64,000 nt of DNA from an uncultured Verrucomicrobiae bacterium (GCA_963702845.1 OY969763.1:416001-480000), one strand, 5' to 3'. Counted from the stretch's first letter, positions 1 to 64,000 are shown. Notes: a model not told the origin generated them from the sequence alone. Translations and numbers: made by a program.

Positions 1-136
1 CGATGCGCTCGCGGCCGAAGCGCTTGAAGATTTTCAATGAACGCAAAATTGACGACCTGATTGTCGTCGAACGGAAAATACCGAACCCATCGGCCTGATC
101 GATTCCCAGGATTTGCCAAAATTGAAATTGATGTGA
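1..136 (+). CDS. 3' end of a CBS-domain protein, probably KpsF/GutQ-family sugar-phosphate isomerase (partial, frameshifted)
   Basis: Joining frames by hand gives DALAAEAL/KIFNERKIDDLIVV/EPIGLIDSQDLPKLKLM*, a typical C-terminal CBS repeat; TGA at 134-136. Confidence 0.6.
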
Positions 137-197
137 GAACGAACCTGATTCAAACTTCTCGCTGCAATCTTGTGCCGTCGGAGCCGTTTGCTTCAAC

Positions 198-923
198 ATG
201 AGTGCCCAGGAAAAACCACAGGACAAATTCCAACGCGCCGAGCATTTCGAGAAAAAAATCACGAAGACCGTTGAAGCCGATTATCTGCTGTTCCTGCCGA
301 AAGGCTACGAAAGAAATAAAAAGCAATGGCCGCTGATGTTGTTCCTGCATGGAGCAGGGGAGCGCGGCACGAATGTCTGGCGCGCTGATATTCATGGCCC
401 GAGCCGATACGTCGCCACGCATCCTGATTTCCCGTTCATTCTCGTTTCACCGATTTGTCCCGGTGGCGACGAGCATTGGTCGAACGAGACGCTCACCGCG
501 TTGCTCGATTCAGTAATCAAAAAATACAACGCTGATCCCGAACGCATTTACCTTACCGGGCTGAGCATGGGCGGCTATGGCGCATGGAGTTTCGCGGTCG
601 CGCATCCCGAAAAATTTGCGGCGGTGATTCCGATTTGCGGCGGTGGTGAAACAATTCACGTTCACCTCGGCCGTTTGGGTTATCTAAAACCGGAAACCAA
701 AGAAGCTCTCAAGACGTTGCCGATTTGGGCATTTCACGGCTCGAAAGATTCCGCCGTGCCGGTCAACGAATCCGAACACATGGTCAGAGCGTTTAAAGCT
801 CTCGGAAACACCGAAGTGAAGCTTACGATTTATCCTGGCGTCGAACATAATTCATGGGAACAGACTTACAACAATCCGGAAATCTACGACTGGCTTCTCG
901 CGCACAAGCGTTTGGAGAAATAG
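198..923 (+). CDS. Alpha/beta-hydrolase (carboxylesterase/phospholipase or predicted peptidase family)
   Basis: LFLHGAGERG, nucleophile elbow GLSMGG, FHGSKD Asp and GVEH His. Confidence 0.85.
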   Translation: MSAQEKPQDKFQRAEHFEKKITKTVEADYLLFLPKGYERNKKQWPLMLFLHGAGERGTNVWRADIHGPSRYVATHPDFPFILVSPICPGGDEHWSNETLTALLDSVIKKYNADPERIYLTGLSMGGYGAWSFAVAHPEKFAAVIPICGGGETIHVHLGRLGYLKPETKEALKTLPIWAFHGSKDSAVPVNESEHMVRAFKALGNTEVKLTIYPGVEHNSWEQTYNNPEIYDWLLAHKRLEK

Positions 924-2311
<1,388 letters not shown>

Positions 2312-2315
2312 GAGG

Positions 2316-3550
2316 TCAAATCTCCAAAAGGATGCGCGCGGGACTTTCGATGTTTTCCTTCACCCGCTTCAGAAAAGTGACTGCTTCGCGGCCATCGACA
2401 ATGCGATGATCATAACTCAACGCGACATACATCATCGGACGGATGACCACTTGGCCCTGCACGGCAATGGGTCGTTCTTGAATCGTGTGCATGCCGAGAA
2501 TTCCGTTTGAGGCGGGTTAACGATGGGTGTTGATAGCAGCGATCCATAAATTCCGCCATTCGTGATCGTGAACGTGCCCGGCTGCAGTTCGTCGGGTTTG
2601 AGTTTGTTCTCCTGCGCGCGTTTCGGGAAATCGGCGATGTGTTTTTCAGTTTCAGCAAAGCCAAATCGCTCGGCATTGCGCAGAACTGGAACAACCAAAC
2701 CTTTGCCGCTGCCGATGGCGATGCCGATGTCGAAGTAGTTGTGATAGACAATGTCATCACCGCGAATGGAAGCGTTTAATTGCGGTGTCGCCTTCAACGA
2801 TTCAATCGTTGCACGGACGAAGAACGACATGAACCCAAGTTTCACGCCGTGTTTCTTTGTGAAATTTTCCTGATGCTCTTTGCGCAATGTCATGACTTGT
2901 GAAATGTCGATTTCGTTGAAAGTCGTCAGCATCGCCATCGAATGCTGCGCTTCGACAAGTCGTCTTGCGACCGTTCGTCGCAAAGGCGTCATGCGCACAA
3001 CTTCTTCTTCGCGCTGTGGCTGTATCTCCGGCGTCGATGTGGGAGGTTGAACGTTGGACGTTGGACGTTGGTTTTTGCCCCTCTCGATGTGCCGCATGAC
3101 ATCTTCTTTAAGATGCGACCGCCGGGGCCGGTCGGCTGCACTTCTTCAGCGCTCGTTTCGGTTTCGGCCAACATCCTGTTGCGCGGCCGGCATTACGCGT
3201 CGTTTTGGTTCGGCGGTAGGGCGTGTCGTTCCGCGGCTGCCGCTTGGTTGCGGCGTAGCTGATTGTTCCTGTGTCGCGGGCCGAGCGGCGCGTGCTTCCT
3301 GCTGTGGTTTTGCGGCCGGATCAATTTCCGCGATGGTTTCGCCGATGCGCGCTTTGTCTCCCTTATGCTTCGTGATCTTGGTTAGAACCCCTGCGCTCGG
3401 TGCAGGCAGCTCAACCGTCGCCTTTTCAGACTCGAGGGCGACCACGTTCTCGTCCTTCTCAACCGACTCACCTTCGCGCTTAAGCCAATCGCCAATTTCG
3501 ACTTCGGTAATCGATTCCCCCACGGACGGCACTTTTAGTTCAATCGCCAT
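2316..3550 (-). CDS. sucB: Dihydrolipoyllysine-residue succinyltransferase (2-oxoglutarate dehydrogenase E2), frameshifted
   Basis: Lipoyl domain [16 protein letters not shown]...ESEKA, E3-binding [10 protein letters not shown], catalytic [29 protein letters not shown]-terminus [11 protein letters not shown]. Confidence 0.9.
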
Positions 3551-3614
3551 AATCCACCAGAATACAGTCAACCGTATTGACCAATTTGCAACCTGAGGAC
3601 TCCGGGCGTTGCTG

Positions 3615-4289
3615 CTAATTACCATGGACGGCCAGCAACCGTTCGGCGTCGGCGAGCCTCATTCGAACCTCTCTTAATTCACATTCCAGTTTATCGCGTT
3701 GCGCACGGATGTTATTTGCCTCACGCGATTCGCGGCGGATTTCCAATTGAGTCACCACAAATCGCGAAAGCACGCGCAACGCCTGTTCTTGAATCGGCGT
3801 CAAGTCGCGCGGCACTTGATCAAGGACACAAATTGTCCCAAGCATATAGCCATCTTTCGTGATCAAGGGAGCGCCGGCGTAGAAGCGAATGTTCGGTTTG
3901 CATTTGACCAGTGGATTATCGGCAAAACGGATGTCGGCCATCGCATCATGAACCACCAACAAACTGTCACCCAAAATGGCGTGAGCACAAAATGAGATGT
4001 TCCGCGACGTTTCGCTCACTGAAATGCCATAAGTCGATTTGAACCACTGCCGATTTTCATCAATCAGCGTGATGAGCGCGATGGGCGCTTCACAAATGCA
4101 GGCGGCCAATTCGGTGAGGTCGTCGAAGGCCTGTTCCGGCAATGTATCGAGAATGTCGTATTGCCAGAGCACTTCCAGGCGCTTTTTCTCGTTTGCCGCC
4201 AGCGGTGCGCTCGGACAACGTTGCGCCAAATGTTCCATGTACGCTTTATCCTGCTCCGTGACAGACAGAGATGGTTTGGGGCGTGGCAT
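3615..4289 (-). CDS. Stand-alone GAF-domain protein with C-terminal coiled coil
   Basis: YDILDTLPEQAFDDLTELAA, RQWFKS, SFCAHAI, IRFYAGAPL, GTICVLD; start codon uncertain. Confidence 0.85.
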   Translation of the reverse strand: MPRPKPSLSVTEQDKAYMEHLAQRCPSAPLAANEKKRLEVLWQYDILDTLPEQAFDDLTELAACICEAPIALITLIDENRQWFKSTYGISVSETSRNISFCAHAILGDSLLVVHDAMADIRFADNPLVKCKPNIRFYAGAPLITKDGYMLGTICVLDQVPRDLTPIQEQALRVLSRFVVTQLEIRRESREANNIRAQRDKLECELREVRMRLADAERLLAVHGN

Positions 4290-4432
4290 AAAATCAATAA
4301 GACCGTGGTGCGACGCTGAATTCAACAGGCGCCAATGCGTTCCTTCGTATCCGAGACCGCATTATGACGCTCTCCGATGCGACACTATGATATGGCGTTG
4401 GAGGGCTGATTCTGCTATGAAATTGCGGGTAA

Positions 4433-4978
4433 ATGACAAAGCACATCCTAAACAGGACCAAGTGTTATCTCGTTGGTAACATTGAAAACGCAAATTCTCC
4501 CGAATCCTGGCGCGACAAAGTTAAAAACGAACTTAAATCGACTGGGATTACCTTTTTCGATCCCCTGAAGAAGCCGTTCCTTGATTCGATCAACGAAGAC
4601 AAGGAGCACATCGCCATGCTTCAACGGCTTCGTACGGAAGGCAATTTCGAGGAACTTTCGCGCATCATGAAAAAGATTCGCGTTGAAGACCTCAGCCTCG
4701 TCGACCGCTCCGATTTCATCATCGCCGTCGTTTCCGCGAAAACCGCCTCATGGGGCAGCGCGGAAGAAGTCTTCTGGGCCAACCGCATGAAGAAACCGAT
4801 TTTCCTCGTGGTGTCTGAAGGCAAGCGCGGATGTCCGTTCTGGATTTTTGGTACGCTCAAGCACGATCAGATTTTCGAAACAATCGACGATGTCATTGCC
4901 GAGTTGGCGAAAATCGATTCTGGCGAGAGGCAAATCGATTGGAGCCAGTGGAAGATTTTCCGCGAGGAATATCGCTAA
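4433..4978 (+). CDS. Nucleoside 2-deoxyribosyltransferase/N-glycosidase-like protein
   Basis: YLVG...WR...FFDP start and DLSLVDRSDFIIA...SWGSAEE...A..KKP pattern of the NDT fold. Confidence 0.65.
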   Translation: MTKHILNRTKCYLVGNIENANSPESWRDKVKNELKSTGITFFDPLKKPFLDSINEDKEHIAMLQRLRTEGNFEELSRIMKKIRVEDLSLVDRSDFIIAVVSAKTASWGSAEEVFWANRMKKPIFLVVSEGKRGCPFWIFGTLKHDQIFETIDDVIAELAKIDSGERQIDWSQWKIFREEYR

Positions 4979-5009
4979 ACTCGCAAGCCGTCCAGCGGCT
5001 GTGTCAAAG

Positions 5010-7581
5010 ATGAATCTTTGGATTCGTGCTCGCACGCAAACGGCTTTCCTTGAGTTGGTGGTCGCAAGCTCGCTCGCGATTTTTTGCTGTGCGTCAATTG
5101 CCGCGAGCGACCCGGTGCAGAAACTCACGATCGCGCCCGGGTTCAAAGTCACGCCCATCTATTCCGTCCCGCCGGAGCAAGGCTCATGGATTTGCATGGC
5201 AGCCGACCCTCAGGGTCGACTGCTCATCTCGTCGCAAATTCCCAGTTTCCCCAGTATCACACCAGCCCAACCAACTCTATTCCGCCTCACAATCGCGGAT
5301 CAAAAGGTCTCGCGCATCGAGAAAATTCAAAAGCGAGTTAGCGAACCGCAGGGCATGCTCTACGCGTTCGACAGTCTTTATGTCAATGTCAACGGTCCTG
5401 GCCCGGAAGGCACCGGCATTTACCGTCTTCGTCAGCGCGGGCGTGACGACTTCGATGACCCCGAGCTGATACGGTCGATCAATTATAGCGGCGAACACGG
5501 CTCACATGCGCTCGTCCTCGGGCCTGATAAAAAAATTTACATCGCGAGCGGGAATTACATCGATCACTCCCAACCGCCGAACAAAATTTCTGCCGCGTCG
5601 CCCTTTCAATCATTTCGGTGATGATCAATTGATTTGCCAATTATCCCGATGCGAAAGGTATTCCCGAAGGTGCCACAAACTCGCCTCGTGGAACGATTGC
5701 TCGAATGAATGCGTCGGGCGGCGAGTTCGAAATTTTCTGTGGAGGACCCGCAATATATACGACATTGCGTTCAATCAGGACGGTGAACTCTTTGGCTTTG
5801 ATAACGATCACGAACCGGATTGGGGCACTCCATGGTATCGTCCCTGTCTGCTTTATCACCTGGTCTCTGGAGCCGATTATGGGTTCCGCGAAGGCAGCGG
5901 CAAATTGCCCGACTACGATGAAGACATTTTGCCCGCGGTGAAAAAGGTCAGCATCGGCGCACCGACTGGAATCAAGTTCGCAACTGGAACAAAATTTCCG
6001 GAAAAATATCGAACCGCCTTGTTCATGTGCGAATGGAATTACGGACGAATCTTTGCCGCACATTTACAGCCGAACGGAGCCAGTTACACCTGCGACATCG
6101 AGACGATTGTCCATGGCAGCGCCCCTCAATGTCACCGACATCGAGGTAATGCCCGATGGCTCCATGTATTTCATCACTGGTGGACATGACACACGATCGA
6201 CGTTGTATCGGCTCGACTACACCAACCAGGTTCAAGCAACGGACGCTGTGGCATCTCAACCGGCAGAAAAGGGAGATGCCAAGCTTCGATCTGTCCGACA
6301 TCAACTCGAAATGCTTCACGGCGATCTGATAGTTCCGCCATCGAATTGATTTGGCCTTTCCTTGGCCACACCGACCGCGAAATTCGTTACGCTGCGCGGG
6401 TCGCGCTCGAATCGCAACCGGCGCGGAATTGGAAAGACCGTGCACTAAACGAAACGAATCCCGTTACAGCGTTGACCGCGCTTTTGGCGTTGGCGCGAGT
6501 TGGGGATAAAAATGTCCAGCCGTCGCTGCTTCAATCCATTTCGAAATTTCCTTTTGCGGCTTTGCCAACGGACGAAGCGATTTTGAAACTGCGAGTGCTC
6601 GAACTGAGCTTTATTCGCCAGGGCCGACCAGACGTCGATACTGGGGCTCGAATTGTCGCCGAGTTGAGTTCCGAATTTCCGTCAACGTCCGAACCTCTGT
6701 CTCGCGAACTTTGTCAGTTGCTCCTCTATCTTGGTGACCAGACAACTATCGCCAAAACGCTGCAACTTGCGCACGACGCGACGACTCGCGAAAGCCAGAT
6801 TTATTATTTGAACCGCCTAAGTTCGATTTCTAATGGATGGACCTTTGATCAGCGCAAAGATTATTTCCGTTTGGTGCGTGGGCCATCACGACCGGCCCCA
6901 GATGCGGACTTAGTCGCTCTCATCAAAGATGCCGGCACCGAATACACAGACGGAGGAGGGTTCGATAAATACCTCAAATTATTCCGAAATGAGGCTGCAA
7001 AGTCTTTAACCGTTCATGACCGGGTTTTGCTCAATGACGACATGTTCGAGCCTGCCGAAACGCGCGCCGGCTCCTTTAAAAAAAGGTTTGTCAAAAAATG
7101 GGCGGTGCAGGACCTCACGAACTCGCTGTCGCAGATCAATGAAACTCGCAATCTCGGCAACGGACGTATCGCCTTCGAATCGGCCAACTGTATTCTTTGC
7201 CATCGCTTCAAGCAAACTGGTCGCAGCGTTGGTCCTGATCTGACCGCCATCGCCCAACGCGCGACCGCCCGAGACATTCTTCAATCAATTCTCGAGCCGT
7301 CGAAAGTCGTCGCCGATCCGTATCGCGATACGATCTTCTTTCTCAAGACTGGCGATGTTTTCACAGGGAAAGTAATGGAGACGTCTGCCGACCAAATCAC
7401 CGTGTTAACTGATGAAATGAATCAACGGACCGTTTCGATCAAAAAGAGCGATATCGATAGTAGCCAAACTTCCAAAGTTTCTCCAATGCCTGAGGGGTTG
7501 GCAGATTATCTCACTGAAGCGCAAATTCTGGACTTGATCGCCTATCTACTGTCCGGAACCGACGCGAAAAGCGTTCATTAA
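5010..7581 (+). CDS. PVC-type heme-binding CxxCH protein (beta-propeller, HEAT-like region, cytochrome c), frameshifted
   Basis: Signal peptide, GEHGSH, RNIYDIAFNQDGELF, WYRP, CILCH heme motif, GPDLT, SPMPEGL; spread over ~5 ORF-track fragments. Confidence 0.8.
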
Positions 7582-7602
7582 GCAGTTTGACCCAAGTAAT
7601 AT

Positions 7603-8256
7603 TTACAAACCGAGGATCGCGTGCAGTTCGCGAAAGTCGCTGATGGTGTATTTCGCCATTTTTGCGACTTCCGGTTTTTTGGGGTTGAACGCGACAGATA
7701 ATCCGACGCGTTCGAACACGGAAAGGTCATTCTCGTTATCGCCGATGTGGCAGATTTCTTCAGGAGAAACGTTATACTTCGCGCAGATTTCCGGAATGCG
7801 TAGGTGCTTTTCCCAGGTGGGCACGTCGTAATTGAGTGTGCCGGTGAAAACGCCGTCGCGATGATGAACGCGATTGCAGAAGGTGAATTCCATCTCCGTT
7901 TCGTCGGCGGCATGTTGACCGACTAAATCAACGCAGCTCGAGAGCAACCCGCGAACCAGTTTGCCTTTCGTCGCAGCGAGGAACTCCTTTACGCCGGCGG
8001 AGTAGGGGACGGGATACAAGACTTCGGCCGCTTGAGCGAGGGGGCGACCGACCAGGTCGCTGACGTCTTCTTCGGCCCATTGTTGGTCGAAGGTTTTCTT
8101 CGGGTAATATTTTTGGGTGCGGACGTCCCACTGTTCCTTCAATCCGTAAGCGAAACCAAGCGCGTCCCAACTCGAATGGAAAATGCTGCCAACTTCGGTG
8201 TAGGCGAACAGACAACCATCGCCGTCGATGGTCACGACTTTGATTTTGCTCGCCAT
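7603..8256 (-). CDS. HAD-superfamily phosphatase (phosphoserine phosphatase-like)
   Basis: Motif I DGDGC, motif II LLSS, motif III K, motif IV GDNEND. Confidence 0.85.
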   Translation of the reverse strand: MASKIKVVTIDGDGCLFAYTEVGSIFHSSWDALGFAYGLKEQWDVRTQKYYPKKTFDQQWAEEDVSDLVGRPLAQAAEVLYPVPYSAGVKEFLAATKGKLVRGLLSSCVDLVGQHAADETEMEFTFCNRVHHRDGVFTGTLNYDVPTWEKHLRIPEICAKYNVSPEEICHIGDNENDLSVFERVGLSVAFNPKKPEVAKMAKYTISDFRELHAILGL

Positions 8257-8259
8257 GGT

Positions 8260-9609
8260 TTAATGGCCGGATTTGCCGGGCGGGACAGTTACTTTGCCGA
8301 GAATCGTTAGCATCAACAGACCGCCAATAAAACCAAATGGGGCCATGAAGTAAAAGTAATGGCCCATATTCTTGTCCAGAATATCGCCGAGGATCCAGCC
8401 AGCGAGGCTTCCGCCAAAATATTGGAACGAGTCAATCAGCCCGAGAGCGAATCCAGCCATGCGCCGGCCGCCGATGTCCATCGGTGCTGCGGCCCCTAGG
8501 ATGGAGTGTGTTGAGTTCGCGGTGAAGGCAATCAACAGGAAGAACAAAATTGCGGCGTTAGCAGTATGAAATTGCGCGGCAAGCAGGATAACCGTTGTTT
8601 CCAAAAAATAGAGCCCAGCGGCGACCGGTGCGCGGCGACCTTTGAAAACGGTATCAGAAATGTATCCAGAACTGAGCGAACCGATGGACGCGACCAGCGG
8701 AATCATGAAAGCAAGAAACTGGAAGCTCTTTGAGTTCAGGTCGACGTGATAGAGGTCCTGCATATAACGCGGGAACCATTGATCGACGGCTTGCCGCACA
8801 GCCCCAGTGCAAGCGTAAGCGGCTGCAGTGACCCAGACGACGGGGTTGCGAACAATACTTTGAAAAACCGTTTTAAAACTGGCGTGGGAACCGTCGGCGG
8901 CGCGCGGGGAATCATCAGGAATGATGTTGTGCCAACCGGCTTCTTCGGGCGTTTCCTTAACGAAGATCGCCATTGCGATGGCGGCAACTGCACAAATCAT
9001 CGAGGGAGCCCAAAACAACCAACGCCAGTGCAACGGCGGCACGCGCATCATTCCGAGGAACAAGAAGCCGGCTAACAACGCTGGACCGAGCTTGAAAATT
9101 CCAAATCGACCGAGGTTGATCATGAAACCGAAAACGCCGGAGAAACGACCGCGTTCGCGATGTTTGAACCATGCCGCGTTGATCTTGACCATGCCCGGAG
9201 CGCCATAGGCCTGGAAGTAACCGTCTATGCTGCGAATGGCGATGAACAGACCCAACATTCCCCAAAATGAGGCGACACCGAACAGGATGTTCATAACCAC
9301 AGTGCCACAGGCTCCAATCAACATTGCCTTCTTGCCTCCAATGCGGTCGGTGATCAGACCATTGATGATTTGGCCACAGGCATACGCCAACATCGCGAAC
9401 GTGATGATTTTTCCAACATCTCCGCGACTGAAACCGTACTGATCGCTAATGGATTTATTAGCGATCGAAAGGTTGTATCGGCACATGTAAAAGCTCGTGT
9501 AGAGCAGGCCGAGTAGTCCCCAGTTGAGACCGCGACGGCGCCGAAAACCTTCTGGATAACGCGCGTCGACGTCGGTGGTTGAGACTGGGGAAGTTACCGG
9601 AGCGATCAT
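8260..9609 (-). CDS. MFS transporter, organophosphate:Pi antiporter (GlpT/UhpT-like)
   Basis: YMCRYNLS first helix, G.ITDRIG loop, WF..RERG, ~12 hydrophobic segments. Confidence 0.85.
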   Translation of the reverse strand: MIAPVTSPVSTTDVDARYPEGFRRRRGLNWGLLGLLYTSFYMCRYNLSIANKSISDQYGFSRGDVGKIITFAMLAYACGQIINGLITDRIGGKKAMLIGACGTVVMNILFGVASFWGMLGLFIAIRSIDGYFQAYGAPGMVKINAAWFKHRERGRFSGVFGFMINLGRFGIFKLGPALLAGFLFLGMMRVPPLHWRWLFWAPSMICAVAAIAMAIFVKETPEEAGWHNIIPDDSPRAADGSHASFKTVFQSIVRNPVVWVTAAAYACTGAVRQAVDQWFPRYMQDLYHVDLNSKSFQFLAFMIPLVASIGSLSSGYISDTVFKGRRAPVAAGLYFLETTVILLAAQFHTANAAILFFLLIAFTANSTHSILGAAAPMDIGGRRMAGFALGLIDSFQYFGGSLAGWILGDILDKNMGHYFYFMAPFGFIGGLLMLTILGKVTVPPGKSGH

Positions 9610-9662
9610 GTTGTTTGTGGTCCCGCAGAGCTAAGCAAACTGCCGCTCTGCGGTCAAAGCTT

Positions 9663-10694
9663 TTACAAGGTGTTTAACGCATCGACCAGCGCGCGCAAGC
9701 GACCGTAGCTGCGTCTGTCGAAGCCAAAGGCGATGCGCGGCAGGTTGAGAGCAGCGACTTCGTCTTGTTCTTCCGGCAACGCATCGATCAGACGAATTGG
9801 TTCGCCAGCGATGATATCATCGAAGTCTTCGTTCAACGCCTGGATCGCCGAGGGCGTCGGCGTGTTCTTCAAACGAACGACCAGCGTGTCGCGCACCCAA
9901 CGCATCGAATGATAGTTTCGATAGAAACGGATGATGTGTTTGATGGCGTCATCGTTGTTTTCGAAAATGCGATAGATCTTGGTGTCGGTTTCGTTGATGA
10001 GCTTATGGCGAAGCAGATGTTCATGGATATTCTTGTCCCATGTGCGCCAGAAGGTCGAACCGGGTGGGTTGATACAAACCAACGGACGCAAACGGCTCTT
10101 GCCGGTTTGCATCAGAGTCAGTGCTTCGAAGCCTTCGTCCATCGTGCCGAAGCCGCCGGGGAACAACGCGATCGCGTCGGCCTGGCGGATGAATGTCACT
10201 TTGCGAGTGAAGAAGTATTTGAAATTAACGAGCTTCTTGTCGCCGGAGATAACCGAGCTGGTCGATTGTTCGTGCGGCAAACGAATGGCGGCGCCGAAAC
10301 TGTTGTCAACGCCAGCGCCTTCGAGGCCTGCTTGCATGATGCCAGGGCCCGCGCCGGTGATGACCATCCATTTTGCTTCAGCCATCTTGCGACCGAAATC
10401 GAGCGCTTGCTTGTATTCCGGTTCTTCGGGTTTTGTGCGAGCGGAACCGAAGACGGTAATTTTCTTTCTGTCCGCGTAAGGTGCGAAAGTTTTGAAGGCG
10501 TAGCGCAGTTCGCGCACAGCGGTTTGAATGACGCGGACATCGCCTCGGTCTTCAACGTCGTGAAGAATTTTGAGGGCGTTGTCGATGATGTCTGCGACGA
10601 GTTCCTGATTGTGACCGCAACCTTTGTAGACGATTAATTCCTGAATTCTGCGAAACAGCTCCGGGTCGATTGGAGCCTTGACGGGCTTATCCAT
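9663..10694 (-). CDS. LOG-family (TIGR00730-like) nucleotide monophosphate nucleosidase with N- and C-terminal extensions
   Basis: VFGSART, ITGAGPGIM, FKYFFTRK, PGGFGTMDE. Confidence 0.88.
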   Translation of the reverse strand: MDKPVKAPIDPELFRRIQELIVYKGCGHNQELVADIIDNALKILHDVEDRGDVRVIQTAVRELRYAFKTFAPYADRKKITVFGSARTKPEEPEYKQALDFGRKMAEAKWMVITGAGPGIMQAGLEGAGVDNSFGAAIRLPHEQSTSSVISGDKKLVNFKYFFTRKVTFIRQADAIALFPGGFGTMDEGFEALTLMQTGKSRLRPLVCINPPGSTFWRTWDKNIHEHLLRHKLINETDTKIYRIFENNDDAIKHIIRFYRNYHSMRWVRDTLVVRLKNTPTPSAIQALNEDFDDIIAGEPIRLIDALPEEQDEVAALNLPRIAFGFDRRSYGRLRALVDALNTL

Positions 10695-10782
10695 ACTTTT
10701 TTCCTAACTACTCAACTAAGGGTGAAAAGCGTATCACAGCGCGCACGCGCAAAGCAAAGACAATGCGTGATTTTAGCTGGTT

Positions 10783-11970
10783 TTAATGCGCTGCGGACGC
10801 CATTGGTGCAACGGCACGATGGCCGCTTTCCGGCTGCACAACGCTGGTGTGTCGTGCGCCGCGAGTGACCTCGCGGATGTAACGGACTTCCTCCTGGTTA
10901 TAAGGAGTGCCGTCAGCTCGGAAAATGTCGTGGAACCACGTCGGTGGTTCGTCGCCGTATTGTTTTTCCCAGGAATCCCACGGGAAAATGGTCTGCGTTT
11001 TGCCGGAGACAAAGCCCCAGTTGTAAGCGCCGACATGTTGTTCTTTTAAATAGCCAAGGACCGGGTTGAAGGTGCTGCCCATCGGACGCGCCATATATTC
11101 ACTGCAAACGATCGGGCGATTGTAGCGGCGGAGATGGTCGATGCCTTTTGTGATTTCTGGCAGCTTGGAATAGTTGTGGAAGGTGATGATGTCGGATTCT
11201 TCCAATTGCTCGTGTTCCGTGGGAGAGAGCTTTTCGACATTGCCCCAGTTGCCGATCCAGACGCCGGAGGTGAGCGGCTGAGACGGGTTCATTTCGCGAG
11301 CCCAGATGAAAGTTTTCTTCAGCAGTTGAAGCGCGGCTTCTTTTTTGTTCGGCAGTTCGACTTTGCGATATTGCGGGACCGGGTTATCGGGTTCGTTGAA
11401 GATGTCCCAGACTTGCACGCGGCGGTCGTTGCGGAAATGGCCGACGACATCTTGCACATAGGGTTTGAGTTGGTCCTGGAGTTCAGCGCTGGCGAGAATG
11501 TTTGCGCCGGGGCTTTGGACCCAACCGGAGTTGTGTGTGTGCGGACGCGGTTCGCGTTGTTTGCCCGCTTGAGGGAACGGGTCCCAAACGCTGTCAAAAA
11601 TAACGAACATGACGCCGATATTGTGTTTGTCGGCCATGCCGAGGAATTGATCCATGCGATTGATGAATCCTTTTGGATCCTGTTTCCAGGCGAGGTCATG
11701 CAGGAAAACGCGAACGCTGGTGAAGCCGAGGCTTTGTGCAAAACCGAGTTCGCGATTGATGGTTTTCGGGTCCCATGTTTCAGCCTGCCACATCTCGAGT
11801 TGGTTGATGGCAGTGCTTGGGGCGAAGTTGCACCCGACGAGCAAGGGTTGGTTGGAATACCAGCTGTTCGCTTTGGCCTCAGTCCATTTGGCCCGGGCCT
11901 GGAGCGGTTGTTGCGAACCGGTGCTGCAGCCGAGCAGGAAAGCGATGGCGATGAGTTGTAAGAGTCTCAT
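10783..11970 (-). CDS. Clan GH-A (GH5-like) glycoside hydrolase, lipoprotein
   Basis: Lipobox LLGC, NEP acid/base, CSEYMAR nucleophile, NWGFVSGKTQT. Confidence 0.8.
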   Translation of the reverse strand: MRLLQLIAIAFLLGCSTGSQQPLQARAKWTEAKANSWYSNQPLLVGCNFAPSTAINQLEMWQAETWDPKTINRELGFAQSLGFTSVRVFLHDLAWKQDPKGFINRMDQFLGMADKHNIGVMFVIFDSVWDPFPQAGKQREPRPHTHNSGWVQSPGANILASAELQDQLKPYVQDVVGHFRNDRRVQVWDIFNEPDNPVPQYRKVELPNKKEAALQLLKKTFIWAREMNPSQPLTSGVWIGNWGNVEKLSPTEHEQLEESDIITFHNYSKLPEITKGIDHLRRYNRPIVCSEYMARPMGSTFNPVLGYLKEQHVGAYNWGFVSGKTQTIFPWDSWEKQYGDEPPTWFHDIFRADGTPYNQEEVRYIREVTRGARHTSVVQPESGHRAVAPMASAAH

Positions 11971-12165
11971 GTGCTTTTGGGTTGTTAGTTGTATGCGTTG
12001 TTTGGGGAAAGGCAAGTGTTCAGTGTTCGGGTTTCAGGTGTTTTTACCACCAGGGACACCAAGGGAAGGGGGCGTGAGTGGGTGGGTCGGTAAGTCGGAT
12101 TGAGCACGATGGGGTTGTTGAGTTGTGTTCATAGCGTTTGGTAAAAATATTTTTTTGGGTTTTGG

Positions 12166-12256
12166 TGGACGCAGGTGGTCGTTGTTGGATGAAAGTGGAT
12201 GTTAGTGGACGAAAGTGGGCACCCCCTTTGGGTCGAAAATGGACGAAAGTGGGCAG
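12166..12256. repeat. 10-bp-phased (G)TGG direct repeats plus a duplicated 16-mer TGGACGAAAGTGGGCA
   Basis: TGG at 12166, 12176, 12186, 12196, 12206, 12216; 16-mer at 12206 and 12240. Confidence 0.75.
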
Positions 12257-12377
12257 GTCGAGTAGCAACCAAGGCAGAGTCACCATCGACAAAGAATTGT
12301 CATGGCTCGCTTCGTTCGGTGCGGGAATCGGAATCCCCGCGTTGTCTTCATGATGCATGTATCGCATAACGCGACTG

Positions 12378-12405
12378 ATGATGCCATAAAGCAGCTACGC
12401 GTCAA
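12378..12405 (-). promoter_or_regulatory. Sigma70-like promoter, copy C of the dispersed module
   Basis: Minus strand TTGACG-CGTAGCTGCTTTATGG-CATCAT; spacer resembles those at 17595 and 58770. Confidence 0.5.
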
Positions 12406-12550
12406 AAAATGTAGGCAAGCCAGGGAAAGGGGGGAAAGAAATGGCACTTTTTCTGCACTGTTTTTAACACCAAGACACCAAGGCACAAAGATTGCTAAGG
12501 GTATGAGGTGCTGGAAAGTTAAGCGCTGATAGCTTGGGCCGAGCTTGGAA

Positions 12551-13939
12551 TTACTGGTGCTTTGGGTTTAACGGTAGCCGCACTTTGAATCGGGTTTCGC
12601 CACGACGTGATTCGAATTCGATTTCTCCACCGTGCCGGTCGGCGATAATACGATTGCTAAGGACGAGCCCAAGGCCGGTGCCAGCACCCACCGATTTCGT
12701 CGTGAAAAATGGTTCGAACATCCGCGATTGAATTTCCGCCGGAATACCTTCGCCGTCGTCCACGATCTCAACGACGATTTCGTCGCCGTCCCGGTAAGTA
12801 TCGACACAAATTATTCCAGCGCCGTGGACGGCATCTATCGCGTTGTCGATTAAGTTGGTCCAAACCTGATTGAGTTCACTTCCGTAAGCCATGATGCGCG
12901 GCACTGAACGGTCGAAAGCCCGGTTAACCGTAACGTTCTTCAGTTTATGTCCCAGCATCGTCAATGTATTCTCGATCCCTTCGTGGATATCGATCTCCTG
13001 CATGGGCGATTGATCCATGTAGGAATACGATTTTACCGCCTTCACCAATTCAGCGACGCGTGCCGTGCTATCCTGCATTTCTCGAAGAAGCCCTTGAGTC
13101 CTTAAGCGAGCCTCGAGCCAACGGAGAGCATTAGCCTGGCTCGCTTCGGGAATTTTTTCGAAAAGCTTTTCGAGCCACGGCAAATCCAAACCCACATTGA
13201 CGAAGGTCGGCGCCAGGTCCCACCCGTCCGCAATTCCGTGCGCATTGAGCCAGTCGCCAATGGCCTCGGATCGATCGCTCCGTGTTAAATGATCGAGTTG
13301 CGGAGGCTTCCGGTCGGACGCTTCGTTTGCAGCCTCCACCAGAGAATGCCAATGCTCCGACTCCAACGATTTACTCAAGCCGCACAGGAAAGATTGTAGG
13401 TTGTCGGTTGTTTCCTGAAGTTGCGCGGCCGCCCGTCGAGCAGCCGTTGCTGGGTTATTCAACTCGTGCGCCAGGCCGGCGGCCATCGTGCCCAGCGAAA
13501 TGAGCTTCTCCCGCTGTAACACATACCCTTCCATGTTTTTTAAACGGTTGGCCGCTGCACGAAAAATGGTTCGGGCAACTGCCGGACACGAAGTCAGCAT
13601 CTGCCAAAAACCTTCTTCGTTGAGTCGAAGCAGGCGGACAGGTTTAAAAGTTCGCACATCCGAAAGCCATGGAATATCCAGCAACAGCATGACTTCGCCG
13701 AAGAAGTCCCCCGGTTTGCCAACTGCCATCAGCACAGCCTGCCGCTCGTAATTGCGAACAATGCGGACCTCGCCTTCCAGAAGCACATCGAAAAAACCAT
13801 TGCGGTCACCTTCACGCGCGATAACGGTTCCAGCAGGGACGTCAACAATCTCAGCCTGCGATAAGCAATCCAATTCCTTATCTGTTAGGTGTGCGAACAA
13901 CGGGGTCGCACGCACTTTCTGGAGTTGCTCGGGTTTCAT
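12551..13939 (-). CDS. cNMP-binding-domain sensor histidine kinase
   Basis: N-terminal cNMP fold (GDFFGE), H-box AHELNNP, NQVWTNLIDNA, DDGEG, FEPFFTTK, GTGLGL. Confidence 0.9.
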   Translation of the reverse strand: MKPEQLQKVRATPLFAHLTDKELDCLSQAEIVDVPAGTVIAREGDRNGFFDVLLEGEVRIVRNYERQAVLMAVGKPGDFFGEVMLLLDIPWLSDVRTFKPVRLLRLNEEGFWQMLTSCPAVARTIFRAAANRLKNMEGYVLQREKLISLGTMAAGLAHELNNPATAARRAAAQLQETTDNLQSFLCGLSKSLESEHWHSLVEAANEASDRKPPQLDHLTRSDRSEAIGDWLNAHGIADGWDLAPTFVNVGLDLPWLEKLFEKIPEASQANALRWLEARLRTQGLLREMQDSTARVAELVKAVKSYSYMDQSPMQEIDIHEGIENTLTMLGHKLKNVTVNRAFDRSVPRIMAYGSELNQVWTNLIDNAIDAVHGAGIICVDTYRDGDEIVVEIVDDGEGIPAEIQSRMFEPFFTTKSVGAGTGLGLVLSNRIIADRHGGEIEFESRRGETRFKVRLPLNPKHQ

Positions 13940-13942
13940 ACG

Positions 13943-15601
13943 CTACTGATGCAGCCCTAAATATTGGTGGACCATTTTGACCGCCATGGCGCCTTCGCCA
14001 ACGCCGGAGGTGACTCCTTTCGTTGACCGATGCCGCACATCCCCCGCGACGAAAATTCCCGGAACGCTGGTTTCAAGATAGAACGGATCACGATCGGCAT
14101 CCCATCCACTTGGCCTTTTCCCTGCAAAATGTTGACCGGAAATAATGTAACCCAGTTCATCGCGTTCGACGACGCCGGCTAGCCATTCAGTGCGAGGAAC
14201 CGCCCCTGCATAAATCAACAACGCATTCGCCGGAACAGTTTCCGTTACGCCAGTTTTATTGTTGCGAATCGTAATCGTCTCGCAGTGCCCCTCGCCCTCG
14301 ATCGCCACGACATTTGTATTAAGTCGCACCTCAATATTTTTCGTGGAGTGAATTTGGTCCTCGAGATATTGCGACATGGTGCTGGACAGGGAACTGCCTC
14401 GCACAAGCACGATGACACGACGCGCCACGCGCGAAAAATACATCGACGCCTGACCGGCTGAATTTGCGCCTCCGACGATGTAAACATCGCCGTCTTTGTA
14501 AGAAAAAGCGTCCGTCATCGGCGCGTAGTAATAGACGCCCGCGCCGCTCAATCGATCCAACCCCGGCACATCGAGTTTTCGGAATGCGATTCCAGTGGCG
14601 ATCAGAAGCGCTCGGCACCCGATTTCTCCTTTGTCCGAAAGCTCGACAACTCGGGTTGGGCCCTCCACGCGAACTCCGCAAACTTCCTGTGGCGCCAGTA
14701 TTTCAACCCCAAAACGCCGCGCCTGTGCCACTGCTCGCCGCGCCAGGTCGCCTCCACTAAGCCCCGTGGGAAATCCCAGATAATTTTCAATGCGCGAACT
14801 GCGTCCTGCCTGGCCGCCCGGCGCTTCCCGTTCGATCAATAATGTGTGCAAGCCATCAGCCGCTCCATAAACCGCAGCCGCCAATCCAGCGGGACCGCCG
14901 CCAACGACAACGAGATCGTAAAACGGAAATTCTGCCTTCGTTCGAAGCCCCAGTTTTTCCGCAATCGCTTTGTTCGGTGGATCGGACAGCACCGACCCGT
15001 CAGGAAATATGACCAGAGGCAGCGACGCGGCATCCGCCTTCGCTGTTTCAATGAACTTTTTTGCCTCGTTATCCCGATCGGCATTGAGCCATTGGTGCGG
15101 GACAAAATTCCTTCCAAGAAAATCTCGAATCTCGCTGGCGCGCGACGACCATTGGCTGCCCACCACACGCACACCTTCAAACGTTGGATGATATGAGGAT
15201 TGCCAATCATCCAGCATATCATCGACGAACCCGAAAAGCCGTTCCTCCGGCGGATCCCACGGCTTCATTAGATAGTGATCAATGTGCACGCTATTGATCG
15301 CGCGAATTGCAGCATCCGTGTCGGCGTAAGCGGTCAGCAACGCGCGCTTCGCGTCCGGAAAATACTCCAACGACTGTTCCAAAAATTCCACGCCGTTCAT
15401 CCGTGGCATTCGTTGATCGACAAGAAAAAGCGCGACCGGTTCGTTACGCAGCTTCAACTGCTTCGTCGCCTCCAACGCCGAGGCGCCGGAGTCTGCCGAA
15501 ATGACTCTGTAACGATCTCCGTAATGCCGTCGCAAATCACGTTCCACAGCGCGAAGCACATCCGGATCATCATCCACAGTCCATATGACCGGTTTTGACA
15601 T
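13943..15601 (-). CDS. Receiver domain fused to a thioredoxin-reductase-like FAD/NAD(P)H oxidoreductase
   Basis: REC (VDDD, DQRMP, KPW), GGGPAGL, SRIENYLGFP, GGANSAG, ETSVPGIFVAGD. Confidence 0.9.
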   Translation of the reverse strand: MSKPVIWTVDDDPDVLRAVERDLRRHYGDRYRVISADSGASALEATKQLKLRNEPVALFLVDQRMPRMNGVEFLEQSLEYFPDAKRALLTAYADTDAAIRAINSVHIDHYLMKPWDPPEERLFGFVDDMLDDWQSSYHPTFEGVRVVGSQWSSRASEIRDFLGRNFVPHQWLNADRDNEAKKFIETAKADAASLPLVIFPDGSVLSDPPNKAIAEKLGLRTKAEFPFYDLVVVGGGPAGLAAAVYGAADGLHTLLIEREAPGGQAGRSSRIENYLGFPTGLSGGDLARRAVAQARRFGVEILAPQEVCGVRVEGPTRVVELSDKGEIGCRALLIATGIAFRKLDVPGLDRLSGAGVYYYAPMTDAFSYKDGDVYIVGGANSAGQASMYFSRVARRVIVLVRGSSLSSTMSQYLEDQIHSTKNIEVRLNTNVVAIEGEGHCETITIRNNKTGVTETVPANALLIYAGAVPRTEWLAGVVERDELGYIISGQHFAGKRPSGWDADRDPFYLETSVPGIFVAGDVRHRSTKGVTSGVGEGAMAVKMVHQYLGLHQ

Positions 15602-15637
15602 AAGGTTAAGTCTCTTTCTAAGCAGGTTCCGTGATGC

Positions 15638-16399
15638 TCAACGCAGTCCACCTGAGATAAGGAACGTTTCACCGGTAATCCACGACGCATCATCGGAGGC
15701 AAGGAACACTACAGTGGGCGCGATATCTTGCGGTTGCCCGATCCGCCCAAGCGGCGTCTGCGCTTCGATTCCCTTGCGCTCATCGCTCTCAGCAAGTCCG
15801 GCAGCATGAAATCCTTCGGTCTCCACCATGCCGGGCCGGATCGCGTTAACCCGGATTTTGCGCGGGCCGAGTTCCGTCGCCAGCGAGCGCGTGATGGCGT
15901 CCACCGCGCCTTTTGTGCCGCTGTAAATAGATGAGTTCGGAATGCCAAGCGTGCTGACAATGGAACTCATGTTGATGATTACTCCTCCGCCATCGCCGAA
16001 TTCCCGCGCCGCTGCTTGCGACGAAAGTAATAGGCCGAGCACATTCACATCGAAAAATTTATGGAAATGCTCTTCGGTCACATCCTCTAGGGCCACGAAA
16101 TCGTAAATTCCTGCGTTATTGACGAGAATATCCAATCGTCCGAATGCCTTTTTCGCACTTGCAAACAGCGCCGCGATGTCCTTGGAATTCGACATGTTCG
16201 CCTGCACGGCTATGGCTTTGCCTCCTGTCGTCGTTACGGCTTTGGCAACCGTTTCTCCATCCGCTTGGCTGGAGGAATAATTAACGACGACAGATGCGCC
16301 TTCTGCGGCGAGTGATTTGGCGATGGCTGCACCGATGCCTTTAGATGATCCGGTCACAACTGCGACCTTGCCGGCCAATTTTTTCCCGTTCGTAATCAT
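15638..16399 (-). CDS. Short-chain dehydrogenase/reductase
   Basis: TGSSKGIG, NNAG, YSGTK catalytic YxxxK. Confidence 0.92.
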   Translation of the reverse strand: MITNGKKLAGKVAVVTGSSKGIGAAIAKSLAAEGASVVVNYSSSQADGETVAKAVTTTGGKAIAVQANMSNSKDIAALFASAKKAFGRLDILVNNAGIYDFVALEDVTEEHFHKFFDVNVLGLLLSSQAAAREFGDGGGVIINMSSIVSTLGIPNSSIYSGTKGAVDAITRSLATELGPRKIRVNAIRPGMVETEGFHAAGLAESDERKGIEAQTPLGRIGQPQDIAPTVVFLASDDASWITGETFLISGGLR

Positions 16400-16667
16400 G
16401 TGGTTTGTGTCCCTTTTTGACTATTCGCTGAGAAACGAGTTCTGGAAAGTAATCCTTTGGAGGTTTCTCGACTCGGAAGCCGCACCGCTTGACGTCATCG
16501 ATTGCGCTAGCCTTTGCCCTGAATGCCGTCGATGTGGATGCGCGGCTGTTGCTACAGTGTTAAAACGGAAGCTCAAAAAGACGCGGGGCGCGCAAGTGGC
16601 GGTCGTTGCAACCGTCCAACGTTGGGAGTTGGCTTGCGAACGCAACTAGCATACACCATTGCGCGAA

Positions 16668-17571
16668 ATGATTTTGCTTCGCTACCTGTTCGTTGTTCTG
16701 CTCACCGGCAGTTGCATTAATGCCGGTGCGGATGGGCCGTTTGAGGCCGGTTTTGCGAAACTACATTCACGCATTACTACCGACCCGTCTCCGACCAACG
16801 TCTGGAGTCCACACCTGCGATTGCTCGTTGGCGTCGATGCGACCGAAGGCACTAAGCAGACCATATGTTTTGTCGAACTAACCACGATCAAACCGCCAGC
16901 CACTAATACCAATGGCAAACCGTGGGCGCCGGTATTCGAGACGAATGGTTTTTCGTGGACGGTCGACGAATCAGTCTCACATCACCACAAAAGAAAAATT
17001 CGTTTGGGCTTTGTATCCGGTGCAAGTGCGGGTGTTTGACGCAAGCGGGCGACAATCCAAAGAAGGCACCACCACGGTTCCGTTCGGCTTATTAACCAAT
17101 GGCCTCGCACAAGTGTGTCGGCTCGGGTTGGGCAGAGAGTCCGGCCCCGAAGAAACTCCAGAAAACATGAGAGCGTTTTTCAGTGGATTTCTTTGGATGA
17201 CTGCAATGATGGGACGGCTTGAAGGCGCGCCCGTCCTTCACGACGTTTGGGAGAACGCGAACTGCAGTTTCCGTTGGCCAAGCCTTTGGACAATCACACG
17301 GGCCGCGTTTGGAGGCGGCATGGTGATTGAGCTCAACCCGGATTGGAAAAAAATCGCTGTAGTCAGCACAAATGAGCCCCTGCAATATGTGCTGCCCATG
17401 ACTCTGGCTGTGAGCGGACGGGTTCTCACAAAGGTAGAAATCATCGTTGGTCAGGTCACGGCCGCCGCGGCGTTGCTCGGCGGGATCGAATCTCTCGAGG
17501 CAACACACCCCACCAAACCCGATCACAAGTATACCGCTCGCGTCCTGGCCTCCGGGATCGCGGCCGACTAA
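16668..17571 (+). CDS. Hypothetical exported protein, one frameshift near 16975
   Basis: Signal-peptide-like start; ORFs 16659..17039 and 16912..17571 appear to join into one ~300-aa protein. Confidence 0.5.
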
Positions 17572-17594
17572 TCGCCAGTGAATGCTACACAGCA

Positions 17595-17622
17595 TTGACA
17601 CGCCGTTGCTTCACGTTATAAT
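17595..17622 (+). promoter_or_regulatory. Consensus sigma70 promoter TTGACA-16-TATAAT, copy A of the dispersed module
   Basis: TTGACA 17595-17600, TATAAT 17617-17622; no convincing plus-strand gene downstream. Confidence 0.7.
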
Positions 17623-17857
17623 CCCTTCAGCCGCCGGTGCTTGCCGGCATTCGGGAGACAGAGAACCGGATGCGCTCTTTGATGAAAGTAGAAACATTTC
17701 GATGATATTTTTTTGATTCTGTGTTTTAAGCCGCAAATCAGAACGCGAAGGGCGGTCGCCATCGCGATGGGCTTCACGTCTTGTTGTAGAGTTGAGTTGG
17801 CAGGGAGCGAGCGGCGAGACGCCTCACCTACTGCACCACAGCGGGATCTATCACTGG

Positions 17858-20659
17858 TTACTTCGGCAACTTGGTGTCGAGGATGTGGCGGACTTTTTGG
17901 AGGAGGGCGTCGTTGGCGAAAGGTTTTTGGAGAAAATCCATGCCGGGACGGCCTTTGGTTTTCTGGGCAATTTCTTCGCTGGTGTAGCCGGACATAAAAA
18001 GGACTGGAGTCGGGCCGCGGGATTTGGCAATGCGGTCGGCGAGTTGCCAGCCGGGTAATTCGGGAAGCATGAGGTCGGTTATCAATAGGTCGATAGGGCC
18101 ATCGTGCGACTGGCTGAGCTCGAGGGCGGCCATGCCATCGCCTACTGCGATGATGTTGTAGCCTTTGGCTGTCAACACTTCGTAAAGCATCATGCGGACG
18201 AGTTCTTCATCTTCGACGAGTAAAATGGTTTCGCTGCCGGCGGTTTTTGTGGGCAGGGCAAGGGCTGCGCCTGCTTGTTGCGCCGCGGGTGTTGGGGCGA
18301 GTGGCAGGTAAATGGTAAAAATCGTACCGCGTCCGGGGGTGCTGTCGACGGTTATTTCGCCACCGCTTAATTGTACGATGTCCTGGACGATGGAGAGGCC
18401 GAGGCCGGTGCCCTGATTTTGATCTTTGGTGGTGAAAAATGGTTCGAAGATGCGGGCGAGCACTTCGGGATGCATGCCGCAGCCGGTGTCTTCAACGCGC
18501 AGGATGGCGTAGGAGCCGGGCTTGCGGTGAGGTGTGTTGTTTTCCAACAACTCGACGATGGCGGTTTCGATTTTGAGTTCACCTGCTCCGGCCATGGCAT
18601 CGCGCGCGTTGATGGCGAGATTCATCAGAATTTGCTGAAGCTGGCCAGGGTCAGCATGGACGCAGGGAGGAGCGTCGGTGAGTGAAATGGTTAACCGGAT
18701 CATTTCGCCGACGACGCGTTTCAACAGCTTGTTCATGTCTGTGATAACGGCGTTCAAGCTGACAACTTTTCGTTCGACGACGCGTTTGCGGCTGAAGCCA
18801 AGGAGTTGGCGCGTGAGGGAATTGGCCTGTTCAACGGAACGCTGAACCTGGGAGACGATTTCACGATTGGCATCGTGCGCGGTCATGCGTTGGAGCAAGA
18901 GATCAGTGTAGCCGAGAACAGCCTGGGTGAGGTTTCTGAAGTCGTGAGCGATGCCGCCGGTGAGCCGGCCAATGGCTTCCATTTTTTGGGCCTGCATTTC
19001 GAGTTGTTTGCGCTCGGTGATGTCGCGGACCAAAATGATTTGCAGATGGAACCAGCTAACGGTTGTTTCGGTGACGGCGATTTCAATCGGGATGACCTGG
19101 CCGCTGGGCGTGAGCGCGCCGAGTTCGAGATACTTGGTCTGGCCGAGCGGATTGTGTCTGCTGATGTGATCTTCGAAAATGGCGGCGTCCGACGCGGAAA
19201 AAAGTGTGGTAATTGATTGGCCGACGAGGGCGGCGGACTGGTGCGAGAAGATGGCTTCGGCCGCGGGATTGATTGAGCTGATGCGACCGGGCGGACTGAC
19301 GACGATGACGCCAACCATCATGTTTTCCAGGACGGCTTTAAGGCGTTCTTCGGATTCTTTGCGTTCGGTGACATCCTGGATGACGGCCTGAAACTCGGTG
19401 ATTTGGTTGGAGTCGTCGAATAAGGCGCGAGCGGTGACGTGTTGCCAGAGGATGCGGTCTTGCAGAAACGTGCGGTTATCAAAGGAGACGTGGTCGTGTT
19501 CGGGCAACAAGGCGCGGAAGATGGAGAGCGGAATGTCGCGGTCTTGTTCGGCAAGTTCCTCGAAGTAGTTGGTGCCGATGAGTTGGTCGCGGGTTTTTTC
19601 GGAGAAATGGCAGTAGGCGTCGTTGACGAAGGTGAGCATGCCATCGGGCCGGAAGCGACAGATGAGGTCGAACTGGTCTTCCACAACGCCGCGATATTGT
19701 TTTTCGCTAATGGCCAGGCGGCGATGGGCGTCATCGCGTTCCATGGCCCCGCTGCTGAGAAGGAGGGTCAAGCAACTACCAACGCCGATGTAGCACCCGA
19801 TGAGAATGAGGCTGGTGGTTTCGTTGCCGGTGTAAAAAGGGCCGTGCTGGTGGTGAAGTTCGGCAATGGCGCAGCCCGCGACTATGGCAACGGCGGTTGC
19901 TCCGCCGCGCTGTTCGAAACGCAAGGCTGCCCAGACCAAAAAAGGGAAGGGCAGGAACGCCATTGGATAATTCTTCAGGCCGTGAAATATCCAGGAATCG
20001 AAGGAGACCGCGCAACTTAAACCGAGGCCGGTAATGCATAACCCGAGTTCCAACACACGTGTGGCGTTCCATGGGATTTGGGTTCGCGCGACCCATCCCA
20101 GAATTAACGGCGCGACGAGGAGTGTTCCAAGTGCGTTTGGGACCCACCAATCGAGCAGGGCTGGGAACAAGTCGTTCCAGGAAAGGAGATGTGAATAGCA
20201 GAGGCCGACGACATTGAAGGCGGCGTTGATCGCGGTGCCAACGGCGGAAGCGAGGAGGATAAAGGCTGTGGCATCTCGTAGACGCGACATTGATTTGCGG
20301 AAACCCGCCTTCTCCAGAAGGTAGGCGCAAATGATGGCGGAGATGGTATTTCCAAAGGCAGTGGCGGCGGTGAAAAAGCCAATCGGTTTGCCACTAATGG
20401 TGGCAAAGAGCAGGGCTCCGGCAGCGACGCCGGGCCAGAAACGGTAACCGAACAATAGTATTGCAGCGACGGCAATGCCGGCCGGCGGCCAGATCAAGGC
20501 GATTTCGCCTGACATGAACGAGCCGGCGTGGCCCAGCATTCCACCAAGAAAGTAGAATGCAGTGAGGAACACCCATTGCGTTACTGAACTAAAGTTTGAT
20601 AATGATTTTTTTGTCGTGTCTGACTGCATGCCAAATTCATGTTGTTTGAGGGCACACAA
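17858..20659 (-). CDS. MASE1-PAS-PAS hybrid sensor histidine kinase with receiver
   Basis: LIWPPAGIA membrane domain, two PAS domains, AHDFRN H-box, NARDAM, GTGLGL, C-terminal REC (VEDE, TDLMLP, QKP); start may be slightly downstream. Confidence 0.9.
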   Translation of the reverse strand: MCALKQHEFGMQSDTTKKSLSNFSSVTQWVFLTAFYFLGGMLGHAGSFMSGEIALIWPPAGIAVAAILLFGYRFWPGVAAGALLFATISGKPIGFFTAATAFGNTISAIICAYLLEKAGFRKSMSRLRDATAFILLASAVGTAINAAFNVVGLCYSHLLSWNDLFPALLDWWVPNALGTLLVAPLILGWVARTQIPWNATRVLELGLCITGLGLSCAVSFDSWIFHGLKNYPMAFLPFPFLVWAALRFEQRGGATAVAIVAGCAIAELHHQHGPFYTGNETTSLILIGCYIGVGSCLTLLLSSGAMERDDAHRRLAISEKQYRGVVEDQFDLICRFRPDGMLTFVNDAYCHFSEKTRDQLIGTNYFEELAEQDRDIPLSIFRALLPEHDHVSFDNRTFLQDRILWQHVTARALFDDSNQITEFQAVIQDVTERKESEERLKAVLENMMVGVIVVSPPGRISSINPAAEAIFSHQSAALVGQSITTLFSASDAAIFEDHISRHNPLGQTKYLELGALTPSGQVIPIEIAVTETTVSWFHLQIILVRDITERKQLEMQAQKMEAIGRLTGGIAHDFRNLTQAVLGYTDLLLQRMTAHDANREIVSQVQRSVEQANSLTRQLLGFSRKRVVERKVVSLNAVITDMNKLLKRVVGEMIRLTISLTDAPPCVHADPGQLQQILMNLAINARDAMAGAGELKIETAIVELLENNTPHRKPGSYAILRVEDTGCGMHPEVLARIFEPFFTTKDQNQGTGLGLSIVQDIVQLSGGEITVDSTPGRGTIFTIYLPLAPTPAAQQAGAALALPTKTAGSETILLVEDEELVRMMLYEVLTAKGYNIIAVGDGMAALELSQSHDGPIDLLITDLMLPELPGWQLADRIAKSRGPTPVLFMSGYTSEEIAQKTKGRPGMDFLQKPFANDALLQKVRHILDTKLPK

Positions 20660-20784
20660 TAGACGACGTGAGACCAGCAGGTTTGGGGCCGAATGCCTCA
20701 GTGTTTACTTGATTTGTAAGTTGTTGATTTCCTGAAACCTGTGGGCAAATCGTGATGAAAATCTTGGCGAGTTAAAATCGTTCT

Positions 20785-20799
20785 GTCAATTATATTGAC
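20785..20799. promoter_or_regulatory. Palindrome GTCAAT-TAT-ATTGAC between divergent kinase and regulator genes
   Basis: Perfect 6-bp arms in AT-rich intergenic DNA. Confidence 0.4.
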
Positions 20800-20941
20800 T
20801 AACCATCTCCATTCGCCTCAGGTCATTTTAGTGTAATCTACTAACCATTTTTTGTGATGGAAGGCCTTATTCCTGCTGCTCTTACGTTTAAGAACTCGAA
20901 ACCGAGACAAACAAGCGAGTTCAAAAAAGAAGGTAGTTTTT

Positions 20942-21424
20942 ATGAAAGTTTTAGCTGGAATGGGGCTGGCTGGACAGGTGTCGGCTGGATTAAAATCCGT
21001 TTTGGTGGTGGATAATGAAGGGGAGCATTGCGCACGCATTCGCGATGAGCTGAGGAACCTAAACCTGCGCAATCATGTGCATTGTTTGACGTCGGCCGCG
21101 GAAATGATCGCGTATCTGAATGGGTTCGCGCAGTTCAGCGACCGGGAAGGGTATCCATTGCCGGCAGTGTTGCTCGTGGACCTGAATTTGCCGCTGATCG
21201 ATGGTTTTATCGTGGTGGAGTGGATCCGGTCGCATGAAAAGTTTTGTCGCATCCCGATCGTGGTGATGGGCCGAAGAGACCAGGCGGGGGCGTTGGAGGC
21301 GGCAGTCAAAGTCGGCGCGGATGCGTGGATGATGAAGCCGTTTGACCGGGCTGAATTCGAATGGATCGTGATGAAGATGCCGGTGTTGCTGGAGTTCCAC
21401 TGGGACGAAGCGGCTGACGTCTAA
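20942..21424 (+). CDS. Single-domain response regulator (Rcp1-like)
   Basis: VVDNE, LLVDLNLP, KP. Confidence 0.85.
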   Translation: MKVLAGMGLAGQVSAGLKSVLVVDNEGEHCARIRDELRNLNLRNHVHCLTSAAEMIAYLNGFAQFSDREGYPLPAVLLVDLNLPLIDGFIVVEWIRSHEKFCRIPIVVMGRRDQAGALEAAVKVGADAWMMKPFDRAEFEWIVMKMPVLLEFHWDEAADV

Positions 21425-21558
21425 TGTAGTCTATTGGCTGATGTCAATACAGGTTTGACACTACATTTCAGTAGAACCCCGACAGACACGCCGTCAATTA
21501 CAGGGTATGATTTCGGAAGTTCAAACGTTCCCTACTAAGCTCAAACATCCCCAACTGT

Positions 21559-22020
21559 ATGAAACGAGTCGATGAACCTGGGGCAACAGACGGAGCGGAA
21601 GGCCTGAAAGTATTGCTTTTCGTTGAGGATGATCCTAATGACTTTCTCCTCGCGCAACGTGAGTTGCGCAAAATGAAATTACTGAACCCGGTGTGTCATG
21701 TAGCCAGTGTGGAGGAGATGGTTGCCTACATGAGCGCGGAGGAGAAGTTTTCCGACCACGAGAAGTTTCCGCTTCCGGAAGCGATTTTCCTGGATATGCA
21801 CCTGCCGAAGGGCGACGGTCTCGATGCGGCGGCGTGGCTGCGGTCGAAATTGAAATTTCGCAACATCCCCCTCGTCGCGATCAGCGGCAGTGGGACCGAA
21901 ATGCTGAAGATGGCGGTGGACATGGGCGCGCACGCCTTGATGCTGAAGCCATTCGACGCGGATGAATTTGCGAAGATCGTGTCGAGATTGAAGCTGCGGT
22001 TGGCATTTGTGGAAGATTAG
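21559..22020 (+). CDS. Single-domain response regulator (Rcp1-like)
   Basis: VEDD, FLDMHLP, ISG, KP. Confidence 0.88.
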   Translation: MKRVDEPGATDGAEGLKVLLFVEDDPNDFLLAQRELRKMKLLNPVCHVASVEEMVAYMSAEEKFSDHEKFPLPEAIFLDMHLPKGDGLDAAAWLRSKLKFRNIPLVAISGSGTEMLKMAVDMGAHALMLKPFDADEFAKIVSRLKLRLAFVED

Positions 22021-22203
22021 CGTTGGTTTGCTTCGGGAACTTTATTGGTGGCGTCAGTCAGACTACTTAACGGGCCTTCTGGGTTTGCTGATAGTTTCTT
22101 GCATACTAAATTATACACTTTTCTTGCGAAGTTGTAATCCGTAGGCTGCGCCGTGAAAACCTGCTCTTAACGCAAGGCGCTGCTGCCCAGAACAGAATGC
22201 GTT

Positions 22204-22617
22204 GTGACAAGAATTATTTTATACGTCGACGATGATAAAAACGACGCGCTGTTTGTTGAGCGCGCAATTAAGAAGGAGAAGCTCCCGGCCAAGCTGTTTA
22301 CCGTGCGCGAGGTGTGCGACGCGGCGGATTGGCTGACGGGCACCGGCAAGTTCGCCGATCCTGACAAGTATCCACGACCAGACGTTTTGATTGTGGATTT
22401 GCGCATGCCGCGGAGCAGTGGGTTTGATTTGCTGGAGTTTGTCCACGCGCGGCGACCGTTGCAGAAGATACCGGTGATTGTGTATAGCGATTCGGACAAT
22501 CCGGCAGATAAATTGCGGGCGTTTCAACTCGGTGCGAACGCGTATGTGACCAAAGCGTGGGGCATGGAGGAGTTGATGAGCTATGTGCGATCGGCGGTGA
22601 CGACTTTGCCAAAGTGA
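22204..22617 (+). CDS. Single-domain response regulator (Rcp1-like)
   Basis: VDDD, VDLRMP, YSD, GANAYVTK. Confidence 0.88.
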   Translation: MTRIILYVDDDKNDALFVERAIKKEKLPAKLFTVREVCDAADWLTGTGKFADPDKYPRPDVLIVDLRMPRSSGFDLLEFVHARRPLQKIPVIVYSDSDNPADKLRAFQLGANAYVTKAWGMEELMSYVRSAVTTLPK

Positions 22618-22721
22618 CGAACGCGCGACGAACCGGCACAATGGGGTGCGGCAATATTAATACGGCTTCTACGTCGAAAAATTTCCTGTAACCTTCTCGC
22701 TCGAACGCCTCAGTAACAGGC

Positions 22722-24965
22722 ATGAGCGATACGATGCGAATTTGTCCAAAGTGCGGCGTCCCCGTTTCACCGGAGGCGCCGCAGGGGTTATGTCCAAAAT
22801 GCGTTTTGGAGCAGGTTGCAATGGGAACGGAGGCGGGGCAGACGACGGAGCACAAACCTATGCCTCCGACGCTAGAGGAGTTGACGATAGCATTTCCACA
22901 ATTGCAGATCATCGAATTGGTGGGGCAGGGCGGGATGGGGTTTGTGTTCAAGGCACGGCAGCCGAAGCTGGAACGTTTTGTGGCGTTGAAGATTTTGCCG
23001 CAGACGCTGGCGTTGGATCCAGCATTTGCGGAGCGCTTCCAACGGGAAGCGCGGGTTTTGGCAAAGCTGAACCATCCGAACATCGTCACGATTTTTGATT
23101 TCGGACAGGCGGGCGGGTTTTTTTATCTGCTGATGGAGTTCGTGGATGGCGTCAATCTCCGGCAGGCAATGAAGCTCGGTCGATTTACGGCGGCGCAGGC
23201 GCTGGATATTGTTCCGAAAATTTGTGACGCACTCCACTTCGCGCACAACGAGGGGATTCTGCATCGCGATATCAAGCCGGAGAATATTTTGCTGGATTCG
23301 CGCGGGCGGGTGAAGATTGCGGATTTTGGGATTGCGAAGATTTTGGGCGCTGAAGCGGCAGCGGAAACGAAAGTAACTGCGCCACAGCAGGAGCACGTCA
23401 CGGGCATTGTCGGGACGCCGAACTACATGGCGCCCGAACAACGGGAACATCCAAGCGATGTCGACCAACGCGCAGACATTTATTCGTTGGGTGTGGTGTT
23501 TTACGAAATGTTGACGGGCGAGTTGCCCGTCGGAGTTTTCGCGCGCCCATCGCAAAAATCGCCGGTTGATCCTCGTGTTGATGAAATTGTATTGCGGACG
23601 TTGGAGAAAGAACGGGAGCGCCGACAGCAGAGCGCGGATGAGGTGAAGACGCAGGTGGAGACGATTGTCGAAACACCGCAGGCGCAATCGCCCCAATCCT
23701 TTTGGAAAAACGGCCACTACAATTACCGTTCAAAACAGACGTTTCTGGGATTGCCGTTGGTGCATGTCGCATGGGGAATAAATCCAGAAACCAGACGACT
23801 ACACCTCGCAAAGGGAATTGTTGCAGTTGGTCCGAGAGCGATTGGTTTAGTGGCGGTTGGCATTGAATCGTATGGTCTTTTTCCCGCAGGCGTTTTGGCC
23901 GTCGGTATAAGCCCGGTTGGGCTGTTTGCGCTTGGACTTGCTGCGGTTGGTTTGTTTTCAGTGGGGATGACCGCAACAGGTCTGGCGACGCTAGGACATT
24001 GGGCGACTGGGTTGATTAGATTTCATTCGGTGCTGTTGTTGTTGCTGGCTGTTGCAGGCGCGTTCGGTCTGAGCAGATTGATTGGATCAATTCTCACGGA
24101 TGCTTTTCGCGCGGCGAATGGAGGAGGTTCTGGCGGAACTGGCGTACCGCCGGTTATGAGCAGCGCGACACCGACGCCGCCGGATCGTTTCTGGAAACGA
24201 TTTGCAGTTGTCGTGCTCCTGTTAATTACGATTCCGATTGCGATTGCGATCATCGGGCTTCTCGCGGCAATTGCTATTCCGAATTTTGTGAGGGCGCGCG
24301 AACACGCGCAACAGTTGCGGCAATTGCAGCAGCAAACACGCGAGCCAGCGGCGCTGTTCAGTCCAGTAATCGATCCGAGCCTCGGCGATTCCGGCTATGA
24401 ACTGATCAGCACACTCGTAAAGCCGGGATATGCGGCCGTGGCGAAATTTCAGCTCATCGACGAACGGCATTCCGACGTAAAAACAATCCCAGAGTTAAAT
24501 TTCTATCTCGGAGCGCCGGCGACCAGCTCCAATGTGTCGCTGATCACAACGTGGCGCGTCGAACCTCTTACCTCCGAATCAGGCGCATGGACCATAAACG
24601 TTGAAGGCAAGCAGGTCGCGCTACGGCAGCATCAACAGGCAACGCTGGAACTCGGCAAATTGCTACCCACCGATGCGAAGATTACATTGTGGCGCGCGGT
24701 TAAACCCGCCCGCTCGTTTTGGGTCGGGCCGGGCGAATGGTCTGAAAACCAATGGTCCAGCATCCCGCTTTTTGTCGGTTTGGACGAGCAGAACAAAGTT
24801 GTTATTCGGGCCAATATCAAGCTATTCGTCTGCCCATTGCCCGCCGAGTCAGTCCGCGACTGGGCTTCGCCGGTTTGGCAACTCGGCGATTGGGAGCAAA
24901 ACAACGTGATCAAGAACGCTCTTGCACACTCACAAAAAATCGAGCAACCACATCTGAATAATTGA
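22722..24965 (+). CDS. Membrane Hanks-type Ser/Thr protein kinase
   Basis: N-terminal CxxC/CxxC, GQGGMG, VALK, HRDIKPEN, DFG, YMAPE, then TM segments and extracytoplasmic domain. Confidence 0.92.
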   Translation: MSDTMRICPKCGVPVSPEAPQGLCPKCVLEQVAMGTEAGQTTEHKPMPPTLEELTIAFPQLQIIELVGQGGMGFVFKARQPKLERFVALKILPQTLALDPAFAERFQREARVLAKLNHPNIVTIFDFGQAGGFFYLLMEFVDGVNLRQAMKLGRFTAAQALDIVPKICDALHFAHNEGILHRDIKPENILLDSRGRVKIADFGIAKILGAEAAAETKVTAPQQEHVTGIVGTPNYMAPEQREHPSDVDQRADIYSLGVVFYEMLTGELPVGVFARPSQKSPVDPRVDEIVLRTLEKERERRQQSADEVKTQVETIVETPQAQSPQSFWKNGHYNYRSKQTFLGLPLVHVAWGINPETRRLHLAKGIVAVGPRAIGLVAVGIESYGLFPAGVLAVGISPVGLFALGLAAVGLFSVGMTATGLATLGHWATGLIRFHSVLLLLLAVAGAFGLSRLIGSILTDAFRAANGGGSGGTGVPPVMSSATPTPPDRFWKRFAVVVLLLITIPIAIAIIGLLAAIAIPNFVRAREHAQQLRQLQQQTREPAALFSPVIDPSLGDSGYELISTLVKPGYAAVAKFQLIDERHSDVKTIPELNFYLGAPATSSNVSLITTWRVEPLTSESGAWTINVEGKQVALRQHQQATLELGKLLPTDAKITLWRAVKPARSFWVGPGEWSENQWSSIPLFVGLDEQNKVVIRANIKLFVCPLPAESVRDWASPVWQLGDWEQNNVIKNALAHSQKIEQPHLNN

Positions 24966-25708
24966 CACTATCAAAACCATCCTCTTTCGCCGACGCCTCA
25001 AGCGCCTTCGTGACGACGCACTGGACGCGGGTATTGCAGGCGCAGGGGAATTCGATGGATGCGAAGGCGGCTTTGAGCGACTTGTGCGCGGGATATTATG
25101 CGCCGGTGTTTGCGTTTGTTCGGCGCTGGACGAACGACGAAGAAGCAGCACGTGATTTGACGCAGGAATTTTTTGCGCGGTTGCTGGCGAAGAACGGCAT
25201 TGATAACGCGGATCGGCAACGTGGGCGGTTTCGGTCGTATCTGCTGGGCGCGGTAAAACACTTTCTTTCAGACGCTCGTGACCGTGATAAACGACTCAAA
25301 CGCGGTGGCGGGCAGCAGATACAATCGCTCAGCGCGTCGACGGAGACATCAACGTCGGTGCAATTGCCGGACCCGAATGCCGTTAGTCCTGACCATGAGT
25401 TTGATCGCAAATGGGCGCTGACGATTTTAGAGCGGGCGTTGCGATTGCTCGAACAGGAACACAATTCGAATGAGAAGGTGTTTGACGTGTTGAAACCGTG
25501 GTTGACTGGAGATACGGAGAATTTGAGCCAGGCGGATGCGGCGCGAGAATTGGGAATGAATGAAGCAGCCGTGAAGGTGGCGATTCATCGGCTGCGGCGA
25601 CGTTTTCGAGAGATTATCAAAAAGGAGGTTGGAGATACGTTAAATGATCCGGCGCAGGTAGAGCAGGAGTTGCAACATTTAATCAGTGCGTTGGGGGCGG
25701 GGCGTTAA
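24962..25708 (+). CDS. ECF sigma-70 factor (kinase-associated type)
   Basis: FVTTHW, ARDLTQEFF, GRFRSYL, region 4 AVKVAIHRLRRR; 4-bp overlap with kinase. Confidence 0.88.
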   Translation: MTLSKPSSFADASSAFVTTHWTRVLQAQGNSMDAKAALSDLCAGYYAPVFAFVRRWTNDEEAARDLTQEFFARLLAKNGIDNADRQRGRFRSYLLGAVKHFLSDARDRDKRLKRGGGQQIQSLSASTETSTSVQLPDPNAVSPDHEFDRKWALTILERALRLLEQEHNSNEKVFDVLKPWLTGDTENLSQADAARELGMNEAAVKVAIHRLRRRFREIIKKEVGDTLNDPAQVEQELQHLISALGAGR

Positions 25709-25914
25709 GGCTGAAACGGAAAACAGATGGCGGTAATGAGCATGTTTTCGTAGCGCTGCCACAGTTCATCGGCGGGGAGTGCGCTGGCTGACGCGTCGAA
25801 TTCGACGGTGACGATGGGAAGGTGTAAGGTCTCGCCTGCGTAGGAGCCGAGGGAACCATCGAGGGCTCCGACTTTACTCACCTTCAGGTCGCATGTGGCG
25901 GATATCGCTTCAGC
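25705..25914 (-). pseudogene. 3' fragment of the IS-interrupted M14 murein-peptide-amidase-like gene
   Basis: AEAISATCDLKVSKVGALDGSLGSYAGETLHLPIVTVE continues the 5' fragment in frame once the IS is removed. Confidence 0.85.
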
Positions 25915-26163
25915 CCCTATGAGGTTTGTCAATACGTAGTGTGCGTCGATGATATTTTTTTGAGTTGATCGCGCGGAGCGTAGTGGAACGGAGCGCAGTC
26001 GCGAGCGGTAGCGGTTGGACACTGTTCCATCGGCACGTGTCGTTCTTGGCGCGGCTTTGTTTATCTGTTCCTCTTCAAAGTTCCTTTCTTATTTTCTCTC
26101 AAAGCAGATTTCGTGAGGTTTGCTAAATCGGTGTCGCCGCGTTTTGTGTGTCGGGAGATTGTC

Positions 26164-26317
26164 CCGCACCAGCTCCTATCCGGACAGTTGAGATAAGACT
26201 CAACGCCCACTGTGTCTTACTTGCCTGACTGCGGCGACCGGGGAGTCCGCCCCTTCTAACGGACGGATGAACGCAAGGTTCACCAGCTGCAGCTACGGAC
26301 TGGACTCGCCCGATCGC
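26164..26317 (-). ncRNA. Putative bridge RNA/seekRNA: target-binding loop 26234-26317 and donor-binding loop 26164-26234
   Basis: Two stem/internal-loop/stem modules folded by hand; loop strands match the reconstructed target and the donor junction; transcript ends unknown. Confidence 0.72.
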
Positions 26318-26374
26318 AAATTGTTTCACGCTCTTAACTCTGGAGGTTCTGGTCACTAAAAAATTTAATGTGGT

Positions 26375-27526
26375 TCACACTCCGATCCAGCCGAGGTCTG
26401 CCATGGTGCAACGGCCGGTTCTCCAGCGCCACAGGTCCACGGCCAGTTGCCGGGCCAGGGCGATGACGGTTTTCTTCTTCATGGCCGTGCCGGCGGCGAG
26501 TTTGGTTTTCATTTTAGCGGCGGCCTTCCAGTGCGGTTGCCACATCAGAAAGCGCCAGACCGCTTCCACCAGGATCGCTCTGACTCGTCCGTTGCCCATG
26601 CGATCGATGCTGCCGACGCGCCGTTTGCCGCCCGAACTGTGTTCGCCCGGGCAACAGCCGGTGTAGCTGCCGATCTGTTTGCGATTGTGAAAGCGCTGCC
26701 AGTCGCACACCTCGCCTTCCAGTGTCACAAGAGTGATCTCGCCAAGGCCCTTGGGCCGTGGTTGTTCTTTGACGCGCGCGATTAGTTCCTCTTCCAGTTC
26801 CTGCCGTTGTGCCTCCATGGCGACGAGGACCTCGCGGAGCTTTTCGAGAACACCGAGCAGCCATGGATCGAGCGTGGAAAGTTTTTTCCAGTTGCGCGCT
26901 CCCCACCAGCGATGGGGCAGTTTGACGTGGCTGTATTCGGCGGCTTGCCCGTGCCCGCGATTGGCGAGCATGCGAATGGCTTTGTTGAGGAACTGTCTTC
27001 GTCGCGTGCCTTCGCGCTGGCGCTGCTCTTTGTCCGAAGGAATGCGGATGGGCGCGAGTTCGTTGATGTTGCCATCGACCCAGCGGGACAGGCGCAGGCA
27101 AAGGGCGCGCGCATCCAGCTTGTCGGTCTTGCGCTGGCCGTTTAGGGCAATCGGCGTGATCAGAAAACTTTGCGCACCGGCGGCGACCAGTTCGCGATGG
27201 AGCACGAAGCCGAACCCACAACTTTCCTGCACGCAGAAAACTTGCAGGCCTTCGCCGGTCCACTTCTGAACCTGGGCGATGAGTTGCTCACGGCTGAATT
27301 TGCGCGGCGCTTGGGGTGAAGCGTGATCGCGTTGGGCTACCGCCATGATGAACTCCAGATGCACGTCCAGGCCAAGCTTGAGGGCGGGTTTGCCGGCAAG
27401 CAGCACAGGACGTGGCAAAGGCTGGCGCGGCGGCACGTTTGCCAGCTTGCCCGCGGCAGGCACGATGGTTAGGGTTGGGACTGTCATGTGGGGTTTGAGT
27501 AAATATGTTTTCATTTTCAAAAACAT
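26375..27526 (-). CDS. IS110-family DEDD recombinase/transposase
   Basis: GLDVH (D), VQESCG (E), KTDKLD (D,D), C-terminal GCCPGEHSSGG Ser, IALARQL; true start may be later. Confidence 0.93.
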   Translation of the reverse strand: MFLKMKTYLLKPHMTVPTLTIVPAAGKLANVPPRQPLPRPVLLAGKPALKLGLDVHLEFIMAVAQRDHASPQAPRKFSREQLIAQVQKWTGEGLQVFCVQESCGFGFVLHRELVAAGAQSFLITPIALNGQRKTDKLDARALCLRLSRWVDGNINELAPIRIPSDKEQRQREGTRRRQFLNKAIRMLANRGHGQAAEYSHVKLPHRWWGARNWKKLSTLDPWLLGVLEKLREVLVAMEAQRQELEEELIARVKEQPRPKGLGEITLVTLEGEVCDWQRFHNRKQIGSYTGCCPGEHSSGGKRRVGSIDRMGNGRVRAILVEAVWRFLMWQPHWKAAAKMKTKLAAGTAMKKKTVIALARQLAVDLWRWRTGRCTMADLGWIGV

Positions 27527-27568
27527 CGTGACCCCGTGTGGGGCTGCGACTCAACCCTTCATGACATC

Positions 27569-28126
27569 TAATGCTTTGGCGTGGTCTGGGCCATCGTAAT
27601 CGATGCAGGTGAGCGGTTGGTGCAACGAGATGATTCGGGTCGGCTTGTATTTGGCGATTAACGCGTATAAGGCGCGGCTTTCCGGTTCGGAAAGAGGTTT
27701 TGCACCATGGTCGGTTTGCTGATTCCAATTCTTTGCAGGGAAATTGCGATTTAGGTCGATGCCGCGAATGTTGCGGCGTTGTTGATGAAACGCACCGTCG
27801 GGATTTGCTTCCGGCACGAGCAGGACGCGACGGTCTGTCAGGGTCGCTGGATGATCGCGCAGGAATTCGCCGAGGCGCTGCAGGAGTGGCGTGCCGACGT
27901 GTTCATTGCCGTGAATGCTGGCAAGGATCAGCACGGTCTCGGAAGTCTTTTTACTTTTGCCGAAGATATCGCACCCGATTGGCCGGCCTTCGACTGACTT
28001 GCCGATGACAATGTACTTCGAGGATGGGGTGATGTCATTGGCAGGACTCTCGCATCCGGAAAGATATGCCGATGCTACGACCAGTCCGAGGGATGCCAAC
28101 TTTCGGTTTGCAGTTTTATTTTTCAA
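27569..28126 (-). pseudogene. mpaA: 5' fragment of an M14 zinc carboxypeptidase (MpaA-like) lipoprotein, interrupted by the IS
   Basis: Lipobox LSGC, GKSVEGR, IHGNE, NPDG, RRNIRGIDLNRNFP, SEPES, ISLH. Confidence 0.75.
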
Positions 28127-28137
28127 CCCAGGCTTAT

Positions 28138-29541
28138 TTACACGACGCGCATTTGGACGGCGTCGACGATTTGTTCGCCGGACATCAATGAGCCGATGAC
28201 GACGATGGTCTGACCTTTTTGCAGATTGCCTTTTTGCATCAGGTTGGCGATGGCGGATTCGATCGTGTTTTCGGGATTGATCATGTCGAAGGGGACGACA
28301 AAGGGTTGACGCCCCAGCTTAACGTCAGTGCGCCAGCGACTTCGTTGGTCGCGCACATAGCGTAGACGGGGAGAAATGCGGGCGCAGCCAACCGGCATAA
28401 CGCGCCATGTGGCCGTGCCGAGTGAAGACGAGGATTGCAGCGGCTTTGAGTTCGTTGGCCATGACAATGGCGCTTTTCACGAGTTTTTGACGCGGCAAAA
28501 TAGTTTCGGCGTGATCAAGGACGTGGACATCGTTGTTTTCTTCGATGCGCGTGGCGATGCGGTCAAAGACTTCGACACATTTCAGCGGATATTTGCCCAC
28601 AGTCGTTTCGCCGCTGAGCATGATGGCGTCGGCTTGTTCGAAGACGGCATGTGCGATGTCGGTGACTTCGGCGCGCGTGGCCATGGGCGAGTTGATCATG
28701 CTTTCAAGCATGTGCGTGGCGACGATGACTGGTTTGCCGACTCGCAGACAAGTTTTGACGATGCGGCGTTGGACGATCGGAAGTTCTTCGTAAGGAATTT
28801 CGATGCCAAGATCGCCGCGCGCGACCATGATGCCATCGGCTTCGTCGGACGATTGAGCTCGAGGTTGTTGATGGCTTGTTGGTCTTCAATTTTGGCGATG
28901 ACGAACGGTTGGTGCGGGTTGTTTTCGAAAAGTTCGCGGAGTTGGAACAGGTCGCGAGCTTCGCGGACGAACGACAGGGCAATGAAATCGACGCCGATTT
29001 CCAAACCCATTTTGACGTCCGCAATGTCTTTTGCAGTGAGGGCGGGCAAGCTGACTTTGACGCCGGGAAGATTGATGTGGCGACGGCTGCCGAGTTTTCC
29101 TGGGGTGAGGACTTCGCATTCGACTTTGTTGGCGGTCTTGGACAAGACCTTCATTTCGATGTTACCGTTATCGAGTAGAACGATATCGCCGACGTTGATG
29201 TCGTTGACAAAGTTGGCGTAATTGACGTCGACGGAATGTTCCTCTTCGCGTTTTTCGCCACGGACGGTCAGAGTGAATTTTTGGCCGGGTTTGAGATCCA
29301 GCGGAACGCTCAAATCGCCGGTGCGAATGGCAGGTCCCTGCGTGTCCATCATGATGCCGATAAAAACATTTCGAGCCGCGGCTGCGGAACGGATGTCTTT
29401 GATGACGCGACGGACCCAATCATGGGGCGCGTGCGACATGTTGAGGCGAAAGACATTGACGCCGGCCTCAATAAGTTTGCCGAGCATTTCCGGGGAATCC
29501 GTTGCGGGTCCAAGAGTGGCGATGATTTTCGTGTGGCGCAT
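28138..29541 (-). CDS. pyk: Pyruvate kinase, two frameshifts
   Basis: TKIIATLGP, RLNMSH, DTQGP, IAKIE, MVARGDLGIE, DAIMLSGET. Confidence 0.93.
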
Positions 29542-29649
29542 TTTTACAATATCGCCGGAAGTTAAACATGCGCAGGGCAAATCACCAAACGGTTTTGTTG
29601 GAGAAGCACGCGGGCTGGCGGTTGAAGACGATTTGCTGCAGAGGAAAAG

Positions 29650-29734
29650 TGGTGCGCTTAGCAGGACTTGAACCTGCACGGATTGCTCCACTACCACCTC
29701 AAAGTAGCGTGTCTGCCAATTCCACCATAAGCGC
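29650..29734 (-). tRNA. tRNA-Leu (GAG)
   Basis: Acceptor GCGCTTA/TAAGCGC, encoded CCA, anticodon arm CTACT-TTGAGGT-GGTAG, long variable arm, GTTCAA T-loop. Confidence 0.96.
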
Positions 29735-29872
29735 AACCAGCCGGAATGTCCGGCTCGCACTAATGAAGCAGGTCGGAGTCTGATTCGCAAGTCGAATTAG
29801 GTGTGCCGGTTAGTTGCGCATCCCTGTAACTAAACCGCTCAATGCGGCAGTCGCGGAGCGACGCTCCTACCT

Positions 29873-32665
29873 TTAGTTCCCTTGGATAACGGTGTATCCG
29901 CTAAGCAGGCTGCCGAGCCAGAAGCCGGCGGCGATATTTTGCTTCTGAAATACGACGCCTTGGAAGGAAACGGTTCGGTTCGTTGCCGGGTCGATAAAGC
30001 TACCGTTCATCAGACCCGTGCCATTTGACAAGCTCACGCGGAAGCGAATCGAAGAGCCGGTGTCATCCGTGATAAACCGATTGAATTGATCAAGTGTTCC
30101 AGTGAAATCAAATTCACCCGCAATATCTGCACCGCCGATGGCGACGGAAACATTGTCGGGAACGAGGTCGAGGCTCAGCACGTTATTGCCACGGGGTGCG
30201 GGTGTGAACAGGGAACCGACAAGGCTCGACTGGACCGTAAACCCGTTTGGATAAATCGGTGAGCCGGATTGGCGACGGAACCATGTGACTTCACCATCCA
30301 TATCGGATGTGCCGGGGATGTCTTCGATCGTGATTTGGCCCAGGGCCATTTCTGAGCCGTTCACCCAAGTGAAAAACGGCCAAGTGTCATCCCCTGCCAG
30401 AGCTGTTGTGCGCGAGATGGTGGTGCCGTCGGCCAATCGGCCAAAGTAACTAATCGTGCCGGAGGTGGTGACGATTACGGTTGCGTAACCTGCGCCTTGT
30501 GGTTGGTCGGGGGAGTCACCACCAGGAATCAAAACAGTGTAGCGTCCGGCTGTAGCAGGATTCGTCCGCGCATTCCAAATCCAGCGATCGGATGAAATCG
30601 CCGCAGTGACTGAGCCGTCGTCGATTGTGCCGGTGAGTTGGTCGGACGAATCGTCGACATGCAACTGGAGGATGATTTGGTAACTCGTGCCGCCGCGCAC
30701 GATTGTGGTTGAGTAATCGCCGTCGCCGGTGAATTTGCCAGCGAAACTGAAGACTTGCCGACCCAAGTAGAGCATCGCGCTGAATGCGCCAGAGGAACCG
30801 ACGGTCGCGCGGAAACAGCCCTCGTGATCGATGTCCGGCTGATCGGTCGTGACGAGACCATTATATTGGCCCATGACTGGTATGAATGGATTGGGAACGA
30901 AGTTGGCCTGCAGGCCGAGGTCCTGCTGCATAGTGAACGTAATCGTCTGCGAACTGGAAGTGACATCGCCAGACCAGCCATTAAAGACGTAACCGGCGGC
31001 AGGAATCGCTGTCATAGTGGAACGCTGGCCGATTTGAATCATCCTGCCATCCAGGTTCGGAGAAACGGTGCCACTACCGCTGATCCCGACGCTGAGTTGG
31101 CTGCTTTGAAGATAGGTTAAAGTCCATGTAACAATGGTCGATTGATTTCCTGAAGTATCGACGGATTTCACCTTGATGGTGTTCGGCCCGGCGTTGAGGT
31201 TGAGTTGCATTTGCCACGACGTGGTGCCGTCGGCGTGTTGGTAAGTGTCCGAGTTAACTGCTACCAATACCTGTGCGACGGCGATGTTGTCGCTCGCGGT
31301 GCCGTGTAAAACGGGATTGTTGGTCAACAAACGTGAACCATTTACAGGGCCTTGAACGATCACGCGTGGCGGAGTGGATTCTGGAGGAGCATCGGAGACA
31401 GTGATGTTTGCGGTGTCCGAGGCATTGCGGTTGTCGCGTGCGGTTACGACTGCTTGAATTCTATAGCTGCCTTTAGCTGCGCTGTTAATGGCCGCGGTAT
31501 ACGGGGGGGCGGTGTCGACGGCGACACTCGCGCCGTTGACAAAGAATTCCACTTTTTGCACGCCTGCGCCTGCGCCTGCTGTTGCGTTTAGAGTGATGGT
31601 CGCACCGGTGTTGAAATTCGCGCCATCGACGGGTGACGTGAGCGTGATTGAAGGCGGACTGACCGTGCCGCCGCTTCCGCCAACGCGCGCGACGACGACT
31701 GTTTGATCAACCCGGCCGTAACCGAGAGTGCCTTGCGGAGAGTAGGCGACGCATTGGACGTTCGCGACATTGCTCGTGTAGGTGCGAGTGACTGCGCCGT
31801 CGGAAGTGCGCGCCAATTTGATCGAGTTGCCTTCGCCGGTTGTGAACGCGAATGTGGCGCTGTCCGGACTGAAGGCGACGCCGTAAATATTTCCGTTATT
31901 GTTGCCGATGCTGAATCGCAATGAACCATCGGAAACGTTCCAGACTTTGGCGGTTTGATCGTAGCTGCCGGTGCCGATGTAGGCGCCGTTGGCAGACCAC
32001 GCGATGGCGTAAATGCTGTCGGTGTGGCCTTGCAAGGTGTTGACGGTGGCCCAATCAGACGTACGACGGATCGTCACGATGTTGTCGCCGCCCGCCGACG
32101 CCAACATGTTGCCGTCCGGCGAAAAGACGACGCATCGTTTTTGATCGGCGCTGGTGAAGGTTTTCAACAATGCGCCGCTGGAACTCCATACTTTAATGGT
32201 GGAATCGAAGCTGGCGGTTGCAAACATTGTTCCGGTCGGCGAAAAGGCGCAGCCCACGACCCAATCGGTATGGCCGGCCAACGTTTGCAAGGTGCCCGCC
32301 GGCAAGGTCCAAAGCTTGACGCCCTTAAAATTGACGGACACGAGCTTCGTGCCATTGGGACTAATCGCAAGCGACTCGATGGAATTGTCGTGAATCTCCG
32401 CCGCGTTCGCATCGAGCGTTTGCTGCAATGTTCCATCGGAGGCGTTCCAAATGTTAATGAGTCGATCGGAACTTCCTGTGATGAATTGCGAACCATCGTG
32501 CGAAAAAGCACAGGTATTGATTCGATCGGAGTTCGTTGCACTTTGCCAAATAATGTCTGGAGAAGAGCTTTGCGATAACGCGGTAAATGGACTCAACGCG
32601 AAAGCTAACAGACAGCATCCCACCGAGCTTTTGAGTGGGCCAAGTCTACATCCTTTTCTAACCAT
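29873..32665 (-). CDS. Secreted WD40 beta-propeller protein with Ig-like domains, InlB-B-like repeat and ~340-aa C-terminal beta domain
   Basis: Signal peptide, ~7 repeats of GHTDxV...FSPDG...S.D.TIKVW type, ITLTSP.DGA Ig modes, F.GWSG...QANF. Confidence 0.85.
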   Translation of the reverse strand: MVRKGCRLGPLKSSVGCCLLAFALSPFTALSQSSSPDIIWQSATNSDRINTCAFSHDGSQFITGSSDRLINIWNASDGTLQQTLDANAAEIHDNSIESLAISPNGTKLVSVNFKGVKLWTLPAGTLQTLAGHTDWVVGCAFSPTGTMFATASFDSTIKVWSSSGALLKTFTSADQKRCVVFSPDGNMLASAGGDNIVTIRRTSDWATVNTLQGHTDSIYAIAWSANGAYIGTGSYDQTAKVWNVSDGSLRFSIGNNNGNIYGVAFSPDSATFAFTTGEGNSIKLARTSDGAVTRTYTSNVANVQCVAYSPQGTLGYGRVDQTVVVARVGGSGGTVSPPSITLTSPVDGANFNTGATITLNATAGAGAGVQKVEFFVNGASVAVDTAPPYTAAINSAAKGSYRIQAVVTARDNRNASDTANITVSDAPPESTPPRVIVQGPVNGSRLLTNNPVLHGTASDNIAVAQVLVAVNSDTYQHADGTTSWQMQLNLNAGPNTIKVKSVDTSGNQSTIVTWTLTYLQSSQLSVGISGSGTVSPNLDGRMIQIGQRSTMTAIPAAGYVFNGWSGDVTSSSQTITFTMQQDLGLQANFVPNPFIPVMGQYNGLVTTDQPDIDHEGCFRATVGSSGAFSAMLYLGRQVFSFAGKFTGDGDYSTTIVRGGTSYQIILQLHVDDSSDQLTGTIDDGSVTAAISSDRWIWNARTNPATAGRYTVLIPGGDSPDQPQGAGYATVIVTTSGTISYFGRLADGTTISRTTALAGDDTWPFFTWVNGSEMALGQITIEDIPGTSDMDGEVTWFRRQSGSPIYPNGFTVQSSLVGSLFTPAPRGNNVLSLDLVPDNVSVAIGGADIAGEFDFTGTLDQFNRFITDDTGSSIRFRVSLSNGTGLMNGSFIDPATNRTVSFQGVVFQKQNIAAGFWLGSLLSGYTVIQGN

Positions 32666-32860
32666 ACGACGCCACCCATTACAGCAAAATGCGTGAGCGT
32701 CATGTATCCGGTTGAGTGCTGTTTAAAAAATCGGGACTGAAGTAGAAAATGGACGGGGGATTTTACTGAAGCATTAACCACGGAATACACGGATTACTCA
32801 GATGCGAAATCTGGTTCGGACCCAAAAAACAGTTCTTCATTGTGATAAAAATAAAAAATA

Positions 32861-32897
32861 AAAAAACAAAAAACCCGGAGCATTGCTGCTCCGGGTT
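32861..32897 (-). terminator. Rho-independent terminator of the GH9 gene
   Basis: AACCCGGAGCA-ttgc-TGCTCCGGGTT followed by a U-rich tract on the minus strand. Confidence 0.85.
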
Positions 32898-32922
32898 GTG
32901 TTGTTTGGACTAAACTTTCAGC

Positions 32923-35900
32923 TTACAGCGACGAACTGACCGTCACGTTGCTGACCGACGCGGTGCCGGACGTCGTATTATTGTGCGACGTCATCGGGAT
33001 ACCGACGTAGATGGTGCTGGCCATGCTGATCGTGTCAGCGCCGACCTGCGTCCAGCTCGTGCCGTTGGACGAAACATACGCGGTGAACGTGTTACCGTTG
33101 CGCGACAGCTTCACCCAATACGGCGCAGCATAGTTACCACCCGCCGTGTTGACCATGTAACCACCGGTGCTTTGACGGCGTTGATAAGCCGTGCCTGCGC
33201 CAGAGCTGACTACCATCATCGCATGCGATGAATTGGCGTTCAACGTTTCACGGAACATGACACCAGCCTTGGCCCACGGATCAGTGTTCTGAACCGAGTT
33301 GACCTTCGCGATGATGCTGCCGTTGCCAGACCACTTCTGATAGACGTAGTGGAACGCGTCAGCGGTGTTCCAGATGTCAGCGCCCGAGCCACTGATGCTG
33401 AACGTGCCGTTGGTCAACGTGCCGCTGCCGGCTTTACCGACGCTGCCGATGTCGCTTTGCGACCACGGAGCAGGCAAGCCACTCACAGTGCGGACGTTGC
33501 TGAACGTCGACTTGTTCAAGGTGCTGCTGCTGGTGTGCGCATTCACCGCGAGACCGACGTAGATCGAGCTCGCCATGCTGATGGTCGTCGAGCTGACTTG
33601 CGTCCAGGCGCTGCCGTCAGTTGAGACGTAGCTGGTGAACACATTGCCAGCGCGAACCAAACGCACCCAATAAGGCGCCTTCACGTTTGCACCAGACACG
33701 TTATAGCTGGTGCCACCGGTCGTGCTGCGGTATTGCATTGCTGCACCTGCGCCCGAGCTGATGAGGGCCAACGCATGGGTCGAGGTGGCGGTCAGGTTCT
33801 CACGGAACATGACACCGGCCTTCGCCCAGGGATCAGTGTTCTGGACACTGTTCACTTGCGCGATGATTTCGCCGTCACCAGTCCACGGCTGATAGACATA
33901 CTGGAAGGCATCGGAGACGCCCCAGATGTCCGTGCCGGAACCATTCACGACGAACGTGCCGTTGCTGAGCGTGCCGCTACCGGCAGTGCTGACAGGACCG
34001 ATGTCCTTGCTCACCCACGGAGCAGCCAAGCTGCCGACAGTGTTCGTAGGCACGGTGTTCGTGCCACCGCTGCTGTTCGTGTCGGTGCCGTTGGTGCTCG
34101 TCAGCGAGCCATTCACGGTGATGCTATCGAGGATTGCATTGTCCAATCCATTGGTCGTCGTATGCGCGGTCGAGCACAAGCCGACGAAGGCGTTGGTGCC
34201 CATGCTCATCGTTTGTGTGCCAACCAGCGTCCAGTTATTACCGTCTGCAGAGACGTAGCTGTTGAACGTGCTGTTCGTGCGCGTCATACGGACCCAGTAA
34301 GGCGCGGTCACATTCGGACCGGCGGTATGGGCGGTGATTCCACCCGCACTGGCGCGGCGTTGGAACGCAGAGCCTGCACCGGCGCTGACGACAGTCATTG
34401 CTTGCGGCGAGCTTGCGCTCAACGTTTCACGGATCATGACACCAGACTTCGCCCATGGATCGGTCGGATCGACTTTCACCACGCGGGCGATGATGTCACC
34501 ATTGCCGTTGAGCGGCTGATAGGCGTATTGGAACGCATCGGCGGTGCCCCAGATGTCGGCGCCACTTCCGCTGACCTGGAAGGTGCCGTTGCTCGAGGTC
34601 GAATTACCGGCGACCTGCACAGTGCCGATGTCTGAATTAGTCCACGGCGTAGGCAACGGACCAGTGATCAGCGTGCTGCCGCTGTTGTTGGTCGAGCCAG
34701 TGCCAGTATCCGTGTTCGTGCTGCCCGAACCGTTGGTGCTGGTCGAGCCAGCCAACGTGAACAGAGCAGTCGTCACAGGACTATTCGTGCCATTCGAGCT
34801 GCTGCAAGCATTGATCGTGCAGGTCTGCGTCACCGTAAACGGCAACGTGTAGGCTGTCGAACTGCTCGTCGGCAATGAACCGTCGGTCGTGTAGACGATC
34901 TGCGCTCCAGGTGTCGCGCTCGCGAGAGTCACGAGGACGGAGTTGTCGAACGTGCCGCCATTAGGCGTGACAGTCGGAGCACCAGCCACAGAGTTCGTTG
35001 GAACGCTGTTCGTCGGAACACTCGAATCGTTCGTGATTGTGATCGAAACAGGCGCGGACGTTGCGATAACGCCGGTGCTGTCTGTCGCACGCGCAGTCAG
35101 GCTATAAGTGCCGAACGGGGCGTTGGTCCAGGTAAACGAATACGGAGCGCTCGTATCGGCGCCCAACAAGGTCGAGCCCTGATAGAACGAGACGTTGGTC
35201 ACGCTCGTGCTGGATGGATTCGCCGTGATGGTCACGTTGCTGCTGCCTGCGTAAACCGCGCCGGTGATCGGCGAAGTAATCGACACAACAGCAGGCGAGT
35301 TGGTGACGGTGCCGGGGCGGACGTTGCGCACCACGACTTCGTCGATCCAACCGTCAATGTTACCGAGCGTCAGCGTCGCTGTGCCGCTGGTGTTCTTGAA
35401 GTTGGCGAAGTCAGCGCTCGCCTTCGTGTAAACAGTCGTGCCGTCCACCTTGTAAGCGTAACCGGTGCTATCGATTGTCATGACGAGGTGATGCCACTTC
35501 TGCGGCGTCATCGCGGTGGTGGCCGCATCAAACGTACTGCCAGAGCGGAACGAAGGGCCGGCATACATGTTTTCATACAGCTCAAGGCTCGCGTTCCAGT
35601 TCTTCTGGAGCGCCACGATTTCCACGTTGGCGCGGCTGTAAGCCTTGTAAGTGTTCACGTAAACCATCGCTTCAACCGTGATCGCAGTCGTGTCCGAAGA
35701 CACCAACTGGTTCGCCGGGATGTTCGCGACAGTGTAATTATTGATGTCGAGCGTGTGTTGCGCGGCACCACTACGGCTGGCGCTGCTCATCCAGCCCACG
35801 TTGCTGTTGTCGAGCGCGACGGTGCCGGTGCTGGCCAACGCCGGCGATTTGCCGGTCGAATCCGAGTAATCGGTATCGAGGTGATACAACGCAGCCATGC

Positions 35901-38616
35901 TGCTGTTTGCCGTATAAGGCGTGGACAAATCGCCGTTCGCCGGAGCATTGGTCGCCGTCGTCGCATTGAACGACGCCTGCGCGAACACGCGGCGGCCATC
36001 AGGCAACGCAGCTTCCACTTCCACCCATTGCGGGCCAGGGTTCAGAGCTGCGAAGTTGAACGTCGCTCCCGGAGTCGGCTGCTGGTCGCGGCCTTCCCAC
36101 ACGAGAGTCGCTTTGCTCATGTCGATACCTGGAACGCTCAAGGTAGCGCTCATTGGCTGCAACGCAGCGACGCTCGCCGGAATACCAACAATCGTGCCGG
36201 TCGCCGACTTCCACGCCTGCGTCTTGTAATTGCTACGGCCCATCAAGAACGTAACTGCACCGTAAGCATGACCCGCTTGCGGGTTCACGAATTCGGTCAA
36301 GGTGTTGAACGTATCACCCCAACGATCATACATCGGATAGCGGCCAGTACCGGTGTCGCTCGGGTAATTGAGCGGTCCGAGCGTATTGCCGTAAACGGTC
36401 AAGCCGGTGAAGCCAGTCTGTTCGGCGCCTTGCGGAATACCGGTCGGCGGCAACTGACGGCGATCGAGGTCAGCATATTGGTTGACCGTCTCACGCTGGC
36501 GTTTCGGGCCAACACCGTTCAAGAAACCTTGGTTCAACGGATTACAACCAGCTTCATAGTTCATGTCGCCGATGATGCAATCGATATAGGACTGCTTGTT
36601 GGTGATTTGATACGCCACTGCGCAATCAAAGCCCATGTTCACCGAGAAGAACCAACCAGCGGTGTCATACGGCTTGTTAGCATCCGGGAACGCTTGATTG
36701 TAAGCGTTGTGCGCGGCCCAGTTCACGTTGTCATCGCCGCATTGGACGAGCTGTTGCTCGCACTTGGCGAGGAATGTCGGATCAAGCTGGCTCTGTTGCA
36801 AACGGCCAGTGCGGGCTGCGAACGCATACGTGCGCATGGCGCAACCATAAGCTTCAAACCCGCGCCACCAACCCCACAACACCGTGTTCGGGTCAGCGGG
36901 ATTGTAATGCGCGATCAAGTCGTTCTGATACTGCGCTTCGCCGGTCGCGGCATACAAAGCTGCAGCGGCCCACGCGAGTTCGTCGTTATGACCGAACTGA
37001 TTGCCGTAGTGAGTAATCTTTTGGTAAGAACCATCACGGCCGTACTTGGCGATAGCGTTCTGCAAGAACTGCCAACCCAATTTCGCTTTGGCCAAATAGT
37101 TCGCTGCTTCAGCAGGGAACTGCGCCTTCATCGTCGGCGAGGAACCTGCTTCCGCCAGCGCGCCAACGGCGGCCGCAGTCACAGCAGTGGTCTTCGGGAA
37201 CACGACTTGAGGGTCACCCAAATCAGTGCCGGTCAGAGTTACGGTATCTTCGTACTGACGATTCTTCGGATACACCAGGAAGTAGAACCCACCGTCGGTA
37301 TCTTGCAACTTGGCGAGGAAGTCAGCTTCCCACTTGGCTTCCTGCAACACGTCGGACTTGCCGTCGCCGGATTCAGGAAGGCCCATGTTGTCGAGATCCT
37401 TCACGCCAGGGAACGCGTCCACGGCGAAGGTCAACGAGTGCAACAACTGTGCAATGTTGATCGTATACTTCGAATAGTCGCCGGCGTCATGATGACCGCC
37501 AGAAACATCGATCGGGTTCTTGTTCACGAACGGATACAAGCTCGAGTTCACGTCCTTCAATTGAGGCGTGCCTGCCGCTTGAGAGCTCGCGTAATCGGAG
37601 CTCATGCTGGCCAACTCCTGGTTGACCGCGCTGTATGTCATGTCCGGAATCGACGCTTTGGCCACATGGCAAGCGTCTTTCACGAAGCGCGTATAAGGAT
37701 AGGTATTCGCACCACCGCAACGCGCGTGGTACAGACCCAATGCGTAGGTGCGTGCGAACAACGACGTAATACCGTCATCGATCAAAAACGCATACGAAGC
37801 GCCGAGACCCGGCACCTGCAAGCGATATTCACCAGGCGTGGTAAACGCCGTGAAATCAGCTTCCAACACCGCTTGGTAAGCCGAGTAGTTGAACCCGACG
37901 TCCTTACGGCTGGTCAACGTGCCGCTGAACACCTTCGCGCCGCTGTTGGCGTCAATGATGTTGTAGGCGGTGCCGGCAGCAACCTGCAATTCGCCGAGGT
38001 TACCGAGGTAATAACCGACCATGCCTTTTTTGGCATTGTTTGGCATATAACCTTCGGCATTGACGTGAATCGCCGGGCTTAAACGCTGCGCGTCGTTGGT
38101 TGCGGTGTAAGTCACCGAAGTGTTCCACAACGAGTTGTCGGGGTTTTTCACCGTGACGGTCGCGCCGTCAGGGATCGAGCCGCTCAAGTTCAGATACAAA
38201 CTGTTCTGAATGCGCAGATCGAATTTATCCTTCGGCGTATACAGCGGACGACGCTTGAAGCCGACCGACGTGACGCTGACGGACGAATTGTTCGCCGTCA
38301 CTGCGAACTTCGATGTCGCCGGCATGCCGGTGACGAAGTTCCAGTTCGTCGGAGTCGTGCTGCCTGATGGCGCACTATTGATGTAAGTGAGTTCCAACAA
38401 TGTTGGAGTGATGACGCGTAGCCCGTAGTCACCCACCGATGGCATTCTCATCGGGTTAATATCGGTGATATTCGTCGGCGTAGCATTCGGGAGGATGACC
38501 GGATTGTTTGCGGCCATGGCTCCGTGCGCAAGGACAAGTGTGGCGCCTGCAACCACTAGGGATGCGGCCTTAAAGGCCTGACGCATTAATTTTCCTGCAA
38601 TTTTTCTCATCTTCAT
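32923..38616 (-). CDS. Modular secreted GH9 glycoside hydrolase (Ig-like N domain, GH9, LamG-like, Ig, FN3-associated, three C-terminal beta-sandwich repeats)
   Basis: DFTAFTTPGEYRL, GGHHDAGDYSKY, DELAWAAAALY, C-terminal catalytic Glu region DTFNTLTEF; three P.PW...DIG...WAKAGVM.RE repeats. Confidence 0.88.
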   Translation of the reverse strand: MKMRKIAGKLMRQAFKAASLVVAGATLVLAHGAMAANNPVILPNATPTNITDINPMRMPSVGDYGLRVITPTLLELTYINSAPSGSTTPTNWNFVTGMPATSKFAVTANNSSVSVTSVGFKRRPLYTPKDKFDLRIQNSLYLNLSGSIPDGATVTVKNPDNSLWNTSVTYTATNDAQRLSPAIHVNAEGYMPNNAKKGMVGYYLGNLGELQVAAGTAYNIIDANSGAKVFSGTLTSRKDVGFNYSAYQAVLEADFTAFTTPGEYRLQVPGLGASYAFLIDDGITSLFARTYALGLYHARCGGANTYPYTRFVKDACHVAKASIPDMTYSAVNQELASMSSDYASSQAAGTPQLKDVNSSLYPFVNKNPIDVSGGHHDAGDYSKYTINIAQLLHSLTFAVDAFPGVKDLDNMGLPESGDGKSDVLQEAKWEADFLAKLQDTDGGFYFLVYPKNRQYEDTVTLTGTDLGDPQVVFPKTTAVTAAAVGALAEAGSSPTMKAQFPAEAANYLAKAKLGWQFLQNAIAKYGRDGSYQKITHYGNQFGHNDELAWAAAALYAATGEAQYQNDLIAHYNPADPNTVLWGWWRGFEAYGCAMRTYAFAARTGRLQQSQLDPTFLAKCEQQLVQCGDDNVNWAAHNAYNQAFPDANKPYDTAGWFFSVNMGFDCAVAYQITNKQSYIDCIIGDMNYEAGCNPLNQGFLNGVGPKRQRETVNQYADLDRRQLPPTGIPQGAEQTGFTGLTVYGNTLGPLNYPSDTGTGRYPMYDRWGDTFNTLTEFVNPQAGHAYGAVTFLMGRSNYKTQAWKSATGTIVGIPASVAALQPMSATLSVPGIDMSKATLVWEGRDQQPTPGATFNFAALNPGPQWVEVEAALPDGRRVFAQASFNATTATNAPANGDLSTPYTANSSMAALYHLDTDYSDSTGKSPALASTGTVALDNSNVGWMSSASRSGAAQHTLDINNYTVANIPANQLVSSDTTAITVEAMVYVNTYKAYSRANVEIVALQKNWNASLELYENMYAGPSFRSGSTFDAATTAMTPQKWHHLVMTIDSTGYAYKVDGTTVYTKASADFANFKNTSGTATLTLGNIDGWIDEVVVRNVRPGTVTNSPAVVSITSPITGAVYAGSSNVTITANPSSTSVTNVSFYQGSTLLGADTSAPYSFTWTNAPFGTYSLTARATDSTGVIATSAPVSITITNDSSVPTNSVPTNSVAGAPTVTPNGGTFDNSVLVTLASATPGAQIVYTTDGSLPTSSSTAYTLPFTVTQTCTINACSSSNGTNSPVTTALFTLAGSTSTNGSGSTNTDTGTGSTNNSGSTLITGPLPTPWTNSDIGTVQVAGNSTSSNGTFQVSGSGADIWGTADAFQYAYQPLNGNGDIIARVVKVDPTDPWAKSGVMIRETLSASSPQAMTVVSAGAGSAFQRRASAGGITAHTAGPNVTAPYWVRMTRTNSTFNSYVSADGNNWTLVGTQTMSMGTNAFVGLCSTAHTTTNGLDNAILDSITVNGSLTSTNGTDTNSSGGTNTVPTNTVGSLAAPWVSKDIGPVSTAGSGTLSNGTFVVNGSGTDIWGVSDAFQYVYQPWTGDGEIIAQVNSVQNTDPWAKAGVMFRENLTATSTHALALISSGAGAAMQYRSTTGGTSYNVSGANVKAPYWVRLVRAGNVFTSYVSTDGSAWTQVSSTTISMASSIYVGLAVNAHTSSSTLNKSTFSNVRTVSGLPAPWSQSDIGSVGKAGSGTLTNGTFSISGSGADIWNTADAFHYVYQKWSGNGSIIAKVNSVQNTDPWAKAGVMFRETLNANSSHAMMVVSSGAGTAYQRRQSTGGYMVNTAGGNYAAPYWVKLSRNGNTFTAYVSSNGTSWTQVGADTISMASTIYVGIPMTSHNNTTSGTASVSNVTVSSSL

Positions 38617-38824
38617 ATTGCTGTGCGGTCTCCATCAGGGTGCCTATCCACCTCGATGTTTGCTTTGGCCTGCCTCGAACTATCTCGGGGCTGCGACGCC
38701 AAAGCGGATTACCTCTCCGTGTTATCAGTGCTTTTTTTCGTATGTCGTGCCCGGTAATCGCCCTGACTCGACATCGTGCGCCCCTCCTCAGGGCACAATG
38801 AGTGCGAACACTCGCGGGTCATTG

Positions 38825-38840
38825 AGCAATGGATATGCCA
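38825..38840 (-). promoter_or_regulatory. Sigma-54 (-24/-12) promoter upstream of the GH9 gene
   Basis: Minus strand TGGCAT-ATCCA-TTGCT with GG-N10-GC spacing. Confidence 0.65.
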
Positions 38841-39042
38841 ACGCGAGAAACGGGCTGAATTAGCAGAAGAAGGTTCGAAATGTGTCCAGCTTTTGGATTC
38901 TGCTGTCTTGTGGGAACAATGTGCGGAGTTTTGCGGAAAAGTTTTCAGACACGAGTGTTCTAAATGGGGACGCGTTAGGGAAGGTGCGTCGCTTGGACGC
39001 ACCGCAAATATCCATCGTCATGCTCGATTGTGAATGTTGAAA

Positions 39043-39071
39043 TTGCCTCCCAACCGCCGCGCATATATAAT
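39043..39071 (+). promoter_or_regulatory. Sigma70 promoter of the toxin-antitoxin operon
   Basis: TTGCCT-17-TATAAT; GTG start codon at 39078. Confidence 0.7.
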
Positions 39072-39077
39072 TCAAAC

Positions 39078-39304
39078 GTGACCGCTGCTCTGCAGAACGA
39101 AGCTCTGGCACTGCCTGATTCCGAAAAGGCGAAGTTGATCAATGTGCTCTGGGAGTCGCTGTCGGATTCGGAAATCAAAAGGCGCGAAGCCGCGTGTGGG
39201 CCGCAGAATCTGAGCGCAGAATTGATGCGGTTAATTCCGGCGCACTAAAGACCCGCAGTGCGGAAGACGTTTTTGCAGATCTGAAGAAGCAATTTCGCAA
39301 GTGA
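39078..39304 (+). CDS. Addiction-module antitoxin, one frameshift
   Basis: Rejoined: MTAALQNEALALPDSEKAKLINVLWESL...WAAESERRIDAVNSG...AEDVFADLKK; GTGA overlap with toxin. Confidence 0.75.
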
Positions 39305-39599
39305 AAACTCGTTTCACTTCCGCAGCGGAATCGGAAATCAGGCAAGACGCTGGATACTACGACTCAAAGCAACCCGGACTTGCCGGACTTGGTGCCCAAT
39401 TTATTGAAGCGGTCGGAGCCGCAACTCACCTTATAGAGGCGTTTCCTCTGGCGTGGACGCCAATGTCGCCGAGAACCAGGCGATGTCGAACCCACCGATT
39501 TCCATTTAGTTTGTTCTACGAAGCGCGAGGCATGAAATTCTTATTTTAGCAGTGGTGGATTTGCGATCCGACCCAACCAAATTTGAGCAGTATTTATAG
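39301..39599 (+). CDS. RelE/ParE-family toxin, one frameshift
   Basis: F...AE.EI.....YY.....GLG..F, FP..W, RRC.THRFPFSLFY, EILILAV. Confidence 0.8.
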
Positions 39600-39606
39600 C
39601 TTAGGC

Positions 39607-40455
39607 TTACGACTGCGGCGTTGGCGTCGGCACATCATCAGGCAGTTGCGAAACGATCTCATCGCTCAAACCGACCTCCTCAATCAAAATCCGGCACCGC
39701 TCTATATATGATGCGGGCGCACGTTCCACGCCACCATCGCTGCGCAGCTTAACCGCATTGCCAAAACCGACTCCCACAACCTCTCCATTCCGATTCTTCC
39801 GAGCTGAAACCTCAAAATTAAACGGGCTCCATCCTCGCGTCGCTTCGTGCATCGTCTGGAATTCCGCCCATGTCGCGCCAAACCGTTCGAGGCGACACTC
39901 AAACCCGTCCGTCTTGTGCAACGGTCGCCAGGCAATGTGCCAGCGACCTTCTCGTCGACAACACCGCACTCCCCATGACGGGTGATTTACGCCGGTCGTA
40001 TTGTTTTCATCCAAAAGCAGGGGTTCGGCAAAGATCATTGAAGAATCCACCAGATATTTAGACTGTCCGAACTTTACCAACACCGTCCCATGGTTCGGGG
40101 TCGCATGCGGCGCGTGCAACATCGTGGCAATCCCGCGTTCCGCATTGAACCCGAGGCTGCTCAACAAAGCGTGCATGGCCCCGGCCCCGGCCCAGCAGGT
40201 GCCGCCGGTTCCATGTTTAAGAAATCCATCGAAAAAATCCTCTGGCGTATACGATGGAAGCGGTCCTTGATTGTGCGAGCGCACGTGAATCAATTTACGG
40301 ACATTGTCGAACGGCACGTGCACACACCACGCCACATAGAATTCCTGCAAACCGGATAGGGTCAGTTTCGGTTCGCGCGAAAGCCCAAGTCGCGTGAGCA
40401 CTTTTTCGCGGACGTTCGAAGATAAAACTGGTTCGGGGGACGAAGCTGCATTCAT
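39607..40455 (-). CDS. Arylamine N-acetyltransferase-family protein
   Basis: VPFDN, GGTC (Cys), NHG (His), YLVD (Asp) triad. Confidence 0.8.
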   Translation of the reverse strand: MNAASSPEPVLSSNVREKVLTRLGLSREPKLTLSGLQEFYVAWCVHVPFDNVRKLIHVRSHNQGPLPSYTPEDFFDGFLKHGTGGTCWAGAGAMHALLSSLGFNAERGIATMLHAPHATPNHGTVLVKFGQSKYLVDSSMIFAEPLLLDENNTTGVNHPSWGVRCCRREGRWHIAWRPLHKTDGFECRLERFGATWAEFQTMHEATRGWSPFNFEVSARKNRNGEVVGVGFGNAVKLRSDGGVERAPASYIERCRILIEEVGLSDEIVSQLPDDVPTPTPQS

Positions 40456-40593
40456 CAACGTTCCAGAGCATACCGCATTGACTTCGGCAATCAACTCACT
40501 GCACCGCCTTTTACAAAGGCATGGGGAAATCCCCGATGCCAAGCCTATTTACAAAATTTGGGCGGTTTCGATATACTCGTTCCACAGCCGCTT

Positions 40594-41448
40594 ATGCAAA
40601 CGACGCAAACACGTCTCTTTCCGTACGGACGCTGGGATTTTCAACTTCCGGACCTGGCTCGCATTTACCAGGAAAATCAACCGTATCCACATATCTCGTT
40701 GGAAAACTTCCTCGATGCAGAACTTGCCCAACAACTTGTCGCGGAGTTCCCAAAACCGGCTGATATCTCGTGGATCCACTACAAACATTTTAACGAAAAC
40801 AAACTCGGCAAAAGTAATCGCAAAGAATTTCCGACGACGATCGGACGCGTCATTGATGAGTTTAACAGTCCCGAATTCACCGCGTTCGTCTCGAAGGTGA
40901 CAGGCATTCCCGGTTTGATCGCCGATCCGAGCCTGGAAGGCGGCGGCATGCATCAGACCGAGCCCGGCGGCTTTTTGAACATGCACGCGGATTTCACAAT
41001 GCATCATCACCAGAAGAACTGGCGACGGTGCGTGAATCTGATCTTGTATCTGAATCCTGGCTGGGAAAAGAGTTGGGGCGGCGAATTGGAATTGTGGGAT
41101 CGCGAAATGAAACGGTGCGTGACCAAGTGCCCGCCCATCTTCAATCACGCTGTTTTCTTTAACACGACCGAACTGTCATTTCACGGCTATCCTGACCCGA
41201 TCAAATTTCCGGCCGGCACAACACGGCGCAGCCTGGCGCTATATTACTACACCGTCGAGAACGATCCGAAGTACGTCGCCAAATCGACCAACTACAAACC
41301 GCGTCCCGGCGAAAGCAAAGCTCGCGCGGCGATGATCTGGTTAGATAAGCAAGCGGTCCATGGCTATTCGGTGTTGAAGAAGACATTAGGACTCTCAGAC
41401 GATTTTGCCGGCAAGCTGCTTGGAATCTTTTCGCGCAAGAAGAAATAG
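40594..41448 (+). CDS. 2OG-Fe(II) oxygenase
   Basis: GGGMH, HAD, NLILYLN, GGELELW, FHG, RRS. Confidence 0.88.
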   Translation: MQTTQTRLFPYGRWDFQLPDLARIYQENQPYPHISLENFLDAELAQQLVAEFPKPADISWIHYKHFNENKLGKSNRKEFPTTIGRVIDEFNSPEFTAFVSKVTGIPGLIADPSLEGGGMHQTEPGGFLNMHADFTMHHHQKNWRRCVNLILYLNPGWEKSWGGELELWDREMKRCVTKCPPIFNHAVFFNTTELSFHGYPDPIKFPAGTTRRSLALYYYTVENDPKYVAKSTNYKPRPGESKARAAMIWLDKQAVHGYSVLKKTLGLSDDFAGKLLGIFSRKKK

Positions 41449-41525
41449 CGCGAACGCTTTCTGTCAAGCGCTGTAACCATTAGGGTTGTTGGGAACGTCA
41501 TTAACATGCGGTGGCCATCGATAAT

Positions 41526-41693
41526 ATGAAAACGCTCAATATGTCGGTTCTTCTGCTGATGTTCGCGCTGATACTCCTCAGCGTGACAGGTTGCGCTACA
41601 AATAACGTAGACAGCACAGGCACGATTCCGTGGGATCGTCCTAATGTTCTTGATTCCGGCAGTTTGCCAATGACCGGAGCCTGGAGACACTAA
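41526..41693 (+). CDS. Small lipoprotein
   Basis: MKT plus hydrophobic core, VTGC lipobox, IPWDRP. Confidence 0.6.
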   Translation: MKTLNMSVLLLMFALILLSVTGCATNNVDSTGTIPWDRPNVLDSGSLPMTGAWRH

Positions 41694-41727
41694 AACTAGT
41701 TCGGGGTAGGCCGAAGCGTGGCATCAA

Positions 41728-43298
41728 CTAATCGTGCCAACCGCTGACGGCGATCAGATTAAGGTTCTCCAGGCGATTGACATCGTAAAGTGCCGGGACG
41801 TCAACCTTTCCGCCTTGTACGGCATGCTCGCTTACGAATCGACCAATTTGCTTGGCCCAACTGTAATAATAGGCCGCATCGTTGTTGCCGATTCTTTTAT
41901 AATATGGCGGGTACCGCAAAACTTCTTCGCCACGTGCTGGAATCAGCAACGAGCCAACAATCCAGAGCGTATGCCCAGAGTGAAGCGTCTCATACGCGCG
42001 ATTTGCCAATCCGCTTATAGGATCTGGCGACTGCATTGCCCGTTTCATTAGGTCGTAGCGCTGAATTCGAACCTCCTCCATTGGCGGCAGGGTCACGAAT
42101 CCAGCCGAAGGATAATATCTGCATAGCGAACAGGCATTGAACCAAGGCGCAACGATCACCAAGTCCCCCGGTTTGCAATCGGTTTTTAGTTTGCTTGCAA
42201 TGAGGTCGATATTCGTCTGGCGCAGTTTCGAACCTGACCAACAACCTGGGACCCATAGCACGGCGACAGCGATCACCACAATCGCGCGCCCTACGTTCGC
42301 GCTTTGGTTCAACTTACTCCAGATTACGTCGGCGCAAGCCAGAGTGGAAAATACCAAGGCCTCGGCGGAAGCCCGAGTCGCGACAGGAGTGTGATTTGGA
42401 AAATTGTCGCGAGCAAAAAAACGATAATGGCATAGACGACAGCGCGCGCTTTCAATCTTACCGCGAAAAAAATGCCGATGGCGATCGTCGCAATGAACGC
42501 GGCGATATAGATGGGCTGCATCAAAGGTTGGGCGGCGCTTAGTAATTCATTGAGTGCTTCCACAATTAGATGCATTGAGACCGGCCCGCGCGCGATATCG
42601 CGCCATTGTTCGCCTTTTTGGATGTTCGGCACGTGCGGCGGGAGTGACAATGCGGCGATCACCCCCACTGCCAGGCATAGTAGCGCAGTTTTGCGTTGCC
42701 TGTTCCATAAGCAGACGGCACATCCCGCTAGATCAAATGCCGCAATGTAAAACGCGCTTCGATACAGGCACTGCACGCTAAAGACCGCGGAGAGCGTCGC
42801 GCCAACGAACCATTTTATGTCGCGGCTTTCGACAAATTTCCAAATCATTCCGAGCGTCAGTACAGACGAACGCATATCCCAGTCCATATGGCCGCGGCGA
42901 ATCGCCAATGCGCAGCGCCAACGGATTCAGCGTATAAAACGCGAGTGCTAACAACGGAGTGCGTGCTCCGAGTAATCGTGCGCTGACCCATAGAACAATA
43001 AGCATCACGATCCCGACGATCAGGCCCAGGACGCGATAACCGAAGTCGGTCGAAGAGATGGTGAGAGTCCACACTCGCGCAATCCATTCGAAGAACGGCG
43101 GAAAATTATCGTAATGCACGTTGTCCCACATTTCGCCGAACGGCATATTGGCATACGCGATTGTGCCGCATTCATCGCGCCATAATGCAAATAAACCCCC
43201 CAGACGCTGAGCGCTATTGCGACGGACCACTCAATTCGCGTTGCTGGGTGATTTCGGACAACGGCTGGTTTGATGCGGTGTTGTTCGGCTACGGCCAC
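41728..43298 (-). CDS. Polytopic membrane glycosyltransferase (GT-C, ArnT/PMT-like), frameshifted
   Basis: LWRDE, DNFPP, RPYGLG motifs and many TM segments across four overlapping ORFs. Confidence 0.65.
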
Positions 43299-43515
43299 AC
43301 CGGACAGAAAAACGGATTTTCCCCAATCTGAACACTGAAAACTGAAGGTGCTCTCAAGTTTTTCTTGCTCCGACGCACGGCGTTCTTACCTTGGTAACCA
43401 TGTCGGGTTCCGTAGTTCCACTCGATCGAGTGCGTTTTTGCCCCTGCGCTTTGCTGGTGCCTATCGCGCCGGACGACCATCGTTTGCACCGGGCTGCGGA
43501 ATTGAGAGCGTCCTC

Positions 43516-44778
43516 ATGACAGCAGCCCGACGTCCCCTCCGCATCGCCTTCTTCAACTCCATGGAGCAAGCGAGTGGTGCCGAACAGTTAACCCGCGAAA
43601 CAGTCGAAGGCCTCAACGCGCGCGGCCACGATGCCCGGCTCTACGTCAAAATCCGCAGCAAATTACCGCGACCATACGTGCATAAAATTCCGTATTTTCG
43701 CGCCGAAGAAAATCTCGAAAGCCGTTTGCGGCGCCTCACCGGATGGAATGATTATTTCTTTCCATCCACATGGAGAATCGCTCGCGACCCGTGGATCAAA
43801 GGCGCTGATATCTGGCATTTTCATAACCTGCACGGTCACTACCTCAGTATTCCGCTACTCTCATCGCACAGCAGGAGACGGCCAATTGTGTTGTCGCCGG
43901 TAGACGAATTTTTGACCACCGGTTTTTGTCCGTATTCGCTGGGTTGCGAACGATTTCAGTCCGGATGCGGGTCATGCCCGCAGATCGACTTGCCGTATCC
44001 CGGCATCTCGCGCGATGCGACCCATCGCTTGTGGAATATGAAGCGCCGCGCGCTTAGTCGCGGACGTTTTCACTACCTCCTGCACACGGATTACTTGTTC
44101 AGCCACTTCTGCTCTGCCCTTGCGCTGACAAAAAATATTGATCGCCTTTATTACGGAGTGAACCTCGACGTGAACAAACCGCTGTCGCGCCCGCAATGCG
44201 CCGAGGAACGCGGGTTGAAGGTTTCGGGGCGACTTGTCGTGGGGCTTTTTCACAGTGACATCATGGAAGCCCGCAAAGGGTTGGTGCCGTTGCTGGATGG
44301 CTTGCAAAAATTAGCAAAAACGTCCCCTGGAAAACTTGAAGTCCTGGTTGTTGGACGCGGCAGCGAAAAGGTCAAATCGCGCGAGACACCTGATTTGCCC
44401 GTTCAATTTTTGCCCTTCCTCCGTTCGGAACATGAGCTTGCCCAGGCTCTGAATCTTTGTGATGTGCTGCTGTATCCGACGCGCGCCGACAACCTGTCAC
44501 TGACGTGCCTTTGTGCGCTCGCCTGTGGCGTGCCGGTGATCAGTTCAGCAGTTGGCGGGCAGGTCGAGGCGATCCATGATAATCAAAACGGTTTTTTGAC
44601 AGCAGTCGGCGATAATGCCGCGATTTTGAATAAGGTGCGTGTTCTCTTGGAAAATCCGCAGTTGAAATCAGCCATGAGCGCAAGGGCGCGCCAGTCTGCC
44701 GTCGAAAACTTTGATATTGGCGTTTATGTCGATCGGTTGATCGAATATTATTACTCGGATGTCCTCGCCCGAACCTAA
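43516..44778 (+). CDS. GT4 glycosyltransferase
   Basis: SGAE, HFHNLHG, RKG, PTRADNLSLT..ALACGVPV. Confidence 0.85.
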   Translation: MTAARRPLRIAFFNSMEQASGAEQLTRETVEGLNARGHDARLYVKIRSKLPRPYVHKIPYFRAEENLESRLRRLTGWNDYFFPSTWRIARDPWIKGADIWHFHNLHGHYLSIPLLSSHSRRRPIVLSPVDEFLTTGFCPYSLGCERFQSGCGSCPQIDLPYPGISRDATHRLWNMKRRALSRGRFHYLLHTDYLFSHFCSALALTKNIDRLYYGVNLDVNKPLSRPQCAEERGLKVSGRLVVGLFHSDIMEARKGLVPLLDGLQKLAKTSPGKLEVLVVGRGSEKVKSRETPDLPVQFLPFLRSEHELAQALNLCDVLLYPTRADNLSLTCLCALACGVPVISSAVGGQVEAIHDNQNGFLTAVGDNAAILNKVRVLLENPQLKSAMSARARQSAVENFDIGVYVDRLIEYYYSDVLART

Positions 44779-45703
44779 ACAAAAACTGGTCGTTGTCATG
44801 GGAGGGTTTGGCTTTATCGGGAGCGAAGTTTGCCGCGCTCTGGTTTCGCAAGGTTATCTTGTGCGAGTTTTCCAAAAGGAATCCTCATCTCCGTCGCGGC
44901 TTGGTCCCGTGTTAAATTCCGTGGAGGTGTTTCGCGGCGATCAATGTTCGGCCGTGGACGTCATTGCGGCGCTCAAGGATGCCCACACAGTTATCCATTT
45001 GATTCATACCACTGTCCCGGGTTCTTCAATGAGCAGGCCGGGATTCGATCTGCAGAGCAATGTTGTTGCGTTGACCGGGTGGTTGTCGCGGCTTGGTGAA
45101 ACATCTGTCAAACGCGTGATATACGTGTCCTCGGGTGGAACCGTTTACGGAGTGGCAAAAGCGCTCCCAATTCCTGAACAGCACGAGCTCAATCCGATTT
45201 GCGCCTATGGCATCACCAAGCTCGCATGCGAAAAGTTTGTCGCCATGTATTCCAAGCTCAGTGGCGTGGATTATCGCATTCTGCGGCCGGCCAATGCGTA
45301 TGGTGAACTACAACCCTCCGACCGCGGGCAGGGTGTGATGGCGGTGATCGCCGCGCGCATCGCCAAAGGTCAGCCGTTGGAAATCTGGGGAAGCGGACGA
45401 GCGCAGCGTGATTACATTCACGTCAGTGACGTTGCTACTTCAATTGCCGCCGCAGTCGAATACACCGGCGATGCGCGGGTTTTCAATGTCTCGACGGGTA
45501 TTGGTAAATCCGTCATCGACCTCGTCGAACATTTCAAAAAACGCGTGCCGGATCTGCCGCCGGTGCAACATTTGCCCGAACGTGGATTCGATGTGCCCGA
45601 CAATGTCCTGGACAACACGCTGCTTTGCCGCGAGCTGGGGTGGAAACCGCGAGTCACTGTGGAAGAAGGTATCGACCGCATGCTCCACGCGATTCGCAGC
45701 TGA
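44759..45703 (+). CDS. NAD-dependent nucleotide-sugar epimerase/dehydratase
   Basis: GGFGFIG, SSGGTVYG, YGITK, RDYIHVSD. Confidence 0.9.
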   Translation: MSSPEPKQKLVVVMGGFGFIGSEVCRALVSQGYLVRVFQKESSSPSRLGPVLNSVEVFRGDQCSAVDVIAALKDAHTVIHLIHTTVPGSSMSRPGFDLQSNVVALTGWLSRLGETSVKRVIYVSSGGTVYGVAKALPIPEQHELNPICAYGITKLACEKFVAMYSKLSGVDYRILRPANAYGELQPSDRGQGVMAVIAARIAKGQPLEIWGSGRAQRDYIHVSDVATSIAAAVEYTGDARVFNVSTGIGKSVIDLVEHFKKRVPDLPPVQHLPERGFDVPDNVLDNTLLCRELGWKPRVTVEEGIDRMLHAIRS

Positions 45704-45723
45704 TGCGGTCGTTGTTCATGCGT

Positions 45724-46614
45724 TCACTCGCGCCGCTGCTTCTTGGCGAACCAATGTTCGAGATCTTTATTGATCAATTTCGCGGTAGCGCCGACGTCAT
45801 CACGATAACGTTCCAACAATGCAACACGCGTTTCTGCGCGGAGCGCGGGTGGTTTGCCCGATCGAATCCCGCGTTGCAGGAGCGCGTCGCGTTGTTCCTT
45901 GGTCGGTAAGTTATGGAAGAATTTGTTATTCACCTTGCGCAACCAAAACTGAAGCATCGGGTGAATCACGCCAACGCTCGGGTTGGAAACTTCTGTAGTT
46001 GCTGCATACGGTCCTATTTTTAAAAATTCGCGCACCGTCGCGTAGTCCGTTTTGATGGCAGCGACCAATTCCTCGAACGTCATCACCAGCACATTGCCCG
46101 GGAACAAATCGAAGTAACGTTTTACCTGCTCGGAATAGAGGCCCGCGCGGAAATACAAATAATTATAGTAATATTGCGGCTCCCAGAAGTTCGGGATTTT
46201 CTTGCGCGCCCGACGCTCCTCAATCATCAGCGCTTTTTCAAAACTCGAAACGTATTCATAGCCTTCCTGCACCATCCAGCAGTACATCGAATAGGCGCGG
46301 TCAGCAGGGTTGCGCAGAATGATGATGATCTTCGCATTCGGATCGTACTTGTGAATATTCGCCGGCTGCCGACGGATCCGTCAAAGGTAAGCAGTGGACG
46401 CTTCACCAATCCAGCGCTGCTGCGGTTTTGCGTCGTCGAAGAGGGGGAAATATTTGTTCGGGTTTTTATACCACGTGATCAGATTTGAAAAATGCGATGG
46501 CTCCTTATGCAAATCATCCGGCATGAACACCTCAGGATGATCTTTCAAGTAATCGTAGAGAGTCGTCGTGCCTGATTTCGCCGCGCCGACAATGAAGAAA
46601 TTAGGTTTGTTCAC
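45724..46614 (-). CDS. Sulfotransferase, frameshifted
   Basis: PNFFIVGAAKSGTT (5'-PSB), KEP, GEAST.YL, LRNPADRAYS (3'-PB). Confidence 0.85.
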
Positions 46615-46657
46615 CGCGAAGTTCCGAGTGTACGCGGAACGGGCCTGATGTAAAACA

Positions 46658-48054
46658 TCAACCTTTTACAACTTCATCAATCGCTTCGCGTAAAACAGCC
46701 AAACCGTCGCGCAAAGCTTCTTCGGTAATCGTCAGCGGCGGCGCAATTTTCACGGTTTGTCCCCACGCGCCGACCGGTGAGAAAAACAGCAACCCTTTAT
46801 GAAAGCACTTTTCGATAATGGCGTGGGCGATGTCGTGATCGGGTTCTTTATGCGTGGCTCCGCGACGTTCCGCTTCCGCGCTTCACAATCTGCACCCCAC
46901 CCACCAAACCCGTCGCCGTGACGTGCCCAATGATATCGCTGATGTTTTTTCTGCAACGCGCGCAGACCGGTCTCAAGAATCGGCCCGAGATTCGCCGCGT
47001 TTTCAGTCAGCTTGTCGTCTATGATTTTCTTGACGCTGGCGAGAGCCGCTGCAACGCAAACCGGATTGCCAGTATGAGTGCTCGTCATCGAACCTGGCCC
47101 GAATTGGTCCATGATTTCCGTCCGGCCAATCACTGCCGACAAGGGCAGCGAACTGCTGATTCCCTTTCCGCAGCAAATCAGGTCAGGCGTAACGCCGTAA
47201 TGTTCGAAGGCCCAGAACTTACCCGGTGCGGCCGAACCCGGCCTGCACTTCGTCAAAAATCAGCACGACATCATTCTTCTTACACCACGCCGCGAGCTCT
47301 TTAATATATGGCACCGGCGCGAAATCGGGGCCGACGCCCTGATAGCTTTCGATAATCACCCCCGCGACGTTTTGATCCTCCAAGCCCTTCTTCTGAATCG
47401 TGCTGCAGGAACAAATCGAAACTGGTGTCTTCCGTCCAGTAACCGTCCGGGAACGGCACCTGCACAATCGCCGGATCTTCATTCACGATCCAACCCTTCT
47501 GCCCTGGAATACCGCCCGCCTGTTGCGCGCCGAGTGTGCGTCCGTGAAATCCACGTTCAGCGCCGATGATGCCGATTTTTTTGTTGCCGCCCTTCTTAAT
47601 GCCGTAAGAACGGGCCAGCTTGATCGCGCACTCCGTCGCTTCGGAACCGGTCGTGAGAAGGAAAACTTTATCGAGCCCTTTCGGCGCGACGCTTACCAGC
47701 AATTCCGCCAACTCCGCCCGTTCTTCGCTTGGAAAAACATAATTGTGCAACAACCCGCTGTTGACCTGATCGATAATCGCCTTGCGGATTTCCGGCATGC
47801 CATGCCCCGCGTTTGTCACTAATACACCCGAACTCCAATCCAGCCAGCGGTTACCATACTTATCGTAAACAAAAACATCCTCGGCGCGGTCCCAGACAAG
47901 AGGCGGCTGGCCGCGCATCGAAATCGGTTCAAACTTGCGCAACTTTTCCAGCGTCGGCACCGAATCAGGATGAGGCAGGGGAGTGACGATCGCGGCGAAA
48001 CTTCGTTTCAACGTGCGGCACGGTTTTAGGGGCAATACTGAATTCTTTTCCCAT
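46658..48054 (-). CDS. Class III PLP-dependent aminotransferase, several frameshifts
   Basis: GNRWLDWSSG, TTGSEATE, FHGRT, DEVQAGFGRTG, GKG PLP lysine, HTGNP. Confidence 0.88.
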
Positions 48055-48209
48055 ATATATAAAAGCGAGTATAAGAATGTTTTGGACCGCGCAAATAAAG
48101 GCAAAAGCTTTGCTAAAACGTGCTCCCCGCATTCAACTTTCTATTCTGAAAAGTAACATAGCGTTTGTAGTGTAAAACATTGCCTTACGCTTAATTGTTT
48201 ATTCTGATG

Positions 48210-48238
48210 TTGACACGGGGTCGACCCCGATGATAAAA
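48210..48238 (+). promoter_or_regulatory. Possible promoter with a palindromic spacer upstream of the giant surface protein
   Basis: TTGACA immediately followed by the perfect palindrome CGGGGTCGACCCCG; -10 weak. Confidence 0.4.
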
Positions 48239-48436
48239 CGACCGGAAATCCAGATAGAAAACGTATCCGCATCGCGTTGTTTAGTGTACGAATATTAGTC
48301 CAATAACACAGGGTCTGTACCCTTGGGTAACCAACTTATGAACAAATCAAAACTGATCCGTTCTGCTTCATCGTCTCTAGATACTTTTCCGAAGACTAAC
48401 TCACAGACTTTACGCCAAACTGCCACCTCGAAACTT

Positions 48437-51400
48437 ATGAAAAAACTCCTTGTCTCCGCTGCGCTGGTTGTCCTGTGCGCGCAAAACGCAACAGCAAGCA
48501 TCTTTTTCGATGTCAACTCAACGACTGCGGGTACCGGTATTACGTCCGGGGGCAGCTTCACATGGGAGGGCAATTTCTGGACCACCACTTCGGGCGGCAC
48601 TACCGCGACCACTGCATACGACACGCTGGCCCCGACGGATGGCACCTTCTTCCCAAGGTTCACCTCCAGCGTAACCGGTGGTTACACCGTCACAGCGAAC
48701 GCAAACCATAGTATCGCTGGCATGTTGATGAGCACTACTACCGGCACTCTTACCATTCAAGGGACTGGAGTGCTGTCAATCAATGCTGGCCTACAGGGAT
48801 TTTTCGGCGGCTCCGGCTTCATGAGCATTTCGTCTAAGCTCACCGGGCCGGGTGGGGTTGTTGGTTCATCGGGCCAGATTTTCCTGAACGGCGTCAATGA
48901 TTACGCTGGCGGAACGACCCCCGGTAGTGGCCTTATCAATTTTAACAGCGGTAGTTCTTTCGGCACCGGCCATTTCGTCATGACCTCTTCGGGGGGCGCA
49001 TTGATTGTTGAGGGCACATCGGCGATTACGATTACCAATGATTGGGACCTCAGCTTGGCTACAACTACTATTAACTGTGTCGGCAATCCTGCTGGTGTAA
49101 CCTATAGCGGAGTGATACCGTTGGGCGCTAATACCTTCAACATCGGTAGCGGTGGCGCTACCGCGAACATCAATACTTTCTCCGGTCTCATTAGCGGCAC
49201 CGGTAACCTCGGGAGATCGGCCGGCCAGAGCCCTGCTGGAATCATCGTTCTAACCGGTGCCAATACTTACACGGGCAAGACTTCCCTCCAATCCGGAAAT
49301 ACATCCGTGAGTTCGATTAACTCGGTGACGACCCCGGCCCAGCAAACCACTAGCTGTTTGGGAAAACCCAGCAGTGCGGCCAATGGCATCCTTGCCTTCG
49401 GCGGCACCACTGTTCCTGGCATATTGACCTACACGGGGACTGGTGAAACCACCGACCGTGTGATCGACCTTGCTGGCACATCTGGCGGCGCGACGATTGA
49501 TCAATCGGGAACGGGTCTGCTGAAATTTACATCGGCTAATACAGCGTCTGGTATCGGCAGCAAAACGTTAACCCTTCAAGGTGCCACTGCTGGCACTGGC
49601 GAATTCGCGGGAATTATTTCTGATAACACAACAGTAGGTTCAACCGTTACAACCTTCAGCTTTCCAATCAATTCGGTCAACATTACGAATGCTTCGGTCG
49701 ACGGCATGACCGTGGGCGCGGCCATTGCCGGTACCGGCATTGCCGGTGGCGCTACTATTACCGCAATCAACACTGCCACCAAAGTTGTTACCATTACCCC
49801 GGCAGCAACCTCCGCCGGAACTCTTGGCGAAACGATCACCGTTGCCGGCACCAAAAATCTCACGTCGGTTCTTAAAACCGGCAGCGGCAAATGGACCCTC
49901 TCTGGTGTCAATACTTACAGCGGAACGACAACTCTTAACACCGCTGGACAGCTTAATTTGGCCAACTCCTCATCCCTCGGCACCAGCGCATTTGTAATTG
50001 CCCAAAACGGTTTATTTGACAACGTCAGCGGCGGCGATCTCACCATTGCTAACAGTATCGCACTGAGCGGTGGCAGCCCGACCTATGTTGGTAGCGCAAA
50101 TAACATGACTATCACTGGCCCTGCTTCGATCGCGGGTGCCACTCGCACCATCACTGTTACAGCAAAAACGTTGACACTGACTCAAGGTATTACTCAAGAC
50201 AGTGCGCGTGCCTTCACAAAGGCAGGTAACGGAACCCTCGTTCTTTCCGGTGCATGCGCCTACACCGGCGCAACAACCATTAACGGTGGCACGTTGCGCG
50301 TCGATGGCAGTACTTCCAGCAGCTCTGCGGTGACTGTCGCTGCGGCAGGAACTCTTGGCGGTAACGGCACGGTTGCTGGCACCGTCACGGTGAATGGCAC
50401 TATTTCTCCTGGCGCAAGCCCGGGCACGCTCACCACCGGTGCCGAAACATGGGCCGGAGCCGGCAACTACGTTTGGGAAATCAATGATTTCAACGGTTCG
50501 ATCGGTTCCGCTTACGACACCATTAACGCAACTTCGGCCAACATCACCGCAACCACCGGCAGCAAGTTCAATATCAAAGTCACTTCGCTCAACGGCACCA
50601 GCGCTGGTACGGCGGTAAATTTCAATGGCAACACCGATTATGACTTCACCATTCTCCATACCACGGGCGGCATCACGGGTAATGGCGTTGCCGCGCTTAA
50701 CGTCGATACGTCAGCCTTCCAAAACACTCTTGGGAACGGTGGCTTCTTCTTTCTGACAATCTCGGGCAACGACTTGGTTCTCTCCTATCGCCGCGCTGCA
50801 TTCATTGCCAGCAATCCTGGATCGCTGGCCTTGGCTGCTGGTGCAACCGCTAACTTCTCCGGCAGCGCGACCGGTTCGGGCAGCGTTACTTACCAATGGA
50901 AAAAGGGTGGCGTCAATCTTTCCAATGGCTCGCAACCCGGCAATTCGGTCGTTTCAGGCGCGACAACAGCAGCGCTGACCGTCTTAGGTGTCACCTATCA
51001 GGATGAGGGTGCTTACACCTTGGTGGCTACCGGAACTTATGGCGCCGCTGCGACATCGTCAGCAGCCGCCTTGACCGTCACCGACCCGCCCGTTATCACC
51101 AGCCCAACCAGTGACAGCACGGTTGTGAAAGACGCTGGTCAAAACCAGGTTCTGACGGTTACCCAAACTGGGCGCGTTGGCACTTACCAATGGAAAAAAG
51201 GTGCAGGCAACCTGAGCAATGGCGCATTTGACAATGCCGCGACCGTTAGTGGCGCGACGGCGGCGACCTTGACATTGGCAAGCGTTCGCGGCGCCGACGC
51301 TGGCATCTATAGCGTCGTCATAACCACCACCGATGGCAACGCCACCAGCGCGAACACGACCTTGCAAGTCAATGATCCCGCCATTGCTATTCAGCCAGCG

Positions 51401-54400
51401 AGTTCGACGTTTGAGTGTGGCTCGAGCAACGCCCTGACCGTGACAGCATTCGGCACGACCAACGCCAACGGCCTTCTGACCTATCAATGGTATACGCCTG
51501 ATCCGAGTGGCACGGCCATTACGGATGCGACCAATTCAGTCCTGTCCTTCCCGACGGTTTCCTTTGCTAACGCGGGCAGCTACTCAGTGGTTGTGAGCAA
51601 CGCGCTCGGCAACTTCATCACCAGCTCGGTTGTCGTCGTGACCATTGAAGACACCAACGCACCTGTAATTAGCGTCATCGGCGGCGCAGCCACGGCTGAA
51701 TGTCACACCTCCTACAGCGATGCCGGCGCAACCGCGACCGACAGCTGCGACGGTTCTGTCAGTGTCAGCACGGCTGGTTTGCCGAACATTAATGCCACTG
51801 GCGATTACACCGTTACCTACACTGCGACCGATTCGCATGCCAACTCCAGCACGGCGACTCGTCTCGTTCACATTCAAGACACGACCGTGCCGACCCTCAC
51901 CTTGCTCGGCTCGGCCGAACTCACGATCAGCTGCGGCACGCCTTACAGCGATGCCGGTGCGACCGCGAGCGACTCGTGTGCAGGCACCATCACCGGGTCG
52001 ATCATCGTCAACTACGGCGGTTTAGTTCCCGCTGCCCCTATCGGCGGCGATTACACCATCACCTATAACGTCCAGGACCCATCCGGCAACGCCGCCATCG
52101 CGGTGACTCGTCTCGTCCACGTGGTTGACAGCACTCCGCCGGTCATCACCGTGCAAGGCGCGAGCCCTGTCACCGTCGAATGCCACAGCAGCTACACGGA
52201 TGCAGGCGCAACCGCCAACGACAACTGTGCTGGCGTCGTCACTCCGACGACCAGCGGCTCAGTAGATGCCAATACTGTTGGTAACTACACCCTCACCTAC
52301 TCCGCCACCGACGGCGTCAACATCTCGACGGCCACTCGCGTGGTCCATGTTACTGACACGACTGCTCCTGTCATCACCTTGAACGGTGGAGCGGCCGTGA
52401 CAAACGAATGCCACACTTCCTACAGCGACCCGAGCGCCTCGGCCAGCGATGATTGCGATGCCGGCGCGTTGGTCAGCACCAGTGGCACCGTTGACCTGAA
52501 CACCGTGGGTGTTTACACCCGCACCTACACGGCGACTGATGCTTCGGGCAATCACAGCTCGACCACTCGTCAGATCACGGTCAGCGATACAGTTGCCCCG
52601 GTGATCACAGTCACTGCCGGCGTTTCCACAGTTGAATGCCACACCTCATACACCGATGCTGGCGCGACCGCCGCTGATGCCTGCGATGCCGCCCCGAGCG
52701 TTGGCACAACTGGTTCAGTTGATGCGAACACGACTGGCAATTACACCATCACCTATACGGCGCAGGACGCGTCGGGTAACAGTTCCACCGCCACTCGCGT
52801 GGTGACCGTGGTTGATGGCACCGCCCCGGTGGTTACGCTCAATGGCGCTGCTTCCGTGACACTTGAGTGCCACGGCTCATTCAGTGACCCAGGCGCGAGC
52901 GCCTCGGATACCTGCGATGCCAGCGTCACCGTCTCCACCAGCGGCGTGTTAGACGCAAACACACCTGGTGTATACACCCTGACCTACAGCTCGACGGATC
53001 TTGCCAGCAACACCGGCACTGCGACCCGCACTGTTACCGTCTCTGATAACGCCGCTCCTGTGGTGACCTTGACTGGCGCAGCGAGCGTCACAGTGGAATG
53101 TCACAGCAGCTATACCGAAGCGGGTGCAACGGCCAACGATGCCTGCGAAGGTTCCGTCAGCGTGAACACGACTGGTTCAGTTGATGCGAACACTGTTGGT
53201 AACTACACCTTGACCTACGGAGCTTGCGACTCCGGCAGCCATTGCGCGGCAACCACTCGTATCGTCCACGTCATTGACACCGCCGCCCCTTTGGTGACGA
53301 TCAACGGCACCTCGCCGATGACGGTGGAATGCCATGGCAGCTTCAGCGATCCTGGTGCTACATCAGCCGATGATTGCGATGCCGGTCCGAGCGTCGTGAC
53401 CAGCGGCAGCGTCAATGCGAACGCGGTTGGTTTCTACACCTTGACCTATAGCTCGACAGATGCCGCCAACAACACCGGCAGCGCGACCCGCGTGGTTCAC
53501 GTCACTGATACGGTTGCTCCTGTCATCACCGTCACTGGCGGCGATCAAACCGTGGAATGCCACGACACCTTCACTGATGCCGGCGCAACCGCGGCGGACG
53601 CCTGCGAAGGCGATGTGAGCACCAACATTGCTGTGAGCGGCAGCGTCGATGCCAACACCGTTGGTGTCTACACCTTGACCTACAGCGTGGCCGATGGCAG
53701 CGGCAACCCCGCCTCCGCAACCCGTATCGTGACCGTCAATGACACGGTTCCTCCTGTGATTACCGTCACCGGTGGCACCACGGTCAGCGCCTGCCAATTC
53801 GTCGCGTATAACGATGCCGGCGCGACAGCAAATGACGCCTGCACCGGCAGCGTCAGCGTGAGCAGCAGCGGCAGCGTCGACACCAGCACCGCTGGAGCCT
53901 ATACCTTGACCTACAGCGCCCAGGACACGACCGGCAACACCGCCACGGCCATCCGCGTGGTCACCGTTGGTCCTTGCAACGCGGTTATCACCCAGCAACC
54001 GCATGACACCAACGTCAATGCGAACGCTTCGTTCACCTTGAGCGTGACAGCCGTTTCGGGCAACCCGATCACCTATCAGTGGAAGACCAATGGCGTTGCC
54101 ATCAGTGGGGCGACCGACTCGAGCTACACTGTGGCCCATGCCTTCCGTGGCAATGCCGGCACCTACACGGTTGACGTGATCAGTGGCGTGACGACCATCA
54201 CCAGCGACCCTGCAGTGGTGACCGTCCAGGATCCTGCCTTCACCATCAACCCGATATCGCAGACCTTGGCGGTTGGAGTGAATACGAACCTGAGCCTGGT
54301 GGCCGTTGCGGATGGCACCCCGACGCTGAGGTATCAATGGTACGTCAAGACTGCCCTCCACACCAATAAACTGGTCACCACCACCAATCTGACGATCAAA

Positions 54401-55429
54401 CCGTTGGCCCTTGGTTCAGCGGGCACCTACTTCTGCGTGGTGAGCAACGCCGGCCATGGCATTACCGCTACCAGCTCCATGGCTACCATTGCAGTCTATC
54501 AAGCGCCGAAGGTTTCGACCCCGGCCAACCAGACAAAGTTCGTTGGTCAGAACGCGATCTTCAAAGTGGCGGTTAGTCCGGCCACTGCGAACAATCCTCT
54601 CTATGGTGGCCCGGTCCACTATCAATGGGTTCAAGGGCCGCCCGACAACTACACTGTGTTGATTGATAACGGCCATTACGCCGGCACGACCACCACGACC
54701 ATGACGATCGTGAACGTGCAGACCGGCGATGCGTCGGTTGCTCATACCCCGACGGGCTATCGTTGTATGGTCAACAACGGGGCTCCGACGAACGTGTTTA
54801 GCGCCTTCGGTGCGGGGTTGACCGTCAGACAATACACCAACCCCCCTGTGGTTGTGATCAATCCCACCGGCACTGGCCTTGTCACCAGCTCGAACATGAA
54901 CATAGCTGGAACAGTAACCGACAAAGGCCTGGTCACGGACGTCTCGCTCAAGCAGATCACCGTTGATGCCACCAACACGCTGCCCTCGGACATCACCTAC
55001 AAGACCAACGCCGCGCATCAACAAATGCCTGGCAATGTCCTGTGGACCAACGCCGTCACCTTGACCCCCGGCACGAATGCATTCACAGCCACGGCTGTTG
55101 ACGGCGAAGGCAACACCGGCACGAACAAGCCAGTGCGCAACATCTACCTCCTCGTGCCGCAGGCACTGACCCTGGCCACCAACGGCCCCGGCACCATTCA
55201 GATCACCTCGCTGGGTGTCCTTGGTAAACCGCTCATCGGAACGACCAACGTCTACCAGGGCATTGGTTACACCCTCAAGGCCCTGCCCAAAGTCGGCGTC
55301 CACACCTTCCTTGGTTGGACCGACGGTGACAACAACGCCTATTACGGCACCGGCCCGATCATCATCACCAACACCCTGCACTTCATCATGCCGGGAACAA
55401 ACCTGACCCTCCGCGCCAACTTTAACTAA
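48437..55429 (+). CDS. Giant secreted adhesin-like protein: autotransporter-associated beta-strand repeats, Ig domains, ten DUF5011-like repeats, InlB-B-like C-terminus
   Basis: Signal peptide MKKLLVSAALVVLCAQNATA; K.G.G..TLSG.NTYSG.T repeats; YQW Ig modules; ten D..APV.T...ECH..Y.D.GA.A.D.C repeats; ORF track starts at 48323. Confidence 0.88.
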   Translation: MKKLLVSAALVVLCAQNATASIFFDVNSTTAGTGITSGGSFTWEGNFWTTTSGGTTATTAYDTLAPTDGTFFPRFTSSVTGGYTVTANANHSIAGMLMSTTTGTLTIQGTGVLSINAGLQGFFGGSGFMSISSKLTGPGGVVGSSGQIFLNGVNDYAGGTTPGSGLINFNSGSSFGTGHFVMTSSGGALIVEGTSAITITNDWDLSLATTTINCVGNPAGVTYSGVIPLGANTFNIGSGGATANINTFSGLISGTGNLGRSAGQSPAGIIVLTGANTYTGKTSLQSGNTSVSSINSVTTPAQQTTSCLGKPSSAANGILAFGGTTVPGILTYTGTGETTDRVIDLAGTSGGATIDQSGTGLLKFTSANTASGIGSKTLTLQGATAGTGEFAGIISDNTTVGSTVTTFSFPINSVNITNASVDGMTVGAAIAGTGIAGGATITAINTATKVVTITPAATSAGTLGETITVAGTKNLTSVLKTGSGKWTLSGVNTYSGTTTLNTAGQLNLANSSSLGTSAFVIAQNGLFDNVSGGDLTIANSIALSGGSPTYVGSANNMTITGPASIAGATRTITVTAKTLTLTQGITQDSARAFTKAGNGTLVLSGACAYTGATTINGGTLRVDGSTSSSSAVTVAAAGTLGGNGTVAGTVTVNGTISPGASPGTLTTGAETWAGAGNYVWEINDFNGSIGSAYDTINATSANITATTGSKFNIKVTSLNGTSAGTAVNFNGNTDYDFTILHTTGGITGNGVAALNVDTSAFQNTLGNGGFFFLTISGNDLVLSYRRAAFIASNPGSLALAAGATANFSGSATGSGSVTYQWKKGGVNLSNGSQPGNSVVSGATTAALTVLGVTYQDEGAYTLVATGTYGAAATSSAAALTVTDPPVITSPTSDSTVVKDAGQNQVLTVTQTGRVGTYQWKKGAGNLSNGAFDNAATVSGATAATLTLASVRGADAGIYSVVITTTDGNATSANTTLQVNDPAIAIQPASSTFECGSSNALTVTAFGTTNANGLLTYQWYTPDPSGTAITDATNSVLSFPTVSFANAGSYSVVVSNALGNFITSSVVVVTIEDTNAPVISVIGGAATAECHTSYSDAGATATDSCDGSVSVSTAGLPNINATGDYTVTYTATDSHANSSTATRLVHIQDTTVPTLTLLGSAELTISCGTPYSDAGATASDSCAGTITGSIIVNYGGLVPAAPIGGDYTITYNVQDPSGNAAIAVTRLVHVVDSTPPVITVQGASPVTVECHSSYTDAGATANDNCAGVVTPTTSGSVDANTVGNYTLTYSATDGVNISTATRVVHVTDTTAPVITLNGGAAVTNECHTSYSDPSASASDDCDAGALVSTSGTVDLNTVGVYTRTYTATDASGNHSSTTRQITVSDTVAPVITVTAGVSTVECHTSYTDAGATAADACDAAPSVGTTGSVDANTTGNYTITYTAQDASGNSSTATRVVTVVDGTAPVVTLNGAASVTLECHGSFSDPGASASDTCDASVTVSTSGVLDANTPGVYTLTYSSTDLASNTGTATRTVTVSDNAAPVVTLTGAASVTVECHSSYTEAGATANDACEGSVSVNTTGSVDANTVGNYTLTYGACDSGSHCAATTRIVHVIDTAAPLVTINGTSPMTVECHGSFSDPGATSADDCDAGPSVVTSGSVNANAVGFYTLTYSSTDAANNTGSATRVVHVTDTVAPVITVTGGDQTVECHDTFTDAGATAADACEGDVSTNIAVSGSVDANTVGVYTLTYSVADGSGNPASATRIVTVNDTVPPVITVTGGTTVSACQFVAYNDAGATANDACTGSVSVSSSGSVDTSTAGAYTLTYSAQDTTGNTATAIRVVTVGPCNAVITQQPHDTNVNANASFTLSVTAVSGNPITYQWKTNGVAISGATDSSYTVAHAFRGNAGTYTVDVISGVTTITSDPAVVTVQDPAFTINPISQTLAVGVNTNLSLVAVADGTPTLRYQWYVKTALHTNKLVTTTNLTIKPLALGSAGTYFCVVSNAGHGITATSSMATIAVYQAPKVSTPANQTKFVGQNAIFKVAVSPATANNPLYGGPVHYQWVQGPPDNYTVLIDNGHYAGTTTTTMTIVNVQTGDASVAHTPTGYRCMVNNGAPTNVFSAFGAGLTVRQYTNPPVVVINPTGTGLVTSSNMNIAGTVTDKGLVTDVSLKQITVDATNTLPSDITYKTNAAHQQMPGNVLWTNAVTLTPGTNAFTATAVDGEGNTGTNKPVRNIYLLVPQALTLATNGPGTIQITSLGVLGKPLIGTTNVYQGIGYTLKALPKVGVHTFLGWTDGDNNAYYGTGPIIITNTLHFIMPGTNLTLRANFN
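51650..53970 (+). repeat. Ten tandem ~77-aa Ig-like (DUF5011-like) coding repeats
   Basis: Counted in the translation; each has two conserved Cys. Confidence 0.85.
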
Positions 55430-55454
55430 CGCGCGAAGATAAATCGCTAAACTC

Positions 55455-55489
55455 AAAGCGCCCTCGACCATTTCGAGGGCGCTTTTTTT
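55455..55489 (+). terminator. Rho-independent terminator
   Basis: AAAGCGCCCTCGA-ccatt-TCGAGGGCGCTTT followed by a T run. Confidence 0.9.
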
Positions 55490-55539
55490 GTTTCTTTGAC
55501 AAGTCGTGCCTTTAGCATGCTGCCGATGGCGAAGTAACT

Positions 55540-57114
55540 ATGCGTTTAATTTCCAAGTTTTTCATGATGACTATGGTCGCCTCCAGCATGGTCGTGCGGG
55601 CAGAGGTGATTGAATCGGACATCTGCGTCTTCGGCGGCACATCAGCTGGTGTCATCGCTGCCGTCCAATCGGCGCGCATGGGGAAGAAGGTCGTTCTGAC
55701 GGAAGTGGGGCAGCACTTGGGTGGAATGACCAGCGGCGGCTTGAGCCAGACGGATATCGGCAATAAAGCAGCTATCGGCGGCGTCGCCCGTGAATTCTAT
55801 CACCGTATGGGCCGGCACTACGGCACGAACGAAGTCTGGAAGCTCGAACCCAGTGTCGCGGAATCGGTGTTCAAGCACATGTTGGCGGAGGCGCGCGTCC
55901 TCGTTTATTTCGATCAACGACTCAGCTCGGTGAAAAAGAAAAAGGGCCGCATCACCGAAATTAAAATGGAAGGCGGCACCGTTTTTCGTTCCACCGAATT
56001 CATCGATGCGACCTACGAGGGCGATCTCATGGCCAAAGCCGGCGTCAGTTACACGGTCGGTCGCGAAGCCACCGCCCAATATGGCGAGACGCTCAACGGC
56101 ATTCGCAAGCAAACTCCGAAACACCAGTTTACCGTCCTGGTTGATCCGTATTTGAAACCCGGCAACACCAAAAGTGGTTTGCTGCCATGGATTCAAACCC
56201 AGCCGCTCGGCACGCCGGGCGCTGCAGATCGGTCCGTTCAGGCCTACAACTTTCGCCTTTGCCTAACGCAAAACCAAACCAACAAAATTCCCATCCAACC
56301 GCCGCCTGACTATCGCGAATCGGATTACGAACTCCTCGCGCGCTACATCGAAGCGCTCGTCGCTGCCGGCAAGATGCCGAAGCTCGGCCAGCTCATGCAC
56401 ATTCAACCGATGCCGCACGACAAAACCGACATCAACAACAACGGCGGGTTCTCGACCGATTTCATCGGCGAAAACTATGACTATCCCGAAGCGAGCTACC
56501 GTCGCCGGTTCGACATCTGGAAAGCGCACGAAAATTATACGCGCGGCTTTCTCCATTTCCTGGCGACCAGTTCGCGCGTGCCGGAAAGTATTCGCACCGA
56601 GATGCAAAGCTGGGGCCTCTGCCGCGATGAATTTAAAGACACCGGCGGCTGGCCGCATCAACTCTACGTCCGCGAAGCCCGCCGCATGGTCGCGGATGTC
56701 GTCATGACTGAAAGCCACTGTCGCGCGAAGGAAGTTGTTCGTGATCCAATTGGCCTGGCGGCTTACCAAATGGACTCTCACAACTGCCGTCGCATCGTCC
56801 GCGATGGCCACGTCGAAAACGAAGGCGACGTGCAGGTTGCGCCGATGAAGCCCTATCCGATTTCCTTCCGCTCCATCGTTCCGAAACAAAAGGAATGCGA
56901 GAACCTTATCGTTCCCGTCTGTCTTTCCGCGACCCACATCGCCTATGGCTCGATTCGGATGGAGCCGGTGTTCATGGTGCTCGGCCAATCTGCTGCGACG
57001 ATTGCTGCTGCGGCCGTCGACGAACACGCCGCCGTCCAAAGCATCAACTACTCCAACCTACGCGAGCGTTTAGTCAAAGACGGCCAGGTTCTCGAGTGGA
57101 AGGGCGCAAAGTAA
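55540..57114 (+). CDS. Exported FAD-dependent oxidoreductase
   Basis: GGTSAG, LGGMTSGGL, FIDATYEGDL, LYVREARR, DSHN, SIRMEP. Confidence 0.85.
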   Translation: MRLISKFFMMTMVASSMVVRAEVIESDICVFGGTSAGVIAAVQSARMGKKVVLTEVGQHLGGMTSGGLSQTDIGNKAAIGGVAREFYHRMGRHYGTNEVWKLEPSVAESVFKHMLAEARVLVYFDQRLSSVKKKKGRITEIKMEGGTVFRSTEFIDATYEGDLMAKAGVSYTVGREATAQYGETLNGIRKQTPKHQFTVLVDPYLKPGNTKSGLLPWIQTQPLGTPGAADRSVQAYNFRLCLTQNQTNKIPIQPPPDYRESDYELLARYIEALVAAGKMPKLGQLMHIQPMPHDKTDINNNGGFSTDFIGENYDYPEASYRRRFDIWKAHENYTRGFLHFLATSSRVPESIRTEMQSWGLCRDEFKDTGGWPHQLYVREARRMVADVVMTESHCRAKEVVRDPIGLAAYQMDSHNCRRIVRDGHVENEGDVQVAPMKPYPISFRSIVPKQKECENLIVPVCLSATHIAYGSIRMEPVFMVLGQSAATIAAAAVDEHAAVQSINYSNLRERLVKDGQVLEWKGAK

Positions 57115-57152
57115 GGGTTGTATGCGACTACATGATATGGTTACGTGAAGTA

Positions 57153-58386
<1,234 letters not shown>

Positions 58387-58558
58387 GTGGCAAAAGCGAA
58401 AGCTCCAAAAAGCTGAGGTCCAACGTCCAACGTCGGATAACCTCGATCAGGTTTGGATCGAGGGGAGGACAAGGACGACGGGAGGGCGAATGACTTTTGC
58501 CCCATACCGAACCCCCTTCGGACCCGTCCTGCCGTCCCAACGCCGGGAAATTCAAAAA

Positions 58559-58652
58559 TGTGGCACATTGTGGCACATTCTTTCCCATTCCTTCTCTTTG
58601 GAGAAACATGGAGAAACATCCGAGAAGGGTTGGAGAAACATTTGTTTCTCCA
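58559..58652. repeat. 10-bp tandem repeats and a 10-bp inverted repeat
   Basis: TGTGGCACAT x2 (58559-58578), GGAGAAACAT x2 (58600-58619), TGGAGAAACA-tt-TGTTTCTCCA (58631-58652). Confidence 0.8.
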
Positions 58653-58741
58653 TTTTACCGACGATCGCCGATATCAAGTTTTTCGTTTTAGTCGCCATTA
58701 CAAATGTCAAAGAACAGTTTGCTGATATTAGCAGCGGCTTG

Positions 58742-58770
58742 ATATTATAGTGAAGCAGCTAACGTGTCAA
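58742..58770 (-). promoter_or_regulatory. Sigma70-like promoter, copy B of the dispersed module
   Basis: Minus strand TTGACA-CGTTAGCTGCTTCAC-TATAATAT. Confidence 0.65.
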
Positions 58771-58806
58771 GATGCGGACATTGGAACAAAGGCTGAAGGC
58801 TAAATT

Positions 58807-59244
58807 CTAAAGGCTAAAGTTGTGGCGGTTATCCGGAACTTCAGATGCTACCGCGCTCAGGTGATTCGGTCGCAGATACCACCAGTTCCAAAAGTTTGCG
58901 GCGAAGAGGCCGCCGGCGGTGTAGCAGAAGACGTCGTGGTAGTCGGACGTCGCGTAGCGAGAGAAGAATGTGGTGGATGGGAGATAGCGTTCGAACATCA
59001 ACGACCAAAGGATCAGCGGGACAATGAGTTCAATCGGATGAGGAGCGGAGTCGTCGTGACGGAGTCGGAGTTTGCGCATTAGGAAGAGCATCACCGGGAC
59101 CCACATCGGAAGACACATGCAGTCGTTCAGGTATGACCGGGAGAATTCGTTTGGGAGGTACGGTTTGATGATGCAGCGGTTCAGCGCGTAGATGATGATG
59201 CACGCAAGGAACAGCGGGTCTTTGAGGTAGCGGAACGGTTTCAT
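58807..59244 (-). CDS. Hypothetical small membrane protein
   Basis: Hydrophobic segments with SYLND and D..D...Y..GG; start overlaps the upstream stop. Confidence 0.6.
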   Translation of the reverse strand: MKPFRYLKDPLFLACIIIYALNRCIIKPYLPNEFSRSYLNDCMCLPMWVPVMLFLMRKLRLRHDDSAPHPIELIVPLILWSLMFERYLPSTTFFSRYATSDYHDVFCYTAGGLFAANFWNWWYLRPNHLSAVASEVPDNRHNFSL

Positions 59245-59888
59245 CAGTGGCCACTCGGGACATGAAGGCCGGTGATCATAATTGCGAGGATGGTCGCGGC
59301 AATGACAGTGGCAAAGAGCCGAAAGACTAGCGATGTGACTGGATGATCAGATAATTGGGTGGTCTTGACTCCTGAGATACAGATCAGCGCGGCGGCGAAT
59401 CCGCAGATGATGGAGCAATTGACCATCCCTCGTGCGGCAGGCGCTTTGAGAAATTGCGGGAAGGTCATTTTGCGTTCTTTGGGTCGTGGATTTTTGTTGG
59501 CCAGGTCGCAATTGATGCCGATGCCGCCGGGTTTGTTGTCGGCACCGTAGGAGGTGATAATGCAGTGCGGGCCAGTGACGGAGTATTGGAACGGATGGTG
59601 CCAGCCATCTGTAAGGGGTTCGGCGTATGAAATACCATTGGTGGAAGCGTCGATCGCTTGTTCAAGTGATTGGGGAAGCGAGTTGGACTTCTGAATGTAT
59701 TCCTTCACTGTTTGATCGAGATATTCGAGTCGCCAGCGTGTCACCATTTGTTCGCGACAGAGGTATTCGTTGTAGTGTTCGACCACATTGTTGTACCACG
59801 CAATGTAGATGGAAATTGCGGCGACGATTGCTCCGACGATTAGGCCCAGAAGGAGGCGGACGAGGAGCATGCTGCGTTTGTTTTCCAT
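59244..59888 (-). CDS. Membrane protein with a GspG-like (type II secretion pseudopilin) domain
   Basis: DGWHHPFQY...SYGADNKPGG.G...DL between N- and C-terminal TM helices. Confidence 0.65.
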   Translation of the reverse strand: MENKRSMLLVRLLLGLIVGAIVAAISIYIAWYNNVVEHYNEYLCREQMVTRWRLEYLDQTVKEYIQKSNSLPQSLEQAIDASTNGISYAEPLTDGWHHPFQYSVTGPHCIITSYGADNKPGGIGINCDLANKNPRPKERKMTFPQFLKAPAARGMVNCSIICGFAAALICISGVKTTQLSDHPVTSLVFRLFATVIAATILAIMITGLHVPSGH

Positions 59889-59972
59889 GGAGCAGGTTTG
59901 CTTTGGTTGTTTCTGTGAGGGGTTGTAGCGCGATTGGGGTGGAAAGGGAATGGGAATGTTTCCGGGTGCGCG

Positions 59973-60015
59973 CGGAATTTTCGTAGCGGCGCATCGAGTG
60001 CCGCTACGAAAAGAA
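59973..60015. repeat. Palindromic repeat, copy 1
   Basis: CGGAATTTTCG-hairpin-TACGAAAAGAA, similar to 61412-61454. Confidence 0.65.
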
Positions 60016-60309
60016 TGATTCTGTAGAGGATCGACGTCGCGGTGCGGTGCGGATTTTTTGACCGGTTTTGGTTGCTTGCGCACGGTTCCACCTTCGCCAA
60101 GGCTACGGTGGACGGGTGCGTGTTCAATCGTGGGCAGATCGGTTTTGGCGAAAGTTGGTTGGTAGCCCGTCGCCTGGCGCTTCTTAGGCACGAGCAGGAT
60201 CAATTGATCAGATCAGTGGATCGGATCAAATATTTAACAGAAGGAAACGAACGGAACGAAGGATAGGGAAAGAGGAAGTGGGAAGAAGCGGAATGGCCGC
60301 GGGTGTCAC

Positions 60310-61323
60310 TCACCACCACGGGCCTTTTTTGTATATGACCGAGCTGGTGCCGCCGGCGCGTTGGCCGAACTGATTGATGACGTAGACTTCCTGGTCGGGG
60401 TAGTCGGCCCAGACATCGCCGTCGGGAGATTTGGCGGTGGTGCGAACCGGTGAACCGTTGGACAGGCGTTGGTAGGTGAGTGAGCAAACGTGTTTGCCAT
60501 TGTGGATGACTTTGGTTTCGTTGACCCAGTTTTTGAGGTCGCGCGAGTAGCGGAATTCTAAAACATTGTTGGTGTCCGAGCTGTAGGTTTGCGCGATGGG
60601 AATGCCAGCAGAGAATTCTTCAGTGCCGTAGAGGTTGCCCGCAGCACTATAGGCGTCGCGGCGAATCAAGGTGCCGTTGTCGTCGTAGGTGTATTTTCCG
60701 TTGACGGTGAGTTTGGCGCCTTCGAATTGTTTTAGGGTTGTGCGGTTACCGGTATTTGGATCGATGTCAATTTCCTGGGACCGCGAAGTGTCGCGACGGG
60801 GCGGCACCTGTTTATGGATGAGGATGCCGGCGCCGTTGTAGGAGAAGATGTAGCGGAATTTTTCTGAACCATTGGGGTCGTAGTTGCGTTGTTCGACGCC
60901 GCCGTTGGTTTGGGTGTTGATGAGGTAGGCGGTGAGAACGTTGTGGACGGTGAGGAAGTCCATTCGTTTGACACAGCCGGCGTCGGTGAACTGAACTTTT
61001 ACGATGCCGGTGCGTTCGCCGTTGGCGAAGGTTTCGAAATGGTCGGGCAGTTTGTTGTCGCTAGTGTAGTGGAAGACTTCTTCTGCTGTTTTCTTGCCGT
61101 CCCGGATGATTTCGATTCGGGTATAGCGCCCGGCGGGATCCTGTTCGACGTCGTATCTTTTTCCTTTCGGACCGGGCGGGTTGAGTTCGCCTCGGAAAGC
61201 GAACAGGCCGCACTGCACGTCGAGTCGATAGCGATAGGAGTGCATTGCGGCATCAGCGTTTGGCGAAGATGAAGCGAATGCGAGCGTTGATGCGAGCGCC
61301 AAGGTGAACGGCTTTATTCCCAT
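60310..61323 (-). CDS. Hypothetical exported protein with YD/MORN-like beta-hairpin repeats
   Basis: Signal peptide; recurring Y(D/N)xxG units. Confidence 0.65.
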   Translation of the reverse strand: MGIKPFTLALASTLAFASSSPNADAAMHSYRYRLDVQCGLFAFRGELNPPGPKGKRYDVEQDPAGRYTRIEIIRDGKKTAEEVFHYTSDNKLPDHFETFANGERTGIVKVQFTDAGCVKRMDFLTVHNVLTAYLINTQTNGGVEQRNYDPNGSEKFRYIFSYNGAGILIHKQVPPRRDTSRSQEIDIDPNTGNRTTLKQFEGAKLTVNGKYTYDDNGTLIRRDAYSAAGNLYGTEEFSAGIPIAQTYSSDTNNVLEFRYSRDLKNWVNETKVIHNGKHVCSLTYQRLSNGSPVRTTAKSPDGDVWADYPDQEVYVINQFGQRAGGTSSVIYKKGPWW

Positions 61324-61411
61324 GCCGTTGTTGTAGCGAAGGGGCGGAGATTCGGCAAGGGGATCAGGGGATCAGAAAGCGCCGAGTGATGAGTGACGAG
61401 CGCGAGGTTTT

Positions 61412-61454
61412 CGGAATTTTCGCATCGTCGCGTCGAACGCCGATACGAAAAGAA
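61412..61454. repeat. Palindromic repeat, copy 2
   Basis: CGGAATTTTCG-hairpin-TACGAAAAGAA. Confidence 0.65.
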
Positions 61455-61532
61455 ATAGAATTCTAGACTTTGCCGTTTCCGTGGGATGAATCACCACGGC
61501 TACCTTCGGGTCACCGCTACGCGGTTTCGGAA

Positions 61533-62042
61533 CTAAATCTTCGTCGAGTCATAGGCCCAATGGAGCAAGGCTTGCCGTTGCGCCGGCCTACATGACAGGT
61601 CGCCGGGGCGGCAGTTGGCTTTGATTTGGCCGATGTGGCGGCGGATGGCTTTCCAGCGTTTGATTTGGCGCAGGTCTTCTTCGGGCATGCGCCGGCCCAT
61701 GTAATATCGGCAATACCATTGGAACCAGCCGCGCGGGTCGTCGGGATGGATCCAGCCTTTGCGCCGCCATTCGGCTAGTGGTTGACTGGCGTTGATCTGG
61801 AAGTAGTTGAGCATGGGGTCGCGCCGTTCAGGTGACAGCTTGGCGTGGGTGAACCAGCTTTTTGGAAATTCGGCCTGGCAGTCGGTTATGTATTTGCCAC
61901 CGAAGATTCCCATCTTAAGCATTTGCGTCGGGGTCAGTTCGGGTTTGAATTCGGGATGGAAGTTGCGACCGACGGGCTCGGTGCAGTAGTAAACATAGCG
62001 CTTCTGCATCTTGTCGTTTACGAGCACCTTACGGGTTTGCAT
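61533..62042 (-). CDS. Conserved hypothetical protein
   Basis: F.PELTP..ML..G.FGGKY and W..KGWI..DDPRGWFQWYCRYY.GRR motifs. Confidence 0.75.
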   Translation of the reverse strand: MQTRKVLVNDKMQKRYVYYCTEPVGRNFHPEFKPELTPTQMLKMGIFGGKYITDCQAEFPKSWFTHAKLSPERRDPMLNYFQINASQPLAEWRRKGWIHPDDPRGWFQWYCRYYMGRRMPEEDLRQIKRWKAIRRHIGQIKANCRPGDLSCRPAQRQALLHWAYDSTKI

Positions 62043-62157
62043 GACAAGAACTTTGGATGCCGCAGTGTAAAATCAAGTCAATTAAAGATCAGAAAGTCAA
62101 AAAAAAAGGTTCTAAGCCGATTGGTTTACAAGTAGAATGTAGGGACAAACCTTACAT

Positions 62158-63333
62158 ATGTCCAAGCCCGCGGTTGTCATCAGTTCGATGCCACCCCGCA
62201 CCCAAAGCTACTTTGATTGGCTTATTACTGGGTTGGGGATCCTGCAGGAAGAAGGCCGGGCGACATTGCGATTTGAGGACCGTTGGTGGAACAGGGCGCT
62301 GCGTGCTCACCCAAAGGTGATGGCGGCTGCCTGGCGAATGGGGGATGATTTTGTGGAGTTCGTTTCGCCGATGGATGCAGTTTGTCTCACGGGCCGGGTG
62401 GAAGTGGGGGATAAGGTCGTGAGTTTTGCAATGGACGTAGCGGATGCGCCGTTTAATTTTGCGCTCGGGCACCTTGAAGCAGCTGATCTGTATTTCAAGT
62501 GTCAGTGCCCGAAGTCATTCGAACCTGAGGGTTACTCGCTCAACCGGCATTTGCGAATCCCATATCACCCGGAAGTGTTCCGGCTGAAGCATAAGATTCG
62601 CCCGGGGATGTTGGGCCGGCCGTTGGCGGTCGGGACGGATTTAAAAAAGAATTTACGGGTGTTGCGGCAATGGGAAGCGGCGGCGAATCCGAGGAAGGAT
62701 GTGCGGATTTTTGCGTCGTTTGCGCATGACCGAGGTGTGAAGCCGAGGACGTCGCGGGATCGGTTGCCGTCGGCGTTTAATTATGAGAGCGAGAATTCGC
62801 TGATCAAACGTTGGGGCGGCCAGATTCATCATCCGAATCGGAAACGGGAGCGCATCGTGGAGATGTTGCGGCGGATGGAGAAGCCGGATGTGAACGCGCG
62901 GATTTGGAAGACGGAGAATGCGGCGGTGGGCGGACCGATGCTGAGCGAGGATGAGTATCGCGCGATGGTCGGGCGTTCGGCGGTGGTGGTGAATGTGTCG
63001 GGATTGCGGCGGAGTTTGCCGTTTCGGTTTATGGACGCGTTTATCTGCGGCGCTGCGGTTGCGACGGATACGGTTGGAACGCGCTGGCCGCAGCCGTGGG
63101 AGATGGGCACAGAGATTTTTGAGATTGGCGATTTGGGTTATGAGTTGGACGAAGAAGTGGATTGGAAAGCGGTCGGAAAACGTTTTCAGGAAATTTATGA
63201 GCGGAACGGGCAGGGCGGCGAGCACTATAAAGCAGTGCAGGATTTGTATCGGAAAAAATGGGCGCCGCAGGTTTATGCAAAGTATGTGGTCGATGAGTGC
63301 TTGCAAGTAGTTGCGAGCAAGAGTTCAGAGTAA
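62158..63333 (+). CDS. Hypothetical glycosyltransferase-like protein
   Basis: Long ORF; C-terminal EY...V.RS..V.N..G......FRF.DAF.CG resembles a GT-B donor domain; next gene is a glycosyltransferase. Confidence 0.5.
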   Translation: MSKPAVVISSMPPRTQSYFDWLITGLGILQEEGRATLRFEDRWWNRALRAHPKVMAAAWRMGDDFVEFVSPMDAVCLTGRVEVGDKVVSFAMDVADAPFNFALGHLEAADLYFKCQCPKSFEPEGYSLNRHLRIPYHPEVFRLKHKIRPGMLGRPLAVGTDLKKNLRVLRQWEAAANPRKDVRIFASFAHDRGVKPRTSRDRLPSAFNYESENSLIKRWGGQIHHPNRKRERIVEMLRRMEKPDVNARIWKTENAAVGGPMLSEDEYRAMVGRSAVVVNVSGLRRSLPFRFMDAFICGAAVATDTVGTRWPQPWEMGTEIFEIGDLGYELDEEVDWKAVGKRFQEIYERNGQGGEHYKAVQDLYRKKWAPQVYAKYVVDECLQVVASKSSE

Positions 63334-63360
63334 ATGTCGTTGAGTAGCAGCATTCGCAGT

Positions 63361-64000
63361 ATGACAAAAGCAATGCCCATGGCCGTTGTCACGACGGTCC
63401 AAGGCCCAACAAAATCCATACACAGCCTGCTGGAGACGCTGCGTCCGGCTGGCTGTCCGTTGCTGATTATTGGCGACGAAAAAGGGCCGGTGTCTTACGA
63501 GGTTGAAGGCGCGGAGCTCTTCACGCTGAAACGGCAGTCGGGTTTGTCGTATAAGCTCGCCGGGATGTTGTCCACTGGACATTACACGCGCAAGAATCTC
63601 GGCTATCTCGTGGCCATGACTCGCGGCGCGACGTGCATTTACGAAACGGACGATGACAATGCGCCGCTGCCGAATTGGAACTGGCGCGAGCAACGCACGT
63701 GCGCGCGCAAAGTGCCGCGCACCGGATGGATCAATGCGTATCGGTCTTTTTCGGACGAGCATATTTGGCCGCGTGGTTTTCCGCTCGACCTGTGCCACAT
63801 CAGCCTGACGCATAATAGTATTTCCAAAGATGTGTTCCCGGTGGACTCGCCGATTCAGCAAGGATTGGCGAACGGTTCGCCGGACGTGGATGCGTTGTGG
63901 CGGTTGATGATGGATAAGACGATCGCATTCCGCGAAGCGCCGAGTTTGTATCTGCCGAAAGGCGCGTGGTGCCCGTTCAATAGCCAGAGCACGTGGTGGT
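63361..64000 (+). CDS. STELLO/DUF288-family glycosyltransferase-like protein (runs off window; absent from ORF track)
   Basis: Hand translation: VVTTV..PT, IGDEKGP, HYTRKNLGYL.A, IYETDDDN, IWPRGFPL, IQQGLANGSPDVDA, CPFNSQSTWW. Confidence 0.85.
   Translation, partial: MTKAMPMAVVTTVQGPTKSIHSLLETLRPAGCPLLIIGDEKGPVSYEVEGAELFTLKRQSGLSYKLAGMLSTGHYTRKNLGYLVAMTRGATCIYETDDDNAPLPNWNWREQRTCARKVPRTGWINAYRSFSDEHIWPRGFPLDLCHISLTHNSISKDVFPVDSPIQQGLANGSPDVDALWRLMMDKTIAFREAPSLYLPKGAWCPFNSQSTWW

Follow-up and report, generated by a model that had tools for sequence, protein, structure and literature searches.

The stretch of DNA analysed here (the window: 64,000 nucleotides from an uncultured Verrucomicrobiae bacterium, GCA_963702845.1 OY969763.1:416001-480000) carries a recombinase gene of the IS110 family followed by a long non-coding region, and it raises the question whether the 154 nt at 26164-26317 on the minus strand encode an RNA that guides this recombinase to its insertion sites. 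The sequence data are compatible with a model in which they do: with a probability of roughly 0.85, this segment is the guide RNA (seekRNA or bridge RNA) that belongs to an intact IS110-family element of the IS1111 type. Specifically, the RNA would probably be co-transcribed with the recombinase mRNA, processed, and bound by the DEDD recombinase. Its first module would read the target on both strands and its second would hold the element's own joined ends, GACA pairing with bases 2-5 of the left end and AUAG, probably, with the right end and core. Strand exchange at an AG dinucleotide would then insert the circularised element, the circular intermediate being itself part of the model. In the window, the element would have landed at a look-alike site in an MpaA-like peptidase gene, splitting that gene.

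The recombinase gene (26375-27526, minus strand) encodes a predicted DEDD protein of 383 aa that scores 170.6 bits against the NCBIfam profile NF033542, "IS110 family RNA-guided transposase" (cut-off 140), over residues 52-367. Its C-terminal domain matches Pfam Transposase_20 (PF02371) at 1.8e-16, and its N-terminal domain gives a weak match to DEDD_Tnp_IS110 (PF01548; 18.6 bits, below the cut-off of 29); D54, E101, D135 and D138, chosen by eye from the motifs GLDVH, VQES and DKLD, are candidate acidic residues. The translation also contains GCCPGEHSSG, which fits the motif G--P----SG as defined in section 6 of PMC11187229, with C at the position where the GL-P----S(t)G form of the IS1111 group expects L. 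A first-pass annotation of the sequence had called the system an RNA-guided IS110/IS1111 recombinase, and the NF033542 match above cut-off, together with an RNA placed 3' of the gene as in IS1111-type elements, agrees with that call. Homologues of the recombinase are numerous (more than 2700 at E < 1e-10). Verrucomicrobiota of the Limisphaerales/Pedosphaera type supply the nearest ones, which have about 382 aa and share 74-93% identity with it, and lengths within the family run from 370 to 417 aa. Among plasmid-borne relatives, identity reaches 34% at most, and a PDB sequence search returned no chain at E <= 0.01. Both results are consistent with the annotation's view that the class has been described and this member probably has not; judged from sequence, the element is likely an undescribed member.

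The insertion sequence spans 25917-27569 on the minus strand when both copies of an AG core are included, and measures 1651 bp (~1.65 kb) with one AG counted. Read from the sequence, the left flank runs ...GCATTAG to 27568, with the left AG at 27568-27569, and the element starts at 27567 with ATGTCATGAAGGG; at the other side the element ends ...TTGACAAACCTCAT plus AG at 25917 (...CAT+AG; right AG at 25917-25918), and the flank begins at 25916 with GGGCTGAAGCG, its first letters after the AG at 25917 being GGGCTGAAGC. AG is present at both junctions because the left flank ends in AG and the element itself ends in a further AG. This short shared core, with no longer duplication, recurs in all six genomic copies and in nearly all relatives examined, which bears out the AG core proposed earlier. 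Five nucleotides inside the left end lies a subterminal inverted repeat, ATGAAGGGTTG (27552-27562, minus strand), and its counterpart CAAACCTCAT (25919-25928, minus strand) directly precedes the right core; the family consensus of the left repeat, ATGATGGGTTG, faces ATGA-GGGTTG at the right end, and ATGA(T)GGGTTG against CAACCCTCAT gives 10 bp with one unpaired base. The extensions beyond the repeats are 5 nt on the left and none on the right, or 7+0 or 5+2 depending on which AG is counted. Between the recombinase stop codon and the right end lie 457 nt of non-coding DNA, and the predicted RNA starts 57 nt past the stop.

The genome, a single contig of 6.03 Mb, holds six copies of the element with identical ends and span. 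The other five are near-identical among themselves and about 95% identical to the window copy over the whole element, so two lineages can be told apart, which differ at only 1 of the 154 positions within 26164-26317. That position falls in a guide loop, which reads GCUGCAGC in the window copy and GCUUCAGC in the five others. The five sister copies occupy near-identical sites, with (C/G)(C/G)GTCAG before the cut and GCGCTG(A/G)AGCGC after it.

The predicted guide RNA folds into two modules, a model drawn from covariation, RNAalifold and a covariance model. Module 1, the target module (26234-26317, minus strand; 84 nt), is built of three outer stems stacked on one another, then an internal loop, then an inner hairpin, and module 2, the donor module (26164-26233, minus strand), contains an inner stem-loop at 26183-26208 that is well supported by covariation. 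The module-1 stems listed in the first-pass annotation are where it placed them (GCGATCGGG/CCCGGTCGC, GAGTCC/GGACTC and the inner GGTGAAC/GTTCATC), as is the inner stem of module 2, GGGCGTTGAG/CTCAACTGTCC; a further module-1 stem, GTCC/GGGC, was absent from its list. Its loop coordinates are exact (GCTGCAGCT at 26285-26293, CGTTAG at 26256-26261, ATAGGAG at 26173-26179 and GACA at 26213-26216). Folded as a single sequence, the segment is not significantly stable (z = -1.54), so the structural case is built on relatives.

To this end, loci were gathered from genomes (13), from metagenomes (41) and from a class-wide genome search (30, with matches in 34 of 401 genomes). An nhmmer search with the window RNA places a homologue 3' of the recombinase gene in 47 close-family loci, of which L061 duplicates L001, with 38 distinct sequences; the covariation counts use 37 of these, the truncated L027 being left out. 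Across the 37 relatives, the annotated structure forms standard pairs in 95.3% of cells, as against 85.8% in shuffles, and none of 500 shuffles reaches the observed values on all five measures; when the partners are slid, standard pairs fall to 34-47%. Compensatory changes occur in 18 of its 42 pairs. RNAalifold independently arrives at the module-1 stems and the module-2 inner stem, with compensatory change in 18 of the 45 pairs it draws. Support is spread over both modules: the outer helix of module 1 has 9 of 19 pairs compensatory and 99.6% of cells paired, its inner hairpin 4 of 7 pairs, and the inner helix of module 2 has 5 of 9 with 99.4% paired. The outer stem of module 2 as first drawn (CCGCA/TCAG with CTGG/TGCGG) fares worse, with no compensatory change in its 7 pairs, 90.3% of cells paired, two pairs broken in 13 and 9 of the 37 relatives, and a base, C97, that it shares with a module-1 stem. 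An alternative closure given by RNAalifold is paired in 95-98% of cells and fits slightly better, with one-sided changes only. Since neither of the two competing closures shows compensatory change, the closing stem of module 2 is left undecided. The comparison across homologous ends that the annotation had proposed thus upholds module 1 and the inner stem of module 2, and does not uphold the outer stem.

A covariance model (R1) built from the supported helices only recovers the RNA downstream of a recombinase match in 19 distant loci at E <= 0.01 in a large search and, in a smaller search, in one further distant locus, L082 (E = 0.006). Within the genome it finds only the six element copies, and no solo RNA copy without a recombinase gene. 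The alternation of G:U and G:C pairs in the stems holds only on the RNA's own strand, the minus strand.

If the RNA is a guide, its loops should resemble the DNA on either side of the insertion. In the window, the 5' loop strand of module 1 offers the candidate top-strand target guide GCUGCAGC (26286-26293, minus strand), which complements the right-flank block GCTGAAGC (25907-25914, minus strand), 2 nt after the core, at 7 of 8 positions with one G:A mismatch. The 3' loop strand offers the bottom-strand guide CCGUUAG (26256-26262, minus strand), which ends in the core AG and is read against the left-flank target GCATTAG (27568-27574, minus strand; left core AG included) with five Watson-Crick pairs, one wobble and one mismatch. 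Since this strand and the left flank are of the same sense, the guide would pair with the flank's bottom strand. The 8/9 match to AG plus right target that had been claimed for the 5' loop does not stand: the joined target used for it, CATTAG+CTGAAGC, drops two flank bases, and the true figure is the 7/8 given above, without the core.

For the relatives, nhmmer was used to place left ends, and right ends were recognised by their resemblance to the right-end motif, in both cases independently of the loops. The usual flanks in the close family read ...CGATTGCAAC...GCCGGGTTAG to the left of the cut and GC GCTGCAGC GCATGGTTAGGC to its right; of the loop strands, the 5' one is usually GCUGCAGC and the 3' one (C/G)GGUUAG. 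There are 36 distinct guide/flank rows, 31 of them scorable on each side. The left guide matches the 7 nt left of the cut with no mismatch in 16 of 31 rows, one in 13 and two in 2. At an offset of +2, the right guide has no mismatch in 22 of 31 and one in 4, with a poor fit in 5. Of the latter, two match at offset 1 (L063 and L015) and one, L017, at offset 4; in L025 the right end is aberrant, and L053 shows no fit. Overall, the spacer between core and block is 0-4 nt, mostly 2 (4 in L017 and L037, 0-3 in distant loci), and by sequence comparison the top-strand guide stops short of the core.

Most close-family rows share the canonical guide and target and are related, so that these counts are not independent and the variants are the informative cases. 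Among close relatives, seven guide variants are each accompanied by a corresponding change in the flanks. L016 and L047 carry the guides ACUUUAG and ACUGGAGC between flanks that read ACTTTAG on the left and GC GCTCCAGT on the right, and the pairing of ACUGGAGC with GCTCCAGT indicates that the 5' guide is complementary to the flank and no copy of it. The guide GCGUCAG of L025 faces the flank GCGTCAG, and L063 has CAUUCAG and GCUUCACC with CATTCAG to the left of the cut and G GGTGAAGC to its right. In L032, GCUGGAGC faces GCTCCGGC with one U:G pair, and the left guide has two mismatches. Among the five sister copies, GCUUCAGC meets GCTGAAGC at two sites and GCTGGAGC at three, the latter with one U:G pair. 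The check on guide-target covariation over other insertions that the annotation had suggested accordingly comes out in its favour, variant guides tracking variant flanks, and we infer from this natural guide variation that the RNA may be what it called "programmable".

Distant relatives, with about 35-50% protein identity to the window recombinase, have target loops entirely unlike the close-family ones, and yet they show the pattern. In 10 of 16 loci with usable guides, a ...CATAG end is followed after 0-3 nt by the reverse complement of the 5' guide, with at most one mismatch (L064, L065, L066, L067, L068, L072, L075, L083, L084 and L087); by our own arithmetic, an 8-mer match at this stringency in four allowed positions has a chance of about 0.0015 per locus. 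One further locus, L085, has its match 7 nt from the end, and five have none, among them L080, which runs into the contig end. The count of 10 of 16 comes from a loop-guided search, and the ends were then re-set without guides, from the terminal 4-mer and the inverted repeat, an end being taken as credible if AG closes the flank and the element begins A(T/C).... Ends set in this way are credible in 8 of 19 distant loci, and the right-flank match is found in all 7 that can be scored; the left guides of the loci with credible ends fit with 0-2 mismatches, L072 being a weak fit. Across close and distant relatives, as these alignments show, the module-1 loop strands track the insertion flanks.

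The donor side gives shorter matches. The 5' strand of module 2 reads GACAC (26212-26216, minus strand), of which GACA complements left-end bases 2-5 (TGTC), and the 3' strand reads GGAUAGGAG (26173-26181, minus strand), in which AUAG is identical to right end plus core. The first-pass annotation had parsed the latter as ATAGG plus core; AUAG alone spans right end and core, and the next G belongs to the flank. It had also matched GACA with the left end, and here the relatives lend it support: the 4-mer is fully complementary to left-end bases 2-5 in four different states, namely TGTC/GACA (left end/RNA) in the window and many other loci, TGAC/GUCA in L065, L066 and L068, TAAC/GUUA in L083 and CGCC/GGCG in L081. 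A fifth combination, TGGC/AUCA in L084, has one wobble and one mismatch. There are exceptions. About 17 loci with ends starting ATGCC nevertheless keep GACA, which leaves an A:C mismatch at left-end position 4, and four AAGCC loci read GACU (three) or GACA (one), again with A opposite C at that position. On the 3' strand, CGGAUAG is found in 64 of the 65 rows in which that strand is present and in all 37 alignment rows (L064 reads CGAAUAG); the longer string CGGAUAG(G/C)AG likewise appears in 64 of 65, with two further rows lacking the strand. As for the right end, it always reads ...CATAG, whether the relative is close or distant. Neither AUAG nor the right end ever varies, and the pairing between them is a putative one.

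These observations bear on the explanation that competes best with the preferred one, in which module 1 alone would be the guide, as a short seekRNA, and module 2 a scaffold for protein binding or processing, with the recombinase recognising the ends via the subterminal repeats. The precedent is ISEc11, whose short and long RNAs measure 82 and 154 nt (PMC11187229, section 8); according to the Discussion of that paper, transposition needed no more than the 82-nt RNA, which lacks the second module, and what the long form does was left open. Furthermore, CGGAUAG(G/C)AG stays the same in relatives with as little as 35% protein identity, which is what one would expect of a motif bound by protein; the end pairing involves no more than 4 + 4 nt and shows A:C mismatches at some 20 loci; and conserved subterminal inverted repeats do exist. 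A pure scaffold, however, would not predict that the 4-mer and left-end bases 2-5 change together through four complementary states. We read this as module 2 pairing with the left end, in a way that is real but short and imperfect; the left-end covariation supports the donor-loop idea and speaks against module 2 as a scaffold only, which makes this alternative unlikely, though not negligible. In close and distant relatives alike, loops covary with the left end as well as with the flanks of the insertion, and the bispecific RNA of the first-pass annotation is thereby supported in outline.

Far less probable is a reading at the level of DNA, in which a folded single strand of the element guides target choice in the manner of the subterminal guide sequences of IS200/IS605. 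Covariation would look the same whether the folded strand were RNA or single-stranded DNA, but the stems rely heavily on G:U-type alternation, the protein belongs to a family with experimentally shown RNA guides (PMC11187229, PMC11208160), and the layout equals that of RNAs reported there to co-purify with their transposase. It is hardly credible at all that the segment is merely a conserved 3' UTR structure, a stabiliser or terminator with a coincidental resemblance to the flanks: the insignificant single-sequence fold mentioned above and an Rfam search without a match (E <= 1 over 25700-27800) might suit this idea, but over ten guide classes show loop strands, besides stems, that vary in concert with the flanks, and the RNA's strand has no T-tract terminator.

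How might the guide RNA of the preferred model be made? Neither a sigma-70-like promoter nor a T-tract terminator was found flanking it on the minus strand, which agrees with the RNA being transcribed together with the recombinase mRNA, a route that section 8 of PMC11187229 proposes for IS1111 elements. Additionally, the right end carries a -35-like hexamer, TTGACA (25927-25932, minus strand), as candidate half of a junction promoter, its last base 9 nt from the right terminus with the core AG counted. By analogy with ISEc11 (PMC11187229, Fig. 2 legend), it is a plausible -35 box of such a promoter, and TTGAC is conserved in the right end, at a similar distance, in close and distant relatives; inspection by eye gave no convincing -10 box for it.

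The element can be set beside two groups of published systems. The IS1111 seekRNAs of ISEc11, ISPa11, ISKpn4 and ISPst6 were described by Siddiquee et al. 2024 (PMC11187229), and for 93% of the IS1111 elements in ISfinder, Durrant et al. 2024 predicted a bridge RNA located in the right end (PMC11208160). In common with the seekRNAs as presented in PMC11187229, the RNA lies in a long non-coding region downstream of tnp, the top-strand target match stands 5' of the bottom-strand match (sections 6 and 9), subterminal inverted repeats are present (11-13 bp for the IS1111 group in that paper and 7-17 bp in PMC11208160), no promoter of its own precedes the RNA, and the usual target is a repeat that would be folded. 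The predicted lengths of 84 and 154 nt also come close to the 82 and 154 nt of ISEc11. There are differences, too, from what these sources report: the recombinase has 383 aa with a conserved N-terminal extension of roughly 50 aa, as opposed to 330-350 aa; its motif is GCCP....SG in place of GL-P....S(t)G; beyond the repeats there are 5 + 0 nt, or 7 + 0 or 5 + 2 once the core is counted, compared with terminal extensions of 7 (or 6) on the left and 3 on the right; and the two target matches are separated by a spacer of about 2 nt, whereas those of ISEc11 overlap.

With IS621, as described in PMC11208160, the predicted RNA shares a build of two modules, in each of which the two strands of an internal loop would read opposite strands of the DNA flanking a dinucleotide core, with the target module ahead of the donor module; the elements further share a predicted DEDD recombinase and a -35-like box at the right end. 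Unlike the IS621 RNA, it lies at the right and not the left end of its element, the order of the guides within the loop is reversed, and the core is AG where that of IS621 is CT. Moreover, every IS621 guide, left and right, includes the core dinucleotide (PMC11208160, section 7), whereas here the top-strand target guide starts 0-4 nt (mostly 2) past the core and the bottom-strand guide ends in AG. It is conceivable, if rather doubtful, that the Verrucomicrobial clade reads its targets with a geometry unlike that of IS621 and of the IS1111 seekRNAs described in these papers, with non-overlapping guides and a spacer of 0-4 nt, sites of differing spacer length still being used in nature.

Should this geometry be real, one guide would set the cleavage position and a loosely tethered second guide would add specificity, and the window copy could have been placed in trans by the RNA of the sister lineage. 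It is well supported that the guide RNA is a further example of a mechanism described in 2024 and no new kind of system. As such, its value would lie in a clean comparative data set and possibly in an extra orthologue for engineering. Specifically, the relatives form a naturally diversified series with more than ten guide variants and matching sites, an AG core and donor-side covariation, and the latter bears on whether IS1111-type RNAs use their second module to read the element ends. Hiraizumi et al. 2024 reportedly also deals with the IS621 bridge RNA.

The insertion sites point to an RNA-guided element specialised on attC-like repeats in Verrucomicrobiota, of which one off-target insertion would have inactivated a peptidase gene. 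An IS1111-attC group that inserts in a specific orientation near the GTTRRRY end of attC-like repeats is said to have been described by Tetu and Holmes in 2008 and by Post and Hall in 2009. The present element resembles that group in its orientation-specific insertion near such an end and differs from it in that its host belongs to the Verrucomicrobiota and that the genome has no integron integrase above cut-off. The sister copies sit within repeats of about 95 nt with xxxxAAC on the left and a GTTAGGC-like end on the right, as in GCCTAAC...GTTAGGC at 4.8367 Mb; one repeat folds into a long imperfect hairpin (z = -2.8), and two others do not fold significantly. No match in the genome passes the TIGR02249 cut-off for an integron integrase (best 85.9 bits against 265), and such sub-cut-off matches also occur in all 14 control genomes. 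Given the two repeats without a significant fold and the lack of an integrase above cut-off, the repeats are called attC-like and not attC.

Single-query nhmmer finds 15 copies of the repeat in the genome, 3 of them occupied, and the unoccupied copies read CCGTC-CGCTGCAGC, without an AG at the right spacing. No free perfect target site is present in the genome; the one weak match has 3 of 19 mismatches, and hence there is no empty site to confirm the element ends at an attC-like repeat. The canonical family target carries GTTAGGC 16 nt after the cut. ISKpn4 and ISPst6 also target one end of attC sites (PMC11187229); unlike the 16 nt here, however, the ISKpn4 target string, CGGCTTGAA followed by CGAATTGTTAG, places the insertion 8 nt before GTTAG (review PMC13604230, Table 1).

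On this comparison of flanks, the family's usual landing site is an attC-like repeat, and the window copy sits off-target, inside a gene. Its site, GCATTAG before the cut and GG GCTGAAGC after it, resembles the target of the sister lineage: the block matches the sister guide GCUUCAGC at 8 of 8 positions and the copy's own guide GCUGCAGC at 7 of 8. Insertion despite the mismatch, guidance in trans and later mutation of the guide are all possible accounts. The interrupted gene encodes an M14 peptidase (MpaA-like), and a search for its orthologue as an empty site returned none at E <= 1e-20 among 60 genomes of the order. The N-terminal part (27551-28126, minus strand; Pfam Peptidase_M14, 5.5e-22) matches profile positions 16-183 of 286, and the element supplies its final codons and stop; the C-terminal part (25708-25917, minus strand) aligns to the C-terminus of three homologues (P0122, P0123 and P0125). 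Both parts align to the intact metagenomic homologue P0122 (255 aa, 84% identical), in which the alignment resumes in frame across the junction, with DHAK-AL on one side and G-AEAIS on the other. As both halves of the peptidase are undamaged, the insertion is probably recent.

The tail that separates the predicted guide RNA from the right end of the element spans 245 nt (window 25919-26163), and the majority of the differences between the genome's two element lineages fall within it. Its length also varies among related elements: members of the close family have 215-290 nt between RNA and right end, and in distant relatives this distance amounts to approximately 100-130 nt.

At natural insertions, the spacer between the AG core and the right-flank block complementary to the 5' guide is usually 2 nt long, but it measures 4 nt in the insertions at loci L017 and L037 and 1 nt in those at L015 and L063. 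At locus L036, part of the element's left end (L036:364-471) sits immediately 5' of the target and left end of a full copy. This arrangement points to insertions that are nested or in tandem, or to the remnant of such an event. In the relative at L025, the right end reads ...CATAC and is followed by TCAG and then by sequence similar to the left flank of the same locus; either the end itself is aberrant or rearranged, or its boundary was mis-set.

The single contig of the window's own genome (G000:C1) furthermore carries attC-like repeats that form one family, each about 95 nt long with the pattern xxxxAAC ... GTTAGGC (for instance L096, L097 and L098). These repeats are located around 176 kb, 1.70-1.73 Mb, 1.81 Mb, 2.76 Mb, 2.85 Mb, 4.29-4.32 Mb and 4.84 Mb, and some are paired, with 1-2 kb between partners. 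Across the whole genome, no integron integrase scored above the model cut-off, and the repeats may represent clustered attC sites without an integrase. A 70-aa ORF on the minus strand of locus L004 (L004:3182-3391) matches Pfam XFP_C (3.1e-12) and is restricted to the last 54 positions of this phosphoketolase C-terminal domain (profile positions 149-202 of 202). The 3' end of this ORF (~95 nt) recurs more than 20 times in the genome, in clusters that adjoin the attC-like repeats as well as three of the six copies of the element.

In the window, the peptidase gene split by the element is adjoined by two ORFs, both judged by eye from translation alone: a Ser/Thr-kinase-like ORF of 747 aa (22722-24965) and an ORF of 248 aa similar to an ECF-type sigma factor (24962-25708).
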